Origin: Flavobacterium sp.
GTDB taxonomy: Bacteria > Bacteroidota > Bacteroidia > Flavobacteriales > Flavobacteriaceae
NCBI RefSeq assembly: GCF_040379285.1
Contig: NZ_JBEILJ010000007.1
Span: 1,134 to 65,133 of the forward strand
Reading direction: 5' to 3'
Length of the DNA stretch: 64,000 nucleotides
Part shown: positions 1 through 64,000 of the stretch, one piece after another
Position numbering within the stretch: the first letter of the stretch is position 1
How the letters are laid out: the number at the start of each line of letters is the position of its first letter
The notes under the pieces: generated by a model
Told to the model about the DNA's origin: nothing
Databases searched by the model: none
The model's input: the letters and a program-made list of their open reading frames with translations, nothing else
Translations under genes and position numbers: made by a program

Positions 1-707
1 AGGTATTGTCCGTCCAAACGCACGTTATAATCCATCACATCGATATGTGTATACACGGGTTCGGTGTAGGTTTTGGTCAAGAAATCTTCGACGGAAACCG
101 ATTTCATTTTCATTCCGTCCAGAATTTCTTTGGCGCCCATTCCGACTTTTCCTTTACCGGTCAATACAATTTTGATATTGGGCAAAAGGATACGCTTCAA
201 CCGCGCAATAAGATCGTCTTTGCTTTGTAGTGTTTCGGCTTTGGGAAGGGTGAACAATTCGTATTTGATGCCAAATCCTCTAAACCCGTTGTAGGCGCCC
301 ACTATACCCGCATAACGTCCAAATCCGATGAGCCGTTTGTTTTGGGCATCCACAATCGTTTCGTGGTCATAGAGTTCGATTTTTTTGGCTAAAATAGCTT
401 GCAACAAAGCACGGTTGTACGGTTGTTTTTTGATCGTGTGCGAAAAAAAGAAATACTTTTTCCCGGGCAATAACGCGTCTACGGGAATTTCTTTCACTCC
501 GAAAAGCACATCGCAGTCCTGCATATCGGTGGTCACTTCGAGTCCCATTGTGCGGTAAGCCTCGTCGGGAAACACGCGGATGTCGGAGGATTCCACTTTG
601 ATACGAACCTCGGGATGGGCCTGTTGCAATCGGACCAATTCTTCGGGGGTAAAAACCACGCGACGATCGGGAGGAGACTTACGTTCTTTTACGATACCAA
701 ATACCAT
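1..707 (-). CDS. NAD(P)-dependent oxidoreductase, saccharopine dehydrogenase / AlaDh-PNT N-terminal family (3' part runs off the window)
   Basis: Manual translation from ATG at 707: MVFGIVKERKSPPDRRVVFTPEEL...DVLFGVKEIP...YFFFSHTIKKQPYNR...FGRYAGIVGAYNG. Absent from the ORF track because its stop lies outside the window. Confidence 0.85.
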   Translation of the reverse strand, partial: MVFGIVKERKSPPDRRVVFTPEELVRLQQAHPEVRIKVESSDIRVFPDEAYRTMGLEVTTDMQDCDVLFGVKEIPVDALLPGKKYFFFSHTIKKQPYNRALLQAILAKKIELYDHETIVDAQNKRLIGFGRYAGIVGAYNGFRGFGIKYELFTLPKAETLQSKDDLIARLKRILLPNIKIVLTGKGKVGMGAKEILDGMKMKSVSVEDFLTKTYTEPVYTHIDVMDYNVRLDGQY

Positions 708-915
708 AGCTATTGCCTATTTTAAATTGAATGCGCCCAAAAGTACGGGTAACGAAATCGATTTCAAAACTTTTCCTAAAAATTCATTTTACGATGGTTC
801 CTTCATTATCAATCGCTTACAAGAGCTGTTAATAATTTTGTTAGTTTTTAGCTTTTTTCAAAAACAAAAGCGCGTTCACGGTACTTATATTTGTTTTTTT
901 TCGAACAAATTCATC

Positions 916-2103
916 ATGCGAAAGCACTATTTATATACGGTAGTAACCACCGCTTTGCTCTTCATTGGTTGTCAACAATCGGGAGGACAGCAGAAGGAGC
1001 ATACAGGGCCAGAATACGCGATGGTTCCTGCCTCCGATTCGTTACCAAAATTGGCTGAGAGTTACAAAAATGCCAAACGCAACGAAATCGAGAAATACAT
1101 CAAAAAGTTTTTCAACAACCAATTTGAAAACATTTGTTTTTTGGTGGCCAAAAATGGAGAAATCATTTACGAACGTTACGAAGGTTATGCCGATAAGGAG
1201 CAAAACATTCTCAATGCTGAGGACAAGCCTTTGCATATCGCTTCGGTGAGTAAAGTATTGACAGCCACGGCTATTTTAAAACTTATCGATACCAAGAAAC
1301 TCAAGTTAGATCAGAAGTTAACCAGCTTATTCCGAGGGTTTCCTTACAAAGACGTGACCATTCGTACGCTTTTAAATCACCGAAGTGGCATGAAAAAGTA
1401 CAATTATTTTTGTGACGATGCTAAAATTTGGGGACGCAAAAAGACCTTGACGAATAAAGACTTGCTGCACATTTTGATGACCAAAAATATCCCATTGGAA
1501 ACCAAAACCGATACGCATTTCAGTTACAACAATACCAATTATGCCCTACTGGCCTTGGTGATTGAAAAAGTTATGGGTAAAAAATACCGTGACGCCATGA
1601 AAGAAATCATTTTCGATCCCCTAGGAATGACTCATACCTTTGTTTTTGATGAGGAAACGCCCAAAGAAAAAGCGACTCCTTCGTACAAGTACAATTATGT
1701 GAAATATGGTTTTGATTTCTTGGATGCGGTGTATGGAGATAAAAACATCTATTCAACTCCGAGGGATTTATTAAAATTTGATTTAGCCCGCAACGCCCCC
1801 GGATTTTTGAGTCCTGACCTTCTTCAACAAGTTTTCAAAGGCTACAGTTATGAGGCCAAAGGTGAAAAAAACTATGGTTTGGGCATTCGTTTACGGGAAT
1901 GGGCCACGGGACAAAAACTGTTTTACCATAACGGCTGGTGGCATGGGAATACTTCGAGTTATATTTCGTTACGCGAGGAAAATACGGTCATTATTGCCTT
2001 GTCGAATAAGTATACTAAGAAAACGTATCAGCTGAAAAATTTATGTGCATTGTTTGGTAATTATCCTTTTGCGCTTGGCGACACCGCCACGAATGGCGAT
2101 TAA
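916..2103 (+). CDS. Serine hydrolase, beta-lactamase/class C PBP-like lipoprotein
   Basis: SxxK (ASVSK), YxN (YNN) and HNG motifs; lipobox-like LLFIGC after MRKHY. The track start at 580 overlaps the opposite-strand gene, so ATG 916 is preferred. Confidence 0.88.
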   Translation: MRKHYLYTVVTTALLFIGCQQSGGQQKEHTGPEYAMVPASDSLPKLAESYKNAKRNEIEKYIKKFFNNQFENICFLVAKNGEIIYERYEGYADKEQNILNAEDKPLHIASVSKVLTATAILKLIDTKKLKLDQKLTSLFRGFPYKDVTIRTLLNHRSGMKKYNYFCDDAKIWGRKKTLTNKDLLHILMTKNIPLETKTDTHFSYNNTNYALLALVIEKVMGKKYRDAMKEIIFDPLGMTHTFVFDEETPKEKATPSYKYNYVKYGFDFLDAVYGDKNIYSTPRDLLKFDLARNAPGFLSPDLLQQVFKGYSYEAKGEKNYGLGIRLREWATGQKLFYHNGWWHGNTSSYISLREENTVIIALSNKYTKKTYQLKNLCALFGNYPFALGDTATNGD

Positions 2104-2132
2104 ACAATTTTTCAATTTCTAGGAACTTTATG

Positions 2133-2140
2133 TACCTTTG
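2133..2140 (+). promoter_or_regulatory. Bacteroidota sigma-70 -7 element (TACCTTTG) upstream of ssrA
   Basis: Exact TAnnTTTG match 28 nt before the tmRNA 5' end. Confidence 0.6.
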
Positions 2141-2168
2141 CGTTCCCATTCAAGTTGGGGTTCACTTT

Positions 2169-2566
2169 GGGGTCGACTGGTTTTGACAGCAAGTGGAATT
2201 GAATCGTAAGCACGTCGAGCCTTGTACTTTTGGCTCGTTAATCCAAAGGTACGACTTTATAAACGGCGAAAATAATTACGCTTTAGCTGCTTAATCCGAA
2301 GTTTAGTACGATTGGCCTAGTCTCGTCAATGACGAGAAGCTAGATTCACCTCAAAAGCCTTGGTTTATGGCGGTTGGTCCAGGTGAACCGTAAAAGTAAA
2401 CCTAGGAAAGGTAATGCTTTGAATCCTTTCTGACACGGATAAAGCTAAGCAAAAAGTGGCAGTTCTTGGCCTTGCTTTTTGACGAAAATTCAATCGAGAA
2501 CTAAGCGTGTAGAAAGCTATTGGATTGCTTGTTTGGACCCGAGTTCGATTCTCGGCGACTCCACTA
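2169..2566 (+). ncRNA. ssrA: tmRNA (SsrA); tag peptide (A)GENNYALAA* at 2265-2294
   Basis: 5' GGGGTCGACTGGTTTTGACAGC pairs with 3' CGACTCCA with a G3-U wobble; T-loop GAGTTCGATTCTC; tag ORF ends YALAA-TAA. The 3' CCA is not encoded (CCACTA). Confidence 0.96.
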
Positions 2567-2600
2567 AAAAGTCTGCTCAACAAGGAGCAGGCTTTTTTTT
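2566..2600 (+). terminator. Intrinsic terminator after ssrA
   Basis: Stem GTCTGCTC/GAGCAGGC followed by T8. Confidence 0.75.
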
Positions 2601-2950
2601 CAAACAAAAACAACTACTAAAGCATCGTAGTATTTCGTATTACCTTCTGTTTTTGAAAGGGGTTCAATTAACAATTGGGCTTTCCATCCACTCCTGTTCC
2701 CGTAAGGGTTTGCGGTAAATTCCCCCGTTTAAAATATAAATTTTCAATACGTTCCGAATGAATATTAGCAGTATTGAGTACATACATAATCCCATTGCAA
2801 TATCTCCTTTTTGCGTAGGTTCTTGAAGAAAATCTACAATACATTCTTTACTGATTGAAATCTTGAATTCCTTTGATACTGATCACTATTGTAAAGTAGG
2901 GTAAAACAAAGGGAAACTTGTTTTGGTATATAGTAGAAAATGTCCCATCT

Positions 2951-3357
2951 ATGACCACCTACCCTGTAGCGCAACATCGTGTGTATTTGAGTAAGAAATT
3001 TGGACTCATCACTCATGAGCAGGTGCTTTTATTGTAGGGAGGGGAACAACAAAAATTGGATTTGAAAACCCTATCCAGTGTTCATTTAATCAAAAAAAGA
3101 AACTACACCATCAACCTATTCATGGGGGTTGGTGTGGGATTACTTTGGTCTGTAATGGCATGGAATGCCGAAACGCTGCCCTTGTGGGGGATTATTGTCT
3201 GGGGGGACTGGGAACAATTTTGGCTGGATATGCCGCAGTGTATCGATTTCATTCGTATACGCTTCGCATTCGCCGCAAAGACCTCCCTGAGGTAAGTGTG
3301 CGAACTACGCAATGGCATCATGATGAAATCAAAACATTCTATACGATTTTATGTTAA
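2951..3357 (+). pseudogene. Disrupted small membrane-protein gene (internal TAG plus frameshift)
   Basis: ATG 2951 MTTYPVAQ...QVLLL, TAG at 3035-3037, in-frame continuation GGEQQKLDLK...LPLWG, then one extra G in the G5 (3186-3190) or G6 (3201-3206) tract joins ...LGGLGTILAGYAAVYRF...TILC* at 3357. Confidence 0.55.
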
Positions 3358-3386
3358 AAGACACGGGATAACCACCGTGCAAAGCA

Positions 3387-3701
3387 CTAGGGTTGAACGA
3401 CCTCGCCGTTCCATTGCATTATACCCCCTTCCAAATTGTAGGTTTGTGCAAATCCCATTTGATCCATAATTTGACACGCTTGCGCACTTCGCCCGCCTGC
3501 TTTACAATACACGTAATAGTTTTTTTGAGGATCCAGCTCTTGTAAGCGATAAATAAAACCTTGTCCTTTATAAATATCATTAAGGATGGCTCCCGGAATG
3601 ATCCCTTCAGCCCATTCTTCTTCGGTGCGGACATCTAAAATTACAGCCTTTTCATCAGCGGCCAATTGCGCGGCCCAAGCCTCTTGAGATAAGTGTTGCA
3701 T
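3387..3701 (-). CDS. Rhodanese-like domain protein
   Basis: ILDVRTEEEWAEGIIPGA and YVYCKAGGRSAQAC active-site loop. Confidence 0.92.
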   Translation of the reverse strand: MQHLSQEAWAAQLAADEKAVILDVRTEEEWAEGIIPGAILNDIYKGQGFIYRLQELDPQKNYYVYCKAGGRSAQACQIMDQMGFAQTYNLEGGIMQWNGEVVQP

Positions 3702-3787
3702 CGTTTTTATTTTGATCCAAAAATACCACAAACTGCAACACAATCATAAAAAGTACTAGAAAAGTTTAACAAAATTATAACTCACGC

Positions 3788-3799
3788 TTGTATATACAA
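3788..3799. promoter_or_regulatory. Candidate MarR operator palindrome TTGTATATACAA
   Basis: Perfect 12-bp palindrome between the divergent rhodanese and MarR genes, upstream of TACCTTTG (3816-3823). Confidence 0.55.
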
Positions 3800-3849
3800 A
3801 TAATTTGGATTACCATACCTTTGAACTTAGTAATTTTGTAATTACAATT

Positions 3850-4311
3850 ATGAAAATTGAAGAAATCATTCAATCCAGTCTAACGTTAAGTAATACCAAA
3901 CGGGTAATCTTCAATTTGATGGTGACTCAAAACGTGGTTGCTGAAAAGTTTTACGAGGTACTTAAGCCTTATGATCTCTCGGGAGAACAATACAATGTAT
4001 TGCGAATTCTTCGTGGACAAAAAGGGAAACCTGCAAACATGTGTGTCATTCAAGAGCGCATGGTTACCAAAAACAGCAATACCACGCGATTGATTGACAA
4101 ACTACTTCTGAAAGATTTGGTGACCCGAAACGTTTGTCCCAACAACCGTCGAAAAATGGAGGTATTAATCACCGACAAAGGTTTGGCCTTGCTTGAAGAA
4201 TTGGAACCCGTAGTGTTGGCGCACGAGCAACTTTTTGCCCAAAACTTGAGCAAGGAGGAAATCATCCAACTAAACAATTTATTAGAAAAATTTAGAACCC
4301 TTAATATGTAA
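3850..4311 (+). CDS. MarR family transcriptional regulator
   Basis: LSGEQYNVLRILRG...NTTRLIDKLLLKDLVTR...NRRKMEVLITDKG winged helix. Confidence 0.93.
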   Translation: MKIEEIIQSSLTLSNTKRVIFNLMVTQNVVAEKFYEVLKPYDLSGEQYNVLRILRGQKGKPANMCVIQERMVTKNSNTTRLIDKLLLKDLVTRNVCPNNRRKMEVLITDKGLALLEELEPVVLAHEQLFAQNLSKEEIIQLNNLLEKFRTLNM

Positions 4312-4317
4312 TTTGCT

Positions 4318-4950
4318 ATGAGTGAATTTAATCAAAATGCCCGTTGGCGTTATGCCACCAAAAAATATGATACTACGCGCAAAGTGAGTGACGCCGACAT
4401 CGCGACCTTGAAAGACGCGATCAACTTATCGGCTTCTTCGTATGGTTTACAACCCTACAAAGTAATTTTTGTTGAAAATCGAGCGCTTCGTGCCCAATTG
4501 CAACCTGCCTCATGGGGGCAATCACAAATTGTAGATGCCTCGCATTTAGTGGTATTTGCCAATGAATTGAACCTTGGAAACGACCAAATCGATGCGTATT
4601 TTGAGAATATGGTACAAACCCGTGGCATTGCCTTAAGTGATGTACAAGGATACATGGATTTTATGAAAAATACCATCAATAGTATTCCTGAAGAAGCGCG
4701 CAACGTTTGGACGGCCAAGCAAACTTACATTGCCTTGAGCAATTTGATGAATGCGGCGGCCGAACTGAAAATTGACACGACCCCCATGGAAGGTTTTGAC
4801 GCACAACAGTACAACCAAATCTTAGGCTTGAACGAACGCAACCTTAACGCAGCTGTGGTTTGTGCTATTGGATACCGCCACAATGACGATGCTACACAGC
4901 ACGCACCAAAAGTTCGTAAAAGCGAATCCCTATTATTTGAAACCCTTTAA
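4318..4950 (+). CDS. NAD(P)H-dependent nitroreductase family protein
   Basis: WRYATKKYD, SASSYGLQPYK and DTTPMEGFD motifs. Confidence 0.93.
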   Translation: MSEFNQNARWRYATKKYDTTRKVSDADIATLKDAINLSASSYGLQPYKVIFVENRALRAQLQPASWGQSQIVDASHLVVFANELNLGNDQIDAYFENMVQTRGIALSDVQGYMDFMKNTINSIPEEARNVWTAKQTYIALSNLMNAAAELKIDTTPMEGFDAQQYNQILGLNERNLNAAVVCAIGYRHNDDATQHAPKVRKSESLLFETL

Positions 4951-4977
4951 TTCAACACTAATTTAATATTTACAATC

Positions 4978-5541
4978 ATGAAAAAATTGAGAACAATTGC
5001 AGTAGCTTTATTCGTAGCCACCGCTACCATTGCATCAGCGCAAAACAAAAAAATTGATGTCGCTAAAAGTAAAATCGAATGGGTTGGTAAAAAAGTTACC
5101 GGCCAACACAATGGCGTCGTAGACTTCAAAGGAGGTACCTTAATTTTCAAAGGAAAAAAATTGACAGGGGGCTCATTTTTAGTAGACATGACTTCAATCA
5201 ATGCAACTGATTTACAAGGTGAAAACCAAGATGATTTAAACAGTCACTTGAAAGATGATGACTTCTTTGGAACAGAAAAATATCCCACTTCGAAATTGGT
5301 TTTCAAAAAGTTGGTTGACAAAGGAAACGGCACGTATGTTGTGACAGCTGACTTGACCATTAAAGATGTAACAGCTCCAGTAACTTTTGAATTGAAAGTA
5401 AACGGTTCAACTGCAACTACGAGCTTTAAAATCGACCGAACAAAATACGGCATCAAATACGGTTCAGGTAGTTTCTTTGACAACTTGGGTAACAAAACCA
5501 TCAACGACGAGTTTGATTTAACCGTAACTATTAGGTTCTAA
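4978..5541 (+). CDS. YceI family lipid/polyisoprenoid-binding protein
   Basis: Signal peptide; SKIEWVGKKVTGQHNG, LNSHLKDDDFF and IDRTKYGIKY. Confidence 0.93.
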   Translation: MKKLRTIAVALFVATATIASAQNKKIDVAKSKIEWVGKKVTGQHNGVVDFKGGTLIFKGKKLTGGSFLVDMTSINATDLQGENQDDLNSHLKDDDFFGTEKYPTSKLVFKKLVDKGNGTYVVTADLTIKDVTAPVTFELKVNGSTATTSFKIDRTKYGIKYGSGSFFDNLGNKTINDEFDLTVTIRF

Positions 5542-5563
5542 TTTCAAATCAAATAAGGATACT

Positions 5564-5591
5564 AAGCCTCAGTTCGCGCTGGGGCTTTTTT
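5564..5591 (+). terminator. Intrinsic terminator of the marR-nitroreductase-yceI operon
   Basis: AAGCCTCAG/CTGGGGCTT stem plus T-tract. Confidence 0.75.
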
Positions 5592-5615
5592 AATTTTCTC
5601 GCTATCTTTGAAACC

Positions 5616-6200
5616 ATGAAGCCCATATTACTCCTTGACAACTACGACAGTTTTACCTATAATTTACTTCATTATATCGAAGCTCTTGGCGTTCCTGTAG
5701 TGGTGTATCGCAACGATGAAATCACACTTGAGGAGGTCGCGACCTTTGATCATATTGTACTTTCTCCCGGCCCAGGATTACCCCATGAGGCGGGAATTTT
5801 AAACGCGTTAATTGCACGTTATGCCACCGAAAAAGCCATTTTAGGCATCTGTCTTGGTATGCAAGCTATAGGTGAAGTATTTGGAGCTAAACTACAGAAT
5901 TTAAATACCGTACAACATGGAGTTGCAACTGTTATTGACACCACCGACCCTACGGATGTACTATACCAAAACCTTCCGCAGCAACTCACCGTAGGACGTT
6001 ATCATTCGTGGATTATCGACCCTGCCACACTTCCCAAAACTTTGGTGGTTACTGCGCAAACCCCTGAGGGTCATCCCATGTCTATTCGGCATACGGACTT
6101 ACCCGTTTACGGAGTTCAATACCATCCTGAGAGTATTTTAACGCCTATGGGAAAAACAATTTTACAACATTGGCTGGCGCGATATTATTTTAAATTATAA
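5616..6200 (+). CDS. trpG: Anthranilate/aminodeoxychorismate synthase component II (glutamine amidotransferase)
   Basis: LDNYDSFTYNL, SPGPG, GICLG (catalytic Cys) and QYHPES (His-Glu). Could function as PabA. Confidence 0.85.
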   Translation: MKPILLLDNYDSFTYNLLHYIEALGVPVVVYRNDEITLEEVATFDHIVLSPGPGLPHEAGILNALIARYATEKAILGICLGMQAIGEVFGAKLQNLNTVQHGVATVIDTTDPTDVLYQNLPQQLTVGRYHSWIIDPATLPKTLVVTAQTPEGHPMSIRHTDLPVYGVQYHPESILTPMGKTILQHWLARYYFKL

Positions 6201-6409
6201 CTTTACTAAAAGAAACGTTAACTATTGAATTACAATTTTTTAAAAATTCAATATAGATTTTACTTATACCTAAAAAAGTGCCCGTTTTGAATTATAAATC
6301 CTCAAGATAGCGTCGTTTCGTGCAAGAAGTTATTAACATTATTTTTACATTACACTCAGGTTTTATACATTTATTTAATAATCAAGGGATTATACAAAAT
6401 CATTCAGTT

Positions 6410-6760
6410 ATGGGACTATTAGACAACCAAAAGCGCAAAAAAGAAATTCAAGAACTCCAACGCAAGACGGAGGCCCTACACACCGATATTTCTAGGGAGA
6501 TTGCAGAATTGTTGGAGGAGCTAAATAGCGAATTTGAAGCACACCAAAAACAAGAAAAAGAATGGGAAGCCTTGCTTTTGGACTTGGCTAATAAACTCGA
6601 TGAGCAAGAACGCAAACGATTGGAACAACTCGCCTATCACCTCAGAGAGATCAAACAATGTGCACGCAAAGGGGTTGATGCGATGAAACAATTGGCACGC
6701 GATCACAAAAAAGCTGCACAAGAAAACCGTCATGATTACGAGGAATACTTGTATTTGTAA
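6410..6760 (+). CDS. Hypothetical coiled-coil protein
   Basis: 116-aa E/K/Q/L-rich helical ORF from ATG 6410; no family recognised. Confidence 0.65.
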   Translation: MGLLDNQKRKKEIQELQRKTEALHTDISREIAELLEELNSEFEAHQKQEKEWEALLLDLANKLDEQERKRLEQLAYHLREIKQCARKGVDAMKQLARDHKKAAQENRHDYEEYLYL

Positions 6761-6851
6761 AAAAAATAAAAAATTAGGTAGGGTAAAATCTCGGTGACTT
6801 GTTTTAGAAAAAAACACGTAAGTCATACTATTTTTTTGCACTCTAAATCAG

Positions 6852-6881
6852 AAAACCTCCGAGTAGTCCCCGGAGGTTTTT
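6852..6881. terminator. Bidirectional terminator
   Basis: AAAACCTCCG...CGGAGGTTTTT between convergent genes. Confidence 0.75.
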
Positions 6882-6886
6882 ATATT

Positions 6887-7648
6887 TTAACGGGTAAAGA
6901 CCAATTTCTTGTCTGTACTCAGCGATGGGTCGTAAGCATAACCCTCATAATGAAAGCCCTGCAACGCTTCAAGGGTTTGAGCCTGAGTATCTAGAACATA
7001 GCGCACCATTAAGCCACGGGCTTTCTTGGCAAAGAAACTAATCATTTTCAACTTGCCATCCTTATAATCTTTAAATTCGGGTGTAATAATTCGAGCTTTT
7101 AACTGCTTAGCGTCCAAGGCAGAAAAATATTCCGTACTTGCCAAATTGAGCAGCAACTCCCCCTCCTCCATCGAAGCATTTAAGGTCTTGGTTAATTTGG
7201 GTTTCCAAAAGGCATACAGGTCCTTTGCACTCCCCACAGATAATTTTGTTCCCATTTCCAAGCGGTAAGGTTGCATCAAATCCAAGGGTTTTAATAGTCC
7301 GTATAAACCTGATAAAATCCGAAGTTGTTCTTGCGCACGGTGCACTTGTGCCGCTGTCAAAGTATAGGCATCCAATCCTGTGTAAACGTCACCATCAAAA
7401 GCGTACAGGGCCTGACGCGCATTGGAGGCTGTCATTGCATTGACGTCACGCCCTTGATTGCGTTCCCAATTTAAAGTTGCCAAGGCAGGAGAAATCTCCA
7501 TAAGCAATTGTAAATCTTGTGGTTTGAGTTTCTTTAAGATCTTGTCAATCGCCGCTGACTCTTTCGCAAAATCAAAAGTTGTGTGTTGAGTAAAGGGAAC
7601 CGTCCGCTCAAAATCAAGCGATTTAGCCGGTGAAATAACCATTTTCAT
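6887..7648 (-). CDS. yaaA: Peroxide stress protein YaaA (DUF328)
   Basis: ISPAKSLD, LSGLYGLLKPLDLMQPYRLEMGT, NLASTEY and SFFAKKARG. Confidence 0.95.
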   Translation of the reverse strand: MKMVISPAKSLDFERTVPFTQHTTFDFAKESAAIDKILKKLKPQDLQLLMEISPALATLNWERNQGRDVNAMTASNARQALYAFDGDVYTGLDAYTLTAAQVHRAQEQLRILSGLYGLLKPLDLMQPYRLEMGTKLSVGSAKDLYAFWKPKLTKTLNASMEEGELLLNLASTEYFSALDAKQLKARIITPEFKDYKDGKLKMISFFAKKARGLMVRYVLDTQAQTLEALQGFHYEGYAYDPSLSTDKKLVFTR

Positions 7649-7803
7649 AGCCGTATTTTTTTAGCCTTCCAAAAATAAGGACTTTCCCTCGGACGTCCAA
7701 CAATGCCCTTTCCTTTGCGCTCAAAATCTTATCAACAATTGCCCTTTTTGGAACCCATTTTCTAAAATTAAATTTATCTTTGAACGCTCAAAAAAATACC
7801 CGT

Positions 7804-8346
7804 ATGATGATCTATAAATTCCGAGCTATCTTGGACGCTGAAGACGATATTTTTCGCGATATCGCTATCGAAGACAATGCAACTCTTGAGGATTTACACA
7901 ATGCTTTGGTTAACGCTTTTGGTTTTGATGGGACTGAAGTTGCCTCTTTTTACACCTGCGACGATACGTGGAACCAAGAGGACGAGATTCCGATGTTTGA
8001 AACCGGCGACACTCCTGGCGAAATGCGAACGATGGCTGACTTCCAGTTGCAAGACCTCCTTAACGAGGATCAGACCAAAATCATTTATGTATATGATTTT
8101 ATCAGCATGTGGACGTTTTTGGTCGAATTGGCGGCGATAGAAGAACCTGTACCTGGTGCTACCTACCCTGAATTGCTATTTTCACACGGAGAGATGCCAG
8201 CAGAAGCCTTGGAAAAACAATTCGAAGCCGATGGGGACTATGAATCGTATAATGATTTTGAAGACGAATTGGATGAGGAGGACATGGACATGTTTGGCGG
8301 CGATGATCATTTTGAGGATTATGGGTTTGAGGAAAATTGGAATTAG
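7804..8346 (+). CDS. Plasmid pRiA4b ORF-3 / IS1096 passenger TnpR-like protein with acidic tail
   Basis: FRDIAIEDNATLEDLHNALVNAFGFDG and IIYVYDFISMWTFLVEL pattern. Confidence 0.75.
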   Translation: MMIYKFRAILDAEDDIFRDIAIEDNATLEDLHNALVNAFGFDGTEVASFYTCDDTWNQEDEIPMFETGDTPGEMRTMADFQLQDLLNEDQTKIIYVYDFISMWTFLVELAAIEEPVPGATYPELLFSHGEMPAEALEKQFEADGDYESYNDFEDELDEEDMDMFGGDDHFEDYGFEENWN

Positions 8347-8350
8347 GCTA

Positions 8351-8382
8351 CTGAGCTGCTGAGTTTCTGAGTAACTGAGCTG
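8351..8382 (+). repeat. Tandem array of 4 x 8-mer CTGAGnnn (left arm of four-helix module 1)
   Basis: CTGAGCTG CTGAGTTT CTGAGTAA CTGAGCTG. Confidence 0.85.
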
Positions 8383-8471
8383 TTTTCCCGCCAATATAGC
8401 TTAACCGATCACAAATGGTTACATTCGGAAAGTTCACCTTAAGTTGTCATATCTTGGCAAAAATATGAGCC

Positions 8472-8825
8472 ATGAACACGTATCGAAATTTAATTGTTTG
8501 GCAAAAAGCCATGAATTTAGTGACAACAACTTATGAGATTACCCTAGAATTTCCCAAAACGGAGCAGTATTGCTTAACCGATCAAATGCGAAGGTCGGCA
8601 CTATCAATTCCGTGTAACATTGCTGAAGGTAAGGCTCGAAATAGTAATAAAGATTTTATTCGTTTTTTACGAATTGCCCTAGGTTCGCTTTTCGAATTTC
8701 AAACCCAACTCGAAATTGCAAAAAATATTGAATATATCAATCAAGAACAGTTCCAACGACTTTGGAATTTCAGTACAGAAATTGAAGTAATATTGGTATC
8801 GTTCATCAAAAAAATAAATGTGTAA
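8472..8825 (+). CDS. Four helix bundle protein (23S rRNA IVP / Avd-like family)
   Basis: YRNLIVWQKAM, FPKTEQYCLTDQMRRSALSIPCNIAEG and GSLFEFQTQLEIA. Confidence 0.93.
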   Translation: MNTYRNLIVWQKAMNLVTTTYEITLEFPKTEQYCLTDQMRRSALSIPCNIAEGKARNSNKDFIRFLRIALGSLFEFQTQLEIAKNIEYINQEQFQRLWNFSTEIEVILVSFIKKINV

Positions 8826-8842
8826 TTAATGCTGTGTTCACC

Positions 8843-8874
8843 AGACTCAGAAGCCTAGTGGCTCAGCATCTCAG
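8843..8874 (-). repeat. Tandem array of 4 x 8-mer nnnCTCAG (right arm, inverted relative to 8351-8382)
   Basis: AGACTCAG AAGCCTAG TGGCTCAG CATCTCAG. Confidence 0.75.
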
Positions 8875-8886
8875 AAGCTAATAACT

Positions 8887-9945
8887 ATGCTCAATCTATT
8901 TAACACCCATATCGACTCCTTATCAATTCACCGTGTGGGCAACAAAAGTCGAAATGAAAACCTATTCTTATCGGAGACTACCTATAGTTTGACCGATGAA
9001 ATTGTGCCCTTGCTCAAAGAGTTCTTTTTTCGCCCTTTTCGGGAAAAAGAGGAGAACTACTTCCAGTTTGCGCATGATGTCGATTTGGAATACAACGAAA
9101 TGTTCAATTTAGCCACCGAAGTGTTTACCAACCCCAGCAGTGTGCATGAGGTATCCAAAAAAATCACTCGGCACCTTTTTGAACAATCGAATCATCCGCA
9201 CATCAAGAATGGGGAAGTGTATATAACTTATTTAACCAACATTTCCATCGACAATCAAACCGTGGATGCCCTAGGGGTGTTTAAAAGCGAATTACGGACT
9301 GATTTTTTGCAATTTGAAGAACGCGGTAGTAATTTGGAAATGATCCTTCAGGAAGGGATTAATCTCAATAAATTGGACAAAGGCTGTCTAATTTTTAACT
9401 ATAAAAAAGAAGAGGGTTACAAAATCCTCACTTTAGATAGCAACCGCTATGATGCGCGGTACTGGCTGGAACACTTTTTATCGGTCGATGCCTTTCAAGA
9501 TGAAAATTACATGACAAAAAAATATTTGAAGTTTTGTCAAGAGTTCGCCAAAGAAGTGGTTTTCCCTGCCGAGGATAAAAAAGAAGAGGTACTGTTCATG
9601 AATCGTGCTGTCAATCACTTTGCCAAAAACGATACGTTTGAAGAGACCAAGTTTCTCAATGAGGTCATTGAAAACCCCGAATTGATTCCCGAATTCAAGA
9701 GTTTCAAAGCCGATCGTGGAGAAAAGTATAGCATTGAAGACGTGACTTCCTTTCCGATTGCCAATGCAGCGGTTTCTGATGCAAGACGTTCGATAAAAAA
9801 TGTGATCAATTTGGACACCAATATCCAAATCAAATTGGATTTTGTAAACCCCGACAGTGCCGAAAAGTTTGTTGAAAAAGGCTGGGATGAAGAACGCCAA
9901 ATGTATTACTACCTGGTGTATTTCAACAAAGAACAAAAAAGTTAA
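8887..9945 (+). CDS. Nucleoid-associated protein (NA37/YejK family)
   Basis: IDSLSIHRVGNK, HLFEQSNHPHIKNGEVYI, GINLNKLDKGCLIFN and YWLEHFL. Confidence 0.88.
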   Translation: MLNLFNTHIDSLSIHRVGNKSRNENLFLSETTYSLTDEIVPLLKEFFFRPFREKEENYFQFAHDVDLEYNEMFNLATEVFTNPSSVHEVSKKITRHLFEQSNHPHIKNGEVYITYLTNISIDNQTVDALGVFKSELRTDFLQFEERGSNLEMILQEGINLNKLDKGCLIFNYKKEEGYKILTLDSNRYDARYWLEHFLSVDAFQDENYMTKKYLKFCQEFAKEVVFPAEDKKEEVLFMNRAVNHFAKNDTFEETKFLNEVIENPELIPEFKSFKADRGEKYSIEDVTSFPIANAAVSDARRSIKNVINLDTNIQIKLDFVNPDSAEKFVEKGWDEERQMYYYLVYFNKEQKS

Positions 9946-10019
9946 TCCAGATTTTTTCTAATACCACGCCCAATAGATCGATGATTTGTTGGGCTTTTTT
10001 GTTCTTGGGTGTTAGTGAC

Positions 10020-10045
10020 TAGCCCCCCAGCCCCCAGAGGGGGAG
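10020..10045 (+). repeat. C-tract/C-tract/G-tract repeat TAGCCCCCCAGCCCCCAGAGGGGGAG (second copy at 62207-62232)
   Basis: Near-identical copy TAGCCCCCTAACCCCAAAAGGGGGAA after tpiA. Confidence 0.7.
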
Positions 10046-10095
10046 AATTACTATTTCAAATCAAATAATGACTTAAACTAGTGACTAGTAATTGG

Positions 10096-10130
10096 TGACT
10101 GATGACTTACGACTTACGACTGATGACTGC
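10096..10130 (+). repeat. Orphan tandem array of 5 x 7-mer (T/C)GACTnn
   Basis: TGACTGA TGACTTA CGACTTA CGACTGA TGACTGC, just before promoter TACCTTTG (10142-10149). Confidence 0.8.
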
Positions 10131-10166
10131 CTTCTTTTTCATACCTTTGCCCGAAATTCAACTACC

Positions 10167-11513
10167 ATGACCACTTTCGAATCGTTGCAATTGCCCAAAG
10201 CGCTCCAAAAAGCGATTGACGAAATGGGACTTACCCAACCTACTCCCATTCAGCAACGAGCGTTTCCGGTGATTAGTTCGGGAAGAGATGTCATCGGAAT
10301 TGCGCAAACCGGTACGGGAAAAACATTGGCCTACCTCCTACCTGTTTTGAAACCGTGGAAATTTATGGCTTCTGAAACCCCTCGTGTCGTGATCCTTGTT
10401 CCTACCCGTGAACTTGTGGTACAAATTACCGAGGTGGTGACCCAACTTACCCAATACATGTCCATTCGCACCCTTGGCGTATATGGAGGCGTAAACATCA
10501 ACACCCAAAAGAAAGCTGTTTATGAGGGCGTAGATATTTTGGTAGGTACTCCCGGACGTATTATGGATTTGGCCCTGGACAATGTAGTGCGTTTTGATAC
10601 GTTACAAAAACTCATTATCGATGAATTTGATGAAATTCTAAACTTAGGTTTCCGTGCTCAAGTAACGGCCATCCTTTCGATGATGCGTCAAAAACGCCAA
10701 AACATTCTCTTTTCAGCGACCATGACCGATGAAGTGGATGCGATGTTGGACGAGTATTTTGATTTCCCCGAAGAAGTTAGTTTGGCCCCCTCAGGAACCC
10801 CATTAGAAAAAATAGAACAATATGTTTACCGAGTGCCCAACTTTTTGACCAAACTAAATCTGCTCAAACAGTTGTTGCACAGCGACCCTTCGATGGAACG
10901 CATTCTAATTTTTGCCAACAACAAAAAGTCCGTAGACTTGATTGCGCAAGCGTTAGAACCTGATTTCCCTGAACAATTGGGCATTATCCATTCCAACAAA
11001 TCGCAAAACTACCGACTGAATACCATGGCGTCTTTTCAAAAGGGCGAGCTTCGTGGGTTGGTCACCACCGATGTAATGGCGCGGGGATTGGACATTTCCG
11101 ACATTACCCACGTCATCAATTTTGAAATGACCGAAAGTCCCGAACAATACATCCACCGTATCGGACGAACGGGACGGGCCGACAAATCGGGTACTGCGAT
11201 TAGTTTCATCAGTCCGCGTGAAGAGGAAATCCAACTTGAAGCAGAAATGCTCATGGAAAAAGAACTCACACTTATTCCCTTTCCCGAGGAAATTGAAGTG
11301 GTCAACCGACTGTTGGAATTTGAAAAAGACAAAAAGAAAATCAAGTTTCTTCTCAAACGACCAAAAATCGAGGGAGGCACTGCTTTTCAAGAGAAAAAAG
11401 ATAAAAATAAGAAAGTAAATTTAGGAGGACCCGGCAAACGAAAACCGCGAAAAACAGCACCACGCAACCGAGCTGTTGAGCGTAAAAGGAATGAAAAACG
11501 CAAAAAAGGATAA
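10167..11513 (+). CDS. DEAD/DEAH box RNA helicase
   Basis: Q motif PTPIQ, AQTGTGKT, DEFD, SAT and HRIGRTGR; basic C-terminal tail. Confidence 0.96.
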   Translation: MTTFESLQLPKALQKAIDEMGLTQPTPIQQRAFPVISSGRDVIGIAQTGTGKTLAYLLPVLKPWKFMASETPRVVILVPTRELVVQITEVVTQLTQYMSIRTLGVYGGVNINTQKKAVYEGVDILVGTPGRIMDLALDNVVRFDTLQKLIIDEFDEILNLGFRAQVTAILSMMRQKRQNILFSATMTDEVDAMLDEYFDFPEEVSLAPSGTPLEKIEQYVYRVPNFLTKLNLLKQLLHSDPSMERILIFANNKKSVDLIAQALEPDFPEQLGIIHSNKSQNYRLNTMASFQKGELRGLVTTDVMARGLDISDITHVINFEMTESPEQYIHRIGRTGRADKSGTAISFISPREEEIQLEAEMLMEKELTLIPFPEEIEVVNRLLEFEKDKKKIKFLLKRPKIEGGTAFQEKKDKNKKVNLGGPGKRKPRKTAPRNRAVERKRNEKRKKG

Positions 11514-11588
11514 GCGCTAAATTCCCGTTAAAGGCTTCTTACATCGGTTATTTTTGTTATTTTTGAAACCACAAACGTAAGTCCGACA

Positions 11589-13523
11589 ATGCAATTTAAA
11601 CACCCGGAAGTTCTCTTTTTTCTCCCCCTTTTGGTGCTCCCGATTTTGGTGCATTTGTTTCAATTGCGGCGCTTTAAAACGCAATACTTTACCAACGTTC
11701 GATTCCTCAAAGAATTAGTTGTACAAACCCGAAAAAGTTCGACCCTCAAAAAATACTTACTTCTTGCCACCCGCCTGTTACTGCTTACCTTTTTGATTCT
11801 AGCCTTTGCGCAACCGTTTTGGGAAGCCAAAGAAGCAAAAAATGCAAAAAACGAACTCTACATTATTTTAGACAATTCGTTTTCCATGCAAGCCAAAGGC
11901 AAAAAAGGGGAATTGCTCAAACGTGCAGTGCAAGACATTCTGGCGGAAGCCCCTGAGAGTGCCAACTTTTCGCTCCTCACCAACACTGAGAGTTTTTGGA
12001 ATACCGACATCAAGTCGATTCAACGAGAACTGCAAAACCTTTCCTATAGCGCTACACCCTTTGAACCGGAACGATTGATTGCCCAAGTTCGCGCCCACCG
12101 TTCTGCTTTTCGCAAAGATATCGTTGTGATCTCCGACGGTGTGGGTACCCGTGCCGAAGCTTTGGGAGCCTTGAATAATGACGAAAAAGGGTATTACATT
12201 CAGGTACAAGCCGAAAAAACACAAAACTTCGCCATTGACAGTGTCTACCTCGATCAAACGCTCGATCAATTTTATGAAATCGAAGTGGCATTGCGCTCGT
12301 ATGGAGCCACTTCCGAGGCGGTACCGGTGGCTTTGTACGACGGTCAAAAATTGGTAGCCAAAACCTTAGTTACGTTCAATCAACCGAAACAAACCCTAAA
12401 ATTTACGCTTCCAAAAACCGAGTTTAACGGTTATGTATCGCTCAATGACAACAGTTTAGAGTACGATAACACCTATTATTTTTCACTCTCAAAACCCGAA
12501 AAAAGTCGGGTCATGAGTATAAGCGAATCGGCGCCCGCAACTTTTCTAACTAAAATTTACACCCCAGACGAATTTGAATACACGGCCACAACCCTAGCGA
12601 CCTTACCCTACGCGCTTCTGGAAAAACAAGATGCGATTGTACTCAACGAAATAGCAACTTTACCTGCATCACTACAAACTACCTTAAAAGCTTTTGTCGT
12701 ACAGGGTGGAAATCTGATTCTTATTCCTGCCCCCGATACCAATGTTAGTTCGTACAACGCCTTACTCAATGCCCTCGGTGGCGGATATGTGTATCAAGAT
12801 TGGAAAGTGACCGATCGATTGGTGACCAAAATCAATTTCAATCACCCCTTGTATGCGGGAGTTTTTGAAAAGAAAACGGAGAATTTTCAATACCCAACCT
12901 CAAAGGCTGGCTACTCGGTACAAACCTCTTTTCCAACCGTTTTGGAATGCAACGATCAGCGTCCTTTTTTGAGTGCCATTACCCGTGGGGCAGGATCGAT
13001 TTATTGTTTCTCTGCACCCCTTCGTCAGGAGTGGGGTAACTTTAAAAACTCACCGTACTTGATTGTGCCAACGCTGTATAACATGGCCTTCAATAGCCAA
13101 AAAACGGGAGTCAAAGCCTCTACCATCGGAAGCAGTCGCCCCTACATTGCTGCAATATCGCTCGGTGAGGATGAAATTGTATCCTTACTAAAGGATGAAA
13201 CTAAAGTCATTCCCGAACAGCAAAGGCTTTACAATCAGGTGAAACTTACTTTCTCGACCCAACCGCAACGGGCAGGCAATTACACGCTTTTAAGTAAAAA
13301 AGAAGCCGTCGATCAATTGAGTTTCAACTACCCTAGAACAGAGAGCGACCTTCAAGCGGTACCCTCCAATTGGATGGCAGAATGGGAGGAAATAACGGCT
13401 ACCGACCAATTGTTTGATACCTTACAAGCGGATCGAAGCGATACTGTAATTTGGAAATGGTGTATTCTTTTGGCTTTACTTTTCTTGCTAATCGAAATTG
13501 CCATTCAAAAAATAATCCGATAA
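11589..13523 (+). CDS. BatA N-terminal domain / vWA-like membrane protein
   Basis: MQFKHPEVLFFLPLLVLPILVHLF...FTNVRFL...AFAQP (BatA-type N-terminus); ILDNSFSM; C-terminal TM. Confidence 0.85.
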   Translation: MQFKHPEVLFFLPLLVLPILVHLFQLRRFKTQYFTNVRFLKELVVQTRKSSTLKKYLLLATRLLLLTFLILAFAQPFWEAKEAKNAKNELYIILDNSFSMQAKGKKGELLKRAVQDILAEAPESANFSLLTNTESFWNTDIKSIQRELQNLSYSATPFEPERLIAQVRAHRSAFRKDIVVISDGVGTRAEALGALNNDEKGYYIQVQAEKTQNFAIDSVYLDQTLDQFYEIEVALRSYGATSEAVPVALYDGQKLVAKTLVTFNQPKQTLKFTLPKTEFNGYVSLNDNSLEYDNTYYFSLSKPEKSRVMSISESAPATFLTKIYTPDEFEYTATTLATLPYALLEKQDAIVLNEIATLPASLQTTLKAFVVQGGNLILIPAPDTNVSSYNALLNALGGGYVYQDWKVTDRLVTKINFNHPLYAGVFEKKTENFQYPTSKAGYSVQTSFPTVLECNDQRPFLSAITRGAGSIYCFSAPLRQEWGNFKNSPYLIVPTLYNMAFNSQKTGVKASTIGSSRPYIAAISLGEDEIVSLLKDETKVIPEQQRLYNQVKLTFSTQPQRAGNYTLLSKKEAVDQLSFNYPRTESDLQAVPSNWMAEWEEITATDQLFDTLQADRSDTVIWKWCILLALLFLLIEIAIQKIIR

Positions 13524-13539
13524 ACAACACACAACAACT

Positions 13540-14793
13540 ATGACTACGGTACTTAAATCGGTAACAATTGTAGACCCCAAAGGGGCCTATCACCACCAAT
13601 GTGTCGATATTCACCTTAAAGACGGTTTGATTCACGCTATAGGCGAAAATCTGCCGCTCCCACAAGAAGCGCAGGTCATCGAATTGCCCAATGCCTTCGT
13701 ATCCCCGGGTTGGTTTGACACCTCGGTCGTTTTGGGAGAACCCGGATTTGAAGCTGCTGAAACCATCGCCAATGGGTTGCAAACTGCTGCTAGCTCAGGA
13801 TTCACTGAAATCATGGTACAACCGCATACACTACCTGTAGCCGATAATGCCGCCGTTCTTCATTTGTTGCATCAAAAAGCTTCGGGACAAGCAACCGCAA
13901 TTCATCCGATTGGGGCGCTCACAATGGGTAGTGCTGGACAAGCATTGGCCGAGCTGTACGATATGCAACAAGCTGGAGCCATAGCTTTTGGAGATTATAA
14001 AAAAAGTATGAAAAATGCCAATCTGTTCAAGATTGCACTACAATATGTACAGGATTTCAATGGACGGGTTCTTGCCTATTGTGAAGACGACACTCTCCGC
14101 GGAAATGGTGTGGTTAACGAAGGTATTACAGCAACACGACTAGGACTCAAAGGAATTCCGAGTTTGGCGGAAGAATTACAGGTGGCCCGCAATTTATTTT
14201 TATTGGAATATACCGGAGGCGCTTTACATATCCCTACCCTTTCGACAGCCAAATCGGTGGCACTTGTTCGTGAGGCCAAAGCGCGGGGATTGAATGTTAC
14301 CTGTAGTGTGGCTGTCGCGCACTTAGTCCTTACCGATGGCGTTTTGGAATCGTTTGATACCCGCTACAAACTTTCCCCTCCGTTACGCACGGCACATGAT
14401 CGAGAGGCGCTGTGGGAAGGGCTACGCGATAACACCATCGATTGCATCACGACAGACCATCATCCGGTAGATATTGAATATAAAAAAGTAGAATTTGACT
14501 TGGCCCATGAGGGGTCAATCGGATTAGAATCGGCGTGGGGTGCGCTTGCAGCTGTTCTTTCGATGGATTTGATTGTAGAAAAACTGACTGCGGGTCGAGC
14601 GATTTTTGGACTACCTCTGGCGGTAATTGCGCCAGGTGCTGCAGTGAATCTTACGCTATTTACCACAGAAGAATCGGGAACGTTTACGGCAGATCAAATT
14701 CGCTCTACTTCCAAAAATGCAGCTTTACTCGGTCAACCCACCCGTGGAAAAGTACTTGGTATTGCCCGTGAAAAACATCTTATGCTCAATTAA
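13540..14793 (+). CDS. Dihydroorotase-like amidohydrolase with degenerate metal ligands
   Basis: PGWFD...GEPG, GGFT-like SGFT, YKLSPPLR and TDHHP fold motifs, but the HxH motif reads SVV. Confidence 0.8.
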   Translation: MTTVLKSVTIVDPKGAYHHQCVDIHLKDGLIHAIGENLPLPQEAQVIELPNAFVSPGWFDTSVVLGEPGFEAAETIANGLQTAASSGFTEIMVQPHTLPVADNAAVLHLLHQKASGQATAIHPIGALTMGSAGQALAELYDMQQAGAIAFGDYKKSMKNANLFKIALQYVQDFNGRVLAYCEDDTLRGNGVVNEGITATRLGLKGIPSLAEELQVARNLFLLEYTGGALHIPTLSTAKSVALVREAKARGLNVTCSVAVAHLVLTDGVLESFDTRYKLSPPLRTAHDREALWEGLRDNTIDCITTDHHPVDIEYKKVEFDLAHEGSIGLESAWGALAAVLSMDLIVEKLTAGRAIFGLPLAVIAPGAAVNLTLFTTEESGTFTADQIRSTSKNAALLGQPTRGKVLGIAREKHLMLN

Positions 14794-14795
14794 TT

Positions 14796-15149
14796 ATGGA
14801 CACAACAACCATCAAAGAAGGCAAATCAATGGCAATCTTGAGTTATGTGCTCATCATTGGACCGCTCATCGCATTATCCATCAATGCCGATAAAAAAAAT
14901 CCCTATACTTCGTTTCATTTGCGCCAAGGGTTGGGACTCACAGCGACATTTCTGTTGATTGGACTCACGATGAGTAGTTATTTCAACCGTTCGCAATTAC
15001 CCCCTGAAACGAGTTTCAACATCGCTTTTCCCTTTTGGATTTTTATAAGTATCCTCACATTTTACGGGATGTTCTCGGCTGTTATGGGGTATACCCGTCC
15101 CATTCCTTTGTTGGGACCTTTTTTTCAAAAATGGTTGAAACGATTGTAA
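14796..15149 (+). CDS. Small membrane protein (DUF4870-like)
   Basis: AILSY...FHLRQGLGL...PIPLLG; three hydrophobic segments. Confidence 0.75.
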   Translation: MDTTTIKEGKSMAILSYVLIIGPLIALSINADKKNPYTSFHLRQGLGLTATFLLIGLTMSSYFNRSQLPPETSFNIAFPFWIFISILTFYGMFSAVMGYTRPIPLLGPFFQKWLKRL

Positions 15150-15191
15150 CAATCTGACATTTTCAGGACAAATGAGGCAATCAGAAACCTC

Positions 15192-17624
15192 ATGAAAGAA
15201 AAACCCTCTAGAACTACCCCTATACTTTTCGTACTCCTTAGCCTTTTTAGCTACGGTTTTCGTGCTCAAGCGCAAACCGGAAATGTTAAAGGAAGAGTGC
15301 GTTCGGAAAAAGAAACAGCCCTTTACACGGCCTCTGTCGCACTATTTGATGCCGACAACAAACTGGTCAAAGCCGTTTTAACCGATGCCGAAGGCGCGTT
15401 TACCATTTCGCGATTGCGTCCAGGAACCTATAGTTTAAAAGTCACCTCTGTGGGATTTGAGGACCAAATTCTGAAAGGACTGCTTATAACGGAAAGCGAA
15501 TTAATTTTGGAACCCATCCTTCTGAAAGAAAGCGCTGTTCAGTTGAACGAAGTCGTCATCAAAAAAGAAAAACCACTTGTTCAAGTCTTGGCCGACAAAA
15601 CAGTTTTCAATGTCGAAAATACGATTAATGCAACAGGGAATACCGGTTTTGAATTGCTGCGAAAAGCACCAGGTGTCGTAGTCGATAACAACGATAATGT
15701 TGTGGTTGAAGGCAAAAGTGGTGTCCTTTTTTACATCGATGGAAAACAATCGTTTTTGAGTGGCGCCGATATGACCATTTTTTTAAAAACGATCCAATCC
15801 ACAGATATTGAATCGATTGAAATCATTACCCAACCGTCTTCCAAATACGATGCTGCCGGAAATGCAGGTATTGTCAATATCAAATTGAAAAAAAATAAAA
15901 ACTTTGGGACGAACGGTACGGTCACTTCGGGATACAATATCGGGCGCTTTGGTACGTCGGTGAATTCGATATCTTTAAACAATCGCAGTAAAAAATTCAA
16001 CACCTACCTCAACTATAGCAACCGATTTGGGAAGAGTTACAACTTTATGGAGTTTGAACGCCTACAAAACGGTCGGGTTTTTAATTCCGATACGAAAACG
16101 GATTACATGACCAATGCCAACAACTTGAAAATGGGACTTGATTACACCCACAATCGTCGTCATTCGTTTGGACTTGTCCTCACGGGGAACTTTAATAATG
16201 CCTATGGAGATGGCCGATCTCGAACTCCTATTCGCCCGCAAACTTCCAATGTTATCGATAGCGTTTTGGTAGCGCAAAACAAGGCTCATAACAAAAATTA
16301 TAACTTGTATGCCAACGTAAATTACCGATTTCAAGACACCACAGGGGTTTCGTTAACTACCGATTTAGATGTTGGGCGGTACAACTCAGACCGCGATACT
16401 TTTTTACCCAACTTTTATTTGGACCCCACCGAAACAACCGTATTAAGTGCCATCATCAACAGCCAATACACCCCTGTCATAATTGATATTGCCGCATTTA
16501 AATCCGATTATGAACAGCGACTGGGTAAGGGAAAATTGGGACTGGGAATGAAAACTTCGTTAGTATCCACAGAAAACACTTTTGATGTATTTAATTATCC
16601 CGCTGGACAACCCGTTTTCAATACCACTTTGAGCAATCGCTTTACCTATAAAGAAAATGTAAATGCGGTGTATGTGAATTATAACCGTATGGTGAAAAAG
16701 TTCAATTTCCAATTGGGACTCCGCGTTGAAAACACACATTCCGATGGTGAATTGAGCAGTTTACAGCAAAACAATGATGCACGGGTAAAACGAAAATATA
16801 CCGATTTCTTTCCCAGTGGAGGAATCACGTTTGCACAAAACGAAAGCAATTCGTGGGCACTTACCTACAGTCGCCGTATCGAACGCCCAAGTTACAACGC
16901 TTTAAATCCTTTTGAATATCAAATTGATGAATTGTCGGTTAGCAAAGGGAATCCTTTTTTACAACCCCAATATGTGCATAATATCAAAGCTTCCCACACC
17001 TATAAATACAAACTTAACACCTCGTTGAGTTACAGTTATGTCTCTGATTTCTTTGCGCAAGTGACCGAAGCGGTGGGACTGAATAAGAGTCGCATGACCA
17101 CCAAAAATGTGGCCAATCAGGAAACGATTAATTTGGGAATTTCGTACCCTTTTAAGGTCAATAATTGGTGGAATGTGTACATGAGTGTCAATGCCTTTCG
17201 CAGCCGCTACATTCCCACGGATCCCTCTTTTGTGGGCTTAACGCAGGAAACTTTAAACATTTATGGGCAAAATAATATTACGCTTCCTAAAAAAATCAAT
17301 TTGGAAATTTCAGGATGGTTTAATTCGCCTTCGGTGTGGGGTGGAACCTATCGTACAGCAAGTTTGGGATCCCTAGACATTGCGGCACAGAAGAAGTTTT
17401 TGAAAGATAAATTAAATGTACGCGTGGCCGTTTCCGACGTATTGTTTACCTCACCGTGGTCGGGTCGAACCGAGTTTGCTAACGTTATCATCAACGGTCG
17501 TGGGGGAAGTGACAGCCGCCAGCTTCGTTTTAACCTCACTTATAATTTTGGTAATGACCAAGTGAAAAGAGCACAAAACCGCAATACCGGGGTAGAAGAC
17601 GAGAAAAATCGTATTGGGAATTAG
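15192..17624 (+). CDS. TonB-dependent receptor / outer-membrane beta-barrel with N-terminal carboxypeptidase-regulatory-like domain
   Basis: Signal peptide; LRKAPGVVVD plug, PSSKYDAAGNAGIVNI, GNPFLQPQ; C-terminal YNFG. Confidence 0.9.
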   Translation: MKEKPSRTTPILFVLLSLFSYGFRAQAQTGNVKGRVRSEKETALYTASVALFDADNKLVKAVLTDAEGAFTISRLRPGTYSLKVTSVGFEDQILKGLLITESELILEPILLKESAVQLNEVVIKKEKPLVQVLADKTVFNVENTINATGNTGFELLRKAPGVVVDNNDNVVVEGKSGVLFYIDGKQSFLSGADMTIFLKTIQSTDIESIEIITQPSSKYDAAGNAGIVNIKLKKNKNFGTNGTVTSGYNIGRFGTSVNSISLNNRSKKFNTYLNYSNRFGKSYNFMEFERLQNGRVFNSDTKTDYMTNANNLKMGLDYTHNRRHSFGLVLTGNFNNAYGDGRSRTPIRPQTSNVIDSVLVAQNKAHNKNYNLYANVNYRFQDTTGVSLTTDLDVGRYNSDRDTFLPNFYLDPTETTVLSAIINSQYTPVIIDIAAFKSDYEQRLGKGKLGLGMKTSLVSTENTFDVFNYPAGQPVFNTTLSNRFTYKENVNAVYVNYNRMVKKFNFQLGLRVENTHSDGELSSLQQNNDARVKRKYTDFFPSGGITFAQNESNSWALTYSRRIERPSYNALNPFEYQIDELSVSKGNPFLQPQYVHNIKASHTYKYKLNTSLSYSYVSDFFAQVTEAVGLNKSRMTTKNVANQETINLGISYPFKVNNWWNVYMSVNAFRSRYIPTDPSFVGLTQETLNIYGQNNITLPKKINLEISGWFNSPSVWGGTYRTASLGSLDIAAQKKFLKDKLNVRVAVSDVLFTSPWSGRTEFANVIINGRGGSDSRQLRFNLTYNFGNDQVKRAQNRNTGVEDEKNRIGN

Positions 17625-17648
17625 TATCTTTACGCGCAAACAATAGCT

Positions 17649-18293
17649 ATGGACTTACACTACCTTGTTAGAGAACCTCAAACGATTCAATCAGGTCATC
17701 CCGTGTTGATTCTACTTCACGGCTACGGAAGCAACGAACAAGATTTATTTTCGTTTGCAACTGAACTGCCAAACGATTATTATGTGATTTCTGTTCGAGC
17801 GCCTTATGATCTCATGTACGGAAGTTATGCGTGGTATGCCATAAATTTTGACGCCGATGAAAATAAATTTTCAGATGTAGTACAAGCCCGTCAATCGCGG
17901 GATCGAATCGCAGATTGTATCGATGAACTTCTTCAGAAATACCCTATTGATTCAAAACAGGTAACCCTCATCGGATTTAGTCAAGGTTGTATTTTGAGTT
18001 ATGCCGTAGCGGTATCGTATCCCGAAAAAGTACAACGTGTAGTGGGGATGAGTGGGTATTTTAATCGAGACATCGCTGCGGAAGGATTTGAAGGCAAAGC
18101 GTTAGACAGTTTACAAGTTTTCGCCTCCCACGGAAGTGTTGATCAGGTGATTCCTGTTGATTGGGCCCGAAAAGCTGTGCCGCAATTGGAAGCCTTGGGA
18201 ATTGCGGTTACCTACAAAGAGTATCCTGTAGGCCATGGTGTGTCGCCACAAAACTTTTTTGATTTTAGAAACTGGCTAGAAACTACACGGTAA
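17649..18293 (+). CDS. Alpha/beta hydrolase (phospholipase/carboxylesterase)
   Basis: LLHGYGSN, GFSQG nucleophile elbow, HGSVDQVIP and GHGV. Confidence 0.93.
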   Translation: MDLHYLVREPQTIQSGHPVLILLHGYGSNEQDLFSFATELPNDYYVISVRAPYDLMYGSYAWYAINFDADENKFSDVVQARQSRDRIADCIDELLQKYPIDSKQVTLIGFSQGCILSYAVAVSYPEKVQRVVGMSGYFNRDIAAEGFEGKALDSLQVFASHGSVDQVIPVDWARKAVPQLEALGIAVTYKEYPVGHGVSPQNFFDFRNWLETTR

Positions 18294-18773
18294 TTATTCG
18301 GCTTCTGGATCGGCACTACCCGTTACCTTTTGCCCGATTTCACTATCACCCGCATACAAGGTCGTTTCCCCTTTTTTAAAGATAAACCCCTTCCAAGCTA
18401 CCAATTGGTAGTCGTTTTTTACCCATGGACTGCCCTCGCTGGCACGCGTAAGTAACATAGATTCTTGGTTGGGTAAAAAGACCTCCGCTTGCTTGCGGTC
18501 TTCGCTAAACAAGACATAGGCCGCTAGGGTTTCATCTTCAGTATTGGCTTGATCTAAGGGATTTAATTGCAATCCTGTAAACATCCGGACACATTCTTTG
18601 TTTAGTTTCGACCAAGTATAACCCGCTGAAGCTAAACAACCGTTTTCGTCTTTATCTGAACCCGTGATGGTAGAATCCTTGACTTGCCCTTGTGCTGCGG
18701 TTGCCTCCTCCGATTGGGGTTTGCAAGCGCCGACAAGCAACAAAAGTATAAGTGAAAAAAAAGATGTTTTCAT
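18294..18773 (-). CDS. Hypothetical lipoprotein
   Basis: Lipobox LVGAC; GSDKDENGCLASAGYTWS motif. Confidence 0.75.
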   Translation of the reverse strand: MKTSFFSLILLLLVGACKPQSEEATAAQGQVKDSTITGSDKDENGCLASAGYTWSKLNKECVRMFTGLQLNPLDQANTEDETLAAYVLFSEDRKQAEVFLPNQESMLLTRASEGSPWVKNDYQLVAWKGFIFKKGETTLYAGDSEIGQKVTGSADPEAE

Positions 18774-18788
18774 GCTGAAAATTAAACG

Positions 18789-19280
18789 TTAGTATTCCTC
18801 TTTGGGATAGATGTAGCTGTCCATGGTTTGAAACGTAGCTTTTCCTTTTTCATCGACAAAATATTTGATCATCACATCGCCCCAGTACGTTCCATCGCTG
18901 TAGTTGGCAATAATCCAGCGGTGGTTGAGTACTTTCATGGAATTAATAATGAACTTTTGCTCTCCCAATTTCTCTTGTCCCGTATACGGATTTCCTTCCG
19001 GTTTGTCGTTGAAACTCAATAACTGTTCCTTGATGGAAGGTTCTAACTTTTTTACATCAAAATTGGCAAAATAGTTTTGCGCATACTCGTTTTTTTGTAA
19101 CGAAAAGGAATCGGCATTGGCCAACTGTTGCGAAAGTTGTGCAATACTATCGCTTTTCGTCTTTAAGTCAGCGGTTGCTTTCTTTTGTTGCATTTGAACC
19201 TGCTTGCTGTAATACACGTAGGTAAAAGAAGCCAAAAGTGCAGCTATGATAAATAAATAAAGATAAAGTTGTCGTGCCAT
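18789..19280 (-). CDS. Conserved hypothetical protein with N-terminal membrane anchor
   Basis: N-terminal TM; KVLNHRWIIANYSDGTYWGDV. Confidence 0.75.
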   Translation of the reverse strand: MARQLYLYLFIIAALLASFTYVYYSKQVQMQQKKATADLKTKSDSIAQLSQQLANADSFSLQKNEYAQNYFANFDVKKLEPSIKEQLLSFNDKPEGNPYTGQEKLGEQKFIINSMKVLNHRWIIANYSDGTYWGDVMIKYFVDEKGKATFQTMDSYIYPKEEY

Positions 19281-19282
19281 GA

Positions 19283-20050
19283 TTATTCGAGTGTTAAAAC
19301 TAGGTTATCGTAAGCCAAAAAAACCGAAGAAGGGAGCGTTTTTTCCCGCTCCGCATGAAAGCCCATATGGTGGCTAATATGCGTTAAATAGGCTTGCTCT
19401 GGGTGTACCAAATTTACAAAATCTAATGCTTCCTGCAAATTGAAATGAGTATCGTGAGGCGCTTCCCGTAAGGCATTCACCACCAATACTTTCAGTCCTT
19501 TCAACTTATCCAATTCGGCTGTTTCAATAGTTTTAACATCGGTCAAATACGCGAAATCACCTATTCGAAATCCCAAAACCGGTAAATCGCCGTGCCAAAC
19601 ACGTATAGGCTGAATTGCAACACCACCGATAGAAAAAGGCGCGTTAGCCTCAATGGGGTGAACATGCACAGCGGGGGCTCCTGGATACCGATTTTCAGTC
19701 GCAAAAATATAGTTATAGCGTTGCCTCAAATTGGCAATAACACGCGACTCGGCATATACGGGCATAGGACCGTATTGAAAATTAAACGGCCGAATGTCAT
19801 CCAAACCCGCGGTATGATCGGCGTGCTCATGGGTAAAAAGCAAGCCATCAATGCGGGTACATCCTGACGTTAGCACCTGCTGCCGAAAATCGGGGCCACA
19901 ATCGACTATGAGGGATTGTCCCTCCACTTCCACCCATATAGAAACCCGTAGCCGCTTGTCGCGTGGGTCTTGACTTAAGCAAACGGGATGGTCACTTCCG
20001 ATGACGGGAATACCTTGTGAAGTACCGGTTCCTAGAAAATAAATTTTCAT
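19283..20050 (-). CDS. MBL-fold metallo-hydrolase (PhnP-like)
   Basis: FLGTGTSQGIP, DCGPDFR, HEHADH (HxHxDH) and THISH; ATG 20050 preferred over the track start. Confidence 0.92.
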   Translation of the reverse strand: MKIYFLGTGTSQGIPVIGSDHPVCLSQDPRDKRLRVSIWVEVEGQSLIVDCGPDFRQQVLTSGCTRIDGLLFTHEHADHTAGLDDIRPFNFQYGPMPVYAESRVIANLRQRYNYIFATENRYPGAPAVHVHPIEANAPFSIGGVAIQPIRVWHGDLPVLGFRIGDFAYLTDVKTIETAELDKLKGLKVLVVNALREAPHDTHFNLQEALDFVNLVHPEQAYLTHISHHMGFHAEREKTLPSSVFLAYDNLVLTLE

Positions 20051-20177
20051 GTAGCACGATTTTTGTGGTAAGCGAGAAATACCCCGCGGTAATAAGGCGT
20101 AATTTAATACAAAATTAGGATTAATTCCTTTTACATACCGCAATCGTTTTATTAACTTTGCGTGGCATACAAGAATT

Positions 20178-21641
20178 ATGGCGAATAACGAATTAAACAT
20201 CAAGTTAAAAGGTGATCGTGTCATTACACAGATTCCGACAACAAAGGATAAGGCCTTACGGATTAACCTGAACGAAAATATTTACGGAACCTTTGCTGAA
20301 ATTGGAGCTGGTCAAGAAACAGTGCGTCATTTTTTTCGTGCGGGAGGATCCTCGGGTACCATTGCCAAGGCCATGTCGGCGTATGATAAAGACTTCAGTG
20401 ATGCAATTTACGGCAATGAAAACGATGGTCGCTATGTGACCGAAAGCCGTTTGAAAAAAATGTTGAACCATGAAGTTCGCTTAATTGAAGAGCGTTTGAA
20501 GCGGGATAAGCATCCTAATAAAATGTTTTTCAGTTACGCCAATACGGTAGCGACTATTGATTTTGCAAAACAATTCAAAGGACACGGTTGGGTGGGTATC
20601 AAATACCAAGTTGAACCCGATGAGGATTACAATGAAATCACCCTTCACATTCGTTTCAAAGAAAATGATGCCCGTTTGCAACAAGAAACGTTGGGTATTT
20701 TGGGTGTGAATCTGATTTATGGTGCGTTCTACAAATACAACGACCCCAAGAAACTGTTACGCTACCTCTACGATCATTTGGACAAAGACCAACTGGAAAT
20801 CGATACCATCAACTTTTCGGGACCACGCTTTGCCAACGTTGACAACCGATTGATCAGTTTACAATTGGTTCGTAACGGAATGACCGATGCCGTTATGTTT
20901 GGTTCTGATGGAAAAAACATACTCCCTGCCGCTGTTTTATACAAGAAAAATATTTTGGCGATTCGCGGAAGTTTCCGACCCGTGACCAAAGTAAACATGG
21001 ACATGTACGAGAAATCGTTGGAAATGTTCTACCAAGAAAACAAAGTTGAAAAAGAAAATACCTTTGTCGTTTTTGAAATTACGCTTTCTAACCTACGTTC
21101 GGAAGGGGAAATTGATGAACGTGACTTTATGGACCGTGCCGAATTGCTTTGTAAACTAGGGCAAACGGTTATGATATCCAATTTCCAAGAGTACTATCGC
21201 GTCGTGGAGTACTTCTCCAGCTACACGAAAGCCCGTATGGGATTGGCCATGGGTGTGAACAATCTGATTGATATTTTTGATGAAAAATACTACCGCCATT
21301 TGAGTGGTGGAATTTTGGAAGCCTTTGGTAAGTTATTCTACCGCGATCTCAAAGTATACCTCTACCCAATGGAAGAAAATGGAGAGATTATCACTTCACA
21401 AAACTTAAAAGTTCACCCACGAATGAAAGAGTTGTACAAGTTCTTTGCGTACAATGGTAAGGTGGTGGATGTAACCGATTTTGACCGGGGCAATCTGAAG
21501 ATATTCTCACGCGAGGTATTGAAAATGATCTCCAATGGTACGTCGGGTTGGGAAGCTATGTTACCTGAAGGGACAGCAGATTTAATTAAACAACATCATT
21601 TGTTTGGATACGACCCCAATCGCGTATTGGAAGAAGCATAA
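20178..21641 (+). CDS. Conserved cytoplasmic protein, probable CinA/PncC-like + nucleotidyltransferase (NadD)-like fusion
   Basis: No signal peptide; FAEIGAG...GGSS...SAYD...VTES resembles the CinA C-domain; RGSFRPVTKVN resembles GGSFDPxHxGH. Confidence 0.55.
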   Translation: MANNELNIKLKGDRVITQIPTTKDKALRINLNENIYGTFAEIGAGQETVRHFFRAGGSSGTIAKAMSAYDKDFSDAIYGNENDGRYVTESRLKKMLNHEVRLIEERLKRDKHPNKMFFSYANTVATIDFAKQFKGHGWVGIKYQVEPDEDYNEITLHIRFKENDARLQQETLGILGVNLIYGAFYKYNDPKKLLRYLYDHLDKDQLEIDTINFSGPRFANVDNRLISLQLVRNGMTDAVMFGSDGKNILPAAVLYKKNILAIRGSFRPVTKVNMDMYEKSLEMFYQENKVEKENTFVVFEITLSNLRSEGEIDERDFMDRAELLCKLGQTVMISNFQEYYRVVEYFSSYTKARMGLAMGVNNLIDIFDEKYYRHLSGGILEAFGKLFYRDLKVYLYPMEENGEIITSQNLKVHPRMKELYKFFAYNGKVVDVTDFDRGNLKIFSREVLKMISNGTSGWEAMLPEGTADLIKQHHLFGYDPNRVLEEA

Positions 21642-21643
21642 AA

Positions 21644-21673
21644 AATAAGCCCCGAAATGACTCGGGGCTTATT
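21644..21673. terminator. Bidirectional terminator
   Basis: AATAAGCCCCGA/TCGGGGCTTATT 12-bp stem between convergent genes. Confidence 0.8.
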
Positions 21674-21674
21674 G

Positions 21675-22127
21675 TTAGGGTAAAATTTGTTCCGCGTGGG
21701 CTTTTGTTTTTACATCGGTAATGACGTCATCAATCACGCCCGCCTCATTGATCACAAAAGTGGTGCGGTGGATGCCATCGTATTCTTTCCCCATAAATTT
21801 TTTGGGACCCCAAACACCAAAAGCTTGAATCACGGATTTATCTTCATCTGCCAACAATGGAAAAGGGAATTCATACTTATTTTTAAAACTCGCTTGTGCT
21901 TTTGCCGAATCAGCACTTACACCGAGTAAGGCATAATTTTGGGCTTCAAAACGGGCATAATTGTCCCGTAAGTCACAAGCTTCTGCGGTACAACCGGGCG
22001 TGTTGGCTTTTGGGTAAAAGAATACCACAAGTTTCTTACCCTTGTAATCCGCCAAGGTATGCACATTTCCATCTTGATCTTTGCCCGAAAATAATGGGGC
22101 AGCATCGCCTTTTTTTAAATTGGTCAT
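21675..22127 (-). CDS. bcp: Thioredoxin-dependent thiol peroxidase (bacterioferritin comigratory protein)
   Basis: FFYPKANTPGCTAEAC. Confidence 0.95.
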   Translation of the reverse strand: MTNLKKGDAAPLFSGKDQDGNVHTLADYKGKKLVVFFYPKANTPGCTAEACDLRDNYARFEAQNYALLGVSADSAKAQASFKNKYEFPFPLLADEDKSVIQAFGVWGPKKFMGKEYDGIHRTTFVINEAGVIDDVITDVKTKAHAEQILP

Positions 22128-22182
22128 AGTGTTTTTTATTTGTTAGCGTTTGACGTAAATTTATACTTTTAAAAGTACAAAA

Positions 22183-22839
22183 ATGACTCAGAAGGAACGC
22201 GCAACGTTTGTTATAAATACGTTAAAAGACCTTTACCCTACCATTCCCATTCCTTTGGACCATAAAGATCCCTATACGCTATTAATTGCGGTTTTGCTAT
22301 CCGCTCAATGTACAGATGTTCGGGTAAATTTAACTACGCCTCATCTATTTGCGAAAGCGGATAATCCCTATGCTATGGTGAAGTTATCCGTTGAAACGAT
22401 ACGGGAAATCATTAAACCTTGCGGACTCTCACCGATGAAATCTAAAGCAATACATGGCTTATCGAATATTTTAATTGATCAATACAACGGTGAAGTTCCC
22501 CAAAGTTTTGACGCCCTTGAAGCCCTACCGGGTGTGGGACACAAAACAGCAAGTGTGGTGATGAGTCAGGCCTTTGGTGTACCGGCATTTCCTGTAGATA
22601 CACACATTCACCGTTTGATGTACCGCTGGGGATTATCCAATGGAAAAAGTGTGGTTCAAACCGAACGCGATGCCAAAAAACTATTTCCCGAAGCATCATG
22701 GAATGATTTGCATTTACAAATTATTTGGTATGGTAGGGAGTACTCGCCCGCACGGGGATGGGACCTAGAAAAAGACATAATTACGAAAACCATCGGGCGA
22801 AAATCGGTACTCAAAGAAGCACAAAAAAAATCCCGATAA
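22183..22839 (+). CDS. nth: Endonuclease III (HhH-GPD DNA glycosylase), lacking Fe-S cysteines
   Basis: LLSAQCTD, LPGVGHKTA and PVDTH. Confidence 0.9.
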   Translation: MTQKERATFVINTLKDLYPTIPIPLDHKDPYTLLIAVLLSAQCTDVRVNLTTPHLFAKADNPYAMVKLSVETIREIIKPCGLSPMKSKAIHGLSNILIDQYNGEVPQSFDALEALPGVGHKTASVVMSQAFGVPAFPVDTHIHRLMYRWGLSNGKSVVQTERDAKKLFPEASWNDLHLQIIWYGREYSPARGWDLEKDIITKTIGRKSVLKEAQKKSR

Positions 22840-22855
22840 TGCACGTTATCGGGAT
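22830..22855. terminator. Hairpin at the end of nth
   Basis: ATCCCGATAA/TTATCGGGAT perfect 10-bp stem. Confidence 0.7.
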
Positions 22856-23061
22856 CATGGATTTAATTGGTAATCAGTTCGAAGTTCATTCGGCTGGTTT
22901 TTACAATTTTCAAGGCTTTTGAATAATTCAGTAAAAACTGCACCGTTTCTTTTTTGGGCAACCGTTTCGGACCCGAAAAGGCTTTTTGAGAGTAAAGTTT
23001 CGCCATAGATGTTAATTTGCGTGTTATTCCCATCTATAACGTTACCGTACGTCAAATATTG

Positions 23062-23646
23062 TTAATTGGTTAAAATAATTTTATTTTTTTCAATCACTTT
23101 GCGCAAGTTCATCAATGCATAGCGCATTCTTCCTAGCGCGGTATTGATACTTACCCCTGTAATTTCAGCAATTTCGTTGAAACTCAGGTCCTGATAAATC
23201 CGCATCACCAATACTTCTTTTTGGTCCGCAGGCAATTCTTGGATGATTCGGCGTAAATCCTCTTCAATGACCTGACTGATCATCAAACCTTCGATTGTTT
23301 TGGAATCGTCTTTGATGACCGAAAAGATTGAAAATTCATCCGTATCACGCACCACAGGCATTTTCTTGTTTTTTCGAAAATGGTCTACAATAAGGTTGTG
23401 AGCAATACGCATAACCCAAGGTAAAAACTTCCCTTCCTCGTTGTAAGCATTCGATTTCAACGTTTTAATTACCTTAATAAAGGTATCTTGAAAAATATCG
23501 TCTGCTACATCCCGATCGGGTAACTTGGAATAGATAAATCCATAGATTTTGGATTGATGCCGGTTGATTAACATTGCCAAGGCATTTTCATTGCCTGCAA
23601 TGTATTGCTGTACTAAGACAGAATCGGAGAGATGAGTTGTAGCCAT
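23062..23646 (-). CDS. ECF RNA polymerase sigma-70 factor
   Basis: DDIFQDTFIK, FLPWVMRIAHN (region 2); LSFNEIAEITGVSINTALGRMRYA (region 4). Confidence 0.95.
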   Translation of the reverse strand: MATTHLSDSVLVQQYIAGNENALAMLINRHQSKIYGFIYSKLPDRDVADDIFQDTFIKVIKTLKSNAYNEEGKFLPWVMRIAHNLIVDHFRKNKKMPVVRDTDEFSIFSVIKDDSKTIEGLMISQVIEEDLRRIIQELPADQKEVLVMRIYQDLSFNEIAEITGVSINTALGRMRYALMNLRKVIEKNKIILTN

Positions 23647-23870
23647 AGCAAACCCTTTTTAGTGATTTTTTTGTTTCTGTTGTCAATCTAAAAAGTAGTT
23701 TTTTACGCTATAGGCAAAAGATTTTGGTGTTAAGTAATAGCCAAATTTAATATAATATTTTTTTAATATGCAAGTTTCTTTCGATAAATTAACATATTGA
23801 GTCAAAAAATCCTAAAATAAAGCGGCGAAAACCACGTTACTTTGGGATTCATTTTTTATAAAATTCGCTG

Positions 23871-24077
23871 CTATTGTTGGGTGATGACCACTTTTTGGGT
23901 ACGCTTCTGCCCTTCCGCATAGACTGTTACCAAATACAATCCCGGGGTTAGCGCCTGAATTGGAATGCGATTGGTTGCGGTGTAGGCTGTTAAAACCTCT
24001 TGTCCCATCATATCATGAATAGCCACTTTGTCAATAGGTAATGTACATTTAAATAGTGATTTCTTAGGCGGGTAAAA
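23871..24077 (-). pseudogene. Isolated T9SS type A C-terminal sorting domain remnant
   Basis: Manual translation FYPPKKSLFKCTLPIDKVAIHDMMGQEVL...IPIQALTPGLYLVTVYAEGQKRTQKVVITQQ*; an in-frame TAA lies immediately upstream and there is no cargo domain. Confidence 0.75.
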
Positions 24078-24203
24078 TTAAAAAATGAAAAAGAAGAAAT
24101 GAAAAATTGCCCATTAAAGCTAAAATCCTCTTAAAAATGGACGCAAAAGCTTTGGCAATAGAGGCCAAAAAATGGGGAATGTGTATCTTTGAAAAAAAAA
24201 GAA

Positions 24204-26993
24204 ATGCTATCGGAAAAGTTAGTCGAATTAGAGCCCAAAAAACACATTCTAATCAAAGGGGCTAGTATTCACAATCTTAAACATCTTAACCTCGCCATTC
24301 CTCGCAACCAACTGGTCGTTATCACAGGACTATCGGGTTCAGGAAAGTCGTCAATTGCTTTTGACACCCTCTATGCAGAAGGACAACGACGTTATGTAGA
24401 AAGTTTATCAGCTTATGCCCGTCAATTTCTGGGTCGCCTAGATAAACCCAAGGTTGAATATATCAAAGGAATCGCGCCAGCTATAGCTATTGAGCAAAAA
24501 GTCAACACCACCAATGCGCGTTCGACCGTAGGTACCTCTACAGAAATTTACGACTACTTAAAATTGCTTTACGCACGTATTGGGAAAACTATTTCACCGA
24601 TTTCGGGAAATGAAGTAAAAAAAGATACCGTTTCTTCTGTTATTGACCATGTGAAGACCTTAGAGCCCGAAACCCGTTGGTTGCTGCTTGCTCCTATTCA
24701 TGTGGAAGAAGGTAGAGCCTTAGAAGACAAACTCAACGTTCTTCTACAACAAGGATTTATCCGTATTTTGGTGGACAATGAAATGCTGCGTCTGGATGAA
24801 ATTGACCTAAAATCGGTCCCCAAGGAAAATATTCGTTTAGTTATTGATCGCATTGTGGTCAAAGAGGAAGAGGCCTTTTACAACCGTTTAGCCGATGCCA
24901 TTCAAACGGCTTTTTATGAAGGAAAAGGAACCTGCTACATTGCGTCAGTAGATCACGAAATTTGTACTGAATTCAATACCAACTTTGAACTTGATGGGTT
25001 GACCTTCCTTGAACCCAACATTCATTTGTTCAGTTTTAACAATCCCTATGGCGCTTGCCCTCGTTGTGAAGGCTATGGAAATATTATCGGTATCGATGAA
25101 GATTTAGTTATTCCTAATACGGCTTTATCGGTATTTGAAAATGCAATTTTTCCCTGGCGTGGCGAAAGCATGAGTTGGTATCGGGATCAATTGGTAAACA
25201 ACGCCTACAAATTTGATTTCCCCATTCACAAACCGTTTTTTCAATTGGAACCTGCCCAAAAAGAATTGGTGTGGCAGGGAAATAGCTACTTTGTCGGGTT
25301 GCATGATTTTTTTAAGGAATTAGAGGAAAAAAACTATAAAATACAAAATCGGGTAATGCTGTCCCGTTACCGCGGGAAAACAAAATGTCCCGTATGTAAG
25401 GGAAAACGGCTACGCGAAGAAGCGCAATATGTGCACGTTGGCGGGAAAACCCTCGGCGAACTCGTAGCCATGCCTATTCGGATGTTATTACCATTTTTTG
25501 AAACACTGCAATTGTCGGAACACGATGCGCAAGTGGCCAAAAGACTCTTGTTGGAAATTAAAAACCGTTTGCGTTTTTTAAAAAATGTGGGCTTAGATTA
25601 CCTTACATTAAACCGCAACTCGGCTACACTCTCGGGCGGAGAATCGCAACGTATTAATTTGGCAACCTCATTAGGCAGCAGTTTAGTGGGTTCGATGTAC
25701 ATTCTTGATGAACCCAGTATCGGTTTGCATCCCAAAGACACGGAATTGCTTATTGAAGTGTTAAAAAACCTACGCGATTTGGGCAACACGGTCATTGTGG
25801 TTGAACATGACGAAGATATCATGCGGGAAGCTGATATGATAATCGATATCGGTCCCGAAGCGGGGAGTTTGGGAGGCGAATTGGTGGCCCAAGGCACTTT
25901 TTCCGAAATTTTAGAAGCCAACTCGTTAACGGCTCAATATTTAAACGGTAAAATGGAAATTCCAGTGCCTAAAGTTCGTAGAAAATGGTCGGCTTACATT
26001 GACATTTTAGGCGCTAGAGAACACAACCTTCAAAACGTAGACGTCCGATTTCCTTTGGAGTGTCTTACCGTAATTACCGGGGTTTCGGGTAGTGGTAAGA
26101 GTACATTGGTCAAACGAATTCTTTTCCCAGCTTTACAAAAAAAACTCGAAGGTATTGGCGAAAAAGCGGGGCAGTTTAGCGATATGCAAGGCCACTACCA
26201 TCGGATTCATCATATTGAATATGTCGATCAAAATCCAATTGGCCGAAGCTCGCGTTCAAATCCTGTCACTTATATCAAAGCTTACGATGACATTCGGGAT
26301 TTGTTTGCCAAGGAAAAACTATCCAAAATACGCGGCTACCAACCCAAACATTTTTCGTTTAATGTAGATGGTGGACGCTGTGAAACGTGCAAAGGAGACG
26401 GAACGATTAATGTGGAAATGGTATTCATGGCCGATGTTGAATTGCCCTGTGAAACCTGTGGTGGTAAACGTTTTAAGAAAGAAATTTTGGAAGTTCAATG
26501 TAACGGTCTCAACATCGATGCGATACTCAACTTAACCATTGATGAGGCCATTGCCTTTTTTAAAAAGCACGAACTAAATAAAATTGTACAAAAATTACAA
26601 CCCTTACAAGATGTAGGTTTAGGATATGTGCAGTTGGGACAGTCTTCGTCTACTTTATCGGGCGGTGAAGCGCAACGAATAAAACTCGCTTCATTTCTAG
26701 TGAAAGGCGCAACCAAGGAAAAAGCACTTTTTGTTTTTGATGAACCCACCACCGGACTTCATTTTCACGACATCAAGAAGTTACTCGCATCGTTTGAAGC
26801 ACTCATCGAAAAAGGCCACTCTATCATCGTAATTGAGCACAATTTGGATTTAATCAAATGTGCCGATTGGATTATTGATTTGGGTCCGGAGGGAGGCGAA
26901 AGAGGAGGGCAATTGATGGCTTTTGGAACTCCTGAGGAAATTGCTAAGAATCCGGAATCGATAACAGGCCAATACTTAAAAGCAAAGTTATAA
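24204..26993 (+). CDS. uvrA: Excinuclease ABC subunit A
   Basis: Two Walker A motifs ([16 protein letters not shown]), [16 protein letters not shown] signatures and CxxC zinc fingers. Confidence 0.97.
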
Positions 26994-26995
26994 TG

Positions 26996-27026
26996 AAAAA
27001 CCCCTTCTCATCATGAAGGGGTTTTT
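26996..27026. terminator. Bidirectional terminator
   Basis: AAAAACCCCTT/AAGGGGTTTTT stem. Confidence 0.8.
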
Positions 27027-27034
27027 GCTATTTT

Positions 27035-28216
27035 TTATTCTAAAACAATCTTCCGGGTAACTCTGGTAGAATCCGATTCCATAACCGCCATATACATACC
27101 ACGAGCCAAATGACCTACGGCAAACCCCTTGACCAAAGGCGCATCGGTAACCGCTTGGGATAATACAATTTTACCGGTGCTGTCTATCAAGCTAAATTGA
27201 TACTCATTTTTGGGAAATGTCCCCAAATTCCAATAAATCTCATTCGTCGCTGGATTGGGGAAAACCGACATTTGATATTCCTGTACTGACGATGTGCTTA
27301 GGGTTGTACTCGCTACTGCAAAATGCAACATCGCCCCCGTAGCAGCTTGGGCCACTTTATAGTTGTACACCGGATCCATATTGACCAATAAATCGGTAGC
27401 CGTGTGTCGGTGCGTTGTTTCATTGGTTTCATAAAACCCTGTAATGACTTCACCGTTATCTTCAAATGTCATATAATCGGACGCATAGGCATACGACAAA
27501 TTGGTATTTAGGGGCGAATACAATTCAGTACATGTAATCAATTGTTGCGTCATGGCATTAGAAGCCGCATTATTGGAAGTTGGACTCCCTGTATCGCGCT
27601 CACAAGTAATGGTATCGTTGATATCTCCGGCAACTCCGCCTACTTGATCAATATTGAATACCAAACGGATACTCATTTTGGGGGTGGTGCCATTGACAAC
27701 GGTGTTGACATAATTTTGACTTCCACGCAAACCATCTTCTTCCCCCGAGAAATTGATAAAACGAATGGAATATTCCGTGGGGACATTTTGCAATAAACGC
27801 GCGACTTCCAAAATAGCCGCTACCCCACTCCCATTATCATTGGTCCCTGTACCTACAATAGAATCATAATGACCACATATAATGACATAGGTATTGGGAT
27901 AGGTGGTTCCGATTTTGGTGACTACTAAATTTTTACACACGGCTGACGAACCCGAATAGGTATAGGAAAACTCTTGAAGCTGGTTGGCCGTGTAGCCGTA
28001 GCTAAGGTATTTGCTCTTCAACCAATCTAAAGTATTTTGCAACGCTGCGGTGCCGCGTCGTTTTACACCTAAATCTTCAAACTCAGTCAAATTGTTCGTG
28101 ACATTCGTTTGAGAACACTGATTGGCAATGTCGGCATAGGCTTGAATAAAAGATTGGGCATTTGAGACAAATTGAAATCCAATTAAAGAAAAGAGGACCA
28201 GTAGGTATTTTTTCAT
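27035..28216 (-). CDS. M28 family metallopeptidase with T9SS C-terminal sorting domain
   Basis: GHYDS, NDNGSG, SGEEDGLRGS, DQVG and SDY; C-terminal VFPNPA...GMYMA...KIVLE. Confidence 0.93.
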   Translation of the reverse strand: MKKYLLVLFSLIGFQFVSNAQSFIQAYADIANQCSQTNVTNNLTEFEDLGVKRRGTAALQNTLDWLKSKYLSYGYTANQLQEFSYTYSGSSAVCKNLVVTKIGTTYPNTYVIICGHYDSIVGTGTNDNGSGVAAILEVARLLQNVPTEYSIRFINFSGEEDGLRGSQNYVNTVVNGTTPKMSIRLVFNIDQVGGVAGDINDTITCERDTGSPTSNNAASNAMTQQLITCTELYSPLNTNLSYAYASDYMTFEDNGEVITGFYETNETTHRHTATDLLVNMDPVYNYKVAQAATGAMLHFAVASTTLSTSSVQEYQMSVFPNPATNEIYWNLGTFPKNEYQFSLIDSTGKIVLSQAVTDAPLVKGFAVGHLARGMYMAVMESDSTRVTRKIVLE

Positions 28217-28450
28217 GGGGTAATCTTCAATAAAGTGGTTTGTTGTGGAGTCAAATATACTAAAATTATCTTGAAAATAAAGCAGTCACCTGAAGTAAGA
28301 GTTTTGCATTCAACAGATTAAAAATCATTAACAAATCGTTGACAATTCTATCGATAAAGATGGCACAGCAATTGAAAATACCTTTACATCACAATGATCG
28401 AAGAAGCTGAAAATCGAAAGAGTAAGCACCAACCGTAAACCGAATGCCTT

Positions 28451-29077
28451 ATGAAAACTATTACGCTTTTATCCAGTTTAGTGTTCGCTTTTAACACTTG
28501 GGCTCATGCCACTACTTTGGAGTTTGCTAACCACCGTCATGGTCTACACTTCAATGAAGCCGAACCGATTCAATTTATGGAACGCGGGATTGTATTTTAT
28601 GTGTTCTTGAATGGTGATTTTGACTTCAATACCCGTCCTGAAGATGTTGGAGGTAGCTACTACTTCCGCGGTGCAAGCTCCAAAACTATGGCGCGAGGAA
28701 GTCGCCCTGTAAATTATGGGGTTTTGATTGAATTTGACTCCTTTGGACGTGTACGACGCGTTGGTAACACATTCATCAACTATGATAGTCGTGATCGAGT
28801 AAGTCGAATTGGAAGTGTGTTCATGTACTACAACCGTTTTGCGCTAACGCAAATTGGCGGTATGCGAATCGTTTACAATCGCTTGGGTCAAATCGTCCAT
28901 ACCGTGGGAAGCGTCAAACGCCATGGCTTTACACCTAATTACTATGAGCAAGCCACCTGTTCAACCACCTATTACGGTTCAAGTACCCATTATTTCCCTG
29001 GAGGCTATTACTACCGCACAACAGATCAAAATACAAGACAAGTAGAAACGTCGGAATCTACAGCAAATGAAGAGTAA
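28451..29077 (+). CDS. Secreted hypothetical protein with short beta-hairpin repeats
   Basis: Signal peptide; repeated (F/Y)D/NxxxRxxR(V/I)G units. Confidence 0.75.
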   Translation: MKTITLLSSLVFAFNTWAHATTLEFANHRHGLHFNEAEPIQFMERGIVFYVFLNGDFDFNTRPEDVGGSYYFRGASSKTMARGSRPVNYGVLIEFDSFGRVRRVGNTFINYDSRDRVSRIGSVFMYYNRFALTQIGGMRIVYNRLGQIVHTVGSVKRHGFTPNYYEQATCSTTYYGSSTHYFPGGYYYRTTDQNTRQVETSESTANEE

Positions 29078-29107
29078 ATAAAGTTTGGGTTAGTTAGTTT
29101 GATTCGG

Positions 29108-29140
29108 AGACCCTGTAGTCCTAGGATTACAGGGTTTTCT
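29108..29140. terminator. Terminator between convergent genes
   Basis: ACCCTGTAGTCC/GGATTACAGGGT stem. Confidence 0.7.
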
Positions 29141-29146
29141 ATTTTT

Positions 29147-30613
29147 TCATCGTTTTAAAAAACGAGGCAAAAAACGATCCAATACTTCGTTTACCTCATC
29201 GGAAACGCGAAGATAATAATGGGCAAACAGATACAGTGGCGCCACTAATAAAGATTTAAATACGATGTTAATTATCGGGTGGAAAGGAAAATCCCAAGCA
29301 TAAAATAGCCCAAAAACAACCATTAAAACTACTAACGATCGAACCGTATACAGGGTAAAAGGAAAAAGTTTCAACTTCTTAACGACAAAAACAAATTTCA
29401 CCGTATTGTACAGCATGATTGTCAGTAATGTTGCCAAAGCCGAACCATTGATACCATACATAGGAATACAAATGGTATTCAAAACAATCATCAATACCAC
29501 AGTAGCCACGCCAAAAAATAAAACCATGCGGTAGTATCGGGTATTGACAATTATCGCGTTGTTATTGCCCAAAAGCACATCGTAATACTTAGAAATCCCT
29601 ATCATAAATACCACCCAAACGCCCCCGTCGTAATTATCGGGAATAATGCGATACAACATGTGGATATTGGTTAGAATTAATACCAACAATAAACCGCCAG
29701 TGATTTGCAAATTGATGGATGTTTTTTGATATAATTGTTGCAATTCATCCCATCTTTCTTGCACCATCAAGCGCGCAGTAATTGGGGATACAATTTGATT
29801 CATCGCACGGTAAGGTACTGCAATAACGGTGGCAATAAAAATAGCTACCGAATACACTGCATTGTGCGCGATAGGTAGATATTGCGGAATCATTACTTTA
29901 TCAAAATCGACCAACATAACCGCAATGCCTCCCGATACGATAATGAAGGAAGAATAATAAAATATCTCTTTAAAATTATGCGGAATTTGTAAGGCAAAAG
30001 AAGGGCGTCGCACCCGCATCGCATAAGCAAACATGACTACCGTTTGTAACGCATAAATCCCTGTAACACTGTATATAAATTGTGCCTTCGTGAGGTAATC
30101 AAAATGAAGCAAAATCAAATGAAACATGATTAAAGCCCGTCCGAAAACCTCATAAATAAAGTTGCCATAAACCGAACGTAAATGCACTTTTACCCATGCA
30201 TAAAAAACTTCAAAATAGGCCATTAGAAAACCAATAACCGGAATTAAACCGAAAAAGGGTTGTAACGAAGGATTTTCAGTCACCCAATAGGAAGCGATGC
30301 TATCGTAAAAACAGTAAAACAATACGCCAATAGGAATCATTAAGTAAAAAGGAACCAACGCCATAAATGCAAGAAAACGCTCTCGCTTGGCCTCTGAATC
30401 GTATTGAGTATAAAACCGAATGATGGTGTTTTGTGCGCCAAAAGCCATCAAGGGCATCATAATATTGGCCCCAGAAAGCAAGGTCGATACAATGCCATAA
30501 TGTTCTTTTCCTAAAAAATGGGTATAAAAAAACAAGGCATTAATCGCACCAATTCCAAAACCGAAAAAGGTAATGACGGTATTTTTAATGGATTGATTTT
30601 GAACTATTCCCAT
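29147..30613 (-). CDS. Polysaccharide flippase (Wzx/MATE-like)
   Basis: Many TM segments; MGIVQNQSIKN...; DFDKVMIP...AVYSVAIFIA. Confidence 0.85.
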   Translation of the reverse strand: MGIVQNQSIKNTVITFFGFGIGAINALFFYTHFLGKEHYGIVSTLLSGANIMMPLMAFGAQNTIIRFYTQYDSEAKRERFLAFMALVPFYLMIPIGVLFYCFYDSIASYWVTENPSLQPFFGLIPVIGFLMAYFEVFYAWVKVHLRSVYGNFIYEVFGRALIMFHLILLHFDYLTKAQFIYSVTGIYALQTVVMFAYAMRVRRPSFALQIPHNFKEIFYYSSFIIVSGGIAVMLVDFDKVMIPQYLPIAHNAVYSVAIFIATVIAVPYRAMNQIVSPITARLMVQERWDELQQLYQKTSINLQITGGLLLVLILTNIHMLYRIIPDNYDGGVWVVFMIGISKYYDVLLGNNNAIIVNTRYYRMVLFFGVATVVLMIVLNTICIPMYGINGSALATLLTIMLYNTVKFVFVVKKLKLFPFTLYTVRSLVVLMVVFGLFYAWDFPFHPIINIVFKSLLVAPLYLFAHYYLRVSDEVNEVLDRFLPRFLKR

Positions 30614-31909
30614 TTAAACGGAATGAATTAGTTGAACCAATGCTTGGGTTAGTTGCTTTCGCGAATACTGTTGGAGTCCCACGGGATGTGTCTGGAGATT
30701 ACCCGCTTGATACTGAGTGTAAAGTTCGCTAATTTTTTGCTTCAATGCGACTTTTTCCGCATAGGTAAAAAAAGTACCTGTGTTCGTAGAATTTACAATT
30801 TCGGCAAAATCAGAACCTTTCGGACCCAAAGCAACGATCGGACGACCGGAAACCATATATTCAAATAATTTTCCAGGGATAATACTGCGGGTTTCTGTCG
30901 AGTCAATTTCGATCAATAATAGAACTTGGGATTTACGCTGATGCGCTACTGCTTCGTCATGGGCTACATACCCCAAATTATTCACGTACGGATTCAGTTG
31001 ATAATGGGAAATGCTTTGCAACACTTCTTCACTGACTTTACCGATTAACTTCAAGGAAAAATCAGCAGCAAACTGTGGATTTTCATGAATAAGTTCGGCT
31101 AAAACTTCCCATAAAATAATTGGATTTCGGTCGGAAAGAAACGAACCGATGTGCGCAAGGGAAAACGAAGTATCCAACGTTTGTGGGGGTACTTGTTCGG
31201 TATCGTAGCCATTGGTGATGACTGTAATAGGTTGGGAAGTAAGCGCAGAAAATTCTTCTTTTGTGGTGGGACTCGTCACCAAAATATGATCGGCGCTTTG
31301 CAATACTTGTCGCTCCAAGTCACGATGAATTTTAGCCGCATACCTTGACAACTTTAAGGCTTTGTGGTACCCAATGGTCGTCCATGGATCACGAAAATCG
31401 GCTATCCATTTTACATTCATCGAAGCACGCAATTGCTTACCTATTAAATGCAAACTGTGCGGCGGACCCGAAGTAATGATCGTGGTAATCCCTTCTTTTT
31501 CTATATAATTTTTTAAAAAATGAACCGACGGTTTTACCCATAAAAAGCGGGCATCAGGAATAAAAATATTGCCCCGAACCCATAGCAGAAATTTTTGTAA
31601 AACCGATTGTTTTTGGGCTGCGGGTATAATCCCTGAACTGATTTTTTGAGTCGATTTTTTTGAAAACAAAGCCGCCCATTGGTAGGGCTCTCGAATTTTC
31701 TTTTTGATCACGATGGCCTTCTCCGACACTTCACGAAGCAAACCCGCATCTTGTATGGGATAACTGGGATTTTCGGGGACATACACATAAGGAATCACGT
31801 CAAAATCGGGAAGGTATTTTACAAATTTTAACCAACGCTGTACGCCTGGCCCTCCCGCAGGTGGCCAATAGTAGGTGATGATTAAAACTTTTTCCTTAGT
31901 GGTACTCAT
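30614..31909 (-). CDS. Glycosyltransferase family 4
   Basis: ITYYWPPAGGPGVQRWLK, SGPPHS, DFRDPW and IPGKLFEYM. Confidence 0.92.
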   Translation of the reverse strand: MSTTKEKVLIITYYWPPAGGPGVQRWLKFVKYLPDFDVIPYVYVPENPSYPIQDAGLLREVSEKAIVIKKKIREPYQWAALFSKKSTQKISSGIIPAAQKQSVLQKFLLWVRGNIFIPDARFLWVKPSVHFLKNYIEKEGITTIITSGPPHSLHLIGKQLRASMNVKWIADFRDPWTTIGYHKALKLSRYAAKIHRDLERQVLQSADHILVTSPTTKEEFSALTSQPITVITNGYDTEQVPPQTLDTSFSLAHIGSFLSDRNPIILWEVLAELIHENPQFAADFSLKLIGKVSEEVLQSISHYQLNPYVNNLGYVAHDEAVAHQRKSQVLLLIEIDSTETRSIIPGKLFEYMVSGRPIVALGPKGSDFAEIVNSTNTGTFFTYAEKVALKQKISELYTQYQAGNLQTHPVGLQQYSRKQLTQALVQLIHSV

Positions 31910-31912
31910 ACC

Positions 31913-34378
31913 TTACGAGGGAGAATGTTCTTTCTGTTGGCGACGGTCAAGATAAATACCCACAATGGATAACAAAACAATTAGGATAAAACTGATTAAC
32001 GATACCATGCTGCCTGTTTTTACCACTTGGGGTTCAAACGTGAACGTGATCGTGTGTTTACCCGCAGGAACAACCATACCCCGTAATGCAAAGTTTACCT
32101 TGCCATAAGCTACGGATTTTCCATCGATTTTGGCCTGCCACCCCGGTTTGTAATACATTTCAGAAAACACTACAAAACCTTCATGCTTGCTGTTGGAAAC
32201 ATAGATTAACTTATTGGGACGGTAGGCTGTGAGTTGTACACGAGCCGTGGTATCGCGCACAAATCGCGTTGGTGTGGGTTTAAATTCATTGCGATTATAA
32301 ACGGCAACCGACTTGGTTTTCAACGTATCTAAGCTTTTCATTACCGCATCATCCGAGGGTACGCCTTGAATCGAATGGACAAACCAAGCATTCCCATTGG
32401 CATTGGGATTAAGGGTGGGAAACTGCTCCCCTTTTTCATTCACTTGGATAATGTATTTGATGTTCAACATATCCAATACCTCTTTGTTATTTTTGGCAAT
32501 TTGATAGTCAAACAACTCCTGAATGGCACGGGGTTTAACAGCACTGTATCCGCCTATCGATTTGTGGAAAAAGGACGCGCGGGCACTACTCATATTGCCT
32601 TCTACATCCAATACGCGGTAGTAGGTAGTGTCTTGTAAGATTTGTTCGTCGGCGGGCGTGGCTTGAAAAGGACGATCAACCTCATGTGCGGAGACGAAAT
32701 CAGTACTATCGACATATTTTTTATCGACCAATACCAAATCAATAACCATAACGATACCGACACAGAGGATGGTATTCATAGCGCCTAATTTTACTTTGGA
32801 AAAACGCCAAAGAAACACAAAGGCTAAAGCCATTAAAAATCCGGAGCGCAACAAATCGGCGGCATACAAGGTTTCCCGATCGGCTTTTAGGGCGTCGATA
32901 AAACCTATACCGAATGATTTATCTTGTCCTTCACTAAACATGCGAAGTAAATCCGCATCCAAAGTCCCCGAAAAATTAAAACTGCTTTTGAGGAAAAAAA
33001 TTAGCAGCAAAATACCCAAACAAGTCAGTCCTGCTTTCTTCAAATTATTCCATCGCTTTTCGGGCTCAGTGGTCATAAACGCATGGAGTCCCATAATTGC
33101 CAATACCGGTATACACAATTCCAAAACGACTTGAATTGAAGATACCGCGCGAAACTTATCGTACAAAGGAACATAATCGATAAAAAAGTCGGTTAAGGCT
33201 GGGAAATTTCTCCCCCATGACAGCAGCAACGATACCAAAGCTCCACCAAAAAAAACCCATTTAAGCTGACGTTTGTCATGATACAAGGCCAAAACAAAAA
33301 GAAAGAAAACAACGGCTCCGATATAGGCAGGTGCGGCAACAATGGGTTGCTCTCCCCAATAGGTTCGCGCATACGCATCGGTAAACTGGCGGGCTTCTGA
33401 CTCGGTTGCCCCATAGTTCAACATGAATTGATACACGCTCGAATCGTCGCTTAACTTTTCGTCGTTACCTCCACCAAACAATCGGGGAGCGATAAGATTT
33501 AAACTCTCGGCAATTCCGTAACTGTACTCTGTAATATAACTTCGGTCAAGAGTGGCCTTATCGGTTTTGGGCTTTCCGTCGGGTTCCAATTGCAAGGCAC
33601 TCTTTCCACGGGTACTAAATTGCGCATATTCTTGGGTAGCGAGAAGTGACGTGGCATTGGCCCCTATCGCTAGAATTAAAGTGATGGCAAAGGTGGCAAC
33701 GGTTTTCCCTAAGGCCGAAAAGTCCTTTTCGCGCAGCATTTTGATACCGTAATAAATGCCCAATCCTAAAAGTACGATGAGCAAATAGTAGGTCATTTGA
33801 AAGTGATTGGCATTGATTTCGAGCGCAACTGCAAAAAGCGTTAAAATGCCCCCCCACAAATACCGTTTTTGAAACACCCATAAAACACCGGCTACGACCA
33901 ACGGCATGTAGGCGATTGCATGGGCTTTGGCGTTGTGTCCCACACCCAAAATGATAATCAAATAGGTTGAAAAACCAAAAGCTAAAGCCCCAAAGAAGGC
34001 CTTCAACGGATCGGTTTTAAGCACGAGCATTAGCACGTAAAACCCAATAAAATAAAGCCATAAATAATCGGCAGGACGCGGTAAAAAACGCAATATATCG
34101 TCGATTGCACCGATGTAATCGTGAGGGTATTTTGCCCCCAATTGGTAGGTGGGCATTCCCCCAAAAGCACTATTGGTCCAATACGGCTCGGTATCATAGG
34201 TAGCGCGAAAATCATTTTGCTCCTTGGCCATACCCGTATATTGTACGATATCGCTTTGATAAATTTTTCTTCCTTGTAAAATGGGATAAAAATAGAATAC
34301 AGCTATGAGGATAAATCCCGAAATGGCTAACAAATGAGGATATCCTTTTTGAAGGTATGCTTGAATTTTTTGCATCAT
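31913..34378 (-). CDS. YfhO family membrane (GT-C-like) protein
   Basis: WTNSAFGGMPTYQ, NHFQMTYY, YDKFRA and FSEMYY...GWQAKIDG. Confidence 0.9.
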   Translation of the reverse strand: MMQKIQAYLQKGYPHLLAISGFILIAVFYFYPILQGRKIYQSDIVQYTGMAKEQNDFRATYDTEPYWTNSAFGGMPTYQLGAKYPHDYIGAIDDILRFLPRPADYLWLYFIGFYVLMLVLKTDPLKAFFGALAFGFSTYLIIILGVGHNAKAHAIAYMPLVVAGVLWVFQKRYLWGGILTLFAVALEINANHFQMTYYLLIVLLGLGIYYGIKMLREKDFSALGKTVATFAITLILAIGANATSLLATQEYAQFSTRGKSALQLEPDGKPKTDKATLDRSYITEYSYGIAESLNLIAPRLFGGGNDEKLSDDSSVYQFMLNYGATESEARQFTDAYARTYWGEQPIVAAPAYIGAVVFFLFVLALYHDKRQLKWVFFGGALVSLLLSWGRNFPALTDFFIDYVPLYDKFRAVSSIQVVLELCIPVLAIMGLHAFMTTEPEKRWNNLKKAGLTCLGILLLIFFLKSSFNFSGTLDADLLRMFSEGQDKSFGIGFIDALKADRETLYAADLLRSGFLMALAFVFLWRFSKVKLGAMNTILCVGIVMVIDLVLVDKKYVDSTDFVSAHEVDRPFQATPADEQILQDTTYYRVLDVEGNMSSARASFFHKSIGGYSAVKPRAIQELFDYQIAKNNKEVLDMLNIKYIIQVNEKGEQFPTLNPNANGNAWFVHSIQGVPSDDAVMKSLDTLKTKSVAVYNRNEFKPTPTRFVRDTTARVQLTAYRPNKLIYVSNSKHEGFVVFSEMYYKPGWQAKIDGKSVAYGKVNFALRGMVVPAGKHTITFTFEPQVVKTGSMVSLISFILIVLLSIVGIYLDRRQQKEHSPS

Positions 34379-34391
34379 AAAAATAAATTTG

Positions 34392-34646
34392 CTAATCCTT
34401 TACTTCTTCAAAATCGATGTATTCACCGACTTGTTTTTCGCTCTTCTTGGGCGCTGAAGTTGAGGCTTTAGTAGACTGATTTTGTTGGTGTTGACGGAAT
34501 TTATCTTCCATCTGTTGATTGGCTTTTTCAACCACTTTTTGCGCTAAGATAGGCAACAATAAGCGGGCGATAAAACGAAATAAGTAGTAAAACAGAATGA
34601 TATAAAACAAGGTCTTTAGAAGTCCTTGTAAACTGGCTTCCTGCAT
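34392..34646 (-). CDS. DUF4834-like small membrane protein
   Basis: N-terminal TM; C-terminal GEYIDFEEVK. Confidence 0.8.
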   Translation of the reverse strand: MQEASLQGLLKTLFYIILFYYLFRFIARLLLPILAQKVVEKANQQMEDKFRQHQQNQSTKASTSAPKKSEKQVGEYIDFEEVKD

Positions 34647-34758
34647 GGGTATAAATTTTGTCAAAAATACTAAAAACCATATAGGAAATCATGGTGTAGG
34701 TCATAAATAAATAATAAAAAGTGTACTTTTGGGTCACCTAACCCACAACTAATTGACC

Positions 34759-35742
34759 ATGAAATCCACCCATTTACATCTGTTGGTTCTCACCCTTGGC
34801 TCATTACTCACCCATGCGCAGTATACGGATGAAATCAACACCAATCGTCCCGGCGAATCGATGAATGCTTATGCGGTTGGAAAACGTGTCCTACAATTTG
34901 AGTCGGGATTTAGCTACAGTCAGGAACAATTTGACCGTAATGCCTTCAATACCGAAGGATATTTGGTGAGTTTGACCACGCGTTATGGATTTTTTAAAGA
35001 GGAATTGGAAGGGATTTTAGAAATGACCTACCAAAACGACAGCTACTTTTCACCGGCGGGCAATTTTCATCGAGACGGCTTCCGACGGGTTCTTTTGGGA
35101 TTTAAATATTTGATTTATGATCCGTTTAAAAACTATGATGCCAAACCCAACTTATACAGCTGGAAAGCCAACCATAAATTCAATTGGCGCATGATGATTC
35201 CAGCGGTATCGGTTTATGCGGGAACCAATATTAAAGTGGGGAATTATCCTTTTATGTATCCCGGCGAATCTTATGGTACTTTTAGTCCAAAAGTGATGTT
35301 GATTTCTCAAAATGTATTTTCTGGAGCTTGGGCTTTTGTAACGAATACCTTTGTAGACAAAATTGCCTCCAACAACCAAACTGTGGGATTCATTGGAACC
35401 ATTACCAAAGGATTTGATCGTTGGTCGGGATTTATTGAAGGAAAAATGCTCAGCGGAGGCTATTACAGCGATGTGTTTATGACCGCAGGAGCAGCCTATT
35501 TATGGGGAACGAGTTTTCAAGTCGATGCGTTTATCAGTCAAAACATGAAAAATACCCCTTCGATTACATACGCTGGTTTGGGCGTTTCGTGGCGAACGGA
35601 TACGTATTATGAAGACAATTTGATTCGCGCTCCCAAAAAAGAAGAAAAGAAAAAGAAAAAAACCAAAGGCGAGAAGAAAAAAGAAAAAGAGAAAGAAAAA
35701 CTAAAAAAACGTTTGGACGAAGTTCCCACAGCAAAACCTTAA
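34759..35742 (+). CDS. Outer-membrane transporter-like beta-barrel (MetA-pathway/Phenol_MetA_deg-like)
   Basis: Signal peptide; INTNRPGES...VGKRVLQFESG; Lys-rich tail. Confidence 0.75.
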   Translation: MKSTHLHLLVLTLGSLLTHAQYTDEINTNRPGESMNAYAVGKRVLQFESGFSYSQEQFDRNAFNTEGYLVSLTTRYGFFKEELEGILEMTYQNDSYFSPAGNFHRDGFRRVLLGFKYLIYDPFKNYDAKPNLYSWKANHKFNWRMMIPAVSVYAGTNIKVGNYPFMYPGESYGTFSPKVMLISQNVFSGAWAFVTNTFVDKIASNNQTVGFIGTITKGFDRWSGFIEGKMLSGGYYSDVFMTAGAAYLWGTSFQVDAFISQNMKNTPSITYAGLGVSWRTDTYYEDNLIRAPKKEEKKKKKTKGEKKKEKEKEKLKKRLDEVPTAKP

Positions 35743-35746
35743 TACG

Positions 35747-36865
35747 ATGATTACCCTTATAGAAGTCAATTCAAAAGCCTTATTTCGCGAATTTGTCACC
35801 TTTCCGTTTCGTTTGTATAAAAACGATCCCAACTGGGTGCCGCCCTTGATTGAAGACGAATTGGCCACGTTGGATGCATCAAAAAACCCCGCTTTTGACC
35901 AAGCTGAAGCCTTGTTTTACTTGGCGCAACGCGAGGGAATAACCGTGGGTCGCATTGCAGCGATTATCAATTGGGAAGAAGTGAACAACCAAAAGAAACG
36001 CAAGGTCCGCTTCGGATGGTGGGATGTTATTGATGATCTTTCGGTGACGGAAGCACTTTTAGAAAAAGTATATGCTTTGGGAAAAAAACATGACCTTACC
36101 TATGTAGAGGGTCCGATGGGTTTTTCTAATTTGGATAAAGTTGGCGTGGTCACCGAGGGATTTGACCGTTTGGCTTCCATGATTACCTGGTATAATTATC
36201 CTTACTTCAAAACGCATTTGGAACACTTGGGATTTGTTAAAGAAAAAGAATACCTAGAAAATGTGTTTTCATTTAAAAGTATCGAAATCGAACCGTATCG
36301 AAAAGCAAGTACCTTGATACAAAAGCGTTACCAAGTGGTGTGCAAAAATTTCAATAAAACGGCAGAAATAATGCCTTATGTTGATGAAATGTTTGATTTG
36401 TTTAACAAAGCTTATGCCTCCTTAGCCTCTTTTGTAGCGATTAATGCTAAGCAAAAGGAATATTTTAAAAAAAAATACATTAGTTTAATCAAACCCGAGT
36501 ACATCAAGTTTGTTTTTGATAATGCTGGAAAACTAATCGCTTTTGGAATTGTAATGCCGAATCTATCCGCAGCAATGAAAAAAGCTAATGGTAAACTGTT
36601 TCCTTTTGGGTTTTATTACCTGTTGAAAGCGCAAAAAAAACACGAAGAAGTTTTATTTTATCTCATTGGAGTTGATCCCGATTATCAAAACAAAGGAGTA
36701 ACCGCCTTAATTTTTGAAGCGTATTATGATTCCTTCCAAAAAAATGGGGTACAAACTTGTGTTCGTACCCCAGAATTAGAGGAGAATACGGCCATTCATA
36801 ACATCTGGAAGAACTTCAACCCAACCGTTTTCAGACGCAGAAGGACCTATAAAAAATATTTATAA
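35747..36865 (+). CDS. GNAT-fold acyltransferase, YghO / bacterial ceramide synthase-like
   Basis: FPFRLYKNDPNWVPPL, VGRIAAIIN, RFGWWDVIDD, GPMGFSNLD and GVDPDYQNKG. Confidence 0.75.
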   Translation: MITLIEVNSKALFREFVTFPFRLYKNDPNWVPPLIEDELATLDASKNPAFDQAEALFYLAQREGITVGRIAAIINWEEVNNQKKRKVRFGWWDVIDDLSVTEALLEKVYALGKKHDLTYVEGPMGFSNLDKVGVVTEGFDRLASMITWYNYPYFKTHLEHLGFVKEKEYLENVFSFKSIEIEPYRKASTLIQKRYQVVCKNFNKTAEIMPYVDEMFDLFNKAYASLASFVAINAKQKEYFKKKYISLIKPEYIKFVFDNAGKLIAFGIVMPNLSAAMKKANGKLFPFGFYYLLKAQKKHEEVLFYLIGVDPDYQNKGVTALIFEAYYDSFQKNGVQTCVRTPELEENTAIHNIWKNFNPTVFRRRRTYKKYL

Positions 36866-37624
36866 TTATTCTCCGAGATAAATAAATCCATTCGCTGCCA
36901 TATAAGGGTTTTGAATGTTTAGAGATTCTTGAGTAACACCACCATTAATAGAAGAAGTGGTATGTGAATGCGATCCGCTTGAGGTGGTTTGTGCTGTATT
37001 CGTTGAGGCATTCAACAGTTGAAAGGTAATACCACCTGTAAGATTTAAGTTGTAACTCCCCACAGAACCAGCTCCATGGGTATGCGCGCCATTGGTAGAG
37101 GTTGAGAGCGTAACATCGGGTAATTGATTTTGAGAAATGGTCACGGTTGAATTACCACCATAAAAACCAAGAGGTTTACTAACACTCGAACCTACTAAAG
37201 TTTTATCCGATAAATTTGGTATGCTCTCACCAAACCCTAAAAGTGTGGCAGCCGCTTGTTGTGAAGGTGTTAATGCGCTAACAGAACGACCGTTTAACAA
37301 CACCCAACCTTGATGATCGGTCGTTTTGAGACTGTATTTCATGTCACCAAAATCGTGTACTTGTTGATAGATGGCAAGCCATTTGACACCATCATAATAG
37401 TAATAGCGATTGACAGTTGTAAAATACACCAATTGTCCCGCACGATTTCCTGTGGTAGGCAGGGCGTCCACTTGTGGAATAGCAATTCCCGCAGCTGCAT
37501 CAGGTGCACTGGGATTGGTTGTTCGAACATCTAAATCGGCTTGCGGATCTGTGGTTCCGATACCAACTTGTGCAAAAGATACACTTGTTGCAAAAAAACT
37601 GATAAGTAGTAATTTTTGTTTCAT
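36866..37624 (-). CDS. Secreted QVGIGT-type protein with C-terminal phage tail-collar-like domain
   Basis: Signal peptide + AQVGIGTTDP; GDMKYS...DHQGWVLLNGR, GGNSTVTISQNQLP, GAHTH, GSHSH and QNPYMAANGFIYLG. Confidence 0.65.
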   Translation of the reverse strand: MKQKLLLISFFATSVSFAQVGIGTTDPQADLDVRTTNPSAPDAAAGIAIPQVDALPTTGNRAGQLVYFTTVNRYYYYDGVKWLAIYQQVHDFGDMKYSLKTTDHQGWVLLNGRSVSALTPSQQAAATLLGFGESIPNLSDKTLVGSSVSKPLGFYGGNSTVTISQNQLPDVTLSTSTNGAHTHGAGSVGSYNLNLTGGITFQLLNASTNTAQTTSSGSHSHTTSSINGGVTQESLNIQNPYMAANGFIYLGE

Positions 37625-37949
37625 AGTAGTTCAATTTTGAAACTCAGAATTAGGGCTTTTGAGTAGGTTAAACATTTTTTTTTACTGCTGAATACCATTC
37701 GCTTTAAACGAGTATATTGTATTGTTATCAGGGTAAATCGTATTCAAATGTAGAATTATCCTACAAAGTAAAAAAACTTTTTATCGGTTAAATACTATAA
37801 TTTTCGACGAAATGAGTTTAATGTTATTTTTTGTAAGTATTTTCGTATTTTACAAAAAGCAATAAATGATTGGTGATAAAAGTGTGAAATAAAAAAATCC
37901 ACCCCGAAGGATGGACTTTTTATAGAGCATAAAAATTTATTTTTGTTGG

Positions 37950-39209
37950 TTACGATACATCAACCGTAGTGGCTTCCGCGATTTGTTTGTAGGTTCCGTT
38001 TTCTAACTTTTCACGGATAGCTTCAAAAGCGGCTAATGTTTCATCAATATCTTTTTTTGTATGGGAAGCTGTAGGTATCATACGCAATAGAATAATCCCC
38101 TTAGGAATTACAGGATACACCACAATAGAGAGGAATATATTATAATTTTCTCGCAAATCATTCACCATAACCATCGCTTCTGGAATTGAGCCTTCCAAAT
38201 ATACCGGAGTTACACAGGTATTGGTATCACCAATATTAAAACCGCGACTCGTCAATCCATTTTGCAAATAATTAACATTTTCCCATAGCTTATCTTTCAA
38301 CTCAGGCATGGTGCGCAACATTTCCAAACGTTTCAAAGCTCCAACGGTCATAATCATAGGTAAAGACTTGGCAAACATTTGAGAACGAAGGTTATATTTT
38401 AAATAATCAATCACGTCTTGGTCGGCGGCTACAAAGGCACCAATACTGGCCATTGATTTGGCAAACGTAGAGAAATAGACATCAATTGCATCCTGGCACC
38501 CTTGCTCTTCCCCTGCCCCGGCACCTGTTTTTCCTAACGTTCCAAAACCATGAGCATCGTCAACTAACAATCGGAAGTTGTACTTAGACTTCAAGTCGAC
38601 AATTTCTTTGATCTTTCCTTGTTGTCCACGCATACCAAAAACACCTTCAGTAATGACGAGAATACCTCCGCCATTTTCTTCCGCCATTTTGGTAGCCCGT
38701 TGTAAGTTTTTTTCCAAACTCTCAACATCATTGTGCTTGTAGGTAAAACGTTTTCCCATGTGCAAACGCACGCCATCAATAATACAACCGTGCGAATCGA
38801 CATCGTAGACAATCACATCGTTTTTGGTCACTAATGCATCGATAATCGACACCATTCCTTGGTAACCAAAATTCAATAAATAAGCCGCTTCTTTTTGGAC
38901 AAAAGTCGCCAGTTCATTTTGCAATTGTTCGTGTAATGTGGTATGACCACTCATCATACGTGCCCCCATCGGGTAAGCGGCACCGAATTGTTGTGCTGCT
39001 TCCGTATCTACTTTGCGAATTTCGGGATGATTGGCTAAACCTAAGTAATCATTAATACTCCAGTTTAAAATTTCTTTTCCTTGAAACTGCATTCGAGGCC
39101 CTAATTCACCTTCCAGCTTTGGAAAAACATAATACCCCTCTGCTTGAGAAGCCCATCGCCCTAACGGCCCTTTATTTTGTTGAATTCGTTCAAATAAATC
39201 TTTTACCAT
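37950..39209 (-). CDS. PLP-dependent alpha-oxoamine synthase (serine palmitoyltransferase / cysteate acyltransferase-like)
   Basis: NDYLGLA, GARMMSG, DSHGCIIDG, DDAHGFG and STFAKS (PLP Lys). Confidence 0.85.
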   Translation of the reverse strand: MVKDLFERIQQNKGPLGRWASQAEGYYVFPKLEGELGPRMQFQGKEILNWSINDYLGLANHPEIRKVDTEAAQQFGAAYPMGARMMSGHTTLHEQLQNELATFVQKEAAYLLNFGYQGMVSIIDALVTKNDVIVYDVDSHGCIIDGVRLHMGKRFTYKHNDVESLEKNLQRATKMAEENGGGILVITEGVFGMRGQQGKIKEIVDLKSKYNFRLLVDDAHGFGTLGKTGAGAGEEQGCQDAIDVYFSTFAKSMASIGAFVAADQDVIDYLKYNLRSQMFAKSLPMIMTVGALKRLEMLRTMPELKDKLWENVNYLQNGLTSRGFNIGDTNTCVTPVYLEGSIPEAMVMVNDLRENYNIFLSIVVYPVIPKGIILLRMIPTASHTKKDIDETLAAFEAIREKLENGTYKQIAEATTVDVS

Positions 39210-39299
39210 GATTCAAAACAGGTTATAATCGTTGCAAAAATAACGATAATCGATTTCTAATCATAGCGCTTTAACACGATTCTATCAACAACATATCGT

Positions 39300-39691
39300 T
39301 TATAATTCTTGCCTACACGTCAATATTGCTTCCAATAATCGCTCTTTGTCGACGGGTTTGGTCATATAATGGTTCATCCCCAATTCCCGAAGTCGAACTT
39401 TGGCAGCTTCCATAACATCGGCCTTTACAGCAATGATAGGGATAGCAGCCGTATTGATTCCCGATTACCCCTTATTGACTATGGTCGTTTCATATCCATA
39501 TATAATGGGCATTTACAAATCCGTCAATATTAAATTGTAAACTTAGATCGAAAGATAAGTCAGTGCTTTATTTCGGCACACAGATTGCAAATGGAGAACG
39601 GGAAAGAAAGGCAAAATTGTGCCAATACCATTCCGCTCCAAAAAAGAGAAATAAATCCAATAGCCATACGAAGATTTGGGGAACAACGCAT
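39300..39691 (-). pseudogene. Collapsed hybrid sensor kinase/response regulator relic (signal-peptide-like 5' end + broken receiver domain)
   Basis: Manual translation: YNLILTDL*MPIIYGYETT...IPIIAVKADVME...GMNHYMTKPVDKERLLEAI (DLQMP, IPIIA and KP receiver motifs) with three in-frame stops. Confidence 0.75.
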
Positions 39692-39865
39692 GATCAATTT
39701 GATTAGAGTGTGAAGTAATATACGATATAGTAGGTCATTCGGTTTTATGACTCAATTATTTTTTTTAAAGCTATTTTAAATTACTTTTTTAAGATGTAAA
39801 AAATTGGAAGCTAAATAAAAGTTGTTAGTTATTGGTTGCTTTTATATAGATTTGAAACAAAAAAG

Positions 39866-40441
39866 ATGAAACTCGTTTTTGCCTCCAATAATGCCCATAA
39901 AATTACTGAAATTCAAGCCATGTTACCCCCATCCATTGAATTGTTGGGTTTACAAGACATTGGGTGCTTTGAAGACATTCCCGAAACCGCCTCAACCCTC
40001 GAGGGGAATGCCCAATTGAAAGCGGATTATGTTACGGAGAACTATAGCCTTCCCTGTTTTGCTGATGATACAGGACTTGAAGTAGAGGCACTTAACGGAG
40101 CGCCTGGGGTATATTCAGCACGGTATGCGGGCGAACAGAAAAATGCGCTAGACAATATGCAAAAGCTCTTGACGGCATTAGAAGGTAAAAGCAATCGAAA
40201 AGCCCAATTTAAAACCGTTATTGCCTTGAATATCAACGGAAAATCACACCAATTTACAGGTATTGTACAAGGCGAAATTAGCAAAGAAAAAAAAGGAACC
40301 CAAGGATTTGGCTACGACCCGATTTTTGTCCCAGAAGGCTTTACTAGCAGCTTTGCCGAAATGAATCAAGACGAAAAAGCCCGACTCAGTCACCGCGGAA
40401 AAGCAGTGGCGCAGCTAATTGCATTTTTGACCGATAAATAA
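39866..40441 (+). CDS. rdgB: Non-canonical purine NTP pyrophosphatase
   Basis: [34 protein letters not shown] and SHRGKA. Confidence 0.95.
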
Positions 40442-40588
40442 AGAAAAAACTACATCTTGGGCAGGTAAACCCTATTTTATACACGCTTTCGTCATTTTTC
40501 TAGCAAAATAACTGAATTAATCGCAGTAGGATTTGATGTAATTTATTGAATTTCAAGCCAAATAATCCCGAATGCCCGCTTACTAATC

Positions 40589-40629
40589 ACTTAATAATTA
40601 GCTATATCCAATTATTAAGTCTACCTTTG
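40589..40629 (+). promoter_or_regulatory. 11-bp inverted repeat abutting the -7 element of the second DEAD-box gene
   Basis: ACTTAATAATT-N10-AATTATTAAGT followed by TACCTTTG (40622-40629). Confidence 0.55.
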
Positions 40630-40649
40630 CCCCCGAATTAATACGATCT

Positions 40650-42488
40650 ATGAATAAATTTGAACAATTAGGCCTGAACGCCGCGCTTCTTCAAGCGATT
40701 GGCGATATGGGATTTGAAACTCCATCGGAGGTTCAAGAAAAAGCGATTCCTGTGCTTTTGGAACAGGAGACTGACCTTGTGGCTTTGGCCCAAACCGGAA
40801 CCGGAAAAACAGCAGCCTTTGGCTTTCCGTTACTTCAAAAAATAGATGTCGAGGACCGCAGTACGCAAGCCTTGATTTTATCGCCCACCCGCGAACTTTG
40901 TCTCCAAATTACGAACGAACTTAAACAGTACTCTAAATACATTAAAGGACTTCATGTCGTGGCCGTTTATGGGGGCGCTAGCATTACCGAACAAGCCCGT
41001 GAAGTAAAACGTGGGGCTCAGGTTATTGTAGCGACACCCGGACGTATGCAAGACATGATTAACCGTGGATTTGTCAACATTAAAAACATCGCTTACTGCA
41101 TCTTGGATGAAGCCGATGAAATGTTGAATATGGGATTCTACGACGATATCTGTGCTATCCTTTCCGATACGCCCGATGACAAGTCTACTTGGTTGTTTTC
41201 GGCTACCATGCCTGCCGAAGTGGCGCGCATCGCGAAAAAGTTTATGGCCGACCCCGTTGAAATTACAGTCGGTGCTAAAAACTCAGGTACAGCAACGGTT
41301 TCCCATGAATTTTATGTGGTCAATGCCCGCGATCGATACGAAGCATTAAAACGGTTGGCCGATGCCAATCCCGATATTTTCTCGGTTATTTTTTGTCGTA
41401 CCAAACGCGATACACAAGCCGTTGCTGAAAAACTTATCGAAGACGGTTACAATGCCGCAGCTTTACATGGCGACTTGTCACAAGCGCAACGCGACTCGGT
41501 GATGAAATCCTTCCGTGGACGACAAATCCAAATGTTGGTTGCTACCGATGTGGCGGCTCGTGGAATTGATGTTGACAACGTTACCCACGTCATCAATTAC
41601 CAATTACCCGATGAAATTGAAACCTACAACCACCGTTCGGGTCGTACTGGACGTGCAGGAAAATTGGGAACTTCAATTGTAATTATTACCAAATCAGAAG
41701 TACGAAAAATCCACACCATCGAAAAAATCATCAAACAAAAGTTTGAAGAAAAAACGATTCCTAGTGGTATCGAAATCTGCGAAATTCAATTATTGCATTT
41801 AGCCAATAAAATTCATGATACCGAAATCGACCATGAAATCGACAATTACCTGCCTGCGATATACCAGGTTTTTGAAAACCTAAGCAAAGAGGATTTGATT
41901 CGTAAAATGGTATCGGTAGAATTTAACCGTTTCTTGAATTACTATAAAAAGAAAAAAGACCTATCGAGCGAACGCAGCAGTGAACGTTCCTCAGGCGGTT
42001 CAATCAAAGCAGGCGATGCGGTTCGTTATTTTATCAATATCGGAACACGCGATGATTTTGATTGGATGAAATTGAAAGATTTCTTGCGCGAAGCCTTAGA
42101 TTTAGGACGTGACGATGTTTTCAAAGTTGATGTAAAAGAAGGGTTCTCTTTCTTCAATACCGACGGAGAACATGCTGAACGTGTCATGGATATTTTTAGC
42201 AACTTCCAATTGGAAGGCCGAAAAATTAACGTTGAAATTTCTAAAAATGACAACGGTGGACGTAAAAGTGGCCGTGGTGATTTTGGAGGTAAACGCGAAC
42301 GTCGTGATCGTTTTGCCGACCATTCAGAACGCCGCAGTGAACGCCGTAGCGAAGGACGTTTTGAACCCCGTGGTGAACGCCGTAGTGGTGGTGAAGCAAG
42401 GCCTTTGGGAAGACGTAGTGATGCTAGTCGCGATCGACAGCCCGCCAACAAAGCTTTTGAAGCAGCCAAACGCCGCCGTAAAAGTTAG
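40650..42488 (+). CDS. DEAD-box RNA helicase, DeaD/CsdA-like with DbpA-type RNA-binding domain
   Basis: AQTGTGKT, DEAD, SAT and HRSGRTGR; C-terminal RYFINIG...; Arg/Gly/Ser-rich tail. Confidence 0.95.
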   Translation: MNKFEQLGLNAALLQAIGDMGFETPSEVQEKAIPVLLEQETDLVALAQTGTGKTAAFGFPLLQKIDVEDRSTQALILSPTRELCLQITNELKQYSKYIKGLHVVAVYGGASITEQAREVKRGAQVIVATPGRMQDMINRGFVNIKNIAYCILDEADEMLNMGFYDDICAILSDTPDDKSTWLFSATMPAEVARIAKKFMADPVEITVGAKNSGTATVSHEFYVVNARDRYEALKRLADANPDIFSVIFCRTKRDTQAVAEKLIEDGYNAAALHGDLSQAQRDSVMKSFRGRQIQMLVATDVAARGIDVDNVTHVINYQLPDEIETYNHRSGRTGRAGKLGTSIVIITKSEVRKIHTIEKIIKQKFEEKTIPSGIEICEIQLLHLANKIHDTEIDHEIDNYLPAIYQVFENLSKEDLIRKMVSVEFNRFLNYYKKKKDLSSERSSERSSGGSIKAGDAVRYFINIGTRDDFDWMKLKDFLREALDLGRDDVFKVDVKEGFSFFNTDGEHAERVMDIFSNFQLEGRKINVEISKNDNGGRKSGRGDFGGKRERRDRFADHSERRSERRSEGRFEPRGERRSGGEARPLGRRSDASRDRQPANKAFEAAKRRRKS

Positions 42489-42492
42489 ATAC

Positions 42493-42517
42493 AAGCCCTC
42501 TTCGGAGGGTTTTTTTT
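42493..42517 (+). terminator. Intrinsic terminator
   Basis: AAGCCCTC-TTCG-GAGGG(T)8. Confidence 0.85.
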
Positions 42518-42719
42518 GTATATAACTTTGATGCCTCTGCAATCGACGACACCCCTTTGTTCATGAATCAGGGAGGTGATTAAACTTCTATTGGAGGCTA
42601 CTTCATCCCAAAACAAAAGACGCTCCCCTAGCGATAGGCTGTTAATTTTCTGATAATCTTTCGATACGAAATTGGAATTCCTGTTAAAATTGCTACTTTT
42701 AACACTGAATTTGGTGACC

Positions 42720-43490
42720 ATGCAATACCGCTATTTATTACTTTTCTTTAGTATTTTTCTTGGTGTCTCTGCCCAAACCAACCCTACCGATCGCTTGGTG
42801 AAAGGAACTATTGTCAATAGCGCCTCTACCCTGCCTGTAGCTAATGTGAATATTATCAATATTAATAAAGTCAAAGGAACGCAAACCAATACTAAAGGAG
42901 AGTTTGAAATCAATGCTTCCGTCAACGATACGCTTCACATCACCATGATTGGATTTCAATCCCTTCGGGTTCGTGTCACCAACGACTGGATTAAAACCGG
43001 AACCGCTCGTTTGGAACTGACCGAAAAAGCGATTGCGCTTGAAGAAGTGGTGATCCGAAAATACAAGCTCACAGGGTATCTTGAGGTCGACACCAAATTA
43101 ATTCCCATTGCTGAAAATTATCGCTATAGCATTTCTGGCTTACCACAAGCGTATGAAGCGGGAGAATCCTCCCCCAACGCCTTTACTCGTGTGGTCAACT
43201 CGGTTTTCAATCCGGCAGATATGCTGTATAATTTCTTTGGGAAAAAACCCAAAGAACTCCGTAAATTACGGGAAATGAAAAAAGACGATACGGTTAAAAA
43301 TCTTTTAGAAACCAAATACGATCGGGAAACCATTGCTATCCTTTTGGGAGTAGATAAAAAAGATATTGCCGAAATTCTCAGCCGCTGTAGTTACTCGGAA
43401 GCCTTTATCGAAACCGCCAACGACCTCCAAATCATGGAAGCCATCAGCCAATGCTATGAACAGTATAAAGTATTGAGCAAGTCCAAATAA
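42720..43490 (+). CDS. Carboxypeptidase-regulatory-like domain protein
   Basis: Signal peptide; GTQTNTKGEFEI...DTLHITMIGFQ, LEEVVI. Confidence 0.82.
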   Translation: MQYRYLLLFFSIFLGVSAQTNPTDRLVKGTIVNSASTLPVANVNIININKVKGTQTNTKGEFEINASVNDTLHITMIGFQSLRVRVTNDWIKTGTARLELTEKAIALEEVVIRKYKLTGYLEVDTKLIPIAENYRYSISGLPQAYEAGESSPNAFTRVVNSVFNPADMLYNFFGKKPKELRKLREMKKDDTVKNLLETKYDRETIAILLGVDKKDIAEILSRCSYSEAFIETANDLQIMEAISQCYEQYKVLSKSK

Positions 43491-43553
43491 TTCCTCTTTC
43501 TACATTTTTTCTCCCTAAATTACAGTACCTTGGGCTCTTAAAATTTAAGACTC

Positions 43554-44285
43554 ATGCGTAAATTCGCTCTTTTTGCCATTCTATCGATAGCATTCCTCAC
43601 CGTTTCTTGTAAATCACGTACTCAAAAAATGCACGAATTTGTCAATGGTTTTAATCAAACCGCTGCGATGTCCTACAGCGGACTTTCGGGCACCCAAGCC
43701 AAAGTAGGAGGTTTGGACGTTATCGAGTTAAACTTGGCATCTCCCTTAGACATTAACGATCCTACGGCTTCGCAAGCAGCACAGTTAATGATTTCGGCAC
43801 TTCCAGCCATGTTTCAACGCGAAGAATCGATGATGAAACTCATCAACGAAGGCGTAAAGTTTAAAGTTAGAATCATCGACACCAACGGCCGAATCATCAC
43901 CGATGCGCTTGTAGATAAACCGTATTTGGATAAAACCCAACAAAGTAGCCCGATCAATGATGGTCAATCGGCTGAAGAAACAGCAATCAACGCCTTGAAT
44001 GCGAGTTTACCCATGAAATATGAAGATGGAAGTCGCTTGATGAAAATTGAACGCACATCGAGAAACGAACTCACCTATACCTTAGAAATGCCTGCCGACA
44101 TGCAGGAAATTCTTAAATCACCCAATGCAGAACCTTTGTTGAAAGAGGTGCTAAAATCAGATCCCTCTACACAAAATACACTTCGCCGTATGCGTGGCAT
44201 TGGGATTACTAAAGTCACCTACAAATTAATCACTCCAGAGAGCAAAGCCATTCAATCCATGACATTTAATGCGTCAGAATTTTAA
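43554..44285 (+). CDS. Hypothetical lipoprotein with a duplicated small alpha/beta domain
   Basis: Lipobox LTVSC; LPMKYEDGSRLMKIERTSRNELTYTL in the second repeat. Confidence 0.7.
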   Translation: MRKFALFAILSIAFLTVSCKSRTQKMHEFVNGFNQTAAMSYSGLSGTQAKVGGLDVIELNLASPLDINDPTASQAAQLMISALPAMFQREESMMKLINEGVKFKVRIIDTNGRIITDALVDKPYLDKTQQSSPINDGQSAEETAINALNASLPMKYEDGSRLMKIERTSRNELTYTLEMPADMQEILKSPNAEPLLKEVLKSDPSTQNTLRRMRGIGITKVTYKLITPESKAIQSMTFNASEF

Positions 44286-44288
44286 GCG

Positions 44289-44996
44289 ATGGAAAGTAAT
44301 AATCCTTGGCGTAAAATTCTCACGTTCGGAATTTTGATTTTTGCGCTAGTTCGTATCGCCCTTTTATGCAGTCGAACCCAACAAGCGCCAACCATTTCCC
44401 TAGTAAATCAATCGGTAAATAATGCCCTTCAAATGCAGCAAGAAAACCTGCAACGGATTCGCGAAACCCAATATGCACAGGCCCCCAAAGCCTTGTATAC
44501 TCCGTATCAAGAATTGCGTGAAACCGAAGATATTGTGTTGTTGCAACGCGGTATTCAACGGTTGGCTAAAGACAGTTTATTTCCCTTTGACATCAACACA
44601 AGTATTCGCTTGACCAAAGAAACAATGTTCCTTACCCATCCGCCAATGCCCATTCGCTTCGGCTTCAAGTCGACCGATAATACAGTTACCTATGTTATTG
44701 AATACGAAGGCGAAGAAAAAGGAAATATTTGGCTAAAACAACATCGGGAAGCTTTTAAACTCAGTAAAAAAGAGGCTTCTTCTGAGCGCACCGACCAATT
44801 GTTTTACCAATTTCAACAGGAGGATCGAACCTTTAATGGATATGGGGTATCAACCACCGATCAGGGAGTAACCACACTGATGGTCGTTGAAAGTCCAAAA
44901 CTAACATCGGCCCAACTCCAAACACACTTTCTTATGTTTGCGTTGACGAATTTTGTGAAGGTTCAAAAGAAGGAGGCTGCGAATAACGTTCCATAA
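44289..44996 (+). CDS. Hypothetical protein with N-terminal membrane anchor
   Basis: 235-aa ORF starting 3 nt after the previous stop; its 3' end overlaps the convergent trmH-like gene. Confidence 0.65.
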   Translation: MESNNPWRKILTFGILIFALVRIALLCSRTQQAPTISLVNQSVNNALQMQQENLQRIRETQYAQAPKALYTPYQELRETEDIVLLQRGIQRLAKDSLFPFDINTSIRLTKETMFLTHPPMPIRFGFKSTDNTVTYVIEYEGEEKGNIWLKQHREAFKLSKKEASSERTDQLFYQFQQEDRTFNGYGVSTTDQGVTTLMVVESPKLTSAQLQTHFLMFALTNFVKVQKKEAANNVP

Positions 44997-45624
44997 TTCG
45001 TGCAACATCTTTGATTGAATTTTGGGTCCATTGCATTCGATAATGCAGGCGTTCCTCGGGGGTTAATGACCATGCGATTTCCGATTGGCGCAATCGTGAC
45101 GTAAGGTCTTGTATAACAATCGCAGCGGAAACCGAAATATTTAAACTTTCTGTAAATCCAACCATTGGAATCTTTAAGAATCCATCGGCTTGTGCCAGAA
45201 TTTCAGGAGATAAGCCTTCTTTTTCTGTCCCAAAAAAAAGGGCTGATCGTTGGGAGATATCAAACTCGTGTAGCAGACAGGAATCGTTGTGCGGGGTGGT
45301 GGCGATAATTTGATACCCTTGTGAACGCAACTTTTCGATGCAAGAGGTTACGGAATTATACCGCTGCACATCGACCCATTTTTGCGCCCCCATGGCAATT
45401 TCTCGATCGATTCGCTTGCCAAACTTTTGTTCGATAACATGCAACTGCTGCACACCAAACACTTCACAACTACGCATCACTGCACTGGTATTATGCAATT
45501 GATACACGTCTTCCATCGCAATAGTAATATGATTGGTACGCGAAGCCAATATCTTTTGAAACTTTTCTTTGCGTTCTTCGGTTAAAAACCCCTCGAGATA
45601 GGCTAACAAGTTCAAATCGACCAT
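44932..45624 (-). CDS. TrmH/SpoU family RNA methyltransferase
   Basis: HNTSAVMRSC, FFGTEKEGLS and IPMVGFTESLNISVSAAI. Confidence 0.93.
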   Translation of the reverse strand: MVDLNLLAYLEGFLTEERKEKFQKILASRTNHITIAMEDVYQLHNTSAVMRSCEVFGVQQLHVIEQKFGKRIDREIAMGAQKWVDVQRYNSVTSCIEKLRSQGYQIIATTPHNDSCLLHEFDISQRSALFFGTEKEGLSPEILAQADGFLKIPMVGFTESLNISVSAAIVIQDLTSRLRQSEIAWSLTPEERLHYRMQWTQNSIKDVARIMERYSQPPSFEPSQNSSTQT

Positions 45625-45840
45625 GAGTATTTTTTTAGCTAAAATACAATAAGGAAGTTGAATTAAAAATGAAGTACTGTTCGCAAAGCGTAAACTTTGT
45701 AAGGCAATAGATTTTTGATCGTTGTTGTTTCTTTACAATTAACTTCCTACTTTGCGTTAACCAATCAATGAATCCTATCCAAATAACCACGCACCACCTA
45801 CTGTATCTAGAATTCATAACTCATAATTTATAACTTACAA

Positions 45841-46530
45841 TTGAAAACACTTACCATTTTAACAGGCGCCGGTATTTCGGCAGAAAGTGGGATTGCCACG
45901 TTTCGCGATGCCAACGGTCTTTGGGAAGGTCATGACGTTATGGAAGTGGCTACTCCCGAGGGGTTTAGACGTAATCCTGAATTGGTATTGGAATTTTACA
46001 ACCAACGACGACGGCAATTGCATACCGTACAAGCCAATACAGGGCACACTACTTTGGCCGCGATGGAGCAGGACTATCGCATACACATCGTTACGCAAAA
46101 TGTGGATGATTTGCATGAAAGGGCGGGCAGTTCACATGTTTTACACCTTCACGGTGAACTATTGAAAGTGCGATCGACCCAAGACCCCAACTACATAATT
46201 GACTGGCCTGGTGATTTGCATTGGGGGGATAGTGATCAAAAGGGAGCACAACTGCGTCCCAATATCGTATGGTTTGGTGAGGAGGTTCCTGCACTTGAAC
46301 AAGCCCTACACTATGTACAACAAGCGGATGCCGTTGTCGTGATAGGAACGTCCCTGCAAGTGTATCCTGCGGCAGGACTTATTCACTATGCGCGACCGGG
46401 TGTTCCCTTGTTTTACATTGACCCCAAACCCGCATCCCTGTATGATGTGGCTAATCCGTTGGAAATCATTTCGGAATCGGCTACAATAGGCGTTCCCCTG
46501 CTTTGGGAAAAGTTAAAAAAAGTACTGTGA
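45841..46530 (+). CDS. cobB: NAD-dependent protein deacylase (Sir2/CobB family)
   Basis: GAGISAESG, TQNVDDLH, LHGE, LRPNIVWFGE and GTSLQVYPAA. Confidence 0.92.
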   Translation: MKTLTILTGAGISAESGIATFRDANGLWEGHDVMEVATPEGFRRNPELVLEFYNQRRRQLHTVQANTGHTTLAAMEQDYRIHIVTQNVDDLHERAGSSHVLHLHGELLKVRSTQDPNYIIDWPGDLHWGDSDQKGAQLRPNIVWFGEEVPALEQALHYVQQADAVVVIGTSLQVYPAAGLIHYARPGVPLFYIDPKPASLYDVANPLEIISESATIGVPLLWEKLKKVL

Positions 46531-46585
46531 TAGCTTGGCGTTTCCGAAATCAAATCCGTAATTTTGCGCCTTAACAACACAACCT

Positions 46586-47929
46586 ATGTCACTTACTGCA
46601 CTGAACGCCATATCGCCCATAGACGGACGTTATCGTAAAGTTACCCAACCGCTTGCTGCGTATTTTTCGGAAGAAGCGTTAATCAAATACCGTGTTCTTG
46701 TGGAAATCGAGTATTTTATCGCTTTGTGTGAAGCGGGTATTCCACAATTGAAGAACGTTAATCCATCGGTTTTTCCAAGTCTTCGGGAGTTGTACAACGA
46801 ATTTACAACGGAAGATGCCTTGTGGATTAAGGAAACTGAAAAAACGACCAACCATGATGTTAAAGCTGTTGAATATTTTATCAAACATAAATTTGACGCC
46901 TTAGGTTTAGAACCCTTCAAAGAATTCATTCACTTTGGACTGACCTCGCAAGACATTAATAATACGGCTATTCCACTCTCGACAAAACAGGCTTTTGAGA
47001 AAGTGTATTTGCCTTCGTTAATTGCAGTTATCGCCAAACTCAAACAATTGTCGATGGAATGGCATGATGTACCTATGTTGGCGCGTACCCATGGGCAGCC
47101 CGCTTCTCCTACCCGCTTGGGTAAAGAGATTTTGGTGTTTGTGGAACGATTGGAAGAACAAATGCGATTGCTGTTTAATGTTCCTTTTGCCGCCAAATTT
47201 GGGGGAGCTACTGGAAATTACAACGCGCATCGAATAGCCTATCCGAATACGGACTGGAAAAATTTTGGAACCAATTTCGTGGAAGGCATTTTGGGGTTAC
47301 ACCATTCGTTTCCTACCACACAAATTGAGCATTACGACCATTTTGCCGCTTTTTTTGATGCGTTAAAGCGAATCAATACGATATTAATTGATTTGGATCG
47401 CGATCTATGGACCTATGTGTCAATGGATTATTTTAAGCAAAAAATCAAAGCGGGTGAAATTGGATCTTCAGCTATGCCGCACAAGGTGAATCCGATTGAT
47501 TTTGAAAATTCAGAAGGAAACTTAGGGATGGCCAATGCATTATTTGAACATTTAGCCGCCAAATTACCGATTTCCCGATTGCAACGTGATTTGACCGATA
47601 GTACCGTTTTGCGTAACGTGGGCGTTCCCCTTGGTCATACCCTTATTGCCTTTGAAGCTACTTTAAAAGGTTTGAACAAGTTATTATTGAACGAAGCCAA
47701 ATTAGCCGAAGATTTGGAAAACAACTGGGCTGTGGTGGCTGAGGCTATTCAAACGATTTTGCGTCGTGAAGGGTATCCGAATCCGTATGAAGCCTTAAAA
47801 GATTTAACCCGAACCAACAGTGCTATTAACCAACAATCTATACAAGCGTTCATACAAACCTTAAAGGTAAATGATGCTGTCAAAGCCGAATTGATGGCCA
47901 TTACTCCGAGCAACTACTTGGGAATATGA
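46586..47929 (+). CDS. purB: Adenylosuccinate lyase
   Basis: AISPIDGRY, TNHDVKAVEY, RTHGQ and SSAMPHKVNPIDFENSEGN. Confidence 0.97.
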   Translation: MSLTALNAISPIDGRYRKVTQPLAAYFSEEALIKYRVLVEIEYFIALCEAGIPQLKNVNPSVFPSLRELYNEFTTEDALWIKETEKTTNHDVKAVEYFIKHKFDALGLEPFKEFIHFGLTSQDINNTAIPLSTKQAFEKVYLPSLIAVIAKLKQLSMEWHDVPMLARTHGQPASPTRLGKEILVFVERLEEQMRLLFNVPFAAKFGGATGNYNAHRIAYPNTDWKNFGTNFVEGILGLHHSFPTTQIEHYDHFAAFFDALKRINTILIDLDRDLWTYVSMDYFKQKIKAGEIGSSAMPHKVNPIDFENSEGNLGMANALFEHLAAKLPISRLQRDLTDSTVLRNVGVPLGHTLIAFEATLKGLNKLLLNEAKLAEDLENNWAVVAEAIQTILRREGYPNPYEALKDLTRTNSAINQQSIQAFIQTLKVNDAVKAELMAITPSNYLGI

Positions 47930-48403
47930 GGGTTATTGTAAATTATAAATTTTAAATGAACGGCTTGCTGAGGTGAGTCGTTTTTTTTTAAATGAAGTAT
48001 TTAAAAATAATAGGTATTTTTTTGGGGAGGGGATACTCTCATTTTTATCTCTATTTGGTTCGTGTTTTGTTCAGTAATTGTTAGGTAAATGTTGCCTAAT
48101 TACCCCTATTAACCGAAGCGCTTACAAACAAGGTCCGAACAAAACCCTAATACATTTACTAAAATTATGGCAAAAGACGTTACAACCTGTCAAAAATGAC
48201 TACTAAATTCAATGATATAAAAGTTGACTATTCAATTAAATTTATAGCTAAATTTACCGTAGTAATAGCCATTAAGAATTGATTTATTTACCTTTTACTT
48301 TGAAAAGTATTGCGTGATATACTGCCAAATAAAGCATCACACAAACCATTGAAATTTTCGATTCCTATTGATACGCGCCAACAATTTTAATTTTATATAC
48401 GCC

Positions 48404-48961
48404 ATGAAAAAATTTCAAAACAAGTACCGAATACCCTCTTCCCGATTACAAGGTTATGATTATGGGGCCAACGGAATCTATTTTATTACCATTTGTACAA
48501 AAAACAGAAAACATTTTTTTGGCCATATCACAGAGACGCACGATAGTGCGTCTCCATCACCCACAGAGACGCACAATGGTGCGTCTCTGTGTGCAACGGA
48601 AATTGGTAAAATCGCACAGAAATATTGGGCCGAAATCGCTGACCATTACCCCTTTGTTACGGTTGATGCGTTTGTGGTTATGCCCGATCACCTCCATGGA
48701 ATTTTGATATTCAACAATCCCGATAAAAAGGAATGGACACCCAATCAATTTGGTCCACAATCTAAAAATCTTGCAGCTGTAATCCGAGGATTTAAATCTT
48801 CAACAAAGCGATATGCAAATCAAAATGGTATCGAATTTGAATGGCAACCTCGATTTCATGAAAGTATCTTACGAGATGAAAAGGCACTGCTAGCCGTGAG
48901 GCGCTACATCATCAACAACCCTAAAAAATGGCTAGAGACATCCCGTAAAGACGCGCAATAG
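48404..48961 (+). mobile_element. REP-associated tyrosine (Y1/HUH) transposase, IS200-like RAYT
   Basis: YFITICT, VVMPDHLHGIL (HUH), WQPRFHESILR and YIINNPKKW (catalytic Tyr); associated REP hairpins. Confidence 0.9.
48530..48591. repeat. Two REP-like hairpins inside the transposase ORF
   Basis: ACAGAGACGCACGATAGTGCGTCTC and CACAGAGACGCAC-AATG-GTGCGTCTCTGTG (13-bp perfect stem). Confidence 0.85.
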
Positions 48962-49045
48962 CGCGTCTTGCGTGTCTTGCGTGTCTTGCGTGTCTCATGA
49001 CGCGCATATCACACACATAGAGACGCGCAATAGCGCGTCTCTGTA
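48945..49045. repeat. Two REP-like hairpins plus 4 x 9-mer GCG(C/T)GTCT(T/C) tandem at the transposase/guaB junction
   Basis: GTAAAGACGCGC-AATA-GCGCGTCTT (48945-48969) and ATAGAGACGCGC-AATA-GCGCGTCTCTGTA (49017-49045). Confidence 0.88.
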
Positions 49046-50518
49046 TTATCGGGAATAATTCGGGGCTTCTTTGGTAATGGTCACGTTGTGCGGGTGACTT
49101 TCGCCAATACCACTTGCGGTAATACGCACAAATCGCCCAGTTTCTTGCAGGGTTGGAATGTCTTTGGCACCACAATACCCCATTCCGGCGCGCAATCCGC
49201 CAATAAATTGCTGCATGCTTTCATTAAGCTCTCCCTTGTATGGCACGCGACCTACTATACCTTCGGGAACTAGTTTTTTTACATCGTCTTCCACGTCTTG
49301 GAAATAACGGTCTTTCGAACCTTCTTGCATGGCTTCAACCGAACCCATACCGCGGTAGGATTTGAATTTACGACCTTCAAATATGATTGTTTCCCCAGGA
49401 GATTCTTTGGTTCCCGCCAATAACGAGCCTAACATTACACAATCGGCTCCAGCTGCAATGGCTTTCGGAATATCTCCGGTATAACGAACACCACCGTCGG
49501 CAATCACGGGAACACCTGTGCCGCGTAAGGCTGCAGCTACTTCTAGCACAGCTGAAAACTGTGGGAATCCCACTCCTGCCACGACACGGGTGGTACAAAT
49601 AGAACCGGGTCCGATACCCACTTTTACCGCATCGGCGCCATTTTCAACTAAAAATAAGGCAGCCTCAGGCGTAGCAATATTTCCAACTACAACATCCAAT
49701 TGTGGAAACTTATTTTTAACGTCTTTTAAAATGCTGATAACCCCTTTTGAATGACCGTGGGCAGTATCAATTACAATAGCATCCACGCCTGCATTGACCA
49801 AAGCGGTTGCACGATCCAAGGCATCTCCAGTAACCCCAATTGCTGCAGCTACTCGTAACCGACCCAAGGCATCTTTATTGGCATTGGGTTTCTGAATTAA
49901 TTTGGTAATATCGCGAAAGGTAATCAATCCAATCAGCTTGTTGTGTGCATCGACAACAGGTAACTTTTCAATTTTATTTTCTTGTAAAATACTTTCCGCC
50001 TCTAGTAAGGTTGTCCCTTGTGCCGCCGTAACTAAATTATCTGACGTCATTACTTCCAAAATAGATCGGCTATTTACTTTTTCAAAACGCAAATCACGAT
50101 TGGTCACAATTCCTTTTAACAAGCCTTGTTCATCGACTACAGGAATCCCCCCAATACCAAACTCTTTCATCGCCATTTTGGCATCACCAACCGTAGCAGA
50201 AAGTGGCAACGTAACCGGATCAATAATCATCCCACTTTCGGCACGTTTTACTTTACGGACTTTAGCCGCTTGTTGTTCGATGGTCATGTTTTTATGCAAA
50301 ACACCAATCCCACCTTCCTGTGCCATTGCTATAGCCATCGCACTTTCGGTCACGGTATCCATCGCAGCGGAAACTACGGGAACATTCAGGGTAATATTTC
50401 GGGTGAATTTGGATTGAATATTGACTTCGCGAGGGAGCACTTCAGAGTATCCAGGAATGAGCAGAACATCGTCGTAAGTTAATCCCTCACCAACGATTTT
50501 GGTAGTGTGTGCCTTCAT
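49046..50518 (-). CDS. guaB: IMP dehydrogenase
   Basis: [11 protein letters not shown] pair, [11 protein letters not shown] and YRGMGS. Confidence 0.98.
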
Positions 50519-50598
50519 ATTGCAATTTAATTGTTGTTAAATTGCATGCAAATGTAGGGCTTTTAATTGAGGAAAAAATTGATTTTGTGAAATAGTTT

Positions 50599-50622
50599 GC
50601 AGTCGCAGTCACAGTCGCAGTT
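50599..50622 (+). repeat. Tandem array of 4 x 6-mer (G/A)CAGT(C/T) (left arm of four-helix module 2)
   Basis: GCAGTC GCAGTC ACAGTC GCAGTT. Confidence 0.85.
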
Positions 50623-50720
50623 AGCTTGAATTGAATTCATTTTAGCTAATCAAGAAAATGCAATCAATTAATTCATAAAAATTAATACTTTTTTTTTCAT
50701 TAACGCCAAATAGAATTAAA

Positions 50721-51092
50721 ATGGATTTTACAGAATTATTTGCTTACAAAAAAGCATACCAACTTGCCATGAAACTGTTTTTAGTTTCAAAAAAATTCCC
50801 CAAAGAAGAATCCTATGCACTTACCGATCAAATACGAAGATCTTCAAGAAGTGTGTGCGCTAATCTTGCAGAAGCATATCGAAAACGAAAGTATCCGCTT
50901 CATTTTATCAGTAAATTGACAGATTGTGACGCCGAAAATTCTGAGACATTTGTATGGATCACTTTTGCTTTTGAATGCGAATACATTTCTGAAAACCAAT
51001 ATGTAAGTTATAAAAATGAAACTCTTGAAATTGGTAAATTAATTCAGTACATGATGCAGCATCCAGAAAAATTTGGAAGTAAATTAAATTGA
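50721..51092 (+). CDS. Four helix bundle protein (23S rRNA IVP / Avd-like family)
   Basis: FTELFAYKKAY, FPKEESYALTDQIRRSSRSVCANLAEAYRKR and DAENSET. Confidence 0.93.
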   Translation: MDFTELFAYKKAYQLAMKLFLVSKKFPKEESYALTDQIRRSSRSVCANLAEAYRKRKYPLHFISKLTDCDAENSETFVWITFAFECEYISENQYVSYKNETLEIGKLIQYMMQHPEKFGSKLN

Positions 51093-51119
51093 TAAAATAA
51101 ATACGTGTTTCTATACTGC

Positions 51120-51269
51120 GACAGAGACTGCGACTGCGACTGAGACTGCGACTGAGACTGCGACTGAGACTGCGACTGTGACTGCGACTGTGACTGCGAC
51201 TGTGACTGAGACTGTGACTGAGACTGCGACTGTGACTGAGACTGAGACTGTGACTGCGACTGTGACTGT
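51120..51269 (-). repeat. Tandem array of 25 x 6-mer GACTG(C/A/T) (right arm, inverted relative to 50599-50622)
   Basis: 150-bp perfectly phased hexamer run; only the sixth base varies, apart from the first unit GACAGA. Confidence 0.97.
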
Positions 51270-51278
51270 AAACTAATC

Positions 51279-52142
51279 CTAATGAAACTCCCCAAACACG
51301 CGTGATGCGACATTATAGGCGCTTTCAAAACTCATCGGACGCAATCCGGTGTGGGCTTTGACAGCAGTGAAATAGGAAAGCATTTTCTCCGTAGGCATAT
51401 TACCTGTAAGGTCGTCTTTGGCCATGGGGCATCCGCCAAAACCTTGAATGGCGCCATCAAAACGACGGCAACCTGCTTTGTAAGCCGCATCTACTTTTTC
51501 ATACCACTTGTCGGGTGTAGTATGCAAATGCGCTCCAAACTCGACATTGGGATATTTTGGAATGAGATTACTGAACAAATACGCAATTACTTCGGGGGTC
51601 GAACTCCCAATGGTATCCGACAAAGACAAAATTGTGACGCCCATTTGCGCCAAGCGCTCCGTCCACTCCCCTACAATCTCTACATTCCAGGGGTCGCCAT
51701 ACGGATTGCCGAAGCCCATCGATAAATAAGCTACTACTTCTTTTTGGGAAGCCTGCGCAATTTCCAGGATTTCTTGCAACGTGACTAAACTTTCTGCAAT
51801 CGTTTTGTGGGTATTGCGCATTTGAAAATTTTCTGAAATCGAAAAAGGAAATCCGAGGTACTGAATTTCTTGATGCTCCGCTGCATTCAGTGCGCCTTGT
51901 GTATTGGCGATTATGGCGAGGAGTTTACTGCGTGTCTGACTTAAATCCAATCGGGCCAAAACCTCAGCCGTATCTTGCATTTGCGGAATGGCTTTAGGAG
52001 AGACAAAACTTCCGAAGTCTAGGGTATCAAAGCCTACACGAAGTAGCGCTTGAAGGTAATTGACTTTGACCTCTGTGGGAATAAACGTTTTGATGCCTTG
52101 CATCGCGTCTCGTGGACATTCGATAAGTTTTACTGTTTCCAT
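51279..52142 (-). CDS. Hydroxymethylglutaryl-CoA lyase family protein
   Basis: ECPRDAMQG, FGSFVSPKAIPQM, GAHLH and GGCPMA. Confidence 0.93.
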   Translation of the reverse strand: METVKLIECPRDAMQGIKTFIPTEVKVNYLQALLRVGFDTLDFGSFVSPKAIPQMQDTAEVLARLDLSQTRSKLLAIIANTQGALNAAEHQEIQYLGFPFSISENFQMRNTHKTIAESLVTLQEILEIAQASQKEVVAYLSMGFGNPYGDPWNVEIVGEWTERLAQMGVTILSLSDTIGSSTPEVIAYLFSNLIPKYPNVEFGAHLHTTPDKWYEKVDAAYKAGCRRFDGAIQGFGGCPMAKDDLTGNMPTEKMLSYFTAVKAHTGLRPMSFESAYNVASRVFGEFH

Positions 52143-52184
52143 CCGAGGCCAAATATAGTAAAGAAAACGTTTTCGTAAAGGAAA

Positions 52185-53207
52185 TTAACGCATCCGTGCT
52201 AACAAGGCTTGATTGATCGCCTTCACCAGAGCTGGTCCTTCGTAAATAAAACCCGTATACAATTGTACCAAACTCGCTCCCGCATCCAATTTATCCAATG
52301 CATCTTGTGCCGAATGAATTCCTCCTACCCCAATAATTGGGAAAGTACCGTTGCTTTTTTGATGTAAAAAACGAATAACTTCAGTTGAGCGATGGGTCAA
52401 GGGTTTGCCAGAAAGTCCACCCATTTCTGACTTATTGGTCGAATACAAGCCCTCACGAGACAAAGTCGTATTGGTAGCAATCACCCCAGCAATATGTGTA
52501 TCTTGAACAATTTCGATAATATCCAACAATTGCTCATTGGTCAAATCGGGTGCAATTTTTAATAGAATAGGCTTGGGTAACGGACGCTTTTGATTTTCCG
52601 CTTGCAAGGTCGCCAAGAGTTCGGTCAACGGTTTTTTATCTTGAAGTTCCCGTAAATTGGGTGTATTGGGCGAACTCACATTAACCACAAAATAATCCAC
52701 ATAGGGAAATAAGGCCTCGAAACAGATTGTATAATCGGAAACAGCATCTTCATTGGGGGTCACTTTATTTTTGCCAATATTACCCCCGATGAGTACACCT
52801 TTATTTTTCTTCAATCGTTCAACGGCTTCTTGCACACCTCCGTTGTTAAACCCCATTCGGTTGATGATGGCTTCGTCATCCCGCAATCGAAACAGTCGTT
52901 TTTTGGGATTTCCTTCTTGTCCCACAGGCGTCAATGTTCCAATTTCGATAAAACCAAACCCAAAGTCGGACAACTCATTAAACAGCTTCGCATCTTTATC
53001 AAAACCAGCGGCTAACCCAACTGGATTCTTGAATTTTAGTCCAAAGACTTCCCGTTCGAGACGTGGATCATTGACGTCATAAAGCGCTCGGCAAAGTTGG
53101 GAAAATCCGGGGAGCGTCGCGAGTATTTTTATCCATCTAAAGGTGAAATGGTGAACGTTTTCAGGATCGAAACGGAAGAGTATCGGACGAATAAGATTGC
53201 GGTACAT
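52185..53207 (-). CDS. pyrD: Quinone-dependent dihydroorotate dehydrogenase
   Basis: [27 protein letters not shown] and GGLSG. Confidence 0.97.
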
Positions 53208-53302
53208 GGTTGTGTTGTTGTGAGGCACAAAGATACAATTCGAATTGAACTTTTCAGGCACCCTTGGAATTTTCCCTATTTTTGTGTTGAAAAATAAATG
53301 GG

Positions 53303-53776
53303 ATGAACATCAAACTTTTGGCCGTTGGAAAAACCGACAACAAGCAATTGCAACAATTGATGGAGGACTATCAAAAGCGGTTGTCGTTTTATATCAAATT
53401 TGAATTGGAAATATTACCCGATATCAAAAATGCCAAAAACTTATCGGAAGCCCAACAAAAAGAGAAGGAAGGCGAACTGATTTTGTCGAAAATCGGTGCC
53501 GGCGAAGAATTAATCCTTCTGGATGAAAACGGAAAATCCCATACGAGTGTGGGATTTTCTGAATTTTTACAAAAAAAGATGAATGCCGGACTCAAAACGC
53601 TCGTCTTTGTGATTGGTGGGCCGTATGGTTTTAGTGATACCGTGTACCAAAAAGCCCAAGGTAAAGTTGCCTTATCAGCTATGACGTTTTCCCATCAAAT
53701 GGTGCGTTTATTTTTTATTGAGCAATTGTACCGCGGCTTTACGATTTTAAAAGGTGAGCCGTATCATCATCAGTAA
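53303..53776 (+). CDS. rlmH: 23S rRNA (pseudouridine1915-N3)-methyltransferase
   Basis: [22 protein letters not shown] and GEPYHH. Confidence 0.96.
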
Positions 53777-53798
53777 ATCAAAATGAAGGACTTTTGAA

Positions 53799-56177
53799 TT
53801 AAAATTGAAAGCGGTACCCAAAATCGGGGAATCGTCCAATTTGATCCACACGATTGACTTGGTTTGTCACCCGATTATAGCGACTGATAAAAATATTGTT
53901 GTTATCCGTTACATTTTGCACCTCGAGATAAATCAAATGTGACTGCTTCTTTTTGGTACTGTTAAATTTATATCCAACGCGAAGGTCAAGTCGAAAATAA
54001 GCTTCATATTGTAAACTATAGGCTTTATCATCTTGCGTTATTTCATACCCTGCTTGTTGTGAGGCTACCAAATCAACGGGAGTGTAAAATCGCCCTCCCG
54101 AAGTGGTCACCTTTCCATCAAATGAAAGTGTATTTTTTTGGTTGGCACCAACTTTAAATTCTTTACCTCCTAACACATTGACTACATAGCGGTTATTAAA
54201 TGGCGAATTATACCAAAGACCATCACTTCCGCGGTATTTACTCTCAAATAATGAAGTGGTAATTAAAGCATGATACCCTTTACTAAAAAACTTTTCTAAG
54301 GTAAATTCAACCCCTGCATTGTAGCCGCGACCTTGACTTACTAAATTGATTTTATCCGTTGAATAACCAAAATCAGCGCCTTCCGTAAGTGAGGAATAAC
54401 TTGAAGGGGAGCGCTCAACAGCGGCACGATCAATAGCTTGGTAATACAACTCTATTTTTCCTCTCCATTGGGGAGCAAGCTTAACATCGTACCCTAGAAC
54501 CCAATGTTGACTGCGAACTAAATCCAAATGCCGATTGGGTTGTTGGGGTTGTCCGGGAACTTGTGAATTTTGAAATAAAATAGGAGCCGGTACATTTTGA
54601 TGATGCATACCATAGCCAAAATTGAGACTATGTCGCGAATTCATAGCAAATGTTAGCGCCGCTCGAGGTTCAACTACGCTTTGTTCATTGATGGAAAAAT
54701 ACTGTCCGTGTATCCCAGCATTAAGGGTGAGCCTATTGGTAAAGCGATATTGGAGTTGCGCGTAGGGTTGTATCACTTGATAATTTCCTTTGGATAAGTA
54801 AATACGATTAAAATCGGGATAGCCATCCAAATTGGTATCGGGCTGTCGGTTACGATCATCAAGGCTGTAATCGAGTGAAAAATACTCCCCTAAAATCCCC
54901 GCTTTTAATGTTGTCTTTTTATTCACTTTTGAATTGATAAACGTACTTACAGTATACCGTTGGTCTTGGTTATCGTTTAGGGTAAAAGGCAAGTTTAGCG
55001 CATTGGGCGTATTGAAATTGTAAATGCGTTCCTCCTCATATCGATTACCACTCGTTGCCCAAGCCAATGTCGTCTTCCAAAAAGTTTGTGGGCCTACATA
55101 AATTTTATGCGATACGCCAAGTACTGAAAATTGTGAATCTACATATTGATTAGAATCTTTGGCTGAGAATAGGTCATCATCGGTGGCGTCTTTACCCAAA
55201 AAATTTATGTTGGATAGACCTCCTATACCAAATAGAGACCACGAACCTGAAGCGAGCTTGCCAAAGTCCAAATGAAAAGATACATCATTGTAATTGGGAA
55301 TCGCAGCGCCTGTTCCTGCCCCGCCCAAATAACCCGCAATGCCATAACGTGCCGCGACCAAAAATGAACCGCCTTTTTTTCCCAACGGACCTTCAGCGAC
55401 AAATTCGGCTCCTGGATAAGCTCCAACTCCTGCCATGAATTCATAACGATCGGCATTTCCTTTGCGAAAATTTAAATCAAAAACACCACTGATCGCATTG
55501 CCATATTCGGCTGGAAAAGCAGAGGTAAGGAAATCAGAATTGGCCAGCATATTAGGATTCAATGCCGAAACTGGACTTCCCGTGGTTCCCAAGGTCGCAA
55601 AGTGATTGGGACTAGGAACAGGTACCCCTTCAATACGCCATAACATCCCCGCTGGAGAGTTTCCCCTAACGACGATATCGTTTCGACTGTCATTGGCCGC
55701 TGAAACGCCTGCAAAATTGGCAACCAATCGGGCTACATCGCTTCTTCCTCCCGCATAACGATTCACTTCTTCAACCGTAAATTGTCGTGCAGAAACAGTT
55801 GCCATTTTATTCAATGCCCGCCCTTTGGAAGTTTCATTTTTTACCACAACTTCATTGAGTGTTGTCAACTGTTCGGTTAATGGAATCGTGAGTATTAACT
55901 CTTTTCCCGCCGTAATTTCAAGATTGGGTAAAGTTACCGAGGCATACCCTAAAGCCTGAACGCTAAGCATTTGACGACCCAAAGGAACTCCCGTGAGCAT
56001 AAAACTTCCATTGGCATCGGTCGTTGTTTCAAAACCTTGTACATTTAAAAGTGCGATTTGAGCGGATTCAAGGGGCTTTTCAGATTGCTTGTCAATGACT
56101 TTTCCCTTGAGGGTTCCCGTTTGACTCCAACTCCATCCAACACCTAAACAAAAAAGTGTAATTAGAATTTTTTTCAT
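53799..56177 (-). CDS. TonB-dependent receptor
   Basis: Signal peptide; carboxypeptidase-regulatory-like domain; NDSRNDIVVRGNSP plug; C-terminal YRFQF. Confidence 0.92.
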   Translation of the reverse strand: MKKILITLFCLGVGWSWSQTGTLKGKVIDKQSEKPLESAQIALLNVQGFETTTDANGSFMLTGVPLGRQMLSVQALGYASVTLPNLEITAGKELILTIPLTEQLTTLNEVVVKNETSKGRALNKMATVSARQFTVEEVNRYAGGRSDVARLVANFAGVSAANDSRNDIVVRGNSPAGMLWRIEGVPVPSPNHFATLGTTGSPVSALNPNMLANSDFLTSAFPAEYGNAISGVFDLNFRKGNADRYEFMAGVGAYPGAEFVAEGPLGKKGGSFLVAARYGIAGYLGGAGTGAAIPNYNDVSFHLDFGKLASGSWSLFGIGGLSNINFLGKDATDDDLFSAKDSNQYVDSQFSVLGVSHKIYVGPQTFWKTTLAWATSGNRYEEERIYNFNTPNALNLPFTLNDNQDQRYTVSTFINSKVNKKTTLKAGILGEYFSLDYSLDDRNRQPDTNLDGYPDFNRIYLSKGNYQVIQPYAQLQYRFTNRLTLNAGIHGQYFSINEQSVVEPRAALTFAMNSRHSLNFGYGMHHQNVPAPILFQNSQVPGQPQQPNRHLDLVRSQHWVLGYDVKLAPQWRGKIELYYQAIDRAAVERSPSSYSSLTEGADFGYSTDKINLVSQGRGYNAGVEFTLEKFFSKGYHALITTSLFESKYRGSDGLWYNSPFNNRYVVNVLGGKEFKVGANQKNTLSFDGKVTTSGGRFYTPVDLVASQQAGYEITQDDKAYSLQYEAYFRLDLRVGYKFNSTKKKQSHLIYLEVQNVTDNNNIFISRYNRVTNQVNRVDQIGRFPDFGYRFQF

Positions 56178-56188
56178 GATTATTTAAA

Positions 56189-56950
56189 TTAAAGAGAGAT
56201 AAAAGGTTTGGCGCGAAGCGCTTGAATGAATGTAAAAGTGACTCCAATTCCATAGAGAAGCGCGATGATAAGAACATCCCTTTTGGTTTGGACCAAGTAA
56301 AAACTCAACAACGGCAGTAGTTGTAAGGCATGGATTCCAAAAAAATGAGCCACCCGTAAATCACCCGCACGGTTGCTCCAATTAAGCACTGGAAGACCGG
56401 ATTGTCCATCTGATCCTCCCATAGTATGTTGCAACATAGCGACCATAAAGAATCCTTCGAGAGCAAAAATGACGGTTATCGAAATTGCCACAGCGATTGA
56501 AAAAGGGAGTATAGAAGCCGAACACTGCGATTGTTGGTAAAATAAAAATGCTACGTACACCGTATGTAACATTAAAACGGTAATTGCCAATGCCATCAAG
56601 TTGAATAGAAATTGATCGAGCGGTGAAGCGGTATTAAAATGTGATAACTTCCCTTCTACCGCTTGGTAAACTATGATGGCCAATTCAAGAGAAAAGAATA
56701 CAACTGCTGAAATACTGTATATCAACCCTTGTGTAGGATGTTCCAAATAGTTTAAAAAGAAGGCCATTGTCCATACAAATAACATAACGGATAGAAAAAA
56801 TTTAAAAGGTTTTAACCACGCACTTACTCCTAGAATTTGTTCGGGTTGTGTGCGCATCAAATAACCACACACCAAGGTTCCAAGTAAACACACAAAGCCA
56901 AAGCAAGCCAGAATCTCTTGCCGATGAATCATTTCAAATATTTCTTTCAT
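56189..56950 (-). CDS. Multi-pass membrane protein
   Basis: WLKPFKF, GKLSHFN and GDLRVAHFFGIHALQ; several TM helices. Confidence 0.8.
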   Translation of the reverse strand: MKEIFEMIHRQEILACFGFVCLLGTLVCGYLMRTQPEQILGVSAWLKPFKFFLSVMLFVWTMAFFLNYLEHPTQGLIYSISAVVFFSLELAIIVYQAVEGKLSHFNTASPLDQFLFNLMALAITVLMLHTVYVAFLFYQQSQCSASILPFSIAVAISITVIFALEGFFMVAMLQHTMGGSDGQSGLPVLNWSNRAGDLRVAHFFGIHALQLLPLLSFYLVQTKRDVLIIALLYGIGVTFTFIQALRAKPFISL

Positions 56951-56951
56951 T

Positions 56952-56982
56952 TTAACAATGTTTATTTAATGAACAATGTTCA
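56952..56982. promoter_or_regulatory. Tandem candidate TetR operators (TTAAC-AAT-GTTTA, TGAAC-AAT-GTTCA)
   Basis: Same palindrome as the site upstream of tetR (57640-57652). Confidence 0.7.
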
Positions 56983-56998
56983 AATTACAGTAAAAAAA

Positions 56999-57616
56999 TT
57001 AGAGTTTATTTAAAAGCAAAACAAACTGCTGGTAGCCTTGCCAAACAATAGTGTCAGCATATTCAAATTTTACTCCTTTTGTCCGTTGACGTATTTCCAA
57101 ACTACACATCCCATGCACAAGGCTCCAAATCATAAACGACAAAGGTTCCAAATCATGACCTGAAAAATGACCTTTATCTATACACTCTTTGACGGTTTGA
57201 CGTAAAGCATCAAAGGTGCCTTCCCCTTCCTCCCATTGCTCATCTTCGCAATCATCTAAGTATTCAATTGGAGCTTTTACCGTAAACATCAAATCGTACA
57301 TTTCAGGATTTTCTAACGCAAATTTCATATACAGTACACCCATTTTTTGTAAACGTTCCATCGGATCTGGCAAAGTACTAAGGGTCCCAAAATATCCGCC
57401 CAATTGTTGAAAACCCGAGGAATGAATAGCATGCAAAATAGCCTTTTTGTCTTTAAAATAAACATAAACGGTTCCAACGCTGTAATCTATTGAATCAGCT
57501 ATGTTACGGATAGTAGTATGTTCTATACCTTTTTCCAAAAACAAACGCTTGGCCCCTTGAAGAATAAGATTCCTGAGGTTTTCTTTCTCGCGTGCTTTAC
57601 GTTCTGAAATAGTCAT
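56999..57616 (-). CDS. TetR/AcrR family transcriptional regulator
   Basis: ILQGAKRLFLEKGIEHTTIRNIADSIDYSVGTVYVYFKDK HTH. Confidence 0.95.
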   Translation of the reverse strand: MTISERKAREKENLRNLILQGAKRLFLEKGIEHTTIRNIADSIDYSVGTVYVYFKDKKAILHAIHSSGFQQLGGYFGTLSTLPDPMERLQKMGVLYMKFALENPEMYDLMFTVKAPIEYLDDCEDEQWEEGEGTFDALRQTVKECIDKGHFSGHDLEPLSFMIWSLVHGMCSLEIRQRTKGVKFEYADTIVWQGYQQFVLLLNKL

Positions 57617-57620
57617 AACA

Positions 57621-57652
57621 CAAAGATATATTTATTTTTTGAACAGCGTTCA
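57621..57652 (-). promoter_or_regulatory. tetR promoter (-7 TATCTTTG at 57621-57628) with operator TGAAC-AGC-GTTCA (57640-57652)
   Basis: Exact TAnnTTTG on the minus strand, 4 nt before the ATG; palindrome in the upstream promoter region. Confidence 0.7.
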
Positions 57653-57675
57653 TTTTTTGAAAAAAAAGTTTAACC

Positions 57676-58326
57676 TCAAATTTTAGGTCCTAATCTTTGA
57701 AAATAATCCTCTGAAAACCAATGTACTGCCAAGGCAGGGATTTTCCACTGCTCTACGGCAATGCGAAACTTCAAATAAGCGCCATAGGTCATATCCCCAT
57801 CAAATTGAAACTGCGCTTTAATTGGCTTATCCGAAGGAAGCTGCGCTATGAAAGTTGGAACATCTTCCACTGCTACCGATTGCTCAAGGATGCGAACTTT
57901 GCCCGCTTTAGAGACATTTACTACTAGACCATCTGGACATTTCCCCGTTGTAAATTTTATCCGTTGTACATTTAAAAAAGCCAACCGACGTGCTTTGATA
58001 TCTGAATAGGAAAAGTAATTTTGGGCCACTTCACTCTTGTGCGGACTCGCCTCTTTCTTTTGTAAAACCAAATTAACTTCGGGAATCACCAAGCGCATGG
58101 GCAACCGCTTATCGATGTTGAAAATGTAATTCGTGGAGGTAATCGTATTCTTTCGGTTTAAATCGGCCACCGTATCCTTGCCTTTTTGAGCAAAAAAAAG
58201 ATACACCGGCGACCAATTATCGACTTTTTCAACCACCATAACATCCGCTTCAGGCAAAAGAACTTCCTTATTGGCGCAAGCGGTTAAAAGGACTAAAAGT
58301 CCCAATAGGAGAAAACTTTTTTTCAT
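57676..58326 (-). CDS. Hypothetical lipoprotein, C-terminus loosely ExbD/TolR-like
   Basis: Lipobox LTAC; ATGA overlap with the folP stop. Confidence 0.7.
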   Translation of the reverse strand: MKKSFLLLGLLVLLTACANKEVLLPEADVMVVEKVDNWSPVYLFFAQKGKDTVADLNRKNTITSTNYIFNIDKRLPMRLVIPEVNLVLQKKEASPHKSEVAQNYFSYSDIKARRLAFLNVQRIKFTTGKCPDGLVVNVSKAGKVRILEQSVAVEDVPTFIAQLPSDKPIKAQFQFDGDMTYGAYLKFRIAVEQWKIPALAVHWFSEDYFQRLGPKI

Positions 58327-59144
58327 TGAAATTGTTGTAAAAGTTGAATGCATTCCACCGCCTCCTTTACATCATGAACCCGAAGTATGTGCGCTCCTTT
58401 TTGCAAGGCAACGGTATGCAACACGGTGGTGCCGTTGAGTGCTTCTTGCGGGGTGGATTGTAGGATTTTATAAATCATAGATTTTCGGGAAACGCCTACG
58501 AGTAAAGGAACTTTATGAAAATGAAACAATTCCAACCGTTGCAATACCTCATAATTCTGTTCCAATGTTTTGGCAAAACCAAATCCGGGATCGATGAGCA
58601 CATCATTTATCTGTAACACCCTTGCGGCAGCGATGCGCTCCGAAAAATAGTATTGCATATCCGTAACGATATTCTCGTAATCGGTTAGTGTGGTCATGGT
58701 TTGCGGCGTACCACGCATGTGCATCATAATGTAAGGCACTTGCAATCGCGCTACGGTGGGGAGCATTTGAGCATCCAACAGTCCGGCGGAAATATCGTTG
58801 ATCATACACGCACCCGCATGAACAGCAGCTTCGGCCACACGGCTGCGAAAGGTATCGATAGAAATGAGAATCTCGGGAAAATGGTGTACCAAACTTTCAA
58901 TAATGGGAACCACCCGTTGGCGTTCCTCTTCCTCAGCAACAGGCGAAGCATTGGGGCGACTCGAATAGCCGCCAATATCGATTAACGTAGCGCCATCTTC
59001 GAGCATTTGTTGCACTTGTGCGATCACTTGTTCCCGATGTTGCCACTTTCCTCCATCGTAAAACGAATCGGGGGTAAGATTGAGAATTCCCATTACTTTG
59101 GGCGTTGATAAATCCAGTAATTGGCCTCGGCATTGTAGCATCAT
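58323..59144 (-). CDS. folP: Dihydropteroate synthase
   Basis: MGILNLTPDSFYDGG, DIGGYSSRP, DPGFGFAKT, GVSRKS and RVHDV. Confidence 0.97.
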   Translation of the reverse strand: MMLQCRGQLLDLSTPKVMGILNLTPDSFYDGGKWQHREQVIAQVQQMLEDGATLIDIGGYSSRPNASPVAEEEERQRVVPIIESLVHHFPEILISIDTFRSRVAEAAVHAGACMINDISAGLLDAQMLPTVARLQVPYIMMHMRGTPQTMTTLTDYENIVTDMQYYFSERIAAARVLQINDVLIDPGFGFAKTLEQNYEVLQRLELFHFHKVPLLVGVSRKSMIYKILQSTPQEALNGTTVLHTVALQKGAHILRVHDVKEAVECIQLLQQFQ

Positions 59145-59250
59145 AGGGTGTAAAATAGGAAAACGATTTCGGTGAAAAACAATGGCTAACTTGGGTTGTT
59201 TTGGTCGAATTCGTTACATTTGAAAAAATTTCAAACAAAGATACGAGTTA

Positions 59251-59793
59251 ATGCGAAATACAGCTCAAGAATACGATAAGGTCATCGGCATCTGCCGTGA
59301 TTTGTTTGTCAAAAAAATGACCGATTACGGCAGTGCCTGGCGTATTTTACGGTTGCCTTCCCTCACCGATCAAATCTTTATCAAAGCGCAACGCATTCGA
59401 AGTTTACAAGAAAATGAAGTGCGTAAAGTCGATGAAGATGAAACAGGAGAATTTATTGGTATCATCAACTACTGTTTGATGGCTTTGATTCAGTTGGAAC
59501 TTGGTGTCGTGGATCAACCCGACATGGATACGGCCACCGCGGCGCGTTATTACGACGAAAAAGTGGCCCTCACCAAAGCCTTGATGGAAGCCAAAAACCA
59601 TGACTATGGGGAAGCGTGGCGGGACATGCGCGTGAGCAGTTTAACGGATTTAATTTTACAAAAGTTATTGCGCGTCAAGCAAATCGAAGACAATCAAGGG
59701 AAAACATTGGTTTCGGAGGGCATTGATGCCAACTACCAAGACATGATTAATTATTCGGTTTTTGCCTTGATATTAATGGGCTTTGGGCAATAA
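59251..59793 (+). CDS. DUF1599 domain protein (two tandem copies)
   Basis: KMTDYGSAW...DQIFIKAQRI and KNHDYGEAW...DLILQKLLRV...DMINYSVF. Confidence 0.85.
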   Translation: MRNTAQEYDKVIGICRDLFVKKMTDYGSAWRILRLPSLTDQIFIKAQRIRSLQENEVRKVDEDETGEFIGIINYCLMALIQLELGVVDQPDMDTATAARYYDEKVALTKALMEAKNHDYGEAWRDMRVSSLTDLILQKLLRVKQIEDNQGKTLVSEGIDANYQDMINYSVFALILMGFGQ

Positions 59794-59852
59794 CAAATCG
59801 TTAACATCCCCTATACGTTTGGGGTATTACCTTTGTCAAAAAAGTAATTTGT

Positions 59853-60950
59853 ATGAAAAATAACTCTACCCCAATCGCGTGGGGCTTGCGCATTGTTGTG
59901 GCCGTATTGTTTATCGTTTCGGCCATTGCCAAATTATATCCTTCCCCCTATTTTGCGATTTCAACTTTTGAAGTGAAGCAATTATACCCGATGGGATTTT
60001 CACCAGAAGTTGCGGTATTCTTTTCACGTACGTTAATCGGAATTGAAATGGCGTTGGGCCTTTTGTTGTTGCAAAACCATTGGTTGAAACGCTTTATTAT
60101 TCCTGCCACGATTGCCCTCCTAGTGGTTTTCATTGGCCATTTGAGTTATGAAACCTTTATCAGTGGAAATTCGGGAAATTGTGGTTGCTTTGGCGAATTG
60201 ATTCCAATGACCCCTGTGGAAGCGATTATCAAAAATGTAATTGCAGTGGGACTGCTTGGGTACCTCAACCGATTACTCCCGAAAGGGTCGGATGCGCCTA
60301 ACTTTTGGGTGTTGACTACAGTCCTTTTTGCCTCCATTCTCGGTATTTTTATGATGGCTCCGATTCAACCGCCCGCTCCTGAATTTACAGTGAGTCAGCC
60401 CACCGTAGTCCCGCAAGACACGACCCCAGTGGCCATCGAAACTCCAGATACTATTGCTGCCCCCGTAGCGAAGACAAAAGTCGATACATTGGCAACTGCC
60501 AAAGTAGTTCAAGCCCCCAAAGAGCCTAAAAAAGTGAGCTCAGGCTATGCCAATTTGTTTCCTACTATTGATCAAGGGAAAAAGATACTCTGCTACTTCG
60601 TGCCGGGCTGCGACCATTGTCGGGAGGCTGCCAAAGAACTAACCCAAATGCGAAAAACGAATCCTTCTATGCCTCCTATATCCATTATCTTTATGAATGA
60701 GGAAGCCGACTTGATTCCGAAGTTTTTTGAAGAAACGGGCGCTACCTATCCGTATCAAATCATCGAGATTATTCCGTTTTGGAATCAATTGGGCCGTGGA
60801 AAAGACACGCCTGGGGTAAAATACCTTTGGAATGGTAATGAAGTGAAATACTGGTGGGGCATTGACAGCAATCAATTTAAACCCGCCGAATTGCAAACGG
60901 TGTTGAAAAAAAGCTATGAAGAATTAAAAAAATCCAATCCTAAATTATAA
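59853..60950 (+). CDS. DoxX/MauE-like membrane domain fused to thioredoxin-like domain
   Basis: FIVSAIAK...GNCGCFGE...KNV (MauE-like); PGCDHC in the C-terminal domain. Confidence 0.75.
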   Translation: MKNNSTPIAWGLRIVVAVLFIVSAIAKLYPSPYFAISTFEVKQLYPMGFSPEVAVFFSRTLIGIEMALGLLLLQNHWLKRFIIPATIALLVVFIGHLSYETFISGNSGNCGCFGELIPMTPVEAIIKNVIAVGLLGYLNRLLPKGSDAPNFWVLTTVLFASILGIFMMAPIQPPAPEFTVSQPTVVPQDTTPVAIETPDTIAAPVAKTKVDTLATAKVVQAPKEPKKVSSGYANLFPTIDQGKKILCYFVPGCDHCREAAKELTQMRKTNPSMPPISIIFMNEEADLIPKFFEETGATYPYQIIEIIPFWNQLGRGKDTPGVKYLWNGNEVKYWWGIDSNQFKPAELQTVLKKSYEELKKSNPKL

Positions 60951-60953
60951 CGT

Positions 60954-61460
60954 ATGAAAAAAATAATCCCTTTCGCTGTGATTTTACTTTCCCTCGTATC
61001 CTGTGCGCAAAGCACCCCTCCCAAGCAATTTTCGGAGGCTACAAAACAAGAAAAAGTAACCGATTTACAAGGCCAAGAATTATCGTTTGGTGACTTACTC
61101 AAACGCCACCGTGGGAAAATTACGGTTATCGAAATCTGGGCGTCTTGGTGCGGCGACTGTGTCAAAGCCATGCCTAAAGTCAAAGAAATGCAAGCGGCAC
61201 ATCCCGATGTTGATTATGTATTTATCTCCATGGATAAAGGGCTTGACAAATGGAAAGCGGGGATTGAAAAGCACCAACTCACGGGTGATCAATACTGGGT
61301 GAACGATGAAAAAGGCATGAAAGGAAGTTTTGGAAAATCGATTGATTTGGACTGGATTCCACGCTACATCGTCTTGGATGCTGAAGGAAATATTGTAACC
61401 TATCGGGCGATTGAAACCGACTTTGAACAACTTAATGCTACTTTAAAAACGTTGAAATAA
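60954..61460 (+). CDS. TlpA-family thiol-disulfide oxidoreductase lipoprotein
   Basis: Lipobox LVSC; WASWCGDC and IPRYIVLD. Confidence 0.92.
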   Translation: MKKIIPFAVILLSLVSCAQSTPPKQFSEATKQEKVTDLQGQELSFGDLLKRHRGKITVIEIWASWCGDCVKAMPKVKEMQAAHPDVDYVFISMDKGLDKWKAGIEKHQLTGDQYWVNDEKGMKGSFGKSIDLDWIPRYIVLDAEGNIVTYRAIETDFEQLNATLKTLK

Positions 61461-62209
61461 TGAGAAGAAAAATTGTTGCCGGCAACTGGAAAATGCATAA
61501 AAATGCTGAAGAAACAGAAGATTTCCTAAACGAATTAATTGCCGCGCTTCCCGACGATATTGAGGCCGAAGTGATTGTTGCGCCTCCCTTTGTGAATTTA
61601 GCTTCGGCGGCCGATCATGTTGAATTTACTCCGATTACGGTAGCCGCACAAAATATGCATCAAGCAGAAAGCGGTGCCTATACCGGCGAAATTTCGGCTG
61701 CCATGTTAAAAAGCATTGGGGTAAATACGGTGATTTTAGGTCATTCGGAGCGTCGTGCGTACTTCAACGAAACGGATGCCGCCTTGGCGAATAAAGTAGA
61801 TACGGCTTTGAAACACGATATGACCGTTATTTTTTGTTTTGGAGAAGAATTGAAAGACCGTCAAAACGGACAACATTTTAACGTCGTTGAAAATCAGTTA
61901 CGCGATGGGCTGTTCCATATTGACGATAAGAACTGGGCGCAAATTGTCTTGGCTTACGAACCCGTTTGGGCGATTGGCACAGGAGAAACGGCGACCCCAG
62001 ATCAAGCTCAAGAAATGCATGAATTCATTCGCAACACTCTACGATCACGCTACCCTCAGGTGGCGGAAGATGTTTCGATTTTGTATGGCGGTAGTGTAAA
62101 ACCCGACAATGCGCGTGAAATATTCTCCAAACCCGATGTCGATGGTGGTTTGATTGGTGGCGCGGCTTTGAAAGTGGCCGATTTTGTGGCGATTGCGGAA
62201 GCGATTTAG
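61460..62209 (+). CDS. tpiA: Triose-phosphate isomerase
   Basis: AGNWKM, GHSERR, AYEPVWAIGTG, YGGSV and LIGGA. Confidence 0.98.
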   Translation: MRRKIVAGNWKMHKNAEETEDFLNELIAALPDDIEAEVIVAPPFVNLASAADHVEFTPITVAAQNMHQAESGAYTGEISAAMLKSIGVNTVILGHSERRAYFNETDAALANKVDTALKHDMTVIFCFGEELKDRQNGQHFNVVENQLRDGLFHIDDKNWAQIVLAYEPVWAIGTGETATPDQAQEMHEFIRNTLRSRYPQVAEDVSILYGGSVKPDNAREIFSKPDVDGGLIGGAALKVADFVAIAEAI

Positions 62210-62239
62210 CCCCCTAACCCCAAAAGGGGGAAAGAGATG

Positions 62240-62287
62240 CTGAGACGCTAAGACGCTGAGCTGCTGAGCCGCTGAGCTCCTGAGCAA
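62240..62287 (+). repeat. Orphan array of 6 x 8-mer CT(G/A)AGnnn
   Basis: CTGAGACG CTAAGACG CTGAGCTG CTGAGCCG CTGAGCTC CTGAGCAA. Confidence 0.88.
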
Positions 62288-62338
62288 TCGTCAACGACAA
62301 ATCTCCCCTAGACTCCTACATTAAGCACCACGCAACGG

Positions 62339-62455
62339 CTATGCGAACTATGTTACTATGTGGTTTAAAAAAACATAACGCATCTTTCAAGTTTACTACA
62401 CAGTAAAATAAGGTAGTAATTAAATTTAACCACATAGGGACATAGGTGTATATAG
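62339..62455. repeat. Inverted pair of CTATG/CATAG mini-arrays
   Basis: CTATGTTACTATGTGGTT (62348-62365) versus AACCACATAGGGACATAG (62428-62445), 16/18 complementary. Confidence 0.8.
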
Positions 62456-62458
62456 GTG

Positions 62459-62498
62459 TTGAGCCGCTGAGCTCCTGAGACGCTGAGCTCCTGAGCAA
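62459..62498 (+). repeat. Orphan array of 5 x 8-mer (C/T)TGAGnnn
   Basis: TTGAGCCG CTGAGCTC CTGAGACG CTGAGCTC CTGAGCAA; shares CTGAGCTCCTGAGCAATCGT with the 62240 array. Confidence 0.88.
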
Positions 62499-62768
62499 TC
62501 GTTGCGTGAAGATAGGGATGAGATTTCTCCTAACGTCGAAAGGACATCAGGACGTTGTATTTTTTTAGCTAGCTAAAAACTTTACCCATAAGTTGTGCTT
62601 CCAAAGAAGGAGAAATCCCATAAGGTTGGGGGCGGATTTGCTAAAAAAGTATAGCTTGTTTCTTGAAACTTTAGACTCCAAACGGGGGGATTCCTTTTTT
62701 ATCCTTTTCGCTGGTTTTCGCTGGTTTTCGACTATGATATTGGGTTTTCGATTTCATGGCTTTTTCAT

Positions 62769-62823
62769 GGACTATCTAGGGAGTATCTATGGAGTATGTA
62801 TGGAGTATCTAGGGCGTATCCCT
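62769..62823 (+). repeat. Five tandem 11-mers, consensus GGAGTATCTA(G/T)
   Basis: GGACTATCTAG GGAGTATCTAT GGAGTATGTAT GGAGTATCTAG GGCGTATCCCT. Confidence 0.8.
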
Positions 62824-63210
62824 ACCCCACCCCATAATTTGGGACAAAACTAGCGTTTGCGTTCAGTATTTGGTATACATGAAAGCTACCGCAACACTGT
62901 TTTTTTTTTTTACGCTTTTGATGACCGAAGCAACCCCTTACGTTGCCTTTTTTGGAAAGCGCTGTACCTCCCCAAAAAGAACTCCTTTTTTACGCCCCTT
63001 AACGGAAAACCGTACCCTCCCCACTTTTCTTTGCTGTAATTTTATGGCTTGGTGGAAAAAAACCGACTAGCCGCCGGAAAAATACCTGTTTTTGCGGGGA
63101 AAAATCCTGCGGAAAATTGGGAGAGAATGTTTAATTTGCGGGGGGATAATTTGATTAGGTGTGTAAAGCTGTCAGGCGTCAGCTTTGAAAAAAAACTATA
63201 AAAAATAATT

Positions 63211-63819
63211 ATGAGAAAATTTTTATTCTTTTTTACGACTTTTAGTCTACTATCTATACCGCTACTTGGACAAGAAAATAAATCTGTTAAAGATACAATT
63301 ACTTCAAGTATTGATAATCGAGAACATTTTACATTTTTAGATATTCCTATAAATGGACCAATAAAACAATTCGTTAAAAAACTAGAAAATAAAAACTTCA
63401 AACTTGAGGATATAACAGATGTTGACGCTGTCCTTACCGGTAGATTTACTGGCGAAAAAGTTCAACTCTTAGTTCAAGGTAAAAAAGAAACTGTAGTAAG
63501 TGTAATTGTAATTTTACCCGAAAGAGAATCCTTATTTGATGCAACATCACGGTACACCTATATAAAATCCAAACTGATTCAGAAATACGGTGAACCTGAA
63601 ATAATTGAAGAAAAATTTGAAGAGTTTAATAATAAAACTTATGAAGATGAAATAAAAGCACTTAAAGATGGATTATATATTTTTGAGAGTCATTTTTTGA
63701 CCAAAAATGGCAATGGTATGATTAGGTTAAAAATAGAATCGGATTTGAGTATATTGATTGATTATGTTGATACAAAAAATTATAAATTGTTGAGTAAAGA
63801 TGCATTTGAAGAATACTAA
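63211..63819 (+). CDS. AT-rich secreted hypothetical protein (candidate gene cassette)
   Basis: Signal peptide; HFTFLDIPINGPIKQFVKKL...LIQKYGEP; visibly more AT-rich than the backbone genes. Confidence 0.8.
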   Translation: MRKFLFFFTTFSLLSIPLLGQENKSVKDTITSSIDNREHFTFLDIPINGPIKQFVKKLENKNFKLEDITDVDAVLTGRFTGEKVQLLVQGKKETVVSVIVILPERESLFDATSRYTYIKSKLIQKYGEPEIIEEKFEEFNNKTYEDEIKALKDGLYIFESHFLTKNGNGMIRLKIESDLSILIDYVDTKNYKLLSKDAFEEY

Positions 63820-63844
63820 ATTGATTAAAAATAATAAGCCGAAT

Positions 63845-63939
63845 GCCTCACAGCAGTATAGTAAAATGGTGGGTTAAGGGCTAAATTGAAAGTAAGCAAT
63901 TATAAATCAGTCGATTAGTAAATACCCAAAACGTTAAGC
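63845..63939 (+). mobile_element. attC-like recombination site (degenerate)
   Basis: Starts GCCTCAC (RYYYAAC-like) 25 nt after the stop and ends AAAAC-GTTAAGC (GTTRRRY). Confidence 0.55.
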
Positions 63940-63980
63940 ACAATCATTCCAAGAACATTACCTATAAACTGATTTTAAAT

Positions 63981-64000
63981 ATGGATAACTTAAAGAAAAA
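63981..64000 (+). CDS. Probable start of the next cassette gene (MDNLKK..., truncated by the window)
   Basis: ATG 41 nt after GTTAAGC; open to the window edge. Confidence 0.35.

Follow-up and report, generated by a model that had tools for sequence, protein, structure and literature searches.

What is a small four-helix-bundle gene doing between two protein-coding genes, with inverted arrays of a short tandem repeat on either side of it? The question is raised by positions 8351 to 8874, here called module 1, of a 64,000-nucleotide stretch of DNA (the window, meaning the whole stretch that was analysed). The genome comprises 2.6 Mb in 101 contigs and its close relatives are Flavobacterium. The gene belongs to PF05635, a very large family that to our knowledge has been without a known function since its discovery inside 23S rRNA intervening sequences (IVSs) in the 1990s. 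An earlier note on this DNA proposed that module 1 is a minimal self-contained mobile or regulatory unit, whose arms either pair in the transcript to loop out the gene or serve as phased binding sites for its protein. Module 1 is an IVS-type four-helix-bundle gene cassette. Its description as a cassette is secure, and the role of the arms is weighed below.

Module 1 is slotted between two genes that are co-oriented with it on the forward strand, as had been proposed: a gene of the PRiA4_ORF3 family (7780-8346) and a gene for an NA37 nucleoid-associated protein (8887-9945). The 5' arm (8351-8382, forward strand) starts 4 nt after the TAG stop of the upstream gene (8344-8346) and consists of four 8-nt units of the form CTGAG+NNN (CTGAGCTG CTGAGTTT CTGAGTAA CTGAGCTG), exactly where and as many as the earlier note had it. 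A leader of 89 nt (8383-8471) separates this arm from the gene, which encodes 117 amino acids (8472-8825, forward strand). The 3' arm (8843-8874, forward strand; AGACTCAG AAGCCTAG TGGCTCAG CATCTCAG) is an inverted copy of the 5' arm with four NNN+CTCAG units, and ends 12 nt before the ATG of the NA37 gene at 8887. The position and number of units given earlier for this arm are correct, except that the second unit is degenerate and has CCTAG instead of CTCAG. Predicted pairing extends slightly beyond the arms, from 8346 to 8879. Only 4 of 15 spacer positions pair, in keeping with the view that the arms represent a periodic motif in two inverted arrays, and not a classical terminal inverted repeat. 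With an 8-nt period, four units per arm and an intergenic position, the arms have the features of the short tandemly repeated repetitive (STRR-like) arrays. The pattern CTGAGN3 x4 (at most two mismatches) has a chance expectation of 0.00 in the window (100 shuffles), and is found there in the two arms and in two gene-less arrays within 62240-62495, nowhere else.

The four-helix-bundle gene is the sole ORF of at least 50 amino acids that lies wholly within module 1, so there is no transposase, as had been claimed. Rfam gave only chance-level matches at module 1, PADLOC gave none for it, and there was no rRNA match in 8200-9000. A 23S rRNA IVS proper was rejected, as module 1 is not in a 23S rRNA gene. 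The leader carries two near-consensus -7-like motifs that face both ways, again as described before: TATCTTGG at 8450-8457 and, on the reverse strand, TATATTGG at 8391-8398. Both have the form TAnnTTGG, with one mismatch to the Bacteroidetes TAnnTTTG, and both are putative. The leader also contains, at 8392-8411, a 20-nt and 90% identical copy of a segment of the ORF (8565-8584, the QYCLTDQ codons), and the surroundings of this copy translate to a degenerate FP...L/PT.. stretch. This suggests that an older or partly duplicated gene of the four-helix-bundle type has left a remnant between these arms.

The predicted protein matches PF05635 (23S_rRNA_IVP) with an E-value of 4.4e-40 and 136.6 bits (cut-off 33.8) over residues 5-109 of 117, and TIGR02436 with an E-value of 1.2e-39 and 134.9 bits (cut-off 24). 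Its nearest solved relatives are 2GSC (E 6e-22) and 2RLD; each PDB entry has five chains, which is no proof of a pentamer in solution. The number of units per arm is 4-5. The gene had been called 23S-IVP/Avd-like, and the first part of this label is well founded. The matches to the accessory protein (Avd) of diversity-generating retroelements (DGRs) are below cut-off (NF033474, 29.3 vs 80; PF22296, bAvd, 28.6 vs 40), and the protein was rejected as a DGR accessory protein. No PF00078 match, that is no reverse transcriptase, was found anywhere in the 99%-complete genome, nor was a DGR template/variable repeat pair. As there is no reverse transcriptase in the genome, module 1 is not a DGR. The dN/dS ratio is 0.07-0.13 in 11 ortholog pairs, and a ratio of about 0.1 indicates that the protein is functional and under purifying selection. 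About one sixth of the copies in the genus have internal stops.

The history of the site was followed in the genus. The PRiA4-NA37 synteny is present in all 24 genomes examined, and in 10 of these the two genes enclose the cassette, which the other 14 lack, the two closest relatives among them. The 10 filled sites include one 342-nt remnant (L018) and two frameshifted copies, and these show decay. Octamer arms are found at 10 of 10 filled sites and at 0 of 14 empty sites, as expected of the self-contained unit that had been proposed; the empty sites hold an unrelated spacer of 62-214 nt. In the NA37 tree, filled/empty sister pairs occur (L022/L019, L031/L032, L015/L016 and L018/L021), so several losses or gains are needed. 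Within the close trio L023, L026 and L028 the NA37 genes have a pS of 0.28-0.37 (L023 vs L026: pS 0.35, pN 0.001). The L026 cassette differs from those of L023 and L028 with a pS of 0.63-0.67 and a pN of 0.22 (IVP gene, L023 vs L026: pS 0.63, pN 0.22), a distance typical of distant species, and resembles L033/L031 instead. Here an allele has been replaced. Judged from these sites, the gene and arms of module 1 are one unit that is inherited, lost and exchanged together.

No target-site duplication could be recognised at the filled versus empty junctions. The empty-site junctions are not alignable because the spacer is unrelated, often with a conserved CCAAGAT...ATCTTGG hairpin. At least seven of the empty sites among L016-L036 carry this hairpin, CCAAGAT(A)AAAGACTTC...ATCTTGG, which is absent from the filled sites. 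The spacer thus exists in two alternative states, rather than as an insert versus a clean empty site.

Module 1 is one of 14 PF05635 genes in the genome, about 13 of which (judged by eye) are bracketed by inverted short-period arrays. The array unit differs from paralog to paralog (GTTGTCG, GGTTTCA, GCAGTC, GTAAGTC, GAATTAT and others), so whatever confers specificity has to be encoded within the module. The paralogs have at most 41% protein identity and different arms, and thus give no sign of recent transposition in the genome. A second cassette, at 50598-51269 on the forward strand, has the same design, with a 123-aa PF05635 gene (50721-51092) between arms that consist of (RCAGTC)x4 (50598-50621) and of some 25 inverted hexamers (51115-51269). 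It is the genome's only PF05635 copy that is antisense to both neighbours.

When about 2165 ORFs of the genome were ranked by an ungapped inverted-flank score, PF05635 genes took ranks 1-3. By a shared inverted 6-mer score they took ranks 1, 3, 6, 8, 9 and 23, with module 1 ranking 53rd (top 2.5%). These ungapped and k-mer inverted-match scores superseded a test with RNAduplex on 160 x 120-nt flanks, in which PF05635 genes were not separable from random genome positions because long spurious duplexes and the GC content of coding flanks dominate. Relatives from Bacteroidota, Planctomycetota, Elusimicrobiota, Acidobacteriota, Chloroflexota, Proteobacteria, Bacillota, CPR and others behave alike: against a mismatched-flank null, 61 of the 78 that were testable lie above the 95th percentile and 26 above the 99th, with periods of 7-8 nt. 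The earlier note had named two signs that would speak against its idea, fixation of the gene at this site in all relatives and a lack of enrichment for inverted arrays around four-helix genes. The gene is not fixed, with 10 of 24 sites filled, and the enrichment is seen both in the genome and among the relatives, so neither sign is borne out.

Among the database loci, 18 of 80 are at the PRiA4/NA37 site, Aquimarina included. The protein clade with CWRAG-octamer arms also occurs in seven other genomic contexts, including Planctomycetota, Elusimicrobiota and Proteobacteria. The closest protein relatives are mostly at orthologous sites, and a few pairs share protein and unit type and not context (for example L064/L066, at 87%). 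The match between clade and unit could be plain co-descent of gene and arms. The claim that module 1 is mobile has only indirect support, from its patchy distribution, the swap of one allele and the recurrence of its clade and unit in other phyla, and the low identity of the paralogs speaks against it. Both neighbours are co-oriented with the PF05635 gene at 42 of 42 decidable loci and for 13 of the 14 genes in this genome, so the cassette should be part of an operon transcript.

Several other loci have features of their own. Downstream of the cassette on contig C33 (L001; G000:C33, approximately 18480-18720), a block of about 100 nt stands in tandem and contains the 3' arm (ACCGACA units) and the apparent 3' end of a four-helix-bundle gene, an arrangement that suggests unequal recombination between arrays. 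Some cassettes, namely L020 (in its leader) and L155 and L160 (the sufC-sufD cassettes of G014 and G009), have an additional inverted partner array that follows the 5' arm and precedes the start codon. Two alternative structures are thus possible: a short local hairpin of the 5' arm ahead of the gene, or its pairing with the 3' arm farther away. Two loci from metagenome-assembled genomes labelled Sphingobacterium thalpophilum (L078) and Variovorax paradoxus (L084) are on contigs with the Flavobacterium PRiA4-cassette-NA37 order, for which mis-binning is more likely than transfer.

The arms were compared as a stem and as a set of repeated units. In the sense RNA, both the predicted minimum free energy structure and the centroid have the arms (8346-8382 with 8843-8879) closing around the ORF, with a z-score of -3.4, and thus a terminal inverted-repeat stem that encloses the ORF in the manner of an IVS. 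The antisense strand is predicted to form the outer stem only. The inner half of the stem pairs through the cores only. A gene for RNase III is present in the genome. Among mismatches in the arms, G·U is not in excess of A·C in 61 modules (168 vs 171), in the genus set (41 vs 34) or in nine orthologs (15 vs 25), which argues against strong selection for an RNA stem and is silent on reading of a single strand. In a set of nine orthologous cassettes, 83% of the positions in the 5-nt core pair with the partner arm of the same cassette and 79% with the arms of other species; for the 3-nt spacers the shares are 53% and 40%. The core changes in concert on both arms across species (CTGAG/CTCAG, CTAAG/CTTAG, CAAAG/CTTTG). 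The cognate register scores 22.9/28 and period-shifted registers score 16.6/28, a difference that arises partly by construction and is given no weight here. The arms also have a polarity, the G-rich arm being the 5' arm in 61/62 and in 29/34 modules. Among the places listed for G012, a count by eye gave 13 gene-less inverted pairs within 300 nt, all in the same order.

The repeat is not confined to the flanks of genes. The genome has 453 short-period arrays (TRF score of at least 30), which are strongly intergenic, and about 19 of these adjoin IVP genes. Gene-less arrays are intergenic in 145 of 190 cases in a genome that is 86% coding, and have no strand preference relative to transcription (27 vs 41). 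Units identical to those of an arm were found in 59 of 234 gene-less arrays of at least three copies, against a null of 7.6 +/- 7.5 and a maximum of 37 in 1000 shuffles. Pairing the TRF arrays by unit gave nine inverted pairs under a criterion that was too strict. The CTRAG-octamer family accounts for about 24 arrays in the genome, all of them intergenic; one is gene-bearing (module 1), about 23 are gene-less, and most are solitary.

Within the genus, gene and arrays occur together. Nine genomes with the cassette have 12, 47, 51, 73, 125, 365, 405, 447 and 482 matches to CWRAGN3 x3, and the 14 genomes without it have 0-22 (median 1; Mann-Whitney p 6e-5), with reversed-pattern controls near zero. 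Contrasts between sisters with and without the cassette are 125 vs 9, 47 vs 9 and 12 vs 7. The association is phylogenetically clustered, in that five of the six top counts come from one clade in which all sites are filled. Two genomes with the cassette, G015 and G019, have 482 and 51 matches despite a frameshifted copy at the PRiA4/NA37 site. A second family, RGTTTMA with the sufC-sufD IVP, agrees more weakly (p 0.015), and has exceptions in G014, which has the gene but 0 arrays, and in G001, G012 and G013, which have about 20 without a close ortholog. Taken together, the lack of a wobble excess, the conservation of core and not spacer, and gene-less arrays that track the gene lean towards phased recognition sites over a pure RNA stem.

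Other arrays in the window deserve description. Two gene-less direct CTGAG octamer arrays of the module 1 unit family (62240-62284 and 62459-62495, forward strand) follow tpiA, in a repeat-packed non-coding region of about 0.7 kb (62207-62900) with no ORF of the four-helix family. They share a duplicated end of about 45 nt (..gagctcctgagcaatcgt), and the same region has (TTTTCGCTGG)x2.6 and (GGAGTATCTAG)x4.7. Further tandem arrays are (GAACGCCGTAGT)x5 at 42327-42387 and (GCGTGTCTT)x3.9 at 48961-48995. A direct array of about five TGACTNA heptamers at 10096-10129 ends about 38 nt before the ATG (10167) of a DEAD-box helicase gene, and lacks a partner in inverted orientation. Similar direct repeats, of TAACTGA, have been described upstream of start codons (PMC4679880). 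The related unit GACTTAC makes up the arms of the cassette on contig C5. C5...G5 hairpins (ccccc(a/t)(g/a)cccc..aga/aaa..ggggg) stand beside tandem arrays at 10025-10047 and 62210-62228, and a similar motif flanks the empty PRiA4/NA37 site L032; they may be a separate small repeat family. Of contigs C57, C59, C71, C41 and C88 of G000, several begin or end in arrays (GGTTGTC x14.7, AACCTGA, CTGAGCCC). As arrays break the assembly, their number is underestimated.

The reading that we favour, tentatively and at a little below an even chance, is that an Avd-like oligomeric protein would read the core that recurs periodically in its own repeat, either as RNA or as single-stranded DNA, both at the flanks of its cassette and at the dispersed gene-less arrays. 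In addition, pairing of the two arms in the operon transcript could loop out the cassette in the manner of a 23S rRNA IVS. This reading is favoured by the core-versus-spacer pattern, the module-specific units, the polarity, the 4-5 units per arm and the co-occurrence of gene and arrays. Binding of the protein to the repeat, processing by RNase III and any role for the protein in the spread of arrays are inferred. More generally, PF05635 proteins might be sequence-specific readers of tandem repeats, with one subunit per 7-8-nt unit. Each paralog would be partnered with its own repeat family, much as RAYT is with REPIN, on the basis of a non-enzymatic Avd-like oligomer, and the protein would set where cognate arrays persist or spread. 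This extension to the whole family is possible and, in our estimate, doubtful.

Pairing of the arms might be all that there is. Module 1 would then be a selfish insert, tolerated in operons because its arms, which need only be complementary, pair in the polycistronic RNA; RNase III would cut the stem and release the cassette RNA, and the protein would have an unrelated function, or none that is tied to the repeat. The gene family and the dimensions match the Coxiella 23S IVS (PMC4990558), the arms close in the sense fold with only an outer stem in antisense, the orientation in operons is strictly sense, the genome has an RNase III gene, and the arms lie close against the stop and start codons on either side. 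However, the 339 transition mismatches are without wobble excess, and the core is kept across species and phyla as the spacers drift. The inner stem of module 1 would consist of 5-bp helices split by 3x3 loops, most CTRAG-octamer arrays are solitary and cannot form a stem at all, and G-first polarity and the co-occurrence of gene and arrays are left unexplained. We consider an RNA element of this kind unlikely. Another rival is a foldback mobile element acting at the level of DNA, in which the arms are terminal recognition arrays and gene-less arrays or hairpins are non-autonomous derivatives, spread or maintained in trans by the four-helix-bundle protein in a REPIN-RAYT-like manner. Each unit family has one gene-bearing copy and dozens to hundreds of gene-less arrays, many in convergent pairs; complementarity is strand-symmetric with no wobble bias; the sites are patchy, with one swapped allele; and the same clade and unit recur in distant phyla. 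Yet the protein lacks any nuclease, transposase or recombinase domain, a reverse transcriptase is missing from the genome, and neither a target-site duplication nor a clean empty-site junction can be defined. Paralogs at most 41% identical mean no recent transposition, the closest relatives are mostly at orthologous sites, and slippage alone can also grow tandem arrays. We rate such an element as distinctly unlikely.

Gene and arrays might also have no functional tie at all, the arrays being a generic product of slippage that four-helix-bundle genes merely adjoin. Only about 19 of the 453 arrays in the genome adjoin IVP genes, and the gene-less ones are without strand preference, as that would suggest. 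But the flanks of IVP genes are specifically inverted pairs, at the top of about 2165 genes; empty orthologous sites have no arms; in 61/62 modules it is the 5' arm that is rich in G; arms and gene-less arrays have identical units far more often than under the null; and the design recurs in many phyla. An incidental association is accordingly disfavoured and very improbable. The reading of the repeat by the protein, with pairing of the arms as an additional IVS-like feature, is the one that we carry forward.

Should the protein indeed read the repeat, the operons of many phyla would harbour a protein-repeat system of a new kind. The view of PF05635 proteins as readers, if true, would account for the orphan 'IVS protein' family as well as for the arrays of STRR-type heptamers and octamers in many phyla. 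It is accessible to study: (CTGAGNNN)4 is a candidate ligand for the 117-aa protein, one culturable genus offers filled, empty, swapped and decayed alleles, and the abundance of cognate arrays provides a genome-wide read-out.

The closest known element to module 1 is the ORF-bearing 23S rRNA IVS. The IVSs of Coxiella burnetii (S23p) and Leptospira share with module 1 PF05635, a length of about 0.45-0.5 kb and an ORF in the loop of a terminal-inverted-repeat stem of about 30 nt. They are co-transcribed with the host RNA, as module 1 would be with its operon. IVSs lie in helix 25 or 45, whereas module 1 lies between the protein genes PRiA4_ORF3 and NA37. The Coxiella IVS is 428-444 nt long and has a 28-bp stem that RNase III cuts in the middle (PMC4990558); this stem is near-perfect, in contrast to the periodic arrays of module 1 with their 5-nt core and 3-nt spacer. 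The module 1 protein is under purifying selection, whereas the Coxiella S23p is reportedly probably not made (PMC4990558).

A MITE or foldback transposon was rejected, as there is no target-site duplication and the 14 gene copies are at most 41% identical with different arms. In the REP/REPIN-RAYT systems a single-copy gene lies between inverted copies of a repeat that is also dispersed without the gene, each gene clade has its own repeat, and inheritance is largely vertical. Module 1 is alike in all of these: a single-copy gene, inverted flanking copies of a dispersed repeat, a repeat of its clade's own and largely vertical inheritance. The HUH/Y1 (IS200/IS605-like) transposase of RAYTs has no counterpart, as module 1 gave PF05635 and bAvd matches only. 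Its protein is a small four-helix bundle without HUH/Y1 motifs, its repeats are tandem 7-8-nt arrays and not single imperfect palindromes, and mobilisation is only putative.

Avd itself forms a basic pentamer and binds both nucleic acid and the reverse transcriptase of its system. The Avd of DGRs belongs to a fold family homologous to the module 1 protein; unlike Avd systems, the genome has neither a reverse transcriptase nor a template/variable repeat pair. TRAP is a ring-shaped homo-oligomer that binds spaced (G/U)AG repeats in the trp leader. It serves as a mechanistic analogy only, with a core at fixed spacing, free spacers, one unit per subunit and competition with RNA secondary structure. 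Its fold is unrelated to the four-helix bundle, for which we infer binding.

STRR heptamers are short-period intergenic tandem repeats of cyanobacteria. TAACTGA repeats have been described from Beggiatoaceae, Cyanobacteria and Bacteroidetes (PMC4679880), and GGGAATC repeats with convergent pairs from Xanthomonas (PMC4692102). These arrays resemble the arms of module 1 in having tandem 7-8-nt units in 2-15 copies, a strongly intergenic position, sometimes convergent inverted pairs and a patchy distribution across phyla. The texts of PMC4679880 and PMC4692102 make no mention of PF05635, and in the literature searched, with incomplete coverage, there was no paper linking PF05635 genes to tandem arrays. 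Unlike in the STRR, TAACTGA and GGGAATC reports, the repeat family of module 1 has a gene-bearing copy, and its abundance follows the gene. This locus and its relatives thus tie PF05635 to the 7-8-nt tandem arrays, an equally old puzzle.

Follow-up and report, generated by a model that had tools for sequence, protein, structure and literature searches.

Flavobacterium and Cytophaga need sulfonolipids to glide efficiently, relatives of these lipids trigger or block choanoflagellate rosette formation, and Alistipes gut sulfonolipids act on TLR4. Organisms with the CapA, CapB (CFAT, SulA) and CapC (KCR) pathway include Capnocytophaga, Chryseobacterium, Alistipes and F. johnsoniae (Fjoh_2419), and the literature on capnine synthesis assigns steps 1 to 3 to a cysteate synthase, a condensing enzyme and a ketoreductase. 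A mutant in Fjoh_2419 (CFAT) exists, and CFAT together with KCR has been used in an E. coli system fed with cysteate (mLife 2024, PMC11211663). No assignment of the N-acylation step leading from capnine to sulfobacin-type lipids was found in the literature searched. The enzyme bCerS, whose partner is Spt, acylates 3-ketosphinganine; reference members of its family are Caulobacter CC_1154 (CCNA_01212), B. fragilis BF9343_4218 and E. coli B YghO. Here we describe a Flavobacterium locus that carries a GNAT acyltransferase of this family and a CFAT gene, and we identify this GNAT as the best candidate for the second-fatty-acid step of sulfonolipid synthesis. The window, the whole stretch of 64,000 nucleotides that was analysed, contains the following features at the locus.

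34753-35742, forward strand: outer-membrane beta-barrel gene, matching PF13557 (Phenol_MetA_deg; Pfam E 1e-26)
35747-36865, forward strand: bCerS/YghO-family tandem-GNAT acyltransferase of clade B, 372 aa, assigned from YghO homology and predicted fold
36866-37624, reverse strand: predicted exported 252-aa protein with a signal peptide and a tail-collar-like C-terminal part
37950-39209, reverse strand: CFAT/CapB/SulA, a 419-aa PLP enzyme, assigned from PF00155, PDB scores and pocket residues

The open reading frames named in an earlier note on this DNA were all present as it had given them, and the coordinates bore out its placing of the barrel in the same orientation as the GNAT, whose start lies 4 nt past the barrel stop. 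Given that only 4 nt separate them, the two genes are probably co-transcribed. A sigma-70 promoter scan, a method ill-suited to Bacteroidota promoters, identified sites no more commonly than in shuffled sequence. The GNAT and CFAT genes are convergent and thus share no transcript; they do not abut but lie 1,084 nt apart, because the 252-aa open reading frame sits between them. This frame had been left out of the earlier note. Its product had no matches in Pfam, NCBIfam or PDB, and among about 30 related loci the gene was present only in this genome. The corresponding slot between GNAT and CFAT was occupied by an unrelated 183-aa gene in another Flavobacterium, and was a gap of 50-130 nt in other genera. 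The 252-aa gene therefore fills a variable slot and is unrelated to the pathway, outside of which it stands.

The 419-aa enzyme had been placed in the alpha-oxoamine synthase family, and comparison with solved structures both upheld and narrowed this assignment. The enzyme scored 749 bits (E 8e-225) against Capnocytophaga CFAT (PDB 28EH) and 583 bits against Alistipes SulA (7U7H), compared with 237 bits for Spt (3A2B), 202 for Kbl and 148 for BioF. The cysteate pocket of COCFAT includes N52, G81, A82, F113-G114-Y115, H139, C141, E187, D216, F245, T247, A249, K250, M277, F278 and K280 (PMC13692747). A HMMER alignment, in which query positions are shifted by +1 relative to COCFAT numbering, revealed 16/16 pocket residues to be identical in the 419-aa enzyme, including the PLP lysine K251, and K281. 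The enzyme thus groups with CFAT, CapB and SulA and not with BioF or Kbl; a Kbl and a BioF-like gene sit elsewhere in the genome and are the only other alpha-oxoamine synthases in it. Judged from its sequence, it is clearly orthologous to the cysteate-fatty-acyl transferases that have been characterised, and it is the predicted first committed enzyme of capnine synthesis. A capA-like PALP gene is also present in the genome. In sister genera capA lies directly upstream of CFAT, whereas here the capA-like gene is not beside CFAT but on contig C2, with 76% identity to the gene directly upstream of CFAT in one such genome (G219).

The best NCBIfam match of the 419-aa enzyme was the CFB serine palmitoyltransferase model, which would suit a pair making serine-derived ceramide, with the 419-aa enzyme in the role of Spt and the GNAT in that of a canonical ceramide synthase; however, the match reached 300.7 bits, far under the 640 cut-off. 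We regard this reading as extremely improbable. The CFAT structures outscored Spt two- to threefold, and the conserved cysteate-pocket residues include the lysine (SulA K281) proposed as diagnostic by Radka et al. (PMC9304779). Neither the present genome nor any of 28 Flavobacteriaceae contained a gene with an Spt-like score. Since no Spt was found in the genome, where CFAT is the sole long-chain-base synthase, ceramide is a very unlikely product, and a capnine-type sulfonolipid is the fitting one.

The earlier note had likened the 372-aa GNAT to the Caulobacter bCerS family, a resemblance that is not obvious from Pfam. Acetyltransf_1 scored 20.2 bits over residues 247-341, just below the 20.7 cut-off, and no NCBIfam model for the protein was found. 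The GNAT nevertheless aligned end to end with YghO of E. coli BL21 (28% identity over 379 aa, E 2e-42), and YghO scored 315 bits against a profile built from the family of the window GNAT. In BL21, yghO adjoins spt. The link to bCerS runs through YghO, since yghO (ECD_02850) is the E. coli B counterpart of CC_1154, the Caulobacter bCerS (PMC9386255). On the strength of this full-length homology, the GNAT is assigned to the bCerS/YghO family. Matches in the ESM Atlas were confined to its own family, under the automatic name 'putative GTP cyclohydrolase', apparently a mis-annotation. We also considered PF04339 (FemAB_like) as the bCerS domain; it was found in Caulobacter, and the idea was dropped because PF04339 is absent from B. 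thetaiotaomicron and the present genome, and YghO has no Pfam match.

An AlphaFold2 (AF2) model built from a 140-sequence alignment predicted a tandem GNAT fold (pLDDT 96.9, pTM 0.92; the single-sequence prediction reached a pLDDT of only 37). The best Foldseek matches of the model were tandem GNAT amine acyltransferases, among them the clavulanic-acid tandem GNAT 2WPW, glucosamine N-acetyltransferase 5KF1, MAB_4324 (7Q3A) and the mycothiol synthase MshD (1OZP). All share two fused GNAT domains with the model (Foldseek probability 1.0, TM about 0.6), but sequence identity was just 10-14%, and their substrates are acetyl-CoA and small soluble amines rather than long acyl chains and lipid acceptors. 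The C-terminal domain of the GNAT contains the acyl-CoA-binding motif Q314-N-K-G317, with G317 kept in at least 90% of 140 homologues. Like bCerS, the GNAT is a soluble tandem GNAT of about 375 aa, is encoded by a gene tied to a long-chain-base-making alpha-oxoamine synthase, and has the predicted chemistry of N-acylating a 2-amino-3-keto (or 3-hydroxy) long-chain base. Its partner is the cysteate-using CFAT, whereas that of bCerS is Spt, so its acceptor is predicted to carry a sulfonate and not a hydroxyl. In further contrast to bCerS, the GNAT is predicted to be co-transcribed with an outer-membrane barrel.

The association of the GNAT family with long-chain-base synthesis was apparent across Bacteroidota, where >35 genomes have a member immediately downstream of an Spt or Spt-like gene. 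One true Spt (G063; 674 bits against the 640 cut-off) overlaps its GNAT gene by 4 nt, all 5/5 Spt-positive Bacteroidia examined carry the Spt-GNAT pair, and >25 further pairs of Spt or Spt-like enzymes with a GNAT were read from gene coordinates. This association holds for the family but fails for the window GNAT, which has CFAT as its neighbour in a genome without Spt; although a family member by descent, it is therefore probably not a strict ceramide synthase.

In the family tree, YghO falls in an Spt-adjacent clade, and the window GNAT in a distinct clade (B) that is well supported. This clade is also present in genomes that have an Spt-like gene and lack CFAT (for example in families f32 and f8). 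In other lineages, its relatives lie beside a PAP2_3 gene, close to an epimerase-type reductase, or in a GT21-like/KAS/FabA/SDR operon; these contexts are sphingolipid-type. A divergent clade C tracks CFAT outside Flavobacteriaceae, with 45/46 of its bearers CFAT-positive, and its gene neighbourhoods are housekeeping and uninformative. Family f2 carries both clades B and C, either of which might acylate capnine there. No basic sulfonate-binding position was identified among the residues kept in the CFAT-linked groups and not in the Spt-linked clade. Positions specific to the Flavobacteriaceae GNAT clade include K241, K243 and R365, from which nothing is concluded because none is common to clade C.

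Convergent neighbouring GNAT and CFAT genes were identified in 17/27 Flavobacteriaceae, spanning 9 genera, and also in one genome of another family (G428), which supports the functional link that the earlier note had drawn from their proximity. In other genera, capA-CFAT faces GNAT-barrel. This adjacency may reflect one old event that was then inherited. A GNAT 7 kb from CFAT in family f31 (g104) was not counted as adjacent because it lies in a separate lipid operon. Across 186 Flavobacteriales genomes, 98 carried both genes, 56 neither, 22 CFAT only and 10 GNAT only; six of these last 10 were under 90% complete, and one (G407) was 99% complete.

These distributions also bear on a different reading, namely that the GNAT has a different amine-bearing lipid or metabolite as its substrate, with its synteny to CFAT inherited and free of any functional link, and the N-acylation of capnine left to a non-homologous enzyme such as an N-acyltransferase of OlsB/GlsB type. 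We judge this unlikely. It would account for the convergent orientation of GNAT and CFAT, for clade B in genomes without CFAT, and for a conserved operon partner that is the barrel and not CFAT; it would also account for CFAT-positive genomes in which the GNAT was not detected, such as two complete Flavobacteriaceae genomes (G091 and G115) and family f66 (CFAT in 5/7, GNAT in 0/7). In many independent lineages, however, the family is linked with long-chain-base synthases, and the present genome has no other such synthase for it to serve. The GNAT was likewise not found in f68 and f71, two Flavobacteriales families without CFAT, or in the CFAT-negative genomes of f59 and f70 (0/14 in each, compared with 4/5 and 2/5, respectively, of their CFAT-positive genomes).

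The G091 genome, which lost the GNAT and kept capA-CFAT, and the transcription of the GNAT apart from CFAT would both suit a role in salvage or remodelling rather than de novo synthesis, in which capnine freed by turnover is re-acylated or acyl chains are swapped. It is also in line with the observation that bacterial cerS never shares an operon with the genes of de novo synthesis, for which a salvage role has been raised (PMC11324152). We consider it improbable, however. The GNAT is the only member of the bCerS/YghO family in the genome, which means that any distinct enzyme for de novo synthesis would need to be non-homologous, and no sequence feature separates a salvage from a de novo role.

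Taken together, the Spt operon linkage of the family, the adjacency to CFAT and the co-occurrence in Flavobacteriales point to the GNAT as an enzyme that probably N-acylates capnine or 3-ketocapnine. The suggestion that it performs an N-acylation step thus stands for capnine and sulfonolipids, and is very unlikely to hold for ceramide in this Spt-free genome. The locus would encode two steps in the synthesis of sulfonolipid (N-acyl-capnine, sulfobacin-type). By homology, CFAT would make 3-ketocapnine by condensing cysteate and a fatty acyl thioester. The cytoplasmic GNAT would add a second fatty acyl chain, donated by acyl-CoA or acyl-ACP, at the free amine either before keto-reduction, on 3-ketocapnine, or after it, on capnine, a proposed counterpart of the bCerS reaction. 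The barrel protein has an N-terminal signal-like segment, and in 27 Flavobacteriaceae loci an orthologue precedes the GNAT. More speculatively, the barrel may assist in positioning or handling the lipid at the outer membrane. In G091, where the GNAT is missing, the barrel (36% identity, E 3e-61) still faces CFAT.

A tentative picture is that the Bacteroidota bCerS family is split into three clades, that sulfonolipid N-acylation may have been acquired twice (clade B in Flavobacteriaceae, clade C in other Bacteroidia orders), and that clade B and the barrel may form an acylation-plus-outer-membrane-handling module; the module is suggested because the barrel stays at the capA-CFAT locus even after loss of the GNAT. 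This three-clade picture cautions against annotating each bCerS homologue as a ceramide synthase. A candidate gene in Flavobacterium, a genus amenable to genetics, would permit the full pathway to be rebuilt in E. coli and N-acylation potential to be scored in metagenomes, and would let the roles of capnine and N-acyl-capnine be separated in motility and signalling phenotypes.

The earlier note had described a 372-aa GNAT acyltransferase gene downstream of an outer-membrane beta-barrel gene and convergent with a 419-aa PLP enzyme of the alpha-oxoamine synthase (AOS) family. The frames were present as described; a minus-strand frame of 252 aa lying between the convergent pair had been left out. 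The genes are arranged as follows.

34753-35742, plus strand, outer-membrane barrel (PF13557, E 1e-26)
35747-36865, plus strand, GNAT, 372 aa, starting 4 nt past the barrel stop
36866-37624, minus strand, 252-aa ORF, occupying the space between the convergent GNAT and PLP-enzyme genes
37950-39209, minus strand, PLP enzyme (AOS), 419 aa, cysteate-fatty-acyl transferase (CFAT)

A strong minus-strand terminator-like hairpin (window 36745-36772; 12-bp stem with 6 G-C pairs, then a T run) falls within the 3'-terminal part of the GNAT coding sequence, approximately 95 nt past the stop of the 252-aa gene, so a convergent minus-strand transcript would terminate inside the GNAT ORF. The plus-strand reading of its stem is NGVQTCVRTP. 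Upstream of the barrel, on the opposite strand (window 29147-34378, minus), lies a glycan module that encodes an 821-aa YfhO-like membrane protein together with a GT4 glycosyltransferase and a flippase of the polysaccharide type.

Comparison of the AOS enzyme with solved structures bore out its proposed place in capnine synthesis, as CFAT and not as BioF or Kbl. The score was 749 bits (E 8e-225) for 28EH, the cysteate-C-fatty acyltransferase of Capnocytophaga ochracea, and 583 bits for Alistipes SulA (7U7H), compared with 237 bits for Sphingobacterium serine palmitoyltransferase (Spt) and lower scores still for Kbl and BioF. No NCBIfam equivalog cut-off was reached by the enzyme; the top model, CFB serine palmitoyltransferase, gave 300.7 bits where its cut-off is 640. 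All 16 residues listed around the PLP-cysteate adduct of CFAT (PMC13692747) were identical, including the PLP lysine K251 and K281, the latter corresponding to the neighbouring-protomer lysine proposed as a marker of SulA versus Spt (PMC9304779). The remaining two AOS genes of the source genome (2.6 Mb, 99% complete) encode Kbl (692 bits, above its cut-off) and a BioF-like protein, and no Spt-like gene was found there or in any of the 28 sampled Flavobacteriaceae. Assignment of the enzyme as CFAT is safe and, in our view, virtually certain. Some CFAT frames elsewhere span 460-630 aa, with N-terminal extensions of up to about 220 residues (G007, L053:4455-6245; also G039, G335, G155, G255 and G424), which may reflect either a domain fusion or a wrongly placed start codon; the G007 extension, the one scanned, had no Pfam match.

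The suggested kinship of the GNAT with the bacterial ceramide synthase (bCerS) was likewise upheld. The sole Pfam match, to Acetyltransf_1, was below threshold and confined to the C-terminal third; an NCBIfam search gave none. The reference was yghO of E. coli BL21 (ECD_02850), the counterpart of the Caulobacter N-acyltransferase CC_1154 (CerS/bCerS; PMC9386255), which in BL21(DE3) adjoins spt and genes encoding an ACP, a fatty acyl-AMP ligase and a reductase of the epimerase type. The window GNAT aligned with YghO over its full length (28% identity over 379 residues, E 2e-42), a family member adjoining an Spt-like gene aligned at 35% identity (E 2e-80), and YghO scored 315 bits against a profile built from the window GNAT's family. 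The AlphaFold2 model (140-sequence alignment) was confident (pLDDT 96.9, pTM 0.92), and its closest structural matches were tandem GNAT amine acyltransferases, e.g. 2WPW, 5KF1, 7Q3A and MshD. Membership of the bCerS family, a large one of 2,809 clusters at 50% identity (E up to 1e-30), is safe and carries high confidence. A few cluster representatives are far longer, at 505-784 aa (P0123, P0131, P0132, P0205, P0242). P0123 and P0242 each carry two matching stretches, and P0123, the 784-aa one, may have arisen by tandem duplication. The others have additional N- or C-terminal segments; these may be fusions and, if so, could point to partners. NCBI and UniRef name many Flavobacterium orthologues 'GTP cyclohydrolase', which looks like an annotation error; a clade-C member (see below) adjoining a genuine folE gene in G211 (L088:6212-6877) is a possible source.

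A search of 401 Bacteroidota genomes detected the GNAT family in 383 of them; 152 had a CFAT orthologue and 309 an Spt or Spt-like AOS gene. In many lineages a same-strand GNAT gene lies directly 3' of the Spt or Spt-like gene; the pair was present in 5/5 Spt-positive Bacteroidia examined, overlapped by 4 nt with a bona fide Spt in G063 (674 bits, cut-off 640), and recurred in more than 25 additional cases read from gene coordinates. Such pairing is the expected signature of an enzyme acylating the Spt product, and agrees with the accumulation of 3-ketosphinganine in a B. fragilis cerS knock-out (bioRxiv 10.1101/2023.05.23.541633). In the BL21(DE3) cluster starting with yghO (L055, 2989282-2999842), lptF and lptG paralogues lie downstream of spt, which fits the Lpt-like sphingolipid transport in Caulobacter reported in a 2026 preprint (10.64898/2026.04.12.717747).

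A maximum likelihood tree of 54 family members resolved three groups. Clade A holds the Spt-adjacent members and YghO; clade B (SH-aLRT 100) holds the window GNAT, every Flavobacteriaceae copy and various others; the divergent clade C (SH-aLRT 100) was detected in 46 genomes from class Bacteroidia (45 of them with CFAT) and in none of the 28 Flavobacteriaceae. Clade-B genes of CFAT-less genomes still occur in sphingolipid-type contexts: followed by a PAP2_3 gene (G231), near an epimerase-type reductase (G325), or within an operon that also encodes an SDR, a KAS, a FabA-like dehydratase and a Glyco_transf_21-like GT2 (G096). Where a genome has Spt as well as CFAT, a common pattern is a single clade-A copy adjoining Spt, with one or two copies of clade C at other sites. 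One Bacteroidia genome (G107:C3:207852-211758) has a true Spt (675 bits) convergent with CFAT at a distance of about 1.5 kb, and its sole full-length GNAT (clade C) is on a different contig.

The co-localisation on which the earlier note relied extends well beyond the window: GNAT and CFAT are convergent neighbours in 17 of the 27 Flavobacteriaceae having both, across 9 genera, and also in G428, from a different Flavobacteriales family. The source genome has a single GNAT-family member and a single long-chain-base synthase, the CFAT. In most genera 50-130 nt separate the two genes; in most Flavobacterium with an adjacent pair the distance is about 700 nt, and the space contains unrelated small exported-protein genes. 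Within Flavobacterium this slot is variable, with a 252-aa exported tail-collar-like protein in the window genome and an unrelated 183-aa lipoprotein-like protein in G339 (L008:844-1395); it is nearly absent in 2 of 12 Flavobacterium loci examined (G123, G095) and in other genera. Sister genera show a capA-like PLP gene followed by CFAT, facing GNAT and barrel; the capA-like gene of the source genome (76% identical) is on another contig.

Across 186 Flavobacteriales genomes, the two genes occurred together in 98 and were both missing from 56; CFAT stood alone in 22 and GNAT in 10 (of the latter, six are <90% complete and G407 is 99% complete). These counts overstate the evidence because kin are not independent. 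The useful part is the within-family contrast: GNAT was present in 4/5 CFAT-positive and 0/14 CFAT-negative genomes of family f59, and in 2/5 and 0/14, respectively, of f70. The main rival, which we consider unlikely, is that the GNAT acylates a different lipid and its synteny with CFAT is inherited. Several findings count against the capnine reading. GNAT and CFAT share no common transcript, and a search for a residue signature of sulfonate recognition in the GNAT found none. Two complete Flavobacteriaceae (G091, G115) carry capA-CFAT and lack the GNAT family even by profile search; in G091 it is cleanly absent, with the barrel kept and facing CFAT. Family f66 has CFAT in 5/7 genomes and no GNAT match to a single-protein query, and clades B and C both occur in family f2. 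Clade B is also common in CFAT-less genomes with an Spt-like gene (f32, f8).

In the searchable literature, sulfonolipid N-acylation is described as a step with no gene assigned, which is not proof, since subscription journals lay outside its coverage. New here are the test of family membership through YghO, the division into three clades, the co-occurrence of clade C with CFAT, and the Flavobacteriales co-occurrence together with its loss cases. Taken together, the best-supported reading is that the GNAT probably N-acylates capnine or 3-ketocapnine.

Follow-up and report, generated by a model that had tools for sequence, protein, structure and literature searches.

A four-helix-bundle protein gene between inverted hexamer arrays in Flavobacterium sp.: a transposase-less cassette whose repeat unit follows the protein clade

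Positions 50599–51269 of the window, the 64,000-nucleotide stretch of Flavobacterium sp. DNA analysed here (GCF_040379285.1, NZ_JBEILJ010000007.1:1134-65133), are occupied by a cassette of a class in which a PF05635 gene lies between inverted tandem arrays with a unit of 6–9 nt, inserted intergenically and without a mobility gene. Comparison of related loci shows that the gene and its arms are inherited and relocated as a single unit, and that every protein clade keeps its own motif core and repeat period. These comparisons suggest that the protein may recognise the repeats round its own gene. The explanation favoured here, with a little better than even confidence, is a clade-specific cassette of gene and arms, in which an oligomer of the protein would bind about four of its own units and the arrays would close a stem-loop.

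The left, gene-upstream arm (positions 50599–50621, plus strand) is composed of 3.8 units of GCAGTC/ACAGTC with the core CAGTC, called by TRF with period 6. It is followed, on the same strand, by an AT-rich leader of 99 nt reaching from the arm to the start codon (50622–50720), the gene of the four-helix-bundle protein of 123 aa, assigned by profiles to PF05635 (23S_rRNA_IVP) and TIGR02436 (50721–51092), a 3′ spacer from the stop codon to the right array (51093–51114), and the right, gene-downstream arm, an expanded array of GACTGH in 25.7 copies (51115–51269). The right array was called by TRF with period 12 in 12.8 copies or with period 18 in 8.6 copies, either of which equals 25.7 hexamers GACTGN, and N, read from the sequence, is C, A or T, never G; the arrays (RCAGTC)4 on the left and (GACTGH)25 on the right, claimed in an earlier note on this DNA, were therefore borne out. 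The number of 25 units may be off, since it was taken from a short-read draft assembly and arrays of such kind often break contigs, short arrays being present at assembly breaks at 15 of 202 contig ends. A repeat search found positions 50600–50621 to be 100% complementary over 22 nt both to 51169–51190 and to 51181–51202; the exact reverse complement of 21 bp noticed earlier (50600–50620 and 51170–51190) was correct and slightly understated, and chance is ruled out for a perfect 22-nt inverted match inside 1.1 kb. The proposed pairing of the arms in many registers also holds, with 15 registers of the left arm against the right array reaching at least 86% complementarity. An ORF on the minus strand, 51044–51328, encoding (QS)n, was rejected as an artefact of the hexamer being in frame.

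Both flanking genes are encoded on the minus strand, namely, guaB for IMP dehydrogenase (49046–50518; Pfam IMPDH, 1e-162), the start of which is 80 nt from the left arm, and a gene for an HMG-CoA-lyase-like protein (51279–52142; Pfam HMGL-like, 3.8e-20), the stop codon of which is 9 nt from the right array. The promoter consensus of Bacteroidota includes the −7 box TAnnTTTG. The sequence TACATTTG (50549–50556, minus strand), located between the cassette and guaB in a spacer segment conserved among relatives, is inferred to be the putative −7 promoter box of guaB.

The 123-aa ORF matches PF05635 at 2.5e-28 (98.8 bits, cut-off 33.8, residues 5–109) and TIGR02436 at 1.1e-26 (93.1 bits, cut-off 24), and a sequence match to PDB entry 2RLD was obtained at 3e-10. 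The values of pN/pS against same-site orthologs of the antisense lineage are 0.05–0.10, and those of dN/dS are 0.13–0.17 for this gene against the wider clade and 0.06–0.17 across the clade, which shows strong purifying selection. S23p/IVS proteins form a very common family, of which structures have been solved and for which, to our knowledge, a function has not been established. The four-helix-bundle fold of Avd is homologous; Avd forms a basic, nucleic-acid-binding pentamer that acts on RNA with flanking structured segments. Similarity of the 123-aa protein to bAvd (PF22296, 2.5e-12) and to NF033474, the model for Avd of DGRs (3.4e-10), is weak; it would fit an Avd-type DGR accessory protein, with the arrays as template or target features of the DGR, but the NF033474 score of 40.2 is below the cut-off of 80, no RVT_1 reverse transcriptase was found in the 99%-complete genome, and no template/variable repeat pair was detected. 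This explanation is considered extremely improbable, and an identity of the cassette with DGR or retrohoming systems is effectively refuted by the lack of reverse transcriptase in the genome.

Adjacency of the HMGL-like gene and guaB is kept in eight relatives, the spacers of which are empty in three (86–95 nt), contain a solo array in one, gene-less inverted arrays in three and another repeat in one. In the genome under study, 80 and 9 nt, that is, a spacer of 89 nt, surround a cassette of 671 bp. The comparison shows the 671-bp unit to be an insertion into a spacer of ~89 nt between the HMGL-like gene and guaB, and the presence/absence polymorphism which the earlier note had proposed to look for was found in the form of the empty spacers. 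No remnants of the four-helix gene were found within the gene-less inverted arrays of relatives at the same site. The empty-site species are too diverged to align, which makes a target-site duplication unreadable.

The cassette gene is antisense to both neighbours, the sole case among 170 loci of the genus. The antisense orientation is old; two MAG relatives, L219 and L220 (93–95% protein identity, pS ~0.43), carry the same cassette at the same site and in the same orientation. In-situ inversion through the arms and inverted insertion were both considered as its origin, and the two are indistinguishable because the arms look identical either way. A gene that is antisense and retains so low a pN/pS has been kept functional and would have to own a promoter in the 99-nt leader; accordingly, the leader probably carries it. 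Leader identity in close relatives is 76–91%, versus 89–98% for the CDS. An exact TAnnTTTG box was not found in the leader of this cassette, and the conserved-motif search across the genus found it in 6 of 92 leaders and otherwise only A-richness near the start codon; a sigma-70 promoter scan was also run, with a model that is not meaningful for Bacteroidota.

The long right arm is a feature of this copy. At the same site, L219 and L220 have ~4 units on each side, which indicates that the arm of 25 units is a recent, lineage-specific expansion; the contig of L218 (98% identity) breaks off within the array. Among 160 arms of the genus sample, the arm of 25 units is the second largest. The contrast of 4 versus 25 units, emphasised in the earlier note, is therefore present in this copy but incidental to the architecture, since relatives have about four and four. 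Hexamer units, an antisense gene and an arm of 25 units are what is unusual in this copy.

The window contains a sister cassette of like architecture, as had been claimed, at approximately 8351–8874 (plus strand), in which a TIGR02436 gene (8496–8816) lies between inverted octamer arrays CTGAGNNN and NNNCTCAG, as opposed to the hexamers at 50599–51269. In 24 sampled genomes it occupies one and the same site, always with period 8, a CWRAG core and three free positions. Written as RNA, the repeat units are GACUGN and NCAGUC in the hexamer arms and CUGAGNNN in the octamer type. The Flavobacterium genome (2.6 Mb, 101 contigs) contains 14 TIGR02436 genes, all with protein-coding flanks. Inspection of the flanks by eye showed about 12–13 of the 14 paralogs to have inverted arrays of short tandem repeats on both sides, mostly with differing units, for example, CTGAGNNN, GTTGTCG, GTTTCAG, ATTATGA, AAGTCGT and CAATGG, although the strict alignment threshold of the genus sample is reached by only 4 of the 14 and a looser one by 8.

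The genus sample comprised 173 non-redundant loci from 61 genomes, and a locus was regarded as armed if the alignment of its upstream flank with the reverse-complemented downstream flank exceeded the 99th percentile of mismatched-flank controls. By this measure, 92 of the 173 loci (53%) are armed, against an expectation of 1%, and 91 of the 92 are tandem-periodic. The period of the arms is 7 in 47 loci, 8 in 29, 6 in 5 and 9 in 4; hexamer arms are essentially limited to the clade of the protein described here. The gene is co-directional with both neighbours at 160 of 170 loci, and the co-directional cassettes take up the interval between the preceding stop codon and the following start codon (medians of 2 and 6 nt). 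Clusters of loci at one site reach 24 genomes, and 273 of 289 pairs of proteins from the same genome are less than 50% identical.

The arms follow the protein rather than the site. Sharing of arms was defined as at least three gene-oriented arm 7-mers in common, and it was counted for different-site pairs without a shared neighbouring gene. Such pairs share arm words in 3% of cases at protein identity below 50%, in 10% at 50–60%, in 38% at 60–75% and in 93% at 75% or more, while the antisense control remains at a steady 1–4%. Same-site pairs give a similar curve, and those less than 50% identical have no arms in common. A permutation test with one representative per site (36 sites) gave p ≤ 2e-4, and the repeat period undergoes 13 changes on the protein tree, whereas 1000 shuffles of the labels required 33 on average and never fewer than 25. 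Copies at different sites are homologous in DNA sequence only as far as the outer array edges. The covariation of repeat unit and period with protein clade, suggested earlier as a check, was thus found, independently of genomic site. Part of this covariation arises without any recognition of the repeats, because gene and arms are inherited together as one mobile unit.

REP/RAYT systems (REPIN) and MITEs are small intergenic palindromic elements dispersed in genomes. A RAYT-like gene, accompanied by REP hairpins GAGACGCRCRATRGYGCGTCTC of its own, is located at 48368–48961, 1.6 kb from the cassette; it was rejected as a mobiliser, since these hairpins are unrelated to the cassette arms. A comparison with MITEs and IS elements revealed no transposase in the cassette.

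A selfish mobile cassette, with the arms as terminal repeats for a recombinase in trans or a host factor, tandem structure and length variation as by-products of slippage and the four-helix protein as cargo with an unrelated function, would account for the joint travel of gene and arms, for the arrest of homology at the array edges and for the filled/empty polymorphism, as well as for the hypervariable length of the arrays, which differ as 4 versus 25 units among close relatives and break the assembly. Nevertheless, no transposase, integrase or reverse transcriptase was found in or near the cassettes, and every genome would need as many distinct recognisers as it has arm types, up to 14. Most cassettes are old vertical residents, as judged from the clusters of 24 genomes and the low identity of proteins within a genome, and the supposed cargo is always this single family, under strong purifying selection. 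The selfish cassette is accordingly rated as improbable, and the clade-specific cassette with a binding protein is retained.

The conservation of the motif beyond the genus was followed in a scan with one genome per species, which yielded 80 homologs of the 123-aa protein, 75 of them in loci with full flanks. Four homologs belong to close Flavobacterium MAGs (92–98% identity), and 76 homologs with 58–68% identity belong to the orders Flavobacteriales, Marinilabiliales, Bacteroidales, Chitinophagales and Saprospirales. Cores were counted as CAGT upstream or ACTG downstream, gene-oriented, within 150 nt of the gene, with a threshold of at least six. At least six cores are present at 77% of the 75 clade loci (58–98% identity) versus 2.5% of 158 loci of other clades (Mann–Whitney p = 8e-31), and the mean number is 8.3 in the gene orientation versus 0.6 in the reversed-orientation control. 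The CAGT signal was detected in 20 of 24 site clusters, in at least five named orders of Bacteroidota, in the form of CAGTCN hexamers, CAGTGNT or CAGTNGG heptamers, or period-9 repeats. At the distances of the wider clade, synonymous sites are saturated, which argues that selection linked to the protein clade, not recent spread, preserves the CAGT core. Another factor, co-evolving with the cassette and recognising the core, could also account for the conservation of the core.

Arms contain about four units irrespective of unit length, namely, 3.75, 4.0, 4.2 and 4.85 units for periods 6, 7, 8 and 9, respectively, while arm length rises from 22.5 to 41.5 nt across these periods. Slippage dynamics could be an alternative source of the constant unit count.

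The secondary structure predicted for both strands contains a terminal stem closing the cassette (z −2.1 and −3.4), an S23p-family ORF lies within the stem of terminal inverted repeats, as in an IVS, and a gene of RNase III was found in the genome. These features favour a purely IVS-like RNA element, the arms of which would form a dsRNA stem to be excised by RNase III, with the protein in no sequence-specific relation to the arms. Such an element would have the family and the layout of the Coxiella and Leptospira IVS, including the tandem heptamers of the stem, where cleavage by RNase III has been proven (PMC4990558), and would be consistent with the co-directional, gap-filling position of 160 of the 170 cassettes and with the presence of TAnnTTTG in so few leaders (6 of 92). 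The need for a stem alone, however, would not preserve a clade core of 4–5 nt across orders and sites, nor would it fix the unit count across periods, and the arms of the octamer cassette pair poorly despite their common cores (alignment score 12, below threshold). In a unit-order permutation test of 54 loci, the order of units in one arm relative to the other was random (mean z 0.24), and in a comparison of G·U with A·C mismatches on the sense strand, 58 GT versus 80 AC gave no excess of G·U. Since unit order is no better than permuted and a G·U bias is lacking, a precisely selected RNA stem is not supported and was dropped as the main constraint, and the arms are best read as one motif array present in opposite orientations. 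Concordance of variable unit positions between the arms was discarded as evidence, since it follows automatically from complementarity. In addition, the gene of the present copy has been kept despite its antisense orientation to both neighbours. The purely IVS-like element is therefore regarded as unlikely, although it shares the terminal stem with the clade-specific cassette preferred here.

Arrays of the same kinds were also found without a gene. Two gene-less arrays of the octamer CTGAGNNN, the arm unit of the sister cassette, are located at 62234–62285 and 62460–62496 (plus strand), and a gene-less array of the heptamers GACTGAT/GACTTAC at 10096–10129 (plus strand). The earlier note had listed gene-less arrays at 10096 and at 62240/62459; all exist, but the array at 10096 consists of heptamers of another unit family, that of the resident cassette C5:53722, and the two octamer arrays are direct copies rather than inverted ones. 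The genome as a whole holds ~243 arrays with a period of 6–8, and 79% of them are intergenic, versus ~13% of non-coding DNA. Words of the arms of eight resident cassettes are shared by 54% of 226 cassette-distant arrays, versus 31 ± 8% (p ~0.002) in a control with eight armed cassettes drawn from other genomes. Perfect (GACTGN) arrays of at least four units were found in 3 of 41 related genomes (G000, G001 and G016), all of which have a hexamer-armed clade member, and in G001 and G016 the arrays are located elsewhere than the cassette. Arrays of (GTTGTCG)3 were likewise found in 3 of 41 genomes (G000, G019 and G017), and the matching protein clade is represented only in G000 and G019, G017 (74% complete) having no matching member. 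Within these few genomes, 3 of 41 in each test, the distribution shows that solo arrays of a unit occur almost only where the matching protein clade is present.

The abundance of arrays in spacers is also what would be expected if they were general host regulatory or structural repeats, engaged in S1/Csp-type binding or in G-quadruplexes, and the four-helix genes merely favoured array-rich spacers; similar published arrays show a preference for four units and are located between aligned ORFs (PMC4692102, PMC4679880). Against this, it is the protein clade that the arms track rather than the site, the core has a fixed orientation relative to the gene (8.3 versus 0.6 cores when reversed), arms flank 53% of the genes instead of the expected 1%, and the units described here are not G-rich. 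It is very unlikely that the arrays are host repeats of this general type.

In the favoured explanation, that of a clade-specific cassette, an oligomer of the protein, pentamer-like as in Avd and in accordance with the five chains of 2RLD, would bind its own motif in runs of about four units, and the target would be the transcript or single-stranded DNA; the conserved basic surface DQIRRSSRS...AEAYRKR is a candidate for spacing the sites, with one unit for each subunit. The inverted arrays would close the cassette as a stem-loop, by pairing in any register and/or by bridging through the protein, in a manner similar to the IVS of 23S rRNA, and the closure would insulate or process the cassette, RNase III being available, and would limit harm to the flanking genes. 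For a gene facing against its neighbours, transcription would depend on a promoter of its own within the 99-nt leader. No mobility enzyme of the cassette was identified. The more specific proposal that each PF05635 clade is a sequence-specific binder of its own core of 4–5 nt, in about four copies at a fixed period, is put forward only tentatively, as a possibility we consider doubtful.

Short intergenic tandem repeats are abundant in several phyla, and we know of no explanation of their origin and role. If the more specific proposal of a sequence-specific binder in each clade is true, two old puzzles would join, namely, the S23p/IVS proteins and these repeats: the dispersed arrays of Bacteroidota with units of 6–9 nt would be targets of four-helix proteins, and, by extension, the heptamer repeats of cyanobacteria, Xanthomonas and Beggiatoaceae would likewise be targets. 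A Flavobacterium with a genome of 2.6 Mb would then run about 14 orthogonal protein–repeat systems, in which a gene nested in its own sites would be capable of autoregulation or self-insulation, the solo arrays near host genes would form a regulon, and the ORF-bearing IVS of rRNA would belong here as a special case. The predicted determinants of specificity are the CAGT core, about four units and a period of 6–7. If the proteins are orthogonal sequence-specific binders, nature would have supplied a set of small nucleic-acid binders that can be programmed; otherwise, the cassette is still a transposase-less element kept with its arms across a phylum.

Among known systems, Avd of DGRs shares the homologous four-helix-bundle fold with the cassette protein, but the genome differs from a DGR host in the lack of reverse transcriptase and of a TR/VR pair, with the Avd model below its cut-off. 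Unlike REP/RAYT systems and MITEs, the cassette has arms in the form of tandem arrays, not classical TIRs, and the gene carried is not a transposase; the REP palindromes GAGACGCRCRATRGYGCGTCTC bear no relation to the GCAGTC arms, and the arms differ between cassettes.

The earlier note knew of no described mechanism for such elements; a published analogue exists, however, in the S23p-encoding IVS of 23S rRNA with tandem heptamers in the terminal stems (PMC4990558). In Coxiella burnetii and Leptospira, the S23p ORF is located in the loop of a long inverted-repeat stem (Warrier et al. 2016, PMC4990558); the 5′ end of the Coxiella IVS contains two to three tandem heptamers GACAGAT in a strain-variable number, RNase III cleavage in the stem is proven, no mobility enzyme is present, and the element was proposed to be selfish or mobile, while its ORF is decaying and apparently untranslated (PMC4990558). 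Similar to the IVS of 23S rRNA, the cassette has a PF05635 gene inside an inverted-repeat stem and no mobility enzyme. Unlike the IVS, which is found in helix 9, 25 or 45, it is located between the HMGL-like gene and guaB, antisense to both, and its arms are whole tandem arrays, hexamers in this case, with a core specific to the clade. Strong purifying selection acts on the gene, in contrast to the Coxiella ORF, and excision of the cassette by RNase III is only putative.

Arrays of short tandem units were described as GGGAATC heptamers in Xanthomonas and Nostoc (Rehm et al. 2015, PMC4692102), with 70–75 inverted array pairs in Xanthomonas (PMC4692102), and as TAACTGA arrays in Beggiatoaceae, Cyanobacteria and some Bacteroidetes/Flavobacteriia (MacGregor 2015, PMC4679880); G-quadruplexes or generic RNA-binding proteins were proposed for them (PMC4692102, PMC4679880). 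A term search of these two papers found neither ‘S23’ nor ‘intervening sequence’, and ‘four-helix’ was absent from the one searched for it, so that no connection with a four-helix-bundle gene emerged; the literature searched contained no account of four-helix-bundle genes between repeat arrays outside rRNA. The arrays of the cassettes resemble the heptamer arrays in tandem units of 6–9 nt, with about four units preferred and a variable copy number. Like most of the cassettes, the heptamer arrays of Xanthomonas, Nostoc and Beggiatoaceae are located between co-directional ORFs, next to stop or start codons; unlike them, the arrays of the cassettes bracket a gene whose clade predicts their unit.

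In the draft genome to which the window belongs (G000; 2.6 Mb, 101 contigs), arrays with a period of 6–8 were found within 150 bp of a contig end at 15 of the 202 ends, against about 2.8 expected over the whole genome; accordingly, such arrays break the short-read assembly, and the true arrays may be longer than the draft shows. Often, two or three distinct unit families are concatenated within one intergenic spacer, as at C2:79020–79201, C4:46589–46720 and C13:13683–13736 and at positions 10096–10129 of the window, and small GC-rich hairpins (GCCTGCC...GGCAGGC, CCCCC...GGGGG) adjoin the concatenated arrays.

Altered genes or arms were found in two other cassettes of the genome, in which a four-helix-bundle gene is flanked by inverted arrays. 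The gene of locus L013 (C3:76940–77149) is truncated, covering only profile positions 3–71, and lies between very long CAATGG/CCATTG hexamer arrays, of which the upstream one exceeds 350 bp; this is another expanded cassette, possibly a decaying one. Downstream of the GTTGTCG-armed cassette L002 (C33:18467–18720), a segment of about 100 bp is tandemly duplicated together with its CGACAAC array, so that this cassette has a single arm on the left but two on the right.

Within the protein clade of the studied cassette (window 50599–51269), whose arms typically carry a CAGT core, a sub-branch (about 64% identity) is represented by loci L275, L278, L286 and L294 from Bacteroidota MAGs. Heptamer arms with a GCAAT/GGCAAT core replace CAGT in these four loci; the core may here have switched inside one clade.

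A 94-aa ORF reading (QS)n on the minus strand (window 51044–51328) crosses the hexamer array of the studied cassette; it was rejected as a gene, being an artefact that arises because the repeat length is divisible by three, and a gene caller might annotate it in error.

A gene resembling those of REP-associated tyrosine transposases (RAYT) is present in the region 48368–49045 of the window, with a profile score under the curated cut-off. Two copies of a 22-nt GAGACGCACGATAGTGCGTCTC-like palindrome lie in frame within its ORF (48533–48588), and two further ones are located at and past its stop codon (48948–49041), with a (GCGTGTCTT)x3.9 array between palindrome copies (48961–48995). A second RAYT-like gene was found in contig C16.

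The region upstream of guaB contains a palindrome conserved genus-wide, TGCAATTT...AAATTGCRTGCAAATATA (window 50519–50560; loci L177–L206). Within it lies a putative -7 box of the Bacteroidota type, on the same strand as guaB, and the palindrome may double as a regulatory hairpin. The guaB upstream spacer of several species (L179, L188, L194, L200, L201 and L203) carries a repeated element of about 100 bp, CCCTAGCCCAGATGGAAATGGAAAGC...AAAAAGCGACCAACGGAAGCTC, resembling a MITE or a structured-RNA element.

Follow-up and report, generated by a model that had tools for sequence, protein, structure and literature searches.

Integrons and CALINs, the latter being clusters of attC sites without an integrase in which at least two sites lie close together (PMC4889954; 10.1101/2022.02.28.482270), share several properties with the gene arrays of Flavobacterium that are discussed here. 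In all of them, a cassette consists of one ORF and a folded site with the form of an imperfect palindrome. The sites contain RYYYAAC and GTTRRRY cores with a crossover at G|TT, and the 5' end of a cassette is complementary to its own R'' core. Furthermore, the arrays are co-oriented, their cargo includes toxin-antitoxin and restriction-modification (R-M) genes, and stray sites without a recombinase are scattered over the genomes. There are also differences. The Flavobacterium recombinase is nearer to archaeal XerA than to IntI, lacks ~42 residues in the region of the specific insertion of IntI4, and carries ~75 additional amino acids at the N terminus. It is co-oriented with the cassettes in six loci, and the spacer between the R and L boxes of the sites is a one-sided 4-nt bulge. 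As the recombinase does not classify as IntI (see below), the system is not filed as an integron here. The locus that is the subject of this analysis also differs from a CALIN, in that it contains one recognizable site, which is defective. In Bacteroidetes, IntegronFinder 2.0 detected only In0 elements and one Salinibacter integron (10.1101/2022.02.28.482270), and a full-text literature search retrieved no description of such a system for Flavobacteriia.

Judged by its description, rAID-1 of the gut Bacteroidales is the closest published system to the Flavobacterium arrays. rAID-1 is defined by a 5' XerD-like recombinase with at least 44% identity to BF9343_RS08045 and by at least two co-oriented downstream genes with a GC content of at most 41%, and its cargo consists of orphan immunity genes (10.1101/471110). 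rAID-1 resembles the Flavobacterium arrays in having an XerD-like tyrosine recombinase at the 5' end, the recombinases being likened by description, followed by co-oriented, short, low-GC genes with repetitive, integron-reminiscent intergenic sequences, and it is also found in Bacteroidota. In contrast, rAID-1 is described there for Bacteroidales only and as arrays of immunity genes, whereas the cargo discussed here is not recognizably related to immunity. The accessible parts of the rAID-1 publications contain no analysis of the sites as folded attC sites and no stray single cassettes. A further parallel is the IntI-mediated insertion of cassettes at secondary sites (10.1101/2022.09.11.507474). 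This also involves a single cassette with a core junction and nothing attC-like on the left, but in the locus described here the right flank is foreign as well, which differs from a simple insertion into native sequence.

The window, i.e., the whole stretch of 64,000 nucleotides that was analyzed, corresponds to positions 1134-65133 of contig C7 in a 99%-complete, 2.6-Mb Flavobacterium genome of 101 contigs. Positions 63172-63933 very probably represent one stranded, decayed cassette that belongs to an integron-like gene-capture system widespread in Flavobacterium. In its intact form, this system consists of a Xer-like tyrosine recombinase and, behind it, co-oriented low-GC cassettes of one gene each, which end in an attC-like imperfect palindrome of 129-144 bp. 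The cassette in the window codes for a putative exported protein of 202 amino acids, 1 kb after tpiA and without an adjoining recombinase. It may have arrived within a fragment of an array, or a recombinase may have inserted it at a secondary GTT site. The features of the region are the following:

61460..62209, + strand: tpiA, 249 aa; housekeeping gene, native, and the final one ahead of the imported DNA
62210..63170, no strand: non-coding spacer, rich in short repeats, GC 38-52% (native); left flank, outside the cassette
63171..63177, + strand: left junction with a degenerate R'-type core, GTCAGGC, which is GTTAGGC in both homologous cassettes (L077 and L042)
63172..63210, + strand: 5' leader of the cassette, 75% identical to L077 and 65% to L042
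63211..63819, + strand: cassette ORF of 202 aa, with a signal-peptide-like N terminus and a predicted two-lobed alpha/beta domain
63845..63851, + strand: R'' core GCCTCAC, which is GCCTAAC in both homologues
63846..63941, + strand: decayed attC-like site; L'' arm and left loop conserved, L' arm missing, R' core at 63933-63939
63852-63873, + strand: left arm AGCAGTATAGTAAAATGGTGGG, located by motif check
63933-63939, + strand: GTTAAGC (R' core), preceded by ACCCAAAAC, located by motif check
63981-64193 and 64160-64519, + strand: next imported ORF in two overlapping frames, running past the window end

The initial annotation had proposed an integron-like cassette here on the basis of these motifs, and GTCAGGC, GCCTCAC, the left arm, AAAAC-GTTAAGC, and a new ATG (at 63981) were all found at their places. 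The limits of the cassette emerge from comparison with homologous loci. The homologue with 83% identity, on a metagenome contig (L042), lies in an array headed by a tyrosine recombinase of 347 aa. Behind it, on the same strand, lie ten small genes that are not related to one another and include genes for an esterase, for several DUFs, and for a ParD/ParE pair, with seven copies of an element of ~140 bp between the array genes. The homologue with 92% identity (L077) has such elements on both sides, scoring 58.5 (upstream) and 66.1 bits. The scores of attC-like sites near other homologues of the ORF are 109 and 103 bits (L043/L042), 135.6 bits (L074/L075), and 70.5 bits (L044), and in the distant homologues (L074/L075 and L044) one element adjoins the gene. 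When the window is compared with L077 and L042, respectively, the identity is 34 and 33% left of position 63171, 75 and 65% from the core to the ATG, 94 and 86% in the DNA of the ORF, 88 and 91% from the stop codon to R'', and 41 and 39% inside the element past R''. Homology with both loci begins at the GT[T/C]AGGC core and stops just past R''. Since the identity changes stepwise at the cores, e.g., from 34 to 75, 94, 88, and then 41% in the case of L077, these borders are the cassette boundaries. The crossover is predicted to be located between G63171 and T63172. In L077, the L' arm of the intact upstream attC site abuts the left core, where the window contains unrelated DNA of native composition. 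The idea of an integron-like cassette was thus borne out by its homologues in L077 and L042, which are bracketed by intact attC-like sites. By sequence comparison, the ORF is one that elsewhere resides between sites of the family described next, with borders at G|TT and R''.

A covariance model, R1, was built from ten intact sites, i.e., seven of L042 and three of an array in a congener (G011). The sites have an invariant AAC near the 5' end (R'') and ACGTT near the 3' end (R'). As single-stranded DNA, most of them form a terminal R stem of 5-10 bp, a one-sided 4-nt bulge, an L stem of ~18 bp that is interrupted by single bulged bases, and a loop that varies between sites. Their folding z-scores are -2.7 to -3.7 for five sites, -1.0 to -1.5 for four, and -0.42 for one. 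In their alignment, 84% of the cells are paired, vs. 24-44% after a shift of the partners by 1-3 columns; changes on both sides are seen in nine of the 19 pairs, and the covariation score is 0.30, vs. at most 0.10 after the shift. Thus, the folding that characterizes attC sites is a property of the related arrays. With R1, 31 sites were detected at E <= 2e-6 in the arrays of related loci, and sites were found in 14 of 15 congeners, from one to at least 47 per genome and at many separate loci. Stray loci with one or few cassettes are frequent in the genus. No R1 sites were detected in nine genomes from other families of the order, which indicates that the model is tuned to the genus.

Elements of this kind are also present elsewhere in the genome under study. 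A strong attC site (72.5 bits) is located at C73:8223-8359, behind an ORF of 81 aa and at a switch from native to low GC near the contig end, and a weaker one (30 bits) at C92:494-632. Residues 1-105 of the recombinase are encoded, with 51% identity, at C98:315-1, where the gene is cut by the contig end; this fragment has native composition. Thus, the integron-like system is represented in this genome, and the assembly breaks at its arrays. The shortest contig measures at least 2.6 kb, which resembles a length cut-off. The initial annotation would have been contradicted by a lack of similar elements in the genome together with a gene fixed next to tpiA in relatives; the sites on C73 and C92 and the presence of the gene in none of 40 relatives show the opposite.

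In the vicinity of the cassette, two kinds of DNA meet. The tpiA gene has orthologues in 25 of 26 relatives, with 73-82% identity within most of the genus. In agreement with the earlier description of the cassette gene as AT-rich, GC content drops from ~44% to 28-30% at ~63180 and then stays at ~33% up to the contig end, the genome mean being 41%. Between 63211 and the end of the contig, every ORF is on the + strand and has a GC content of 28-33%, within the limit used for the co-oriented genes of rAID-1. At the island border and in the spacer, no tRNA, tmRNA, or Rfam family was detected, and the spacer is only 34% identical to the DNA left of the homologous cassettes. A search for the empty site with the left flank in 150 congeners returned matches to short dispersed repeats only. 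The gene had been described as apparently promoterless; scans for sigma-70-type promoters, as distinct from the Bacteroidota types, gave hits at chance level. Contig C7 ends 2437 bases beyond the window, so the right border of the island lies beyond this contig. In the nearest relative, a 315-aa gene directly follows tpiA, and its best match in the genome under study lies inside contig C19. The orientation of this match does not join the end of contig C7, and the right border of the island was therefore not rebuilt.

Downstream of the cassette, the two overlapping frames look like one frameshifted membrane-protein gene and are possibly a second cassette. The second ORF has no homologue other than itself. 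Nine bp after its stop codon, the sequence GTGCATAAC matches the reverse complement of the 5' end of that unit, GTTAAGCAC, in eight of nine bases. A second attC site would lie at ~64528-64661, but neither R1 (6 bits) nor folding (z-score of -0.22) supports it, the 8/9 core complementarity being the only hint. From ~64734 onward, a C-protein with an HTH and an N6-adenine methylase with an Eco57I domain are encoded, the latter being truncated by the end of the contig after residue 411 of 532. Elsewhere, a BsuBI/PstI-type endonuclease, a 1264-aa protein, and a small ORF come next in this R-M module, which is 77-92% identical across distant Bacteroidota. In three other contexts, the two ends of the module are GTTATGCCC and GGGCATAAC, which are exact reverse complements, and in one of these contexts it is followed by a site of 36.9 bits. 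Its behavior is that of a very large cassette. The copy described here lacks part of its 5' leader. The low-GC DNA after the cassette would then be further imported material, i.e., an orphan ORF and a 5'-shortened R-M module, and the cassette of the 202-aa protein is probably followed by further decayed or truncated cassettes. Of the earlier proposal of an array at tpiA, one solid cassette stands. The second site amounts to core complementarity, and tpiA is not a conserved site for arrays, as judged from eight relatives.

These flanks raise the question of how the cassette came to its present position. Possibly, although with clearly lower probability than the explanation given above, it was a passenger on a larger imported segment comprising also the orphan ORF and the R-M module, and was not integrated site-specifically here. 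Such a segment may have entered by homologous recombination after transformation or conjugation, or may be a former array that was rearranged. GC content is native to the left of the cassette and low to its right, which implies that its flanks were not formerly adjacent to each other. Moreover, the R-M module itself travels between distant Bacteroidota, as shown by the identities mentioned above, and the tpiA regions of eight relatives contain no attC sites according to R1. On the other hand, the left border of the foreign DNA and the G|TT core agree down to the single base, as they would in a junction made by a recombinase, and the frequent stray loci in the genus show that one or few cassettes often stand by themselves.

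A candidate for the type of recombinase that handled this cassette comes from the intact arrays. The enzyme that heads them matches NCBIfam NF040815 ("site-specific tyrosine recombinase/integron integrase") with 230.5 bits, above the cut-off of 220. Its match to TIGR02249 reaches 204.6 bits vs. a cut-off of 265 and is in two pieces, which places it outside IntI. Among PDB entries, archaeal XerA proteins are the closest, with 148.9 bits and continuous alignments, vs. 113.8 bits for IntI. In the alignment with IntI4 (2a3v), residues 78-247 of the query correspond to residues 9-178 of the chain and residues 273-345 to 246-318. Query residues 248-272 are opposite chain residues 179-245, leaving ~42 IntI4 residues, i.e., the region of the specific insertion, without a counterpart. 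The extra N-terminal domain of ~75 aa is conserved in the family. Members of this family were found in 14 of 24 congeners, and the best named match (82%) is from a Flavobacterium sp. MAG. In all six loci with downstream sequence, a distance of 0.7-1.5 kb separates the recombinase gene from the beginning of the array, which follows it on the same strand. In the 99%-complete genome under study, no IntI was found; the best TIGR02249 score was 72 bits vs. the cut-off of 265, and a sub-threshold match of the same kind was present in 14 of 14 control genomes. Neither did tblastn and the family HMM reveal a remnant of a recombinase in the 1-kb spacer. Hence, the initial annotation was right in noting that no integrase is in view. 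Its suggestion that a remote, non-IntI recombinase mobilized the cassette receives indirect support from the first 105 codons of the family on contig C98, this family being without the IntI insertion.

The 202-aa protein has a hydrophobic N terminus and is rare: among 5.8 billion proteins, no more than 19 are homologous to it, and the two of 92 and 83% identity discussed above are the nearest of these. No family was assigned to it by Pfam or PADLOC, and a search of 40 relatives found the gene in none of them. AlphaFold2 predicted its structure with a mean pLDDT of 80 and with block means of 82-95 for residues 41-200. Foldseek retrieved nothing at E < 0.01 from the PDB, and the fold is weakly similar to PepSY, BLIP-like, and DUF2874 two-lobed proteins. 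The dN/dS ratio of the cassette ORF relative to the 92 and 83% homologues is 0.21; thus, it appears to have been kept under purifying selection, and the gene is probably still used. A role as an inhibitor or immunity protein is a guess. A related explanation, which we consider unlikely, holds that the locus is a fragment of a rAID-type defense array and that the 202-aa protein is an orphan immunity protein or inhibitor directed against periplasm-acting toxins of competitors. The relatives of the gene do reside in co-oriented arrays of low GC content that are headed by a recombinase and have repeated sites between the genes, as in the definition published for rAID-1 of the Bacteroidales (10.1101/471110), and the signal-peptide-like N terminus and the weak likeness to two-lobed proteins such as the BLIP-like ones would fit such a function. 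However, the protein has no significant family or fold match, and the neighboring cassettes in the related arrays are functionally mixed, with an esterase, ParDE, and several DUFs.

The 7-mers themselves require caution. The earlier observation that GTCAGGC and GCCTCAC are near-complementary is accurate, as R'' is the reverse complement of the 5' core of the cassette save two substitutions. In the copies of L077, L042, and the window, the 5' core corresponds to the reverse complement of its own R'' (GTTAGGC and GCCTAAC), the window differing by a single substitution per core, and the two affected positions are those expected to pair with each other. Nevertheless, GTTRRRY occurs 128 times in the window vs. 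147 +/- 12 expected, and GCCTGAC, with at most one mismatch, three times in 4.4 kb vs. 4.7 expected. A BLAST search of the genome with the element at 63820-63980 yielded no further copies. Alone, the 7-mers are no evidence; they rise above chance only via the homologous cassettes and the match to the covariance model. An ordinary, horizontally acquired low-GC island in which GTCAGGC, GCCTCAC, and GTTAAGC occur by chance and without any cassette biology might be considered, given these counts, the 23 low-GC contig ends that show such islands to be common in this genome, and a single-copy element that does not fold, but it is highly improbable and largely refuted, as the nearest homologues of the gene have strong attC-like sites at their flanks, homology borders exactly on both cores, and the left half of the element fits the family consensus.

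The decay of the site, the last part of the stranded cassette to be discussed, becomes visible when it is aligned with R1. Position 63846-63941 is the best match to the model in the window and in the contig, with 17.4-17.5 bits. The corresponding E-values are 0.0026 for a search of 4.4 kb without filters, 0.21 for 345 kb, and 1.6 for the whole genome, and with nhmmer the E-value is 1.5, which is non-significant alone. The consensus is followed in R'', in the L'' arm, in the left loop (AAAATGGTGGGTTAAGGGCTAAATTGAAAG), and in CAAAACGTTAAGC. No L' arm is present, each pair of the L box is flagged as broken in the R1 alignment, and the site measures ~95 bp vs. 129-144 bp in intact sites. An alternative alignment by MAFFT places AAAACGTTAAGC opposite the inner loop motif CCGAAAGTTTAGGC of the intact sites, in which case the 3' end would be truncated. 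The internal deletion in the R1 alignment is preferred, because CAAAACGTTA-GC matches the R' end of intact sites at 12 of 13 positions. On either alignment, the L stem is predicted to be unable to form. R'' (GCCTCAC) has one mismatch to the consensus core, R' (GTTAAGC) is exact, and the site does not fold as attC sites do, with z-scores of -0.14, +0.61, and +0.18, which are no better than those of shuffled sequence. In R'', the triplet AAC, which is invariant in all ten intact sites of the model, has changed into CAC. The internal deletion recognized earlier is thereby corroborated: R'', the L'' side, and AAAAC-GTTAAGC were kept, the L' arm was lost, and the site does not fold. Since it presumably can no longer be folded and cut, the cassette can reasonably be taken to be locked in place. 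That the shortened site of ~95 bp would suffice for activity and the cassette still be excisable is very improbable; both cores are present with AAC-like and ACGTT elements (GCCTCAC and AAAACGTTAAGC) and integron attC sites vary widely in length, but pairing of the L box is impossible, the folding energy is at the level of shuffled sequence, and the AAC of R'' has been replaced by CAC.

The locus itself is a single, immobilized relic cassette, and its main value would be as an example of how a cassette turns into an ordinary chromosomal gene. The notable part is the system behind it, with sites in 14 of 15 and the recombinase in 14 of 24 congeners. We give an even chance to the broader proposal that Flavobacterium and, beyond it, the Bacteroidota have their own lineage of integrons, with folded, attC-type cassettes and an Xer-like recombinase without the IntI insertion, of which rAID-1 is one branch, which surveys keyed to IntI miss, and of whose cassettes the window displays the end of the life cycle. 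If so, the cassette would have been dispersed away from its platform and would have lost the L' arm, and its gene would have become domesticated under purifying selection. The system bears on the question of whether the IntI insertion is needed for the recombination of folded, single-stranded sites, and a natural pair of substrates is available in L077, where the site is intact, and in the window, where it is decayed, the preceding cassette genes sharing 94% identity at the DNA level. Outside the genus, a Bacteroidales MAG (L082) contains a recombinase that is 51% identical to the family and has an R1 site downstream.

The genome that carries the decayed cassette has another attC-like site, and part of a gene of the Xer-like tyrosine recombinase family that heads cassette arrays, on two other contigs. 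Arrays with such recombinases are found in a congener, G010, and on a metagenome contig, L042:

C73:6900-8802, outside the window: switch to low GC, 81-aa ORF and attC-like site
C98:1-315, minus strand: N-terminal fragment of a recombinase-family gene (codons 1-105), 51% identical to the L042 protein
G010, contig C1:885170-1101202: recombinase-family gene (minus strand) and array of attC-like sites (plus strand)
L042 10648-11556: ParD/ParE pair forming one cassette between two attC-like sites

On C73, GC falls from ~44% to 24-29%, a second switch from native to low-GC DNA in this genome. A strong attC-like site (C73:8223-8359, 72.5 bits) follows the 81-aa ORF, and its R' reads ACGAT instead of the usual ACGTT. 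The low-GC stretch with this site adjoins a contig end, and no recombinase was found beside the site. The recombinase gene on C98 is cut off by the contig start after its first 105 codons; its composition is native, and on its other side lie housekeeping genes (TatD-like, ThiF-like). In G010, at least 47 attC-like matches follow the recombinase over ~210 kb, and this series is a very large array, in which the recombinase gene points away from the cassettes instead of sharing their orientation. The two sites flanking the ParD/ParE cassette of L042 are 97% identical over 99 nt, which suggests homogenisation of neighbouring sites. Such homogenisation would explain why homologous cassettes differ in their attC interiors.

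Around the decayed cassette itself, the following features were identified:

Window 62230-62500 and 62756-62820: 8-bp tandem repeats of the CTGAG type, in two blocks
Window 62526-62633, minus strand: weak match to R1, the covariance model of attC-like sites (13.3 bits, E 0.023 in 4.4 kb)
Window 63165-63186: 7-bp hairpin AAAGCTG-N8-CAGCTTT (minus-strand z -3.2)
Window 63981-64000, and on to 64519 in window-scale coordinates: two ORFs of 70 and 119 aa that overlap
L001 2734-4437 (window scale 64734 to contig end): copy of a C-protein/methylase module, also found in loci L158, L160 and L161 of other genomes

The R1 match has the termini TCCTAAC and GTTGGGG and falls on an inverted pair, GAGATTTCTCCT / AGGAGAAATCCC; it may be what is left of an older attC in the spacer, or a chance match. 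Between the two CTGAG-type blocks lies an AT-rich piece of 170 bp with an inverted repeat of its own. Short copies of an 11-bp tandem repeat (GGAGTATCTAT-like) occur in 10 further genomes of the genus. At the left junction, the hairpin takes its left arm from the native flank and its right arm from the cassette. GTT-containing hairpins also occur after the recombinase genes of L042 and of L060, a locus of another genome.

The break in reading frame between the 70-aa and 119-aa ORFs lies within a second hydrophobic helix, and the two are therefore probably a single frameshifted gene; no homologues of the pair were found among 5.8 billion proteins. The module further downstream has the gene order C-protein, 532-aa methylase, BsuBI-PstI endonuclease and 1264-aa protein, and looks like a 7-kb cassette. 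Its copies in distant Bacteroidota show 77-92% identity, its ends outside this genome, GTTATGCCC and GGGCATAAC, are reverse complements of each other, and in L158 it is followed by an attC-like site of 36.9 bits.
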